From Octopus sinensis (taxonomy: Eukaryota): a stretch of 64,000 nucleotides of DNA. The stretch spans positions 3,410,001 through 3,474,000 of the forward strand of contig NC_043001.1 in NCBI RefSeq assembly GCF_006345805.1, given 5' to 3'. Positions 1 through 64,000 of this stretch are shown in pieces. A program made the position numbers and the translations under genes. The stretch's first letter is position 1, and every line of letters starts with the position of its first letter. Below the pieces are notes generated by a model, which saw only the letters and a program-made list of their open reading frames with translations, ran no database searches and was not told where the DNA came from.

Positions 1-262
1 GAGGGCAGAAAACTCCTGCTTCTTACGTCATGGATTTAACATAACTAAAACATGGTCCTGCAATTAAATACAAAAGACATCAATTTACTTGTGAACACTA
101 AATCTTGAATAACAATAGCAGTGTTCTGTCTAACGCTAACTCTATTTATGTTACTTGCATTTTATACACATGACACGGAAAACACGAAAATATCAGATGT
201 ATTTGCATATAATAAGTGAAAATATTTCGTTTAGCTGACAACAAATCTAGAAATGAATGTGT

Positions 263-307
<45 letters not shown>

Positions 308-1812
308 TGTCTGGTTTCTTTTCTATTTCAGTCGATTGAGTAACTGGTCACCTGAAACTGGAAGTCTCCAACGCCTCAAGTACACGGGATGCGAGACACT
401 GTACCTTTCCTTTTCTTTGATCCCTGTAAAATTTATTTGGAAAAAGGGCTCAGTCCGAAACTTCGTATTTTCCACTCTCCTCGGCAATTTCACTGCACAC
501 TTTCTGTCAACACACACACACATGTATAGATGTATGTATGTATATACATTTATATGTGTATATATATATGTGTGCGTGCGCCTGTGTGTATGCATATATG
601 CATATATATATACATGTACATATACATGCATATCTGTGTATATGTATATATATACATGTATATATATGTATGTGTGTATGTGTGTATATATGCATGTATG
701 CATATGCGTGCACAAATTTATGCTTGCCAATACACGCACGTACGAACACGTGCACACATACCATGACAGTGAATGCACGAAGTTCTTGAAGAAAAGTATT
801 TTCCCCTCTTTATATTTCTCAGACATTTTATATTTTTTATGAGTGTCATGAATTCCATTACCATACTTAACGTTTCGTTAGTCTTTTGTGAATTGTGCAC
901 TCATCAAAACGCAGCTATTCCTGATGGATCGCCAAAAAAAAACAAACAAACAAACAAAAAAACCCCAGTTAACTTAATAATATTTTAAGTTGGAAAATTG
1001 AAAACTAAACAAACAAACGTATAAATGAATAAATAAACTTTGTCAGAACAGTTAATAAATGTTCATATTTTATTAAAATATTTTTAAAATGCGTCAGTTA
1101 TTAACGAACAAAGTTTTAAAAAATTTATATAATACAACAATAACTTAAGTTTTATATAAAAAATAAAGAAAACAAACACTAGACTAAAATGCTGTGCATT
1201 CACCTAAAATTAAAGTTTAAATGATAAGTTACATTATTGACTCTGAAAGTGAAAGTATTAAAATCACAGAATGACTAATATTTCATTTGAATATATCGAT
1301 TATTGTTAATACAGGAGTATGGCTAAAAAGTGTGAAAGTAGTCAAAACTGGTGCTAATATATTTGACAAACAAGCTAATCTCTAAACTCTCTCTACTAGT
1401 AAAAAACGTATGCAACAAATATATAGTTAACATTGGCCTTAATGTCCATATCCCTCAGTGTAGAGATGCTGGAAGCGTTGAAACAAAGATTTAGTTGAAG
1501 ATTGAATCTTCGTCATCAGCATCACTATAAACATCGTTTAAAGTTCATGTTCCCTGATGGTATGGGTTGGACGGCTTGATTGCATCCGATGGCTCTGAAC
1601 ACTGCATTGTCCACCACTGTCTGCTTTGGTATGCTTTCTACGGCTGGATGCCTTCCATAACGTTAAGCATTTGTGAGAGTGCCATGAACACCCGGCAAAG
1701 CCAAGACACCCTTCGCCTCTGGAGAGAGTAGGCTACAGCAGAAAGGGAGACGAATTTATTCTGACATAAAAGTAAATATCGATACAATATTGTGCATTAA
1801 TATTGCAGTATG

Positions 1813-2073
1813 GTAAGGCAGCGAGCTGGCTTCGCGCTATTTCACCCGTCGCTCCGTTCTGAGTTCAAAATACGCCGAGGTCGACTTTGCTTTTCATCCT
1901 TTCTGGGTTGCCCAACTGCCACATAGTAGGACTGAACCCAGAACCATGTGGCTAGGAACGAAACCTCTTACCACACAACCACTGCTGCACCTTTATGCTT
2001 AAAATACTGGGGTCGATCTAATCGACTGGTCTCCTCCCCACAAATTTCGGGCCTTGTGCCTAGAGTAGACAAG
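1813..2073 (+). mobile_element. tRNA-derived SINE (family with GACTTTGCYTTTCATCCTTTC core), interrupted by a reverse-strand SINE head at ~1910-1990
   Basis: B-box-like GAGTTCAAA, core GGTCGACTTTGCTTTTCATCCTTTC and tail GGGCCTTGTGCC are shared with the copies at 17035-17250 and 49677-50032. Confidence 0.6.
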
Positions 2074-2884
2074 TATGGGTTGCATACTTTTTTCAGTAAG
2101 TCGGATTTAGTCATTTGATTATACAGGGATTGATAAAAATGCGTACCAAACAGTTTGTTGGGATCGATATGAGAAACAAGACTCTAAACAACTGAAGCGA
2201 GGTATAATGATGAAAAATTAACAGGGAAACAAATTAGCACAATCTTAACTGGAATGTCCAATGAACCTTAACGTATACTTTGGTAAATTGGAAATTCCCC
2301 AAAGAAATGAACAAAGAAAATCAACAGCACATATCTCAGACACATCTTATGCAGCAGATTGGAAAGATTCCAAAACAAGTCATAAATTAAAAAACACGTC
2401 CGTAGCACAGCCATTGTCTCTGACTTTATTGGAGAGAAAAAAACGTACTTCTAAACGACGCAGCTGTACTTAAATATTATTGTAAAAGAGAAAATAGAAA
2501 AATAATTAAAACGAAACTTGAAGTAGGTGAGATGAGAGGAATAAAGTGGGAAATGTCTGAACCAATTAGACGAAGACAAAGATCTGTGAAAGGCTCTATT
2601 CCACAGAGATGCACCTGTTATCTTTTACTTGTTTCAGGCATTAGACTGCGGCCATGCTGGGGCATTGCCTTGAAAAAATTCAAGTCCCAAAAATTGACCC
2701 CAGTATTTATACTATTTTTAGTGTGGTACCTATTTTATTAATTCCTGTTACTTAACTCCTAATTTATGGGGATGTAAACACACCAACATCGGTTGTCAAA
2801 TTTAAGTGGTGGGATCCAATCGGTTATATTTTCTAGTTTCTGATACTCAAGGTCCGAATTACAATTAGAGTTACAACACATATC

Positions 2885-3300
2885 CTTTCTACCTTAGGTA
2901 CAAGGCCTGACATTTTGGGGCAGGGTCTAGTTGATTCCATTGACCGCAGATTCCAAAAGGATGAAAGGCAAAGTCAACCTTGATGGAATTTTTACTGGGT
3001 GTGTACAGACCAACGAAATACCACTAAGCATTCTGCTCGGTGTGCTAATGGTTCTGCTGGTTCACTGCATTAACCATGATTCTAAGAATAATCTAAAATT
3101 TTGATCCAAAGCCAGTAATTTCCGGAGAAGGGATAAGTCAGTTACATCAATGCAGGTGTTCAATGGATATTTACTTAATTGACCTCAAAAGGATGAAAGA
3201 CAAAGCCGACCTCAACAGAATTTCAACTCAGAACACACGGATTGGCAAAATGTCCCTAAGCATTTTGCCTGCCATGCTAATGATTCTGCCAGCTCACAGT
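2885..3300 (-). mobile_element. Two adjacent degenerate copies of the same SINE family
   Basis: AAAGGATGAAAGGCAAAGTCAACC at ~2956 and AAAGGATGAAAGACAAAGCCGACC at ~3189 are reverse complements of the core above. Confidence 0.55.
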
Positions 3301-5769
3301 TACAAGAGATATCCTAACAATCAAATCAGAGTCTACCTCTTTTTCTCCAGAGAAAGTAAGAATACATCTACCCGTCCAATACAAATACCTGCATTAAAAA
3401 CAGCAAACAGCCAGTAACATGAACATTGTCTGGCTGTAAAGCAATGATGTCCTAATAAAATGTAATTATCTGACCCACATCCAGATAGATAAATGATTGT
3501 TAATTGAAATAAGTGTGTCACAGACATAGCAAACAAAGTACACCTGTGGATTGTGAGGTACTCACCTGCAGTTCCCATAGTTTTATCGATCCCTTAATTC
3601 AGTTCTGCATCTACTGCGCACATTTGCATTTACCTCTTAACCCTTTCTATTCCAACCCACCTGAGGTGGCACCCAGGTTTATGATAAAATTTCCGTTTTA
3701 CAGTGATTCAAATTGAAAACTTCCATTAAAATTTTATGTTAATCGATGTTTGAAATAATGACTTGTGGTGATGATGATAATGATGATGCTGGTGATGCTG
3801 ATTTGATCCCATTAGAAGAGTCTATTTCCCTCTTCTGCTGCTCAAGCAAAAGAAATTAAAGTCATCGCCATTCATATCATTTAAAGTTAGAAGCAGGAGT
3901 AATTCTACAGAATCGGCGTTCCTTAGAACAAATCTTGCCATTGGCTGGAATGGTCTGACTCGAAATATATATCTGCTCATATTTATCTCAGTGTTACGTA
4001 AGATGTCATTTACTTATTTAAGACAGTGAATTTTGACTTTGATTTGGCTGTTATTTCTTACAGGTTCAGTGACCAGTTACGAACAGCATCATGAAGAGCT
4101 AGGTGGATTGTGCCAAAGAGAGTTAATTTGCTTTAGCTACAGCAACACAGTGGCAGTGACGTGATACATTCGGCAGTCTTTTGTTTGCTTAACCAACACC
4201 CTTTTCAGATTCATGCCTACATGTGAAATGGAAAAGCAGTATTTAAATTATTATTCAACACGAATGCAAGAAGAATATGATTAATTAAAAGTAAAACGTG
4301 TATCCTCATCGTGTGAATTTATTGCATGCAAATTAACAATGCAGCGATGTAGAGAAATTTATTTTCGAAGTGATTTGAAGTTTAGGATTTATTTACAACG
4401 TACTTCTATACAGTGTAAATGTGATTGATATGGTCTGTTTTGACAAGAAGATATCAGAAATAAAAATATATTAGCAAGTTTTGAAATTATCTCTCATTGA
4501 TTCATCTGTATTTGGAAAGCTATTTATAAAGCAGGGACAATAAAATATGATGGAATGTTTATCTGAAAGATGATAACTGAGATCAGACTCGTGTCTCATA
4601 GATATGTGAAGTCTCTTAGATTCCCTTGGTGATAGAATAGCATTATTAGATTAAAACTTTGCGATGCACAAGTAAAAGTATTGATTGCAATGGAGATACG
4701 CAGGAGCTATGGTGTATAACAGGTTGAGTAAAGAGACTTTCTCTCATTATAGAATGGTTTTACAATGCTTGGAATATTGTTAAAAGATAATATTAGTAGA
4801 TGTGAATTCCTATTGGATATCATAAATAGACAATATATTTCTAACCTCAAGTAGATAAGGATATTTACAGTGAAACCAAACATAATCTCACTGAAGTAGA
4901 AAAGAAAAAAAAATAATGTAAATAATAAATGGCTTTTTTTTTGTTCTATGATTTTTTATGCCTTTTTTTATATTTTGTAGTTTCGGAATTATTCTTAAAT
5001 CTATGACTTTGCCTTCCCACATGAGTCTAGAAGAGCCTCTCTCTACAGTAAAATCACTCTATGTCTATGAAAATAACACATATGTTAGTAGGCTGTATAA
5101 AAGAATAGAGGCTGTTGCATTCACTGCACCGATTTAGGATATTTTGAGAGGAAAATGCTTCCAGGTTGCAAGAAATGAAACAGAAATATGTTGTGTTGCA
5201 ATATATATATATATTGTGGTTTCTGGTTCAGTCCCACTGCCTGGTACCATGTTCTACTACAGCTCAGATCGAACCAATATTTGCTTAGCATTGTTGGATT
5301 TGGTAAGCAAAAATGCAATGGACCTTGATGACAAAGTCATCAGCTCGTTGGATCCTATCAAATTGTCCAACCCATACAAGGAATATGGACATTAGAGGAT
5401 GATGATGATGATGATGATGATATATATATATGATGTACGTGTATGCTGGTGGCAGGGAAAAAGCACCCAGTACACTTTGTAAAGAGGTTGTAATTAGGAA
5501 GGGCAACCAGCTGTAAAAACCATGCCAGCATGGAGAACGAATGTTAAATGATGATTATGATGATGATGAAGTTATATACACACATATACATACACATATA
5601 CGCACTGTGTAAAATTTGTTGTGATGTCGGGAAGGGCATCTAGCTGCTGAAACGAAATCACAAGCCAGTGGTTCCAAACTGTTTTTTTCGATGGACCCCT
5701 TTGAAGCTTACTGTACTTGGATGGAGCCTAAAAGCCATTTAATGTTAAAAAAAAACACAAAAAAACAAT

Positions 5770-5965
5770 TTGTCACCTTACCATCACTTGACAACCGATG
5801 TTGGTGTGTTTATGGCCCGTAACTTAGTGGTTCAGCAAATAAAGGGCCGATAGAGTAAGCACTAGGCTTTTAAAAAATAAGTTCTGGGGCCGATTTTTTG
5901 GTTAAAGCTGGTGCTCCAGCATGGCCGCAGTCAAATGACTGAAACAAGTAAAAGAATAAAAGAAT
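5770..5965 (+). mobile_element. 3' half of the abundant CORE-like SINE
   Basis: TTGACAACCGATGTTGGTGTGTTTA...GGTGCTCCAGCATGGCCGCAGTCAAATGACTGAAACAAGTAAAAG matches the units of the 47681-49317 array. Confidence 0.75.
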
Positions 5966-6239
5966 TGTATTTTTGTAATTAAATATTTTTAGAAATTATA
6001 AAAGAAAATATTTTAAAATGAAAAGTATTTTAGAAGTTTAACCAATTTACTGAGCATAAATTTTAACAACAAAATCTTGCATGGACTCTCAAGGGTCATA
6101 TGACCCCAATCCCCACACACCCCGCCCAGTAGATTAGCACTGCCATGGATGGAACCTAAAGTCTGATGTGGTCTTCTAACAAAACTTGAAGAGCAGTAAT
6201 GAAGTGTCCAACTCAACCAGCCGGGAAATAGAATGTAAA

Positions 6240-6399
6240 ATGATGACAATGAAGATGATGGTGGTGGTGGTGGTGGGTGTGGTGATGATGATGATGCTGG
6301 TGATAATGATGATGATGATGATGATGATGGTGGTAGTGGTGGTAGTGATGATGTTGGTGGTGGTGGTGATGCTGATGATGATGGTGGTGGTGATGCTGG

Positions 6400-6440
<41 letters not shown>

Positions 6441-6470
6441 GGGGTAGTGGTGGTAGTGATGACAATGATG
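6240..6470 (+). repeat. (GAT)n/(GGT)n compound microsatellite
   Basis: Seen directly in the sequence. Confidence 0.95.
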
Positions 6471-6635
6471 AAGATAATTTTCAATGTGGTGGTCGGGGCA
6501 TGGACCCAGTCCAATATCAAAAACAACTAAAAGAAATGATGAATAATAGTAAATATATTTAGAATCTTTTCCTTGCAGTTTATTGGTTATGCAAAAGGTC
6601 TCCTCCTCCCCTCCTCCTCCTCCTCCTCCTCCTCC

Positions 6636-6667
<32 letters not shown>

Positions 6668-7032
6668 GACATCGTCATTTCAGTGTCTACTTTTCCTTGC
6701 TTGCATATAGAATCCGTTGAGGCAAATTTTCTATGGCAGGATGCCCTTTCTGGTCAACAAAACTCATCTGTTCTCGAGCCAGGCAATATTTCCTCATGGC
6801 CAGGCATAACAAGGATTCTTGTTCACAACTATCACAAGATGCCAAGTGAAAGACAAAACACACACACACATACACACACGCACACACACACACACATGCA
6901 CACTGTTGCATGTGTGCCTGTGTGTATATATATTTACAGTCACATACACATGTATATTCCTTGTATTTATTTCAGCCACATGGCTGCGGTCATACTGGAT
7001 CACTATGCATATGTGTGTGTATATGCATAAGC

Positions 7033-7702
7033 ACCCTGAGAGAAAAGTTGGACATGAGAAGCATCAGATGTGGTGTGCAAGAGAGACGATTGCATTGGTA
7101 TGGTCATGTGATGCGTATGGATGATGACAGCTGTGTTTAAATGTGTCACACCCTGGCAGTAGAGGGAACCTGTGGAAGAGGTAGATCCTAGCAGACCTGG
7201 AATGGGATATGGAAGCATGACCTTCAAACGTTGGCCCTCATGGAGGCGATGACAAGCGACTGAGACCTTTAGAGATATGCTGTGCTTGAGAAGACCCAGC
7301 AAGTCAAATGAGACCGTAACTGTGGCCTATGCCAGTGCAGTATAACCAGCCCATTTAAAAGTACCCTTCAATCATTGGGCAATAAACTGTGCCTGAGAAG
7401 ACCTGTTGAGTGAAGTGAAGTCAATGTCATGGCTGATGCCAATGCTGCTGCCTGACATAAATAACACCATTCATGCATAGCCATTGCCACTACTGCCTGA
7501 CTGGCCCTCATGCTGGTGGCACGTAAAAATCACCCATTACACTCTCAGAGTGGTTGGCATTAGGAAGGACATCCAACTGTAGAAACTTTGCCAGATCAGA
7601 TTGGAGCCTGGTGCAGCCTCCTGGCTTGCCAGTCCTCATTCATACCGTCCAACCCATGCCAGCATGGAAAGCAGACGTTAAACGATGATGATGATGATGA
7701 TG
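7033..7702 (+). mobile_element. RTE-clade LINE 3' fragment (ORF C-terminus, 3'UTR and (GAT)n tail)
   Basis: Translation LREKLDMRSIRCGVQERRLHWYGHVMRMDDDSCV...VEGTCGRGR contains the RTE-type RLxWxGHVxR and GxRxRGRP-like motifs. It ends CCATGCCAGCATGGAAAGCAGACGTTAAAC(GAT)n. Similar tails recur at ~1520(-), 5440, 6650(-), 11930, 42710(-), 43940 and 50050. Confidence 0.8.
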
Positions 7703-7969
7703 TATATTCACATAATACAGCACCAGCTCCTTCAGGCTTCTTTCAGTTTCTGCCTGCCAAATCCATTGATAAGGCTTTGATTGGGCCACAACTGTAGTTG
7801 AGTTGACAACATGTTTGGCCCAAGGTGCCACATAGAAGAACTAAATGTGACAGCATGAGGTCAAGGTGCAACCTTGTTTGCCATGCAGCCATGTCAGAAA
7901 TGGAAATATCTTCTTTGCCATGTAGCTATGTCTGCAGCAAGGACGAAAAATAGAACACCAAATAACTTA

Positions 7970-8170
7970 TTTCAAATTTTGGCACAAGGCCAGCAATTTC
8001 GCGGGAGGAGAAAGTCAATTACATCGACCTTAGTGCTTGACTGGTTCTTATTTTATTGACCCTAAAAGACAAAGTCTATCTTGGTGCAATTTTAATTCAG
8101 GACGTAAAGACGGACGACATGCTGCTAAGCAGTTTGTCCAGCATGCTAATGGTGCTGCCAGCTTGCTGTC
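7970..8170 (-). mobile_element. Degenerate SINE, same family as 1813 and 17035
   Basis: TTTTGGCACAAGGCCAGCAATTT...AAAGACAAAGTC...GCTAAGCA, in reverse orientation. Confidence 0.55.
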
Positions 8171-8224
8171 CGATAAATGCTGAATAATTACAAACATGAC
8201 ATTTCGGTGGCTCTCAAAAGTCTT

Positions 8225-8364
8225 CATTATTTACATTATTTACTTTATTTACATTCGACGGATATTTGTCCTCATCTTGTTTTCGGCTGATATACCCTCC
8301 AGCCTTCATCAGGTGTCTTGGGAAAATTTCGAACCAGGGTTCTCATTACTAAGGAATTTTTTGA

Positions 8365-8438
<74 letters not shown>

Positions 8439-8975
8439 TATTATTATTATTCAGGTCACTGCCTGGAATCGAACTTGGAATATTGGGGTTAGTAGCCCAT
8501 GCTCTTAACCACTACAGTGGAGGCGCAATGGCCCAGTGGTTAGGGCAGCGGACTCGCGGTCGTAGGATCGCGGTTTCGAACCCAGACTGTGCGTTGTGAG
8601 TGTTTATTGAGCGAAAACACCTAAAGCTCCACGAGGCTCCGGCAGGGGATGGTGGTGATCCCTGCTGTACTCTTTAAGCAAAACTTTCTCTCACTCTTAC
8701 TTCCTGTTTCTGTTGTACCTGTATTTCAAGGGGCCGGCCTTGTCACTCTCTGTATCACGCTGAATATCCCCGAGAACTACGTTAAGGGTGCACGTGTCTG
8801 TGGAGTGCTCAGCCACTTACACGTTAATTTCACGAGCAGGCTGTTCCGTTGATCGGATCAACCGGAACCCTCGTCGTCGTAACCGACGCAGTGCTTCCAG
8901 TAACCACTACACCATATGCCTGTGTACATAATGTAAATAATGTACATAATTCCTCATCTCTTAAATATAGAACTG
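8225..8975 (-). mobile_element. tRNA-head/(AAT)n/hammerhead element, reverse copy plus short inverted 3' tail, interrupted by a SINE
   Basis: Highly similar to 13296-13631. 8926-8973 matches the + strand 3' tail at 16051-16094. The reverse strand of 8281-8320 reads GACAC-CTGATGA-AGGCTG..CAGCC-GAAA, with the cleavage segment deleted. Confidence 0.75.
8517..8900 (+). mobile_element. Full-length tRNA-derived SINE with 11-bp target-site duplication
   Basis: A-box TGGCCCAGTGG and B-box-like GGTTTCGAACC. TAACCACTACA is duplicated at 8506-8516 and 8901-8911. Related sequence lies at 12445-12735(-), 31891-32200 and 55559-55866. Confidence 0.85.
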
Positions 8976-9489
8976 TCTCAAAAGTGTTGCTTATAAAATG
9001 ATTTATAGTTTTCACATGCGATGTGACCACATGTGATGATGGGATAGAAGATGTAAAGAGTCAGAAACGCCAGTGTTTAGTTTTTAGTTATATTCCCTGA
9101 AATGTCTCATCAAACATGAGCTTCTATGTGGTTACTCAATCTGCTAAAACTAGCAGTTGAATCTCACATGAAATATCATTCCAGTCTGAAATAAAGGAAA
9201 GGGTACATAGGACACTGTAGCCCTACAAAGTCTTAATCAATTATCAGTGAGAGAGAGACGTGGAAGTTCTGTTCAGTATGGGTGGACTTTTAAGGGTTAA
9301 TGGTGCAACCGTTGAATATTAAGAAAGCAAGTCTGGCAAGGAACCACTCAAATAATTTTTTTTATCTTTTCATCATTATTTCTATCACCACCACCACCAC
9401 CACCACCACCACCACCACCACCACCACCGTCACCGTCGTTATCATCATTATCATTTTCATTGTCTAACGTATCAAAATTTTTAATATTA

Positions 9490-9984
9490 TTAATGATGAT
9501 GATGCTGATGAAGATGATGATGATGATGATGCTGGTGAGGAGGAAGTGGAAGAGGAGGGTGTGATGATGATAATGATGCTGAGGATGATGACGATGACGA
9601 CGACGACGACTATGATGATGACAACTATGATGATGATGATGACGACTATGACGATGATGATGACGACGCTGATGATGCTGCTGATGATGATGACGGTAGT
9701 GATACTGATGAGGATGATGACGATATTAAAAAGGCTTCCCTTGTTGATGAAAGTGGAAAAAGAGAGTGACCGTCTTTTCTCCCCCCCCCCCACATTCTAG
9801 CCTTCGATTTCATCTTTACTCTTTGCTCACCAATTCTGGGGCAGTTATTTTCTAAGCAGCACAAATGGCAAAAGAAAACTTTGCTTTCTTTTACCATTTC
9901 ATATGAAATGCTTTATTAGTTCGACTGCATTGAAATCAATGGTTTCAGACGACATTTTTTCCTCCATTTTTTTATTATTGTTGC

Positions 9985-10053
<69 letters not shown>

Positions 10054-10080
10054 CATTATTATTATTATTATTGTTATCAT
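9490..10080. repeat. (GAT/GAC)n and (GTT/ATT)n microsatellite tracts
   Basis: Seen directly in the sequence. Confidence 0.9.
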
Positions 10081-12075
10081 TATGTTTTTGTTCTTTTTCT
10101 TGGCTCCCATACATAAATATGGTTAAAGATGGTTTGTTCTAGTCACACTGACTAATATCGTTGGTGTATTCGTATGAAAATTCCTGATTGTTTATAATAA
10201 ATGGTCCATTCTTGTCGAATATTTAAAATGTATTGAACAAAATGTTGCCAGAAGATTTAACAGACTCTAGCCACAGTTGTTTGATGTTGCTAATCTCAAA
10301 CAATATTGAAAATTGCATGATTGAATAGACTTTCTGCTGTGCTAACTTTATTGACCAATATAAATTAAACTATGCTGACGAACAAAGTGAGTAATTTATA
10401 TTTTATATTTTTGACAAATCAATTTGCATATATTATAGCCGTAATTTTAATATTAGTCTCGTTTCTAATTGAACTCATTTAGTGATATTGTGTAAACTGA
10501 ACTGTTTTAGGAAAGTGGGGGAGAGTGAAGTATTGTTCACAACCATTGTCGGATAAAAGCACTCGTTTGGCTATCAATTAAGATATTCTTTTCATTAAAT
10601 ACAGAAAGTTAGAGGCAAGCAGGAATGTTTATTCATGTGTATGAATTATTCCAACTTCTTCCAGCTTACAGAATTCTTCCGCCATAATACCATTTTTAAA
10701 ACTATTCGGGAAAATAGACTCTGATCCAGTGTAAGAGGTTGTTTTGATGGTGGCTACAAATTACCTTTGGCCGCATTACAACTCATAACATAATAAAAAA
10801 ATATGCTAATTAAGTTAACTTAAGTAAATTTTGAACTGACAGAATTAGAGAGCACATTAGCTGAGATATCAATTACCAAACCCAAACTAGGAATCTATCT
10901 AAGAAGTAAACAATTGATTTATCCATAGAAGCAACAATTTATTTCTTGTTAGATGAAGGCAAGTGCTATTATTTTACTCTGGGGACTGTTAGACGTGAAC
11001 AAGACAAAACACATCTTCTCATCTCATCACACTTCTTCTACACAATATTTTCGTTTTTAGAACTGCTGCCTCTCTTGAGAGCTATTTTCAATCTCTTTTC
11101 TGATGTTTCTTTCTGCTAAGTCTAGTTTCTAACAGACACAAATTCAAGCTAAATATGGCAAATGTTATACAGCAAACAATTAAGTTCCTGGCATGCTGAG
11201 ACTAACAAACAGCCTACAAATCTTGCTTTGTGACTATTTCACTGCATTTCTCTCTCTTACCACGTGACCTTCGACTTATTATCATCTTGAGGAATATATT
11301 AATGAGGAGAAACCGCTTCCTTTCATGCCTCCCCCACCAAACATAAAAATTTTGTTGCTAATCAAAAACAGAAAACAAATACAAAAGCATGATGTGGCCT
11401 TGAGGAATCCTCTTCGTGGTCGTTCAATCTGCTAGAAGCAGCAGCTATATCTCCCTCCAATTATATCTTATTGGCTTAAATAAGGGAGAAAAAATATCAG
11501 GAATTGTAACCTTGCATCATCAGTAAAAAAGACATCATGGTTGGTGTGAGATTTTATTCTAAGTCCACTAAAATAGGGTTTCACCTCAAACTAAACAACA
11601 ATGACCTCACAAAATAATTCTGGTAATACAGGCTAGGAAAGCATTCTGAAGCTTTATATAGTCTATCACATCGTTGGAAAGGTTTGCTTCCTAACCACAT
11701 GGTTCTGGGTTCGGTCCCACTACGTGGCACTTGGGCAATTCTCTTTTACTATAGCCCCAGGCTGAGCAAATCCTTGTGAATGGATTTGGTAGGTGGAAAT
11801 GAATATTTTAAACATAAAGGTGTAGCAGTGGTTGTGTGCTCTGCTTTGGCTCATTATCTCATACATTTACCATCCAAGCATAAAGCTTCTTTCCTTGAGA
11901 TTCATAGTCTTTCAAGTTTTCTGGTGCTGGTGGCATAGAAAATGCATCTTTTGCATGGTATTAGCAAGTGCATCCAGGTGTGGAAACCTTGCCAAAGTAC
12001 ACCTTGGAATGTGATGCAGTCGACCTGTGCCAACATAAAACATATTAAATGATAACGATGATGAGAAGGATGATA

Positions 12076-12128
<53 letters not shown>

Positions 12129-12444
12129 CTTCAGAAAAAAAACATATCAATTTGTGAATGAGATTAATCATTAATCTACAGACTGTACCGCTAGCTATAA
12201 GTACTGAGTGTGTATGGTTAGGTAACATGAACCACACTTATAGTTACCAATTGATTGTAGGTGTCCATGTCATTGCAAGAAGGTATAGATGTCCTCTTGG
12301 CTCTTCTATTCTTGGTTCAGTAAAATATTGAAGTTGTGTCTACTGGCAAGAGATGGGGCTGTCCCAAAATCTGGCTGGTATTCTGATTGCTTGTGTTGAC
12401 TGGGGCAGCAAAATGTACTATGTTGGATACGAGGACAAATATTT

Positions 12445-12735
12445 TCAATTGATTCAGTCAACGAACAACCTGGTCTCGAAACTGACACGCAGCTGGCTGA
12501 GTAGACCACAGAAACACATACCTACAATGTAGATTTCAGGGAGATTCAGTGTGACACAAAATGAGACAAGGTACGCCTTTTGAATTTACAGGTACAACAC
12601 AATTTTGCCAGATGGGTGAACTGGAGCAACAAGAGGTAAAGTGTCTTGTTCAAGAACAAAATGCACCACCAGGAATCGATCTCTTGACCATATTACTCTG
12701 AGCTAAGTACCCTAACCACTAAACCACGGGCTGTC
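12445..12735 (-). mobile_element. Degenerate tRNA SINE (31891 family)
   Basis: GGCTGAGTAGACCACAG...GGGAGATTCAGTGTGACAC..GACAAGG...CCTAACCACTAAACCACG is the reverse complement of 31891-32200. Confidence 0.6.
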
Positions 12736-13343
12736 ACATGACATGAGCAACAGAAAATGAAGTGTCATGCTCAAGCAATTATAGCTTGTAGCATTCTTAC
12801 GTAGTGAAATGCTTTTTAGGAAAACAGACAAAAATTTGCTCTCAATGCTTTTACTTTTCACCCAGCAGAACATCCAAGGGTCGACAGTTAGAGACAGAAG
12901 GAAAGGAGGGGCTACACAAAAAAGTGGGGCTGCATGAAAAGGCTGCTGCTATTCATTACAGATGATTTGGCTACGAGAGCATGAAACTGAACTACAGTGA
13001 TTCAGTCAAAGACACAATGTGCCGCCTGGACCAGAAATTGAACCTCCGACCTTATGATCTTACAATGTTATTATCAGTCTGAATATTCTTGGGGCACAAT
13101 CGAGCCTGGGGAGCAAGACACTCACTACGCTTTGTCACACACAATATATCTTTCTTGTTGACACATGGTGTGTATACACCTTGATCAGCTCGCAGCGCCA
13201 CCTAACCACACTGTGAGATGCTAGCATTTCGGAGTAGCCATTTCGTCTTCGGCCTAGTGTCTGTCACTGAAGAGGAGACAACACACTCCAAAATATACAT
13301 TATTTACATTTCACAGATATTTGTCCTCATCTTGTTTGTTGTT

Positions 13344-13389
13344 GACACAACGCTTCGGCTGATATAACTTCCAGCCTTCATAAGGTGTC
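13344..13389 (-). ncRNA. Hammerhead ribozyme motif, type I minimal, core-mutated
   Basis: Minus strand GACAC-CTTATGA-AGGCTG-..-CAGCC-GAAG-C-GTT-GTGTC. Stems I and II are intact, with two core substitutions. Confidence 0.55.
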
Positions 13390-13436
13390 TTGGGAAAATT
13401 TCAAACCTGGGTTCTCATTCCTAACGTATTTTTCAA

Positions 13437-13517
<81 letters not shown>

Positions 13518-13693
13518 GTTATTATTATTATTATTGCTGTTGACGTTGTTGTTATTCAGCTCACTGCCTGGAATCGAACTTGAAATCTTGGGGTTAGTAG
13601 CGCACGCTTTTAACCACTACGCCATATGCCCAAGGGTTACTAACCCCAAGATTCCAAGTTCGATTTCAGGCAGTGAGCTGAATAATAATAATA

Positions 13694-13727
<34 letters not shown>

Positions 13728-13731
<4 letters not shown>

Positions 13732-15710
13732 CAGATTGAAAGCAGTGAAAAGTCCCGCCTAAAAATAAAACTGTTGGAAATCGAAAAATGTCTGCAACTC
13801 TCCCATGAAAAAGAAAGAGCAGACAAAGAAGCCTGGGCTATAGAAAACATAAAATCTAACCCCAGAGCTTTCTACAGGTATGTCAAAGAAACAGCTACAG
13901 TGCACTGTAGAATAGGGCCACTCCTCGAAAAGGATGGCACACTTACAGGAAAACCAATGAGGGTAAGTGAAATACTGAATGAGCAATTCAAGAGTGTTTT
14001 CACTCCACCCCTTGGGCATCTCCAAATCACCAATCCAACTGACTTTTTTACCACTGCAGATATAAAATCAGAGGCGGCGACGATAGATTACATCGATATA
14101 AAGGAAGACGATGTAACCAAGGCTATAGATGAAATGAAAACAGACTCAGCTACTGGCCCCGATGGATTCCCGGCAATCCTCCTAAAAGCATGTAAGAGAG
14201 TCCTAGCAAGACCACTGCAGTTCCTCTTTCAGAGCTTCCTTGCAGCTGGCAAACTTCCAGGAAAACTGAAGGAAGGTAAAATATGCCCCATTCATAAAGG
14301 AGGTAGCAGAGCGGAAGCCAAGAACTATAGACCTATCTCTCTGACCTCACACATCAGCAAGGTCATGGAACGAATAGTCAGAAGGAAGCTGATCACCTTC
14401 CTTGAAGAGAATGACTTGCTGCCCGACACCCAACATGGTTTCCGACCAGGGAGAAGCTGTTTAACTCAGCTCCTACAACACTATGACTGGGTGCTGAAAC
14501 GGCTGCTCAACCACTCAAATGTGGAAGTGATATATCTCGACTTTGCAAAGGCCTTTGATAAAGTCGATCATGGAATGATATGTCACAAACTGCGTGATCT
14601 CAACATAGTTGGAAAACTGGGAGAATGGCTTCATGACTTTCTGAAGGATAGAAGTCAGGTGGTAGTAGCCAATGGGGCCACCTCCATTAACACACAATAG
14701 TGAGCGGTGTTCCGCAGGGCACTGTTCTGGGACCACTACTGTTCATAATGGCCCTCTCAGACATGCCCTCAGCCACGCAGAGAGCCACGATCACAAGTTA
14801 TGCAGATGATACAAAAGTTTCACAGGCAATACAGAACCCTGAGGTCACTAAACACCTGCAATCTGAGCTGGACGAAATATACAAGTGGGCTGAAAAGAAT
14901 AGCATGCAGTTCAATGCTGGAAAGTTTCAAGCTTTATACTATCAGCATGCAAAACTGAATGCAATACCCAATGAATACACTGGACCCGGAGGGATTGCAA
15001 TCCCAGAGGCACAATCAGTGCGTGACCTGGGTATTCACATGAGTGATGACGCGACCTTTCATGTACATGTTGCTAAACTGACAATGAAATGTAGACGGCT
15101 GGCTGGATGGATTCTCAGAACCTTTAGAACAAGAGAACAAAAAACCATGATGGTCCTCTGGAAGACACTTGTCCTAAGCCACTTTGACTATTGCTCTCAG
15201 CTATGGTCACCATCCAGTGTCAAGTTGATCACAGAACTTGAGGCGATCCAACGAAGCTACACAAAGAAGATAGCCTCTATGCAGAATGTAAGCTACTGGG
15301 AAAGACTCAAGAGATTAAAATTATATCCTCTGGAGCGTAGGCGGGAAAGATATGCCATAATATACATCTGGAAGATCCTGGAGGGAAGTGTCCTGAACTT
15401 TGGCATCGAGAGTTACGCAAATGCCAGAACTGGGCGCCACTGCGTGGTGCCTAGGACTCCAAACCTGCCATCAAGATGTAGGACAAGATTCTGTGATAGC
15501 CTGGGCTTCCGAGGCCCACAGCTCTTCAATATCCTCCCGAAGAACCTGAGAGACCTGCATGGGGTGGATACAGATGTCTTTAAAATGAAGCTGGATCTCT
15601 TCCTGTCAGGTGTCCCAGATGAACCAACTTCACGGCAGGAGGGGCAGATGAGGGCAGCTGCATCGAACTCTCTCATGCACCAAATAGCAGTTGCTAGAAA
15701 GCCTCCATGA
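13728..15710 (+). pseudogene. LINE ORF2 reverse transcriptase, 5'-truncated, with a single 1-nt frameshift at ~14697
   Basis: ORFs 13390..14700 and 14700..15710 join if one A is added (CAA ATA GTG AGC GGT GTT CCG CAG = QIVSGVPQ). YADD is at 14799-14810. The first ~110 aa of the track ORF are flanking repeat, not LINE. Confidence 0.9.
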
Positions 15711-15797
15711 AGTGAAACCAAGTAGCAACACCAAATGGCGGTGCCCCAGCATGGCCACAGCTCATAAGCTGAAACTAGAATCAATCAATCAATCAAT
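13728..15797 (+). mobile_element. 5'-truncated CR1/L2-group (Jockey supergroup) LINE with (ATCA)n tail, inserted in (AAT)n
   Basis: RT motifs TGPDG, NYRPISLTS, QHGFRPGRSC, YLDFAKAFDKV, GVPQGTVLGP and YADD. C-terminal LERRRERY and FKMKLDLFL. No endonuclease or RNase H domain is present in this copy. Tail AATCAATCAATCAATCAAT at 15779-15797. Confidence 0.93.
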
Positions 15798-15816
15798 AGT
15801 AATAATAATAATAATA

Positions 15817-15851
<35 letters not shown>

Positions 15852-15954
15852 TAATAATAATAATAATAATGATAATAATAATAATAATAATGATAACAAC
15901 AACAACATCGAAAAATACCTTAGAAATGAGAACCCAGGTTCCAAATTTCCTCAA

Positions 15955-16000
15955 GACACCTGATGAAAGCTGGAGGGTATATCAGCTGAAATGTTGTGTT
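15955..16000 (+). ncRNA. Hammerhead ribozyme motif, type I minimal (PLE/retrozyme type)
   Basis: GACAC-CTGATGA-A-AGCTG-gagggtatat-CAGCT-GAAA-T-GTT-GTGTT. Canonical core, 5-bp stems I and II, and a minimal stem III (consensus of the three copies is the palindromic AACGTT). Confidence 0.7.
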
Positions 16001-16869
16001 AACAACAAGCAAGATGAGGACAAATATCCGTCAAATGTAAATAAAATAAATAATGTAAATAATGTACATAATTCCTCATCTCTTAAATATAGAATTGAAC
16101 ATTCCAAAATGTTAGCATCTCACAGTCTGGGTAGGTGACGCTGTGAGCAGATCTAGGTGTATACACACCATGTGTCAACAATCGGGATATATTCTGTGTG
16201 ACAAATCTCAGTGAGTAACTTTTGCCCCAGTTCGAACGTGCCTCATGTATATTCGGACTGATAAAACCATTGCAATTTCACTTACCACTGCTAAGCACCC
16301 CCTCCCTCTGTAACGTATGATCTTAAGTCGAACACTCTAACCACTAAGTCATCAACCTTCGCAAACCTGTAGAATATGATTATTGCATTAACAATAAGTC
16401 AAATATTTAAGTATTTAAAGAGAATTATAAATCTATATAAGAAAGCAAGGTGTTCTTCCTTGTGCCATTATCACGTTATATCTGCCCCACCCCGCCAACT
16501 CTCTCCCTTTTTCCTATTCTCCTGGTTTGGTCATATATTCTGAGATATTTTACTTTCCATTATTCAATGTTTAACAAGCTCATACGTCCAGGAGTTTACT
16601 TCATTACAACTCTCTCCAGATAGAATGCCAACGCAACCATCTCCTCGCTGGTTCCTAAACGTCCATTAGAATTCTGCGAAAGCAATAATATCTCTGTCTA
16701 AAGTCTACAAGGATTTTAAATATTGTTCTGCTGTGGAGTGGAATATCATTTATCTTTTCATCAGCCACACAAAACCTGGCAGATCATCATGACAAACAAT
16801 CTCTTTAGCTCAAGCTAGATTTCGGAAAATCGTCATTTGCATTCTTCACAGCTGCTCCTCTTGTTGTTG

Positions 16870-16942
<73 letters not shown>

Positions 16943-16951
16943 CATCATCAC

Positions 16952-17009
<58 letters not shown>

Positions 17010-17034
17010 AACATTATCATCATCATCATCATTG

Positions 17035-17250
17035 AAGGCAGAGAGCAAGCAGAAGCATTAGGATGCTGTGGAAAATGCTTAGCAACATTTCATCTGCTTT
17101 TACGTTCTGAGTTCAAATTCCACTGTAGTCGACTTTGTTTTTCATCCTTCTGGAGCTCAATAAAATAAGTACCAGTTGTAACGCTGGCGTCGATGTAATC
17201 GATTTACACCGTTCCCCAAAATTGCTGGCCTTGTGCCAGAATTAGAAAAC
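17035..17250 (+). mobile_element. tRNA-derived SINE (Meta/Sauria-like central core)
   Basis: GAGTTCAAATTCC..GTCGACTTTGTTTTTCATCCTTC..TAAAATAAGTACCAG..GGCCTTGTGCC. Confidence 0.7.
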
Positions 17251-17452
17251 CATTATTATTTATCAATATTATTATTGCAGCTAACAGAAGGAGACTATCA
17301 AGTGGGAACATGGAGCGTCCATCCATTCACAGTGACAGGTGGTACAAGCTGGCAGGTGATCGGTTTAATCTGGAGAAATTGCATTTATGCAGTCAGTCAC
17401 AGGCATTGATATGGGCTAGATGGTTGAGTGTGCGCGCGTATGTGTATAGACA

Positions 17453-17563
<111 letters not shown>

Positions 17564-17609
17564 TGATAGATAGATAGATAGATAGATATGTATGGGGGGA
17601 GAATTGACG

Positions 17610-17935
17610 AAAAAAAAACAAAAGACGAAGACTGGTGGTGTAGAAAATAAACAGATGTATTAGTATAACACTCAGGAATTGAAAGAGTCTTTTACGTTTC
17701 GAGCCTACGTTCTTCCACAGAAAGGAACACAGAAAGAAACAAGGAGAGAAAAAAATATATATGTATGTATGTATATAATTGGAATTTACAAAAAAAAAAG
17801 ACGAAAATAGGTGTGTAAACAACAAACAGATGTATTAATTTAACGCTCGCGAAGTGAGAAAGTCTTTTACGTTTTGAGCCTACGCCCTTCAATTGATAGG
17901 AACACAGAAATACACACAGAGAGAAAATAAAAATA
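17610..17935 (-). mobile_element. Tandem pair of ~175-bp PLE pseudo-LTR-like units, each with a variant hammerhead motif
   Basis: Direct repeats at ~17610-17755 and ~17790-17935. The minus strand of 17689-17724 reads CTTT-CTGTGGA-A-GAAC-gtag-GCTC-GAAA-C-GTA-AAAG. The second copy at ~17864-17900 is more decayed. Confidence 0.55.
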
Positions 17936-18578
17936 AGCTTAGGGGCTTGCGATCAATCATGGTAAATGCCGGACAGAAGTGGTCAGACAGGAGAGCTAGG
18001 AAGAAGGGGAGATAAAAAAATAGCTGTGATCCCAAAACGAAGGTGCACGTGCGAATGTATGTGAGAGCGTGTATGTGCGTGTGGATAGGGGCTGGTGACC
18101 TTGATGTGTAGGTGTGTGCATGTGTAGGTGTGTGCATGTGTAGGTGTGTGGATGATGGTGTGGGTGCTGGGAAGTGGTCAGTGCTAGTGTGTGCGGTGTG
18201 GATATATATATATAGTAACACAAAGGGACGAATTTCGACTATCCCCTCGTGGTGAGTTGTAATGCAAAAAAATACATATAAATCAAAAGAAGGAAATGCA
18301 CACATACATGTGTATCTATTTATACCCACACACACATACACATATACACTTGACATACTTCATTCAGCTTCCGTCTACCAAATCCACTCATCTTTGGTTA
18401 TTCTGGAGCCATAAAGAAGACACTTACCCATTTTGTTGCCTAAACACACAGAAACGCCTGCACCTGTATTATGTTCTATATAGATATACACACAAATATA
18501 GGCAACACATACGCATACATATTTACATACATACATACGTACAAACAACACACACACTCATATATATATATATATATT

Positions 18579-18693
18579 ATATGTGACAATTATTCGGTAG
18601 CCATGATAAAACTCTGAGTTTCGGATGCCGAGGTGGAAATCCACGCCACCATCTCTTCAGTTTTATCATGGCTACCGAATAATTGTCACATAT
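18579..18693 (-). ncRNA. 34-bp inverted repeat enclosing a hammerhead-like core
   Basis: Arms at 18579-18612 and 18659-18692. Minus strand GATAAAA-CTGAAGA-GATG..GTGGA/TCCAC..CATCC-GAAA-CTC-A-GAG-TT-TTATC. Confidence 0.55.
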
Positions 18694-19149
18694 TACATTT
18701 ACAGATAAATTCCTCTATTTACATAATATCAAGGCCTCTTTCTTTCTTTTGTTGTCTTACCGTTTTTACCAATATATATATATACATACTTATATGTATG
18801 TGTGTGTGTGTACCTGTGTGTGAATGCATATATCTATGTAGACGTGTGTGTATGTATGCATGCTCATATGTGTACCTCTGTGTGGGATCTGTAATTTGCT
18901 TATGGAATACCTGGATAATCATATATAAGGACGATGTCATCTATGATAAAGCATCAATTCTTTCAGAAATGTATCCCAGGCAGATGATTACTCATTTTCA
19001 CCAGGTGGGTGGACCGAAACTCAGTGAAACGAAGTGTTTTGTGCCAGAACACCATGAATTACCTGGTTTGGGAATCAGAACCAGAATATTACGATCAGAA
19101 GGGCGACACCGTAACCACGAAGCCACGAGCATCCACATAAAGACTTGTT

Positions 19150-19930
19150 AGATAACTAGAAGCGTTATTTAGATTGGTGCCTTATCATCTGGAGCCAAAT
19201 ATTTAACCAACTTATTGATTTCAAGACCCTAATTATAAACAACAATAAATCTTACGATAGTATTTACTTAAAATATTCCAGGTGATTTTAATTATCATTA
19301 TCAGACAAACATCGAAACTGATATCCAATACAAATTGACAAACTGAACAACGTGTGGTATTTGCTTCCAGTCATCCAAGACAAACTTACTGTTTAATCGA
19401 CTCCGAAGAATACAATCAATTGCTTTGAATTTTGAAATTTGGAAACAAAACTCCAAGAAATGAGACGATTGCTATTTGGAAACAGTATCCAAACAAAATT
19501 TATTGATAATGGATTTGGATGTGCCAAAGAATTACCTCACTGGGAAGTAGGTGACGATTGGCAACAGAAAGTGCATCAAACTGAAGAAAATCTATCTTAA
19601 CAAATTTTATCTGATTCATGAAAGAATGAACATCAAGAACTATGAAGGACAAAACCAATCCAGACATGTCCATTATTATAATGAAACAACCAAAGAAATT
19701 CAGGAGCAGACATTTCTCATGAAAACTTCCTATTATTGAAGCAAAACTTAAGAGTCAAAAACGCATACAAAATACACAAAGTAAGGAATTGAAAAAAAGA
19801 GCAATAATCCTTAACAAAAATTACCCGTGTTAAATTCTTCCCTAAAAACACAATACCGATATCCAAATGTATGAAGGTGTACTGGGAATATATATTCAGT
19901 TCCAGGTGCTGATATGGCTGCGTGTATATT
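19150..19930 (+). pseudogene. Decayed Penelope-like element RT C-terminal half (YLDD-type)
   Basis: Frameshifted translation gives KRYLDWCLIIW (cf. RYLDDCFIIW) at ~19160, then IETDIQYKLTN..VFASSHPRQT..LRRIQSI (cf. the PLE TDxYxKxTD..SxHP thumb motif). Confidence 0.6.
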
Positions 19931-20199
19931 ATTGCAAGAGTTCATATAGGGATGAAGAATAATTTTAAGAACTATATATTTACTACATAAAAATATATTT
20001 TATTTCCTGGTCGATGATGATAATCAAAACATAGAATTTAGCTGAATGAAGTAATCTATGCAAGGAAGTTCAGAAATGTAGAACTAACAGCTAAGTGGTG
20101 GTTTTCAGTCATGTGGTGTAGAGAAATAGACGAACATAGAAATGATGTGAATGGCTCTAAGTCTAGTCGACTAAGAAGCGAAGAGACGGGTTAGCAAGC

Positions 20200-20670
20200 T
20201 GTTTTTTTTATTAATGGAAAGCTAGACACTCTAGAAACGTCCAAGAGAAGCGCTAAGCTTCTTGAATAATTAAGAATCACGTCTCATGACACAGTTGCTT
20301 AGAGAAACTTAGTAAAGGGAAGTTACTATATATTCTTTCTTGCAAGGAAGATCATTCAACTATTTAGCTACGTAGACCACTACAATGGCTTTCACTGGAG
20401 AATCTGCGTCAGTCTTAAAGAAGGCATCTTGTAAAAATTTAATTCAGGATATATTTTACAAGACATGAAATAAATCACTTTGCATTCCGTTAAAATTTCA
20501 GTTGATAAGATTAAATGTAATGTATGCTATGAAGATTAGGTAAGAGAAAAGCAACTTTTCTTGAGAAACATAGTGACTAGGCATCGTTAGAAAATGCAAA
20601 ACTCCAATGCGAGATAGATTCCATTCACTAAATGGTGCTATGTGCAATAAACAAACCCTTCAAGTTCAAG
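20200..20670 (+). pseudogene. Possible heavily decayed Helitron PIF1-helicase C-terminus
   Basis: Fragments LDTLETS..LLE, (L)RNL, IPLKFQLIRLNVMYAMKI and FTKWCYV occur in the order of the PIF1 motifs FLNxL..HxLxL, MLLRNL, FP..YAMTIxKSQG and FxHGQLYVA. Many stops are present. Confidence 0.35.
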
Positions 20671-22091
20671 AATTCTCACTTTAACTCTCTCCTGGCAGAA
20701 ACAGAGATCAAAGACAAATGAAGAAAAACTATTGAAAAGTACAACCCATGGCTGCAAAATTTATAATTTATAACAACCTCTCGAGAAGAAGCATTGACCA
20801 ATAACGTAATCACCAACGTTGCACTATTTTTCTTACGAGCAAACATATTGACGATGCACATCCATACAAATATATAACAATGTCATTCGAACACAGGCAA
20901 GTAATCTATTTTTCTATGTTTTGCTATTCTGAAAATCTGCTATTCACCCTGGTTTATGACACATTCACAGGAATAAACTTACTTTCGCCTGACCTCATGA
21001 CTATTTTGAACCAAACAAACTGTGCTTTAATGATTGCAAATTTCAAACTCTACTTAAAAATGAGACAGTTATGGCATGGCTTCATGTTCCTCTATCTCAT
21101 ACTACTTTTGAAAATTATGTAATTGTGAAGCCAAATGTATCAATGTAAATCTTAAAGAACCCGAGTGCATTTTCAACTTCAGTTCTTTGTACTTTTACTC
21201 TTGTGAATATATTCTATCTTCTTGCACACATACAAACTCACACACAAGTACAGAGAGAGGTAGAAAGACAAACATACAGATCGAAAAATAGATCGATAGA
21301 GAAGCAGATAGATAGATAGATAGATAGACACACAGCTATATAGATATATAAACACTTACATGAACATGGATGTATGTGTGTGTGGGCGTGTTTTGTGTGT
21401 GTATATTGTATTAGAGAAAATGATGCGGATATTCAGTACTAAATTATTACATGTATGTGTAAGCTGACAAAGAATTTTATCAAATACTGTATTTTTTGTA
21501 TTTTCCACATATCTTTAAACATTTCAAATAAGAATCTCGATAAGTTAAGTTGCCTCTATAGCATGAAATTTGCAGCTGTATGTCTGCGACAATATTATTC
21601 ACATCGGAAATATTTCCTGTGGCATTAAGGTGAAATTATGTACTGACATGGCCAATGCAAGTACATGTAGAAACTATTTCACAGTTTAACTATATTTCAC
21701 AGTTTAACTATAACCCGGTTTAGCTATTATATAATAATTTCCCTTATCAGACAGACATAGTTATTACATTATATTATAATTTCCCATATCAGTTTATTTT
21801 CCATAGAATCACTTTGCTCGTACATTTGTTCACCCGAAGGGTATATTTGAAACATCTACCAACAATACAGATATAAAAGCAACGAATATAGCATAGGGAA
21901 GCTATTACCTATATTAAATATACTTATTATATTCTCGTTCTCAGATGTCTTCCTCTTCAGCTTTGCTTATTTTATTGGTTGTTTTCTATTTAGCGGTGGC
22001 TCATAAAAATTGCTCATTCAACCAAATCGTGGGTACTTATTGGTTATATGTATGCATACACACACATGTGTGTATGTGTGCATGCGTGCTC

Positions 22092-22142
<51 letters not shown>

Positions 22143-23033
22143 ACATATATATATATGTATATATACACGCTCAAATGTATATATATAATGTATATGTGAG
22201 AGTGTCTTTCTGTGTACTGGTGTGTGTGTATGCATAAGGAATCTGTACATATGTGTGTATGTGTCGTGGGGGTGATTCTCTATATACGAATATATACATA
22301 TATATATATATATACATCATCATCATCATTATCATCACCAACAACAACAATGTTTAATGTCTGTTTTATTTATTTGCCTGATTTGCAAAGTTCATTAAGA
22401 TCGGGCGTGTTGAAAATTCATCAGATTCTGATGTCTGCTTTGTGATGTTTCCATCGCTAGAAAACCTTCCTAAAGCTAACCATTTTACAGAGGGTACTGG
22501 GTGCTTTTTTTATTTGTTAGCTCCGGCGCCAGTGATATCACCTTTAAATAAATAAGACTAAAGGCTTAATATGATCCCTATAAAAGATGGAGCATAAAAG
22601 AGAAAATCGTGATGACATTAGGTAGGTGACGAGTGAGTCTAAAAACGAGTCGAACAAATCAATAGTTGTGAGCGTTGAGGGAGGTAATGGTGTAGTAACA
22701 TTGAATGCGTACGTGTAACAGGAAAGAAGAAACGGGAGGGGATTAGATTTTGGCGCTGTTGATAAAGGGAAGGAGAGTGTTGGAAGGTGGGTCGTGTAGG
22801 AGGGATTGAGGACGAATGCAGATTATGAGGGTAAACATGGAGAGAATGAGTAAGGATTCCAAACGAGGGAAGATGAAATTTCAAGGAGACCTAAGCAGGA
22901 CTTGGCAGCGAAATACCTACCTACATACTTACTTATACCTATATTTATATATATCCAAGATGTAACTACACGTGGACTGTTGGCGATTTTTTCACTCGTT
23001 TTTCCATTTCTTTTGGACTTTCCTATGTCTCCT

Positions 23034-23068
23034 GTTTCTGAAGAAGTGCTATGCTCGAAACGTAAAAC
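23034..23068 (+). ncRNA. Hammerhead ribozyme motif, type I minimal
   Basis: GTTT-CTGAAGA-A-GTGC-tat-GCTC-GAAA-C-GTA-AAAC. Canonical core, GUA cleavage triplet, and one mismatch in stem II. Confidence 0.7.
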
Positions 23069-23426
23069 AACCACTCTTTCTTTCCTTCTCTAAGCGTCTA
23101 ATTAATACTTTGCATGCACCACATCCTCGCGTTGCTGTTTTTTCCTGCTGTCTTTCTTTCCCGTTTTTTATGTATTTAGGAGTGGTTGTAATTTACGTAT
23201 AGAATTCATTTATCGATACGGATGTACATTGGGTAAATGTGTTTGAAAGTTGTGGTTTCTTTGGTTTGTTTGTTCCCTAACAACACTTTTTTTAGTGTTG
23301 TTGACACCGCCGGATTGAATGGTACTGCCGAGGTGCCGAAACCATAAGGCTATCCGTAGGGCAGCTGATGATGGAGGTATTTTGGATGGTTGGTATGACT
23401 GTGGAATAGTATTATAACACATTCTT

Positions 23427-23506
<80 letters not shown>

Positions 23507-24614
23507 GTGTGTGTGTGTGTGTATGTGTGTGTGTATCAAAAGAACAAACTTATATATAAGACAAACACAAAAGGCCGACAGGTATCCCCGGGAACTCGGA
23601 GTTACTTTGTTATGTTGGCATATGTGGTTCACCTGAAGATGCAGCCAGTAATGGAAGAGTTGGGAAGATGGCGTAATTGCCAAATGCACAGGTAAAATGA
23701 TGTATTGCGTATCAAGTAGAATAGACATACAAAAGAGACACAGGAACCAAGAGAAAAGAAATTCGTGGAAAGCGAACCAAAGAAGTTGGAGGAACCGATG
23801 GAATAGTTGCACGATACGTTTCGAGGACCAATGCCACTGCAGGGGATTGAACCCAGGCGTGCAAATGAGAGGAAAAGAAAACACAGAGTTCCTGAAAATA
23901 GATGCCAAGCACAACAAATATTAAATTATACGAAAATTAAAACTCAAAAAAATGAAGTGGGGTGAATAAAAATATTATCGCTAAATAAAATGGCATTTCC
24001 TGTGAAAAACCTAAATGGGAAGATGTTGTGGGGAATTACTAATAATGGTACACCCCTTCCACGTGACGAATGGAATAATCTAGTCACCGTAAGTAAAGAG
24101 AGTACGTAGCAGGGTGTCAGAGATAGTCGTGTCTTTACTGGTTTTAATAAGTACACTGTATGCTGAAGTGGGCGTTATGATAACCCAAATTTTTAAGGAC
24201 TGTAATAAAAATGTACAGTAAAACTATCGTTTCTTTGTATGTATAGAGAAATTCAGTTTTGTGAACGTTAAATTACATTAAAGAAAATCTATAGAGGAAA
24301 AACTCAAATTAAGTTAGAAAGAATTTTGATAAACGCCATATATTCTAGAAAAAGACACATCACATTAAAAGTGAGAAATATAAGACGACGATTCGAAATC
24401 AGGGTTCTATACGGCTACAAACGGAGCACTTGGAAGCTAATAAGTAGGTAAAAAAATGTGGAAGAGGTATTTTAGAATATGATTCAAGTATCGAATTAAT
24501 CAATCTTGATTCAGGTTTGTTAGGACAGGATTCCAAGCAATTTTGTTCATAGGAAACAGAAGAATTAAAGTAACGTAATTCAGTTAAAGAAATTATCGGT
24601 TTGCCCTGGGGTAA

Positions 24615-37023: not shown

Positions 37024-38092
37024 ATTGCTATCTGTTTATTAGAATTATCTAAGTGAATTCCAAAAACAGCAAATTCCAGAATTAGACATACTGGAAACAA
37101 GCACAGAAAAAGCTAAGCGTATGAAGACCCATGCTAAACTGTTGCCTTAGATACTCTGAAGAAAAGCCTCTCAATTGTAAATACCCAAAGAGACCGAATA
37201 AAGCAGATGTTGACAAAGCCCTGACCCATCAATGGCCTCTGACTTAAAATCAGAAACAGAAGGGTTTATCATAGCAGAACTAGACCAATGCCTACCTACA
37301 AGAAACTACCAGACCAACATATTAAAGAACGGCAGCTGCCCAACATGTCGTGTATCTAAACAACAATATGAAACCATCGATCATGTCTCCATGTGCAGTC
37401 TTCCCTCGCCTACGGAGTATTCCAACAGCTATGAAAGAGTGACACAGTATATTCACTGGGTAATTTGCAAAGATTTGGACCTGACCTCTGATAAAAACTG
37501 ATGGGAACACAAACTGTCTCCAGTGCTTGAAAATGATCACATCTCACTCCTCTGGAACTTCACCGTTCAAAGTGACAGAAAGATAGATGCGAATAGGCCA
37601 AACATTACATTGAATGACTTCAGACAGACAAAAATCATGCCTCCCAATCGACATAAATGCATCTGTCAACACCTACCAAAAACTGAGCAAATGTAAAGAT
37701 CTTGAAATAGAAATTGGCAAGATGTGGAACCTCAAAAGTAAAACAATACCTGTTGTCATAGGTACCCTAGGAATGATAGCAAAAGGGGCTGACTGCTACC
37801 TAGCTCAGATACCAGGAAATCCAAGAATGGCACAAATTCAAAAAAATAGTGCCCATGGGAACTCCCCATATCCTACGTAGAATACAGTCTATGTAATCTC
37901 AAATTTTAAAATAAATTTATAATAATTTTCTTATCTTTTTCTTAAACTTATTCTTGAACAATATTTTGTGCAAAGCCAAATATATGACACCCTAGGCATA
38001 AAACCAACAGGAACTTCTAATGTGTTGTCTCTCTTGAGGTCTCTGGGTGAAGCTTGGAGCCAACTTGTACAAATGCAAAGCATAAGTCAAAC
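37024..38092 (+). mobile_element. R4/Dong-clade LINE 3' fragment (zinc knuckle plus restriction-like endonuclease), flanked by (AAT)n
   Basis: LKSETEGFIIA..DQ.LPTRNY, CRV...ETIDHV..C, IHW, NRPNI, CL.ID, KLSKCKDLEIEI.KMW..IPVVIG.LG. (AAT)n lies at ~37004-37023 and 38093-38180. Confidence 0.85.
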
Positions 38093-38099
38093 AATGATA

Positions 38100-38166
<67 letters not shown>

Positions 38167-38195
38167 TTAATAATAATAACATATACAATGAGAAT

Positions 38196-38241
<46 letters not shown>

Positions 38242-38851
38242 CAGAGCGAGAGAAAGAGAAATATATCTGCATACTCACTGCCAAGTTTGTGCCAGCCATA
38301 ATCATACAAACACAGATTTAAACCTTATCCCTGACTCACCATTAACGTTAACTGAATTAGTTCTTCATTCAAGAAATAAGTTTCCTTTCTTCACTTTTCC
38401 CTTCCGTTCATTTATAAAACCCCACAGTCACCCCTTCCCCCCACCACCACTACCACTACCACCACCTGTTTCTTCACAATGGCCGCCATGTAAAATGTTA
38501 TCAACAACGGAAATTGCTTGACACATTCATTAAAAGTTGATAGAAAACATACTTCATCTTCCATAAATCCAACTGCAGTTGTGACCAAGTATTTTGTGGG
38601 ACTATATTTAGAGAAATCTCTGAAATATAAGGCGGTAATGATATTAGATTTTAAGATCTACCCAACACCCTCCATCTCCCTACATCACCAACCATTGCAC
38701 CATTGAAAGAATGCAGAGAAGATTCAATTGTTTGAAATCAATAAATGCTAAAATAAATGCTCAAAACATCACAGTTCAACAGAATCACTAAAGTGGATTC
38801 TATAGTTATATGTGCACATATATGCATATATATATATATATTATATATATA

Positions 38852-38893
<42 letters not shown>

Positions 38894-39724
38894 ATACGTA
38901 TATGTGCATCTGTATACATATCTATGCAAAACACTTCATTTCATGTTACTTCCATCCACTCAACTAGCGAAAGTGAGTAATCCTGCGTCCCGTCCAGTGG
39001 AGAATATATATATATATATATGCCACAGAAGCATGGAAACATATCCTACAAGTCTTCACGGCTCGGGGAGAAACTATTATCTAATGACTGAAACTAATAT
39101 AAAAACAAAAAAACAAGCACACACACAATATTAATATTCCTCATTCATTATCTGTGAAGGTTGCTTCCTAATTTATTTTATGTTTCCTTCTGTTAATGTA
39201 CCTTTTTTTAGGCAGAAATATCCAATCCTTTAAAACCAATGAATGCACGGATTCTTTAAACACTTTAAGCATCCAATTGACGTTGTTGATTATGTCGGAG
39301 AAATCATAGAATTTAACAGCTTTTCAAATGAACGAATTCTTGAAATTCATAGCCTTCTATGAATTATATATCGGACTGCAGAGGAATTAACCTTATTGAT
39401 GGCTATTTTATCAAACCTATACGTCTTTTCCATAATCTTCCTCATTCGTATCGCTCTTTGATGAAAATATCCCCATTAAAGATAATTTCCTGATGAACAG
39501 GATCTCATGTTCCGAATCTTAATCAGTTCTTTGAGCCAGCTTTCATTTCCGATTCTATTGATTTTAGTCTTCACTTACTGCATAGTGCTGGTATTTATTA
39601 TGAAATATCCTCTTATATATAATAACTCAACCATCAGCTATTACTTGATGCTTCAGATTATAATCTGGCTGCTTCACCTAATCTCAGTGCTTCAGAATGA
39701 TTGTTGTTGTTGTTGTTATCATTC

Positions 39725-39932
39725 AAGCTGGTAGAATCATTAGAACTTTGGTAAAATGTTTAGTGGCATTTCTGTTGACTCCTTATGTTCCGCGTTCACA
39801 AACCCCACCGTGGCATCGTCTTACCTTTCATCCTTTTGGAGCCACCAAAACAAAGTGCCAGTCAAGTACTGGGTTTGGATGTAATCGACCAATCCCCCAC
39901 CCCACCACGCTAATATTACTGGTTCTGGGACA
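39725..39932 (+). mobile_element. Degenerate SINE (17035 family)
   Basis: AGCTGGTAGAATCATTAG..CCTTTCATCCTTTTGG..GATGTAATCGAC. Confidence 0.5.
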
Positions 39933-40469
39933 AACTCTGAACGACGTATGGCAGTCAGTTGGCAACATCCTAAATACATCAAACAGATGCTTGACTGCAA
40001 TTCTTCTGGTTTTTTGCACTTAGAGTGAAAACCCTGCCAAGATCTTCGTCTTGGTGCTGATAACAGTACTTGTAATGTACAGTGTTCGATGCTACTGACT
40101 TACAAAATTGCCTTTCAAAGTCGATTTCAAAGTTTAACCATTATTGCTGTCGTTGTTTTTAATTTGGTATTTAGGTTGTCGTATTCATGATTGCGAGGTC
40201 GTTTTTTCAATACTTAGATCGGATGGTGCGTTGTGTTCTTGGGGAAAAAAAAACACTTCATCTCACGTTACTTATTCACCTTTTCAGGCAACTTCGATTT
40301 TATGGAGAGAGTGAGCTAATGTACAACACATTAATTTGATCACTATAAGCGAATAATTTCGGTGAAGAAGCTGAACACTCATCCACCATCTTCGACGGGA
40401 GAAACCAATCATTACTATAGTTATTATTCGTGATGTGCATGAATGTGTTACATTGGAACCAATATCCTA

Positions 40470-41075
40470 TGATATGGAGGACCTTTCTTAAAATCCTTAT
40501 TCTTCCGAATACACCAGAGTTCTGAATCAATACAACTCTTGTCGTCATAAACATCTCAATAAAGGGACCGTTAATGACGGTACTTGGGGCACCCCTCACA
40601 ACTGCAATTACTTTTGTAGAAACTCTCCGCAGTCTTCGCATTTCCAAAGCCAAACTCTATTTTCTCCAGATATTTGACTGCCACATTCATGCTCGCTGAT
40701 ATTTCCACATCTATGATGATGCACTCTTTATATCCTTGCCTCAAAATGATAATATCTGATCGTCTTGCATGACGTTCGAGATCAGTCAAGTCATTGACAT
40801 CCCATGCACCTTATACTGATGGTTCTCTATTTATTACATTTTCAGGTTGGTGTTTCTTCCATTTTCTTCCTACTTTAAATCCTAATTTACCGTAATATGT
40901 CCCAGTGGAATGCCTTGGCCAAAAGGTCGTGTCTACGTTTATATCCTTTCTGTGCCAAAGAGCTATAGGAACTCGTGTGTATAACGGATTCCGCTTTCTA
41001 ATTACATGCTCTGCGCTTGGAACTTGGAGAATTTGTCCATTTTAATTATATATGTATGTCATTAGGATGTTTGTT
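40470..41075 (-). pseudogene. Decayed R4/Dong-like RLE fragment
   Basis: Minus strand TDLERHARRSDIIIL..KECIIIDVEI..NVAVK..EK, followed by VIAVVRGA and RILRKVL. Confidence 0.6.
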
Positions 41076-41176
41076 TCAAAACTGTGATCTCAGTATCATT
41101 CTACAGCGTGGCACTTTTGGGTAAGTTGCTTCTGCTATTGGCCAGGGTTAACCAATGCCTTGTGATAGTAATTTGG

Positions 41177-41211
<35 letters not shown>

Positions 41212-41259
41212 AAATCAAATTGCGATAGAATAAAAAAAATAATTATATATATATAATAT

Positions 41260-41302
<43 letters not shown>

Positions 41303-41326
41303 CATATATATAGAGATATACATATT

Positions 41327-41357
<31 letters not shown>

Positions 41358-41443
41358 GTAAGTGTGTATATATATATATATATAGATATACATATATATA
41401 TATATATATATATACACACTTACATATATATAGATATATATAT

Positions 41444-41491
<48 letters not shown>

Positions 41492-41759
41492 TGTAAACAC
41501 CAAATTGTACGTAAGGCTGCATAGATAAATCAAGGTTCCCTCTCTCGTATTCCTTAATCCCTTTCCCCCTCCCTTTTATCTCTCAGTTTCTTTTGTTTTC
41601 TCACCTCCCTTCTACCTTGTTTTTTCTTTCTCTCCCTCCCTCACATTCTGTGATCCCTCCCTCTCATTATTTGGTCCTTCTGATTTCTTTCTCCTCTTAG
41701 TCCCTCTGCCTTCTTCAACTCCTCCCCTCACCTCTACCACGCGATCGCTGTCTGGTTTA

Positions 41760-42280
41760 TGGAGATCTTGTGCAACTGAAACCTGAGCGTCTTTTTGGTT
41801 AGCTGAAAGCAGTTTTTGGCACATACTCGCCAGACACGCGTGCCATAACCAAATCTTCAGTGATAATGAAGTGAACTGAACCGTAACTTATTTGCACACC
41901 TTCTGGTAAGTCACAGGTGGTGATTCGACGATTTCCCCTCCCATCTACATGCGCATCAGTGCTGTTTCTTTCTCTCAGTTCCGTTGGTTGCGGGTCTCGC
42001 AGAACGTTCGTTAACATCGACAATTTTCGGTCATCTTGGAAACGTCTGAAACACGCGTACGCTTGTGTGCAGCTTGTACACTCCTCCCTATACACTTTTT
42101 GCAAGTTTGCGTAGACCTCTGAGCAGGTATCACCATGGCAACGTTCTCTGTCATGGTCAATGCGACGATCACACACTACACACGTTCCTTCCAAGCACTG
42201 CTATAAACAGCAGAAATGAGCTAGAAGGTTAAAACTTAGTGCGCATGCACAGCAGTGTTCAAGGTTAATCTGTGCGATGC
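41760..42280 (-). pseudogene. Tc1/mariner (mariner-type) transposase N-terminal remnant
   Basis: GDTCSEVYANLQKVYREEC..FRRFQD..RRITT.DL..VQISYGSVH.IITEDL.M.RVS..YVPK/LLSANQKDA matches the mariner HTH region and the WVP-linker equivalent. Confidence 0.8.
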
Positions 42281-44114
42281 AGCTTCACTCTGCGTACTTT
42301 AGCCTTGTTACTATGGCAACAGTCCTGTTACTTATTGATCAGTCCTCGTATATGTATACCTTTATACACACACATTTATACAGACACACACACACACACA
42401 CACACACACAAATACACACATATGCATATGAATCTATATCTACATCTATTTATTATGTATATATGTATATTTATATACAAATTTCAAAGATTTTAAATGA
42501 CTGACTTTGGTGCATCCACAATATTTTTTAAAAAAAGAGGTTTTCTTTATTATTATTTAAAAAAAGAAAATCTTTGCGAAAACTAAATGACACAAACCTT
42601 TTGGAGAAATGTTATCGCATTGCGTGTATAGTGTGCAATCATTACCATCATCATCATCCCCACCACTACCACCACCACCACCATCATAGTATCATCCCAC
42701 TCCTCCTTCTCCTACTCATCCTCATCATCTAACATCCATGTTCGACGCTGACATCGCATGGACATTTCTTCGACAAGATGCGATCGTCTTAAAGATTGCA
42801 GTATGTTCCAGTGTCTGTTTTGGTGCGGTTTCTTTGCCTGGAATTCCTTCGTAAACCCAACTGCATTACAGTGTGTACTGAGTGCCTTTATTGTGCCTCG
42901 CACAACTCAGTGACCACCAAGTCCTCAAACCCTGGGTGAACGCTCCCACGTCAGGCATGCACTACCGATCGCATTATATCCATGCAGATTTCCAGCTTCA
43001 ATAACTGCATGCTGTATGCTGTTTAAAATGCATCTCTGCATATCTATAACGTAGCACATGTAACACACAAACCACATACTTGTATTTTATGCACAACACT
43101 AGGAAGCCAAACGTTGAAATTTGAATAAATCCAGTCAAATGATTAAAGCAGTTAATTAATCTGCTTAAATGAGCATAGAAAAGAAATCAAAGAAAATTTG
43201 TGCTTTTGATAACTAGCTTCAGGAATTTGCTGCTTTAGTTTAATTCAATTTTCTTTACTTTTATGTGTTTTACACTAATGTTTCCATAGCAACCTGAAGA
43301 AAATTTCGAGAATTCTACTGTTTAGGCGCAGGCATGTCTGTGTCGTGAGACGTTTCCTTCCCAACCACAGGGTTCTGAGTTCAATCCTACTGTGTGGAAC
43401 CTTGAGCAAATGTCTTCTACCATAGCGCCATGCCAACCAAAGTATTGTGAATGGATCTCTTTTGCTCTCAGTTACGGTTTTCTCTCTCCCCCTCTCTCTC
43501 TCTCAGTATGTTTGCTAATATGTGTACGTCGGTGCTAGGGAGATAGTGGTGCATGTATGTGGGTCATGTACATAAGGCCCATCACTAAAACCGCCATTCC
43601 AAAACGTTCTCAGTCAATCATTTTACTCTTTAGGTAAGATGAATCTTCGTTGCTCTCCTAAATGGGTTGAGGAACCACATCGCTCTTGCAACTTTTATTT
43701 TCTGTCTTTACTTTCAATGGTAAGATTCGCTTCCTAACACCACCCACTTAACAGCGTGTAGGGCCTACCTGCTAATGTGGTACCAACAGGTTGTCAAAGC
43801 TTTGATCTAAATAAATGGCCCTCTTGTACCAACCACAAGGTACTGGATATAATTTTGTATGACTCCATCACAGAAGAGAATTTGCATGTTCTTGATAAAA
43901 CTCATGGATCTCCTCAATACCTGGAGCATTGTTCAGTCTTGTTGCTGGTGTCACGTAAAAAGCACAAGTGATGGTGCCATAAAAGTGCACTTAGTGAAGT
44001 CGGTGGTGTTAGGAAGGGCATCCAAGCCAAAAGCGAAGCCTGGTGCAGCACCTGGCTTTTCCAGCCTCCGTCAAACTGTCCAACGTATGCCAGCTAGGAA
44101 GGCGGGCATTAAAT

Positions 44115-44281
44115 GAAGATGATGATGATAATGATGATGATGATGTTGATAGGATGATGATGTTGTTGATGAGCATGATGATGATGATGATGTTGTTGTT
44201 GATATGATGATGATGACGATGTTGATGATGATGGTGATGATGTTGTTGTTGATATGATGATGATGATGATGATGGTGAAGG

Positions 44282-44315
<34 letters not shown>

Positions 44316-44316
44316 A

Positions 44317-44355
<39 letters not shown>

Positions 44356-44415
44356 TTGATGATGATGATGATGATGATGGTGAAGGTGATGATGATGAGG
44401 AGGAGGATGAAGAAG
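44115..44415 (+). repeat. (GAT)n microsatellite grown from an RTE tail (43940-44115)
   Basis: Follows CCAACGTATGCCAGCTAGGAAGGCGGGCATTAAAT, which resembles the RTE 3' end. Confidence 0.85.
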
Positions 44416-45398
44416 ACAACGTAGGTTGGTTCAACTTGAAGTGTACATTTTGCGATCCATGCCTTTTGCTATGAAACGGTCATTGTGGAGGCATGGCTCA
44501 ACCTCCAAAGACTCTCATTTCTGAGCCACGCACAGAGTTGTGTAAACATTAAGCCATAAATCCTTTTACAGAAGGTCTTCCCTTTGACTGCTTGAATCTG
44601 TGATTGCACTTTTTTCAGCCACGTTAACGAAGCAAGTAATAAGGTCATACCTTTTATTTACTGGTATAATCCTCCTTATCAATTTCTAGTCTACTTAATG
44701 TCATTCACAACATGAGAATTGACCAGAGGCTATAGAGAATTACATTCACCCACACGATACCTTATAGCTTGATGGCAATGTTTAAATAAGAACCAAGAAA
44801 ATATATTTTACTGTTTCTGGATCTTGGGTTAGTTGAAAGGTATTTCGCTATAGCGGACTCATACTATCAGTTTGAGTTTTAGCATACGTCACATTGCAGT
44901 TATCGATTTCATTGTCTTTGACCACGGCACCGGTATATTAGCTGCTTTCTTCAGGAGAGAAAAAAATACGATTACAAGTCACGTTAATGGAAAAGAGAAA
45001 AAAATCACAGTTGAGACGAGAGAAAAGTGTCAAGCTGGAAAAACATGTTCAATGAGATTTGAAGTCCTTTCCGCCAAAGCCATGAAGCATATATGCTGTT
45101 ATTGAAACACACACACACACACATACTCACACACACACGCACACAAACACACACACACACACACATACACAAGAACGTAATCACAGACATATATATATAT
45201 CCTATCTATGTTACGCACGCGTGCGCACACACACACATGTATATGCATTTACATATAATTATATACACGTGTATATATCTGTGTATACCACATATATACA
45301 TATAAATATCTATGTATATCTAAGTATATATACACATGTATGAATATAAGTGTTCATATGTGTGTGTCTGTATGTGTGCATATATATAAATATGTATG

Positions 45399-45441
<43 letters not shown>

Positions 45442-45870
45442 CTATAAAGGAATACATACATTTTATATATATATACACACACACACACAACAATATACGC
45501 TCACACTTCATATAAATATACACAAAGACACATATTTGTGTGCGTTTGTGTATATCTGTGTCATCCTCTGCAGATGCATGTGCATACCCCTGCATACACA
45601 CATTGAAAGCACCTTACATATACACCTATATATCAATACATACATATACCTTAGCAACACCTGAGGGACTCGCAGTAATTAGGAGAAGCAAGCAAGCTAC
45701 TATTAAGAGAAACTGAACTTTTATCACTTGTTCTCATAGATTAATTCTCCAAGTGACAGCGTCAACGTTCTATAAGGTTGGATTGGTGCCATGGATGAGA
45801 GATTTTGGTAAGGAAATCACCAGTGTGTAATGTGGCAGATCAAAGAATCACAACCTATATATTATTGTTG

Positions 45871-45946
<76 letters not shown>

Positions 45947-47495
45947 CATTATTATTATCATTATTATTATTATTATTATTATTATCAATTCTAGAGGAAT
46001 GCGTAAGCGTATGGTGGCTTGTGTACAATATATATATTTATGTGAATGTAGCATATATATGTACTACAATCACATACATACATGTGCCCATATACCTTTG
46101 AATAAATATATATATTCTATGTATATATACACATATATATTTATACGGGTGAGGTAGATGTATGTGCATAAAAGAGATATACTTATAAATGCACAGACAC
46201 ACAAATATATATATATATGTGTGTGTGTGTGTATGTATATATATATATATTATACATGCACATGCACACACATATATCATATTATTTAAGAAAGGTTTCA
46301 GAAGGTTGCACCCGAGGACATGGTGAATGCAATACATCTAGCGTGTGTGTGTGTGTGTATGCAAGTGAGTCTGTGTGGGTGTGTGAGTACATGTGTGTGT
46401 GTGTAATGTTGTCGGTGATAATGCGTATAAAATTCCTTTTCCTTGCTTTGTCTCTCTGTCTTCACTTCTGCATACGTGTGAGCATGCATATGTATATGTG
46501 TGGCAACAGCTCTGTGTGAAAGACATAGCATTAAATATTGAAACGACAATAAGAAAGTAATATGTCATAACATCATGCTGCTGCTGCTGCTACCGCTGCT
46601 GCTTCGGCTCTCCTTGATTTTCTTATTGATCCATGCCATTCTATCAAAGACAGAACAATGCTTTCACATCCTCAAAGAATTTTACTTGTTCTTTCAAGAA
46701 ATAAAAAAAAGAAATAATTATACAGACATCAACGTTAAATTGGTGGTGATTAACGGGAAGTCCTTGCTTGTTCAGGATAAATGCTACAGGCATTGCTATG
46801 TTGGTGCCAACAGCAACCAGACAAGTCTGCGGTACATGCTGCGCCACAAGACCGAGTGAAACTCTTTGGCATGAATTTGTTCCGTGTCTGTTCATTATTT
46901 GCATGTAGTTTATACATTGAATAGCTCTTATCGTCGTTCGCAAGTTCTTTAGCTGCAGTTCAGAGAATGAGTATCGGAGTAGAGGGTTACGGCTCAATCT
47001 CTATTTGTCGCTGACCTTAGCTGACCTTAGTAATTGTCAAGGGCCTCAGTTGTGGGTCAAATAGCAGATGATCCTGTGGGTGAGTAGGTAGTTACCCCTT
47101 ACACATCACAGCTTCCAAGTTTTCAAGAAACAGAGGAACATACACACCCATACGTATGTACAAAGATATTGCACAGTACGTACACACCCACACACACACA
47201 CACACCACAATAAACACAAACACGAACACACACATGTAAAGAAGTGAACTTGAAACCCTGAGTAAAGTTGTGTGATAATTTTGCAGCTATAATACAAAGT
47301 ATAATAATCTAGCCTTGGTTCTCGATTACTATTTTCTCCACCTCACTTTGCACTTAGATATTAAAAAGGATGAAAATAATGAATGGAGAGTAAGCCCCAA
47401 AACATAACTATTTGTATATAAAGACATTGTTATGATGTTTCTCTGCAATTACATTTCTTGAAAAGTTCATATATTGAGATTACAATGCCACAATG

Positions 47496-47545
<50 letters not shown>

Positions 47546-47606
47546 ATATTATATATATATATATATTATATATATATATATAATATATATAATAATATAT
47601 ATATAT

Positions 47607-47654
<48 letters not shown>

Positions 47655-47680
47655 ATATTATATATATATATATATACATA

Positions 47681-49317
47681 GGCTCAGGAGTGGCTGTGTG
47701 GTAAGGTCTTGCTAATCAACCACATGGTTCCGGGTTCAGTCCCACTGCGTGGCATCTTGGGCAAGTGTCTTCTGCTAGCCCGGGCCGACCAATGTCTTGT
47801 GAGTGGATTTGGTAGACGGAAACTGAAAGAACCTGTCGTATATATGTATATATATATGTGTGTATGTGTGTGTGTTTGTGTGTCTGTGTTTGTCCCCCTA
47901 GCATTGCTTGACAAACAATGCTGGTGTGTTTACGTCCCCGTCACTTAGCGGTTCGGCAAAAGAGACCGACAGAATACTACTGGGCTTACAAAGAATAAGT
48001 CCCGGTGTCTATTTGCTCGACTAAAAGCGGTGCTCCAGCATGGCCGCAGTCAAATGACTGAAACAAGTAAAGGAGTATATATATAGGCGCAGGAGTGGCT
48101 GTGTGATAAGTAGCTTGCTAACCAACCACATGGTTCCGGGTTCAGTCCCACTGCGTGGCATCTTGGGCAAGTGTCTTCTGCTATAGCCCCGGGCCGACCA
48201 ATGTCTTGTGAGTGGATTTGGTAGACGGAAACTGAAAGAAGCCTGTTGTATATATGTATATATATATATGTGTGTATGTGTGTGTGTTTGTGTGTCTGTG
48301 TTTGTCCCCCTAGCATTGCTTGACAAACAATGCTGGTGTGTTTACGTCCACGTCACTTAGCGGTTCGGCAAAAGAGAACGATAGAATACTACTGGGCTTA
48401 CAAAGAATAAGTCCCGGTGTCTATTTGCTCGACTAAAAGCGGTGCTCCAGCATGGCCGCAGTCAAATGACTGAAACAAGTAAAGGAGTATATATATAGGC
48501 GCAGGAGTGGCTGTGTGATAAGTAGCTTGCTAACCAACCACATGGTTCCGGTTCAGTCCCACGGCGTGGCATCTTGGGCCTGTCCTTCTGCTATAGCCCC
48601 GGGCCGACCAATGTCTTGTGAGTGGATTTGGTAGACGGAAACTGAAAGAAGCCTGTCGTATATATGTATATATATGTGTGTATGTGTGTGTGTTTGTGTG
48701 TCTGTGTTGTGTCCCCCTAGCTTGCTTGACAAACAATGCTGGTGTGTTTACGTCCCCGTCACTTAGCGGTTCGGCAAAAGAGAACGATAGAATACTACTG
48801 GGCTTACAAAGAATAAGTCCCGGTGTCTATTTGCTCGACTAAAAGCGGTGCTCCAGCATGGCCGCAGTCAAATGACTGAAACAAGTAAAGGAGTATATAT
48901 ATAGGCGCAGGAGTGGCTGTGTGATAAGTAGCTTGCTAACCAACCACATGGTTCCGGGTTCAGTCCCACTGCGTGGCATCTTGGGCAAGTGTCTTCTACT
49001 ATAGCCTCGGGCCGACCTATGCCTTGTGAGTGGATTTGGTAGACGGAAACTGAAAGAAGCCTGTCGCATATATGTATATATATATGTATTTGTGTGTATG
49101 TTTGTGTGTCTGTGTTTGTCCCCCTAGCATTGCTTGACAACCGATGCTGGTGTGTTTACGTCCCCGTCACCTAGCGGTTCGGCAAAAGAGACCGATAGAA
49201 TAAGTACTGGGCTTACAAAGAATAAGTTCCGGGGTCGATTTGTTCGACTAAAGGCGGTGCTCCAGCATGGCCGCAGTCAAATGACTGAAACAAGTAAAAG
49301 AGTAAAGAGTAAAGAGT
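47681..49317 (+). mobile_element. Four head-to-tail copies of a ~410-bp tRNA-derived CORE-like SINE
   Basis: Units start at 47681, 48086, 48498 and 48904. Each has A-box-like TGGCTGTGTG(G/A), B-box-like GGTTCAGTCCC and an internal (TA/TG)n, and ends GACTGAAACAAGTAAA. Three of four carry CTTGGGCAAGTG. Confidence 0.92.
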
Positions 49318-49676
49318 ATATATATAGCTTCTGAAATATATGTCTGTGTGCATTAATGTGTGTGTATGTGTGTGCGTCTGCTGCATCTGCGTCTACGTGT
49401 ATGTGAGTGTGCGTGTGCGTGCGCGCTCGCGTGTTTGTATGTTCCTACATCACTGTCATCATCAGCAAGAGGGAATCCAAGAGGGAATCGATGGGAGAGT
49501 TCAACAAAATTACAGGAGGGCTGGGTTGTGTTCTAATATCTGCTAGCACGTTTATATATATATATGTCAAATGACTGAAACAAGTAAAAGAGTAAAAGAT
49601 ATATATATATAATATATATATATTATATGTATATATATATATATATAAACACATAGTCACACACATAAATATATAT

Positions 49677-50032
49677 TCTTTTCTACTTTAGGCACATGGC
49701 TCGAAATTTCTTGGAAGGGGGCTAGTCAATTAGATCGACCCCAGTACGTAATTGGTACTTAATTTATCAACCCCGAAAGGTTGAAAGGCGAAGTCACCGT
49801 CGGCGGAATTTGAACTCAGAACGTAATGACATACGGAATACATATTTCTTTACTACCCACAAGGGGCTACACACAGAGGGGGCATACAATTACATACAAA
49901 CGGATTAAGTCGATTATATCGATCCCAGTGCAAGGTCTACCTCGGCGGAATTTGAACTCAGAATGTAACGACATATGAAATACGGCTACGCAATTCGCCC
50001 GGCATGCTAACGTTTCTGCCAGCTCGCCGCCT
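49677..50032 (-). mobile_element. SINE (17035 family) with internal partial duplication
   Basis: CGGCGGAATTTGAACTCAGAA occurs twice (~49801 and ~49943). The head GGCGGCGAGCTGGCAGAAACGTTAGC is on the minus strand. Confidence 0.75.
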
Positions 50033-51023
50033 TCAGATATTGGAGCCTCACGCAGTCCTTGAATTGATCGGGTCTTTGTAAACTATGTAACCCATGCCAG
50101 CATGTATGTTGGACATTAGATGATGATGGTGAAGAGGAGGAAGAGGAAGAGGAGAGGGAAGAGCAGAAAGAAGAAGATGAAGAGTGGTAGTAAGAAGAAG
50201 AAGAATAGGAAAATGGTAGAAAAGAGAAGACGATGCGATGCACACACACACACACACACACACCTGAAAGTGTATTTTCCCTTATTGTCTTTATTGTGGC
50301 TCTTCCATTCCAGGATTCTAACTTGTAATTTCAGAGAGATTTAACAAATATTTCTAGCAAAGCCAGTGATCACGTGACGGTTATAGAAGTAAATATGTCA
50401 AATGTTTTTGTTATTGTTTATCTAAGCTTAACTCTGCTTAAGCAGACCAACAGCATATGACCTTTGACCTATGACCCATACCGAAATCTTCACCACTTCA
50501 CTTCCAGATTTTATGTCTGACCAATGGAAGCTTGAGTGAATGATGAGAAGGAGAGATACGAGGAGAGAGTGTGGGGGTTGAAGAGGAGGCAGATGAAGAA
50601 GAAGAACAGGAGAAAGTTTTGCGGCAGCGGAAGGGAATAGGCCTGATAATAATGATGATGACGATGATGATGATGGTTATTGTGTATAAAGAGGAATGCA
50701 TTGTTTCTGGAATCCTTCAGTTTTGAATAATGTAGGATTTGATTCAACAAAAACTTAACTATGATTTCTAACACTTCCTAGAATCAGGAAGCGACTTCCT
50801 TGGTGGTTTCGTATTTACAGTTCAGATGGAATTGTCTTAAACCATTTTTCGATCTTATTTCTCTCAGGAATCTATTCGGTCGTTGCATTTTTATTTTCAA
50901 AATAATCCACAAATATGAGATGTTAAGTTTCAAGTGAACAAAAGACAAATATTTAAATGGTAAAATTAAATATTGCCTTGTGTGATAATGGGATTAGAGC
51001 CTAATTTGAAATTCATTAATTAA

Positions 51024-51242
51024 CCGCTTGGCATTCAGATTACTCTGTCAAATGTAATGCTTATTTATTCACATTATTTTGAATTAATCAGGGATTATCT
51101 CTTAGCTTTGAGATTTTGATAACGTCATTGATTAAGTTAAGAGTGATATTGTAGGGTAAGCGTGAGAGGCCAGATCTGGCCAATTAGAGCAGAAAAGAGG
51201 AGAATATTTCAGCCAGATATTGAGGATTTAAGTGCCACAGGG
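51024..51242. mobile_element. piggyBac-like MITE
   Basis: TTAA at 51020-51023 and 51243-51246, with imperfect termini CCGCTTGGCATT...AAGTGCCACAGGG. Confidence 0.55.

Positions 51243-64000: not shown

Follow-up and report, generated by a model that had tools for sequence, protein, structure and literature searches.

The inverted repeats carried by a 64-kb window of the Octopus sinensis genome, that is, the whole stretch of 64,000 nucleotides that was analysed, are explained best as solo pseudo-LTRs of an autonomous Penelope/Poseidon-type element which RNA polymerase III (Pol III) probably transcribed over its whole length, coding region included, from a tRNA-like head. Judged from sequence, the repeated unit, which consists of the head, an (AAT)n tract, a minimal hammerhead and a tail of ~100 nt and is present in roughly 20,000 copies, is the pseudo-LTR (pLTR) of this element; six organisms carry the unit. 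An earlier note proposed that Penelope enzymes, and not a LINE, mobilise it. This is supported even more strongly than the note had put it, as the unit is the pLTR of an autonomous Penelope-like element (PLE) itself.

Three copies (arms A, B and C) with the shared layout of tRNA-like head with A box and B box, (AAT)n, spacer and hammerhead, the LINE within copy C and a partial arm in inverted orientation at both window loci had been described before and were all recovered in the window sequence. The features are as follows.

8213-8221 and 8977-8985: 9-bp duplication of the arm A pair
8225..8924, minus strand: arm A, solo pLTR with short 3' end, a 17-nt deletion over the cleavage site and a SINE interrupting the head
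8508-8516 and 8903-8911: 9-bp duplication around the nested SINE
8517..8902, plus strand: nested tRNA-headed SINE of a different family, 386 nt, within the span of copy A
8925..8976, plus strand: inverted partner of arm A, only the terminal 'tail' of ~50 nt, long 3' end
13060..13294, strand not assigned: left part of a host element of a second, retrozyme-like hammerhead family
13287..13294, plus strand: B/C pair, 8-bp target duplication, left copy
13296..13631, minus strand: arm B, solo pLTR with complete tRNA-like head, (AAT)n, ATG, minimal hammerhead and 'short' 3' site
13416-13418, minus strand: ATG of arm B, between (AAT)n and hammerhead
13570..13579, minus strand: putative Pol III B box of arm B, by sequence match
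13614..13624, minus strand: putative Pol III A box of arm B, by the box consensus as quoted in PMC8969392
13634..16097, plus strand: arm C, inverted partner of B, starting inside the head, with (AAT)n split by a LINE and a 'long' 3' site
13727..15796 (boundaries approximate), plus strand: 5'-truncated LINE with reverse transcriptase (RT), one frame break and an (AATC)n end
15926..16097, plus strand: first 57 codons of the Penelope ORF in arm C, the frame spanning hammerhead and tail
15955..16000, plus strand: minimal type I hammerhead of arm C, with core 15960-15966, an extra A, a 5-bp stem II and GAAA at 15988-15991
after 15995, plus strand: predicted cut of the arm C hammerhead, from sequence and the folding of intact copies
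16103..16110, plus strand: B/C pair, 8-bp target duplication, right copy
16103..16290, plus strand: right part of the host element of the second hammerhead family

The LINE is a later insertion into the (AAT)n tract of arm C and not the mobiliser, and the B/C pair itself sits in the GAAA core position of the host hammerhead element. The unit had previously been taken as non-coding with an A-rich tail; its last ~170 nt are coding, as the Penelope ORF opens with the ATG at 15926 and its initial 57 codons lie here, and the tail consists of coding 9-nt repeats and not of poly(A). In the near-full copies L331, L332 and L352 the frame of 15926..16097 carries on into the body of the ORF.

The linkage of unit and ORF is seen throughout the genome. 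At 27 of 30 loci with an endonuclease end (three of the 30 being one sequence) a head follows ~29 nt past the stop, and the element reads head, (AAT)n, ATG, hammerhead, tail, RT and GIY-YIG ORF, stop, 29 nt and head again. The near-full copies L331 and L355 show the order head-tail-ORF-head with the 5' start at the head, and direct pLTRs flank the ORF in L331, L332, L342, L344 and L355. The ATG upstream of the hammerhead opens the RT and GIY-YIG frame through ribozyme and tail, and the 3' part of the unit is thus the start of a PLE ORF and not the LINE-derived or poly(A) end of a SINE. The ORF has a Pfam match for the RT, while its decayed endonuclease piece has none. Natural fragments span the proteins P0001 and P0007 from N-terminus to C-terminus, with 54% identity to P0001 and 42% to P0007 from Anolis carolinensis; the peptide that spans the hammerhead has its match in the N-terminus of P0001 as well. 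A quick tree containing no named clade references grouped the element with the Anolis protein (100 SH-aLRT), and separated it, together with P0001 and the Anolis protein, from four further PLEs present in this genome. The family is decayed; no intact ORF was seen among 30 body copies, the longest stop-free frame being 432 codons. Solo pLTRs, recognized by the absence of the ORF end, make up ~85% of intact heads; ORF-linked exact heads number 56 against 1,081 heads, which becomes ~16% after correction by 8/24. The total of 1,081 is also that of exact occurrences of a 39-nt hammerhead consensus stretch; both totals fit the chromosome-level density, and their equality is therefore taken as coincidence.

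The ORF partner was found only from the sequence upstream of the head and was missed by the Pfam search. A hunt via Pfam GIY-YIG and two other PLE proteins returned ~110 loci, presumably of Neptune-like and Nematis-like families, none of which shared the tail. Equally, contigs of four RNA runs gave no clue to the partner, no relative was found among viral contigs and solved structures gave no match to another PLE ORF of this genome.

The hammerhead consensus given in the earlier note is the column majority across 77 genomic copies, where a minimal type I hammerhead lies inside the pLTR, and the exact occurrences of its 39-nt stretch compare with 0 for a reversed control. The compensatory difference in stem II that had been pointed out reduces to CpG decay, as the A-U pair occurs in two of 67 copies with complete core whereas ~2.8, worked out by hand, are expected from independent decay; stem covariation at the level of genomic copies was looked for and not found. 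Nor is the core better conserved among copies than its flanks (31/757 versus 406/8408 mismatches, p=0.42), as is expected for dead-on-arrival copies. None of the three window copies holds a perfect ribozyme, copy B having two core changes and copy C an intact core with a decayed palindrome, whereas L015 and L049 are natural copies with an intact ribozyme. Two Rfam scans matched neither a hammerhead nor a tRNA, one of them as far as 150 listed rows out of 235 go. Among 80 relatives, 19 of 25 distinct motifs keep a stem II of at least 4 bp and a stem I of at least 3 bp with unrelated letters. The minimal PLE hammerheads described in parts of PMC4209133 are alike in a helix I of 4-5 bp, an extra base after A9, G10.1-C11.1, a palindromic 15.2-16.2 without helix III, and opposite-strand pairs 100-700 bp apart; there single motifs are read as truncated PLEs, and the available portion of that source describes no Pol III head.

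Insertion geometry was assessed at 51 loci taken in genome order and in a second set of 60 loci. Divergent (head-to-head) pairs occur at 27 of 51 and 35 of 60 loci and convergent ones at none in either set, and among classed pairs one long and one short end are combined in 19/20 and 28/29, respectively. There are two fixed 3' ends ~35-40 nt apart: in the 51 loci, 35 ends fall at 142-172, 35 at 184-190 and none at 173-183, with six shorter, and the long ends run on into ORF letters. Target duplications of at least 8 bp accompany 17/28 pairs in the second set and 8/19 in the first, against shuffled means of 0.43 and 0.23, respectively, while a clear duplication is mostly absent from single solo arms. 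At the other end, among arms extending to the beginning of the head, 66 terminate no more than 11 nt from it and eight continue into an ORF end. The more complete arm is the short-ended one in 23, the long-ended one in 16 and neither in eight of 47 pairs; since either arm may be more complete, both strands were primed on RNA. This geometry matches the PLE rules set out in 10.1101/2021.04.23.441226 and, in the part available, PMC11167929. An origin of the inverted arms by fold-back of one cDNA was rejected, because in 23/47 pairs the more complete arm is the short-ended one, from which the long tail could not have been templated; twin priming of the L1 kind, on parts that do not overlap, accounts for tail-only pairs only.

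That Pol III drives the element, as was claimed before, gains indirect support from the boxes, the 5' ends and the absence of T4 runs. The A and B boxes lie 32 nt apart at the 5' end of the element; among 60 heads both boxes match in 25, the A box in 33 and the B box in 42. Compared with genomic tRNA genes the head has 47-48 identities (z ~7 relative to shuffles), and none of the six amino-acid types compared stands out as its parent. It no longer folds as a tRNA: ARAGORN reported no tRNA in the window and, with relaxed settings, mixed and unreliable anticodons. Across 2,493 aligned columns there is no T4 terminator run common to half of 30 copies, and nine single copies carry 0-1 per 2,060 nt, against 9-14 in four other PLE ORFs with similar T content. 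Thirty T-matched relatives have a median of 3.0 T4 per kb, and the only one of them with zero is without any head. In none of 80 relatives did the 400 nt past the ORF match contain an A/B-box pair, although many of their contigs end soon after; together with the low T4 count, head gain and T4 scarcity thus coincide in one family. The chance of zero T4 is, however, ≤0.003 under an order 0 null, 0.015-0.04 under order 1 and 0.06-0.09 under order 2, and synonymous shuffles of three natural frames gave T4 p values of 0.16-0.64. Other T4-poor retroelements of the genome have two in 1,982 nt, one in 1,191 and three in 2,381, and two of three frames lack the depletion of Phe that would mark T4 avoidance at the protein level (ranks of 13, 23 and 0 among 60). 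The absence of T4 as a sign of Pol III is accordingly suggestive only.

With T4 scarcity within the reach of chance under the higher-order nulls, the same Penelope element might instead produce its mRNA by Pol II from an internal or read-through promoter, the head being a captured passenger or driving only short RNAs that make solo copies. We consider this unlikely, at roughly one chance in a few, yet the PLE structure reads identically under it, a capped mRNA removes the translation problem, and the only PLE promoter study found (PMC2377424, in part) describes the Drosophila Penelope promoter as internal, LINE-like and TATA-less. Against it, the 5' end of the element coincides with the tRNA-like start, where a Pol III start is expected, the T4 count is at the bottom of the T-matched relatives, and the box pair is missing within the same range from all 80 relatives, short contigs notwithstanding.

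A true SINE lineage, in which solo copies are Pol III-transcribed alone, use Penelope protein in trans and descend mostly from solo masters, is improbable as the sole account but can hold together with transcription of the whole element by Pol III. Most intact heads indeed lack the ORF end, and solo copies carry all predicted cis signals and no T4. Furthermore, paired arms share variants above chance, though not in every pair, and at the subfamily site N7 six of 36 pairs differ between arms, so that a single insertion could draw on more than a single source RNA. Solo and ORF-linked units are, however, not separable by any sequence feature, long ends continue into the ORF, and of the two non-CpG variants seen most often, one is conservative and the other silent when placed in the ORF frame, which was read by hand.

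The model of the earlier note, a non-coding SM-alpha or retrozyme-like unit that cuts itself out of multimers, closes into a circle and re-enters the genome from circular RNA, is very improbable, as its Pol III boxes with hammerhead (the SM-alpha design; PMC6765202, in part) and a few partial tandems (L026, L201 and L202, rare even among loci picked for tandems) are outweighed by a coding, ORF-linked unit, which largely refutes it, by 0/51 genome-order loci with retrozyme-type head-to-tail tandems, by 5' ends at the head and not at the cleavage site, and by a ribozyme of the minimal PLE type without stem III (PMC4209133, in part). Circular or cleaved RNA did not show up either: ends did not pile up, and the 15 joints listed out of 56 include no circular one, in libraries of little suitability for this question. 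No discrete sense transcript was seen in the RNA reads of a related organism, which are equal on both strands and in 79% run into unlike flanks.

Under transcription by Pol III, the whole element would be transcribed from the A-box/B-box head. By analogy to PAc of Anolis, the protein would then bind the ORF-start region of the RNA and cut both target strands, reverse transcription would start at two internal sites, one per strand, and the resulting pair of cDNAs would be joined close to the 5' end of the RNA. As the ORF-start region would be present at both the 5' and the 3' end of the transcript, priming at the 5' copy could yield a solo pLTR ending at the transcription start, which would account for the ~85% of heads without ORF; part of this excess may also stem from solo copies transcribed by Pol III. 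The hammerhead may cut only as a dimer or with help of the protein, and since copies keep both sides of the cleavage site, the template was uncut RNA. As a guess, the (AAT)n leader that precedes the ATG may have allowed an uncapped RNA to be translated. The full scenario, a switch to Pol III via a tRNA-derived promoter captured in the terminal repeat, with terminators purged from a 2.5-kb ORF, cap-independent translation and tens of thousands of SINE-like solo repeats shed, could equally well prove right or wrong.

The closest known system is PAc/Poseidon_Ac of Anolis carolinensis, with which the element shares an RT and C-terminal GIY-YIG ORF starting at the hammerhead, two internal RT start sites defining an optional tail of 30-40 nt, the cutting and extension of both target strands, and uncut RNA as template (PMC11167929, in part). 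P0007, whose start fits the description in the part of PMC11167929 available, is inferred to be PAc itself. The same text mentions, as far as available, no tRNA-like head or Pol III promoter, and in contrast to PAc the octopus ATG lies 34 nt before the core, so that the whole ribozyme is coding. Schistosoma SM-alpha/Sj-alpha have, as the octopus unit does at the sequence level, a type I hammerhead behind a Pol III promoter, but are described in parts of PMC6765202 as non-autonomous, SINE-like and often tandem, whereas the octopus unit has coding capacity, lies dispersed and inverted and belongs to an autonomous element. Non-LTR retrozymes, too, have hammerhead units related to PLE pLTRs and a proposed use of PLE enzymes, but form head-to-tail tandems and circular RNAs, are non-coding and have no tRNA head in the portions available (PMC7761336; preprint 10.64898/2026.07.22.740005); the host element around 13060-16290 fits them better than the pLTR unit does. 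Cassandra, Helenus and Ajax equally contain a 5S- or tRNA-derived sequence inside the terminal repeat, but are non-autonomous LTR elements without downstream ORF or ribozyme according to the part of PMC10886601 available. The solo unit could be one of the tRNA-derived octopus repeats OK, OR1 and OR2. What appears new in the element is its likely drive by Pol III.

The octopus tRNA SINEs OK, OR1 and OR2 were reportedly described by Ohshima and Okada in 1994, and OR1 and OR2 are cited as CORE-SINEs. Pol III is the mark of non-coding SINEs and is not normally used for protein-coding genes, and autonomous retroelements generally depend on Pol II for their transcription or, in the case of R2, ride on Pol I. 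A Penelope element whose long ORF is free of terminators and preceded by a Pol III promoter would, if true, break this division between Pol II and Pol III and provide a natural example of a long Pol III RNA that codes for protein. Whichever polymerase is used, thousands of genomic insertions, with one long and one short end and either arm complete, test the in vitro model of PAc, and a repeat that any pipeline would class as a tRNA SINE is a Penelope terminal repeat. The finding also suggests an origin for SM-alpha-like elements and, if true, would open a direct route from Penelope to 'ribozyme SINEs'. Furthermore, the inverted repeats of 100-300 bp resemble substrates of ADAR, and this group of animals is known to edit its RNA.

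The three copies of the unit in the window were confirmed at the positions given in the earlier note, together with the A and B boxes, the (AAT)n stretch, the hammerhead layout, the inverted arms and the LINE:

8225-8924, minus strand, arm A
13296-13631, minus strand, arm B of the inverted pair B/C
13634-16097 (16095 in the earlier note), plus strand, arm C of the same pair, with the LINE within it

These copies are almost certainly the pseudo-LTRs (pLTRs) of a Penelope-like element (PLE). At 11 loci one common sequence upstream of the head proved to be the end of a GIY-YIG ORF, and a search with this endonuclease end located the head about 29 nt past the stop codon in 27 of 30 loci, the remaining three having lost the head through a deletion (two) or retained its first 12 bases (one). 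Equally, a search with the 5' part of the ORF recovered copies in which the tail, the stretch after the hammerhead, continues directly into the ORF, and two loci (L331 and L355) possess the order head-tail-ORF-head with the 5' end at the head. An ATG lies within the spacer and the frame is open across ribozyme and tail; the unit thus adjoins and opens an ORF and is not non-coding as had been claimed, while the assumption of a PLE enzyme rather than a LINE enzyme was right. Natural ORF fragments are 50-56% identical to a relative of 847 aa (P0001), the RT has 42% identity to an Anolis carolinensis protein, and a quick tree joins the ORF with these two proteins, separate from the other PLEs of the genome. 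No intact ORF was found among 30 copies, the longest frame having 432 codons. ORF sequence is present at 7/51 loci, and 56 exact heads are ORF-linked versus 1,081 genome-wide, a share of about 16% after correction by 8/24. Other PLE families, considered as partner at about 110 loci, had nothing in common with the tail. P0001, 54% identical and the best candidate source for a second tRNA-headed family, carries the same hammerhead-spanning peptide at its N-terminus (residues 18-33), which a motif scan detected in 1/120 homologues.

In the 2.72 Gb genome, the tail query gave 4,765 first-look candidates and a 39-nt stretch across the ribozyme core has 1,081 exact occurrences, versus 0 for the control; divided by the chance of a copy being exact, this amounts to about 20,000 copies. 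The unit, present in six organisms, diverges on average by 5.7% from the column majority, near the value of 0.065 for a burst that the Octopus vulgaris annotation (PMC13282606) places at 18 million years. The (AAT)n stretch is often broken up or flanked by other retroelements (L029, L200, L237, L241-L243 and window 13727-15796).

Read by column majority, 77 copies give a type I hammerhead of the minimal kind, with stems I and II of 5 bp each, CUGAUGA and a single additional A between them, then GAAA, a GUU cut site and, where stem III would be, a CG palindrome. This is the PLE minimal motif of PMC4209133, for which that source reports no monomer cleavage and weak dimer cleavage. Intact copies are predicted to adopt a three-way fold, seen in two of four monomers tested and better by 4 kcal/mol in dimers. 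Among copies, neither stem covariation nor core conservation in excess of the flanks was seen, two checks named in the earlier note, whose compensatory stem II pair is CpG decay; equally, the Rfam check did not report the hammerhead. On the other hand, among 25 distinct motifs from 80 related elements, 19 preserve both stems despite unrelated letters, the antisense strand of these elements yielding only 3 motifs, so that the structure is supported by stem retention above the family level and not among copies. Tail position 64 (N7, the single free position of the hammerhead core) is the commonest non-CpG variant (14% of 175 copies), exchanges Asp for Glu in the ORF frame and marks a subfamily.

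Insertion geometry was assessed at 51 loci drawn from the list of exact matches by order of genome position; these comprise 27 head-to-head and no convergent pairs. Their 3' ends fall at two alternative sites, the short (35 ends at 142-172) and the long (35 at 184-190), with none between and six shorter, and of the 20 pairs in which both ends could be classed, 19 combine one of each. An initial set of 60 loci, selected for similarity, included 35 divergent pairs, with long and short ends combined in 28/29. Duplications of at least 8 bp surround 17/28 and 8/19 pairs (shuffled means 0.43 and 0.23) and are rare around single arms. Such features are described as PLE marks (10.1101/2021.04.23.441226, in part), and PMC11167929 explains the tail by a pair of internal RT start sites, both strands being cut and extended. 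The more complete arm is the short-ended one in 23 and the long-ended one in 16 of 47 pairs (8 ties), both arms have 26 derived changes in common versus 8.5 expected (0/2,000 permutations), and arms of one pair are unlike at N7 in 6/36 pairs, which together argues for priming of both strands on RNA. The two arms were mostly copied from one RNA or from similar ones, and gene conversion could have added to the sharing. Together with the head, the bases 5' of it make up a short palindrome, at which inverted arms are often joined.

Autonomous elements are as a rule transcribed by Pol II or Pol I, and a run of four T (T4) acts as a Pol III terminator. For the coding RNA of this element, we lean towards Pol III. 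The A and B boxes of the head, 32 nt apart, fit the consensus quoted in PMC8969392, and 47-48 of its positions are identical in alignments with tRNA genes from the same genome. Among arms reaching the head start, 66 end no more than 11 nt away and 8 continue past, while 39 start inside the head; this count excludes 15 arms at loci that had been selected for close pairs. In an alignment of 30 copies (2,493 columns), no T4 occurs in as many as half of them, and nine copies taken one by one contain 0-1 in 2,060 nt, in differing places; four other PLE ORFs (21-25% T) contain 9-14 runs, and 30 relatives (at least 1,400 nt, 20-25.5% T, out of 80 fetched) a median of 3.0 per kb, with zero in one. None of the 80 shows A and B boxes in the 400 nt that follow the match, many contigs breaking off shortly beyond it. 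However, zero T4 has a chance probability of 0.06-0.09 (second-order null), the scarcity is not significant against synonymous shuffles and three unrelated retroelements are likewise T4-poor, which counts against T4 scarcity as a Pol III sign. The single PLE promoter study located describes an internal, LINE-like promoter (PMC2377424). The RNA reads analysed, about 6% of those in three runs of a related organism, occur on both strands, mostly running into flanks, without pile-up of their ends; they neither demonstrate nor exclude Pol III RNA.

Alongside the observed anatomy, 5' and 3' ends and pair geometry, we infer that Pol III would start at the head and transcribe the terminator-free unit into the flank, and that the protein would bind the ORF-start region, located at both RNA ends. 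Priming on the 3' copy might then generate truncated or full elements, and priming on the 5' copy solo pLTRs ending at the transcription start, with the long site used for one target strand and the short site for the other.

In RNA reads of runs X21-X23, L008:1395-1715 displays 17-20 A>G and 10-16 T>C sites, and A-to-I editing of unit repeats is likely there. Sites 1547, 1555 and 1585 reach 15-21% in RNA (related organism) versus 0, 2 and 0 of 76-77 genomic copies; in the loose-end consensus (196 reads in each of two runs) 7/11 A are G, counted by eye. The B/C pair is inserted at the GAAA core position of a second hammerhead family (window 13060-13294 and 16103-16290; L166-L195), which looks like a classical non-LTR retrozyme. 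Its unit of about 330 nt (510 first-look candidates) has a 6-bp stem I, a 4-bp stem II and a palindromic stem III, with head-to-tail tandems in L174, L177, L185 and L190 and also inverted arms. Other PLE families here carry hammerheads of the U3-A8 core variant described in PMC4209133 (L068, L088, L118, L119, L073) or stop-free frames of 775-1008 codons (L287:1637-4660, L288, L289, L290, L291, L091). In L287 and L288 each of the two pLTRs bears a minimal hammerhead, and the 3' region, simple repeats of great length, contains a second frame of 705 codons. Further features of the window are:

8517-8902, 55558-55753, 32015-32198 and 12449-12602, tRNA-headed SINE of another family, about 390 nt
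33128-33225, near-perfect 98-nt inverted repeat, with similar sequence in L105
23030-23075, hammerhead-like motif of a further family

A literature search with thin coverage of subscription papers returned no account of a tRNA-derived Pol III promoter in any PLE, nor of octopus repeats that contain hammerheads, and the main text of the O. vulgaris annotation mentions neither hammerhead nor ribozyme. The family may already be recorded in Repbase, Dfam, the 1994 octopus SINE paper or supplements. SM-alpha likewise has a hammerhead together with a Pol III promoter, though it is described as non-autonomous and often tandem (PMC6765202, PMC8490949), and retrozymes, described as tandem and non-coding (PMC7761336), are now argued to derive from PLEs (10.64898/2026.07.22.740005). 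The circular RNA suggested in the earlier note is not supported, with no such joint among the 15 of 56 RNA joints listed. The element is a real, unusual variant of the Penelope/Poseidon type, a class already known: its pseudo-LTR contains a tRNA-like promoter, and a swarm of SINE-like solo repeats accompanies it.
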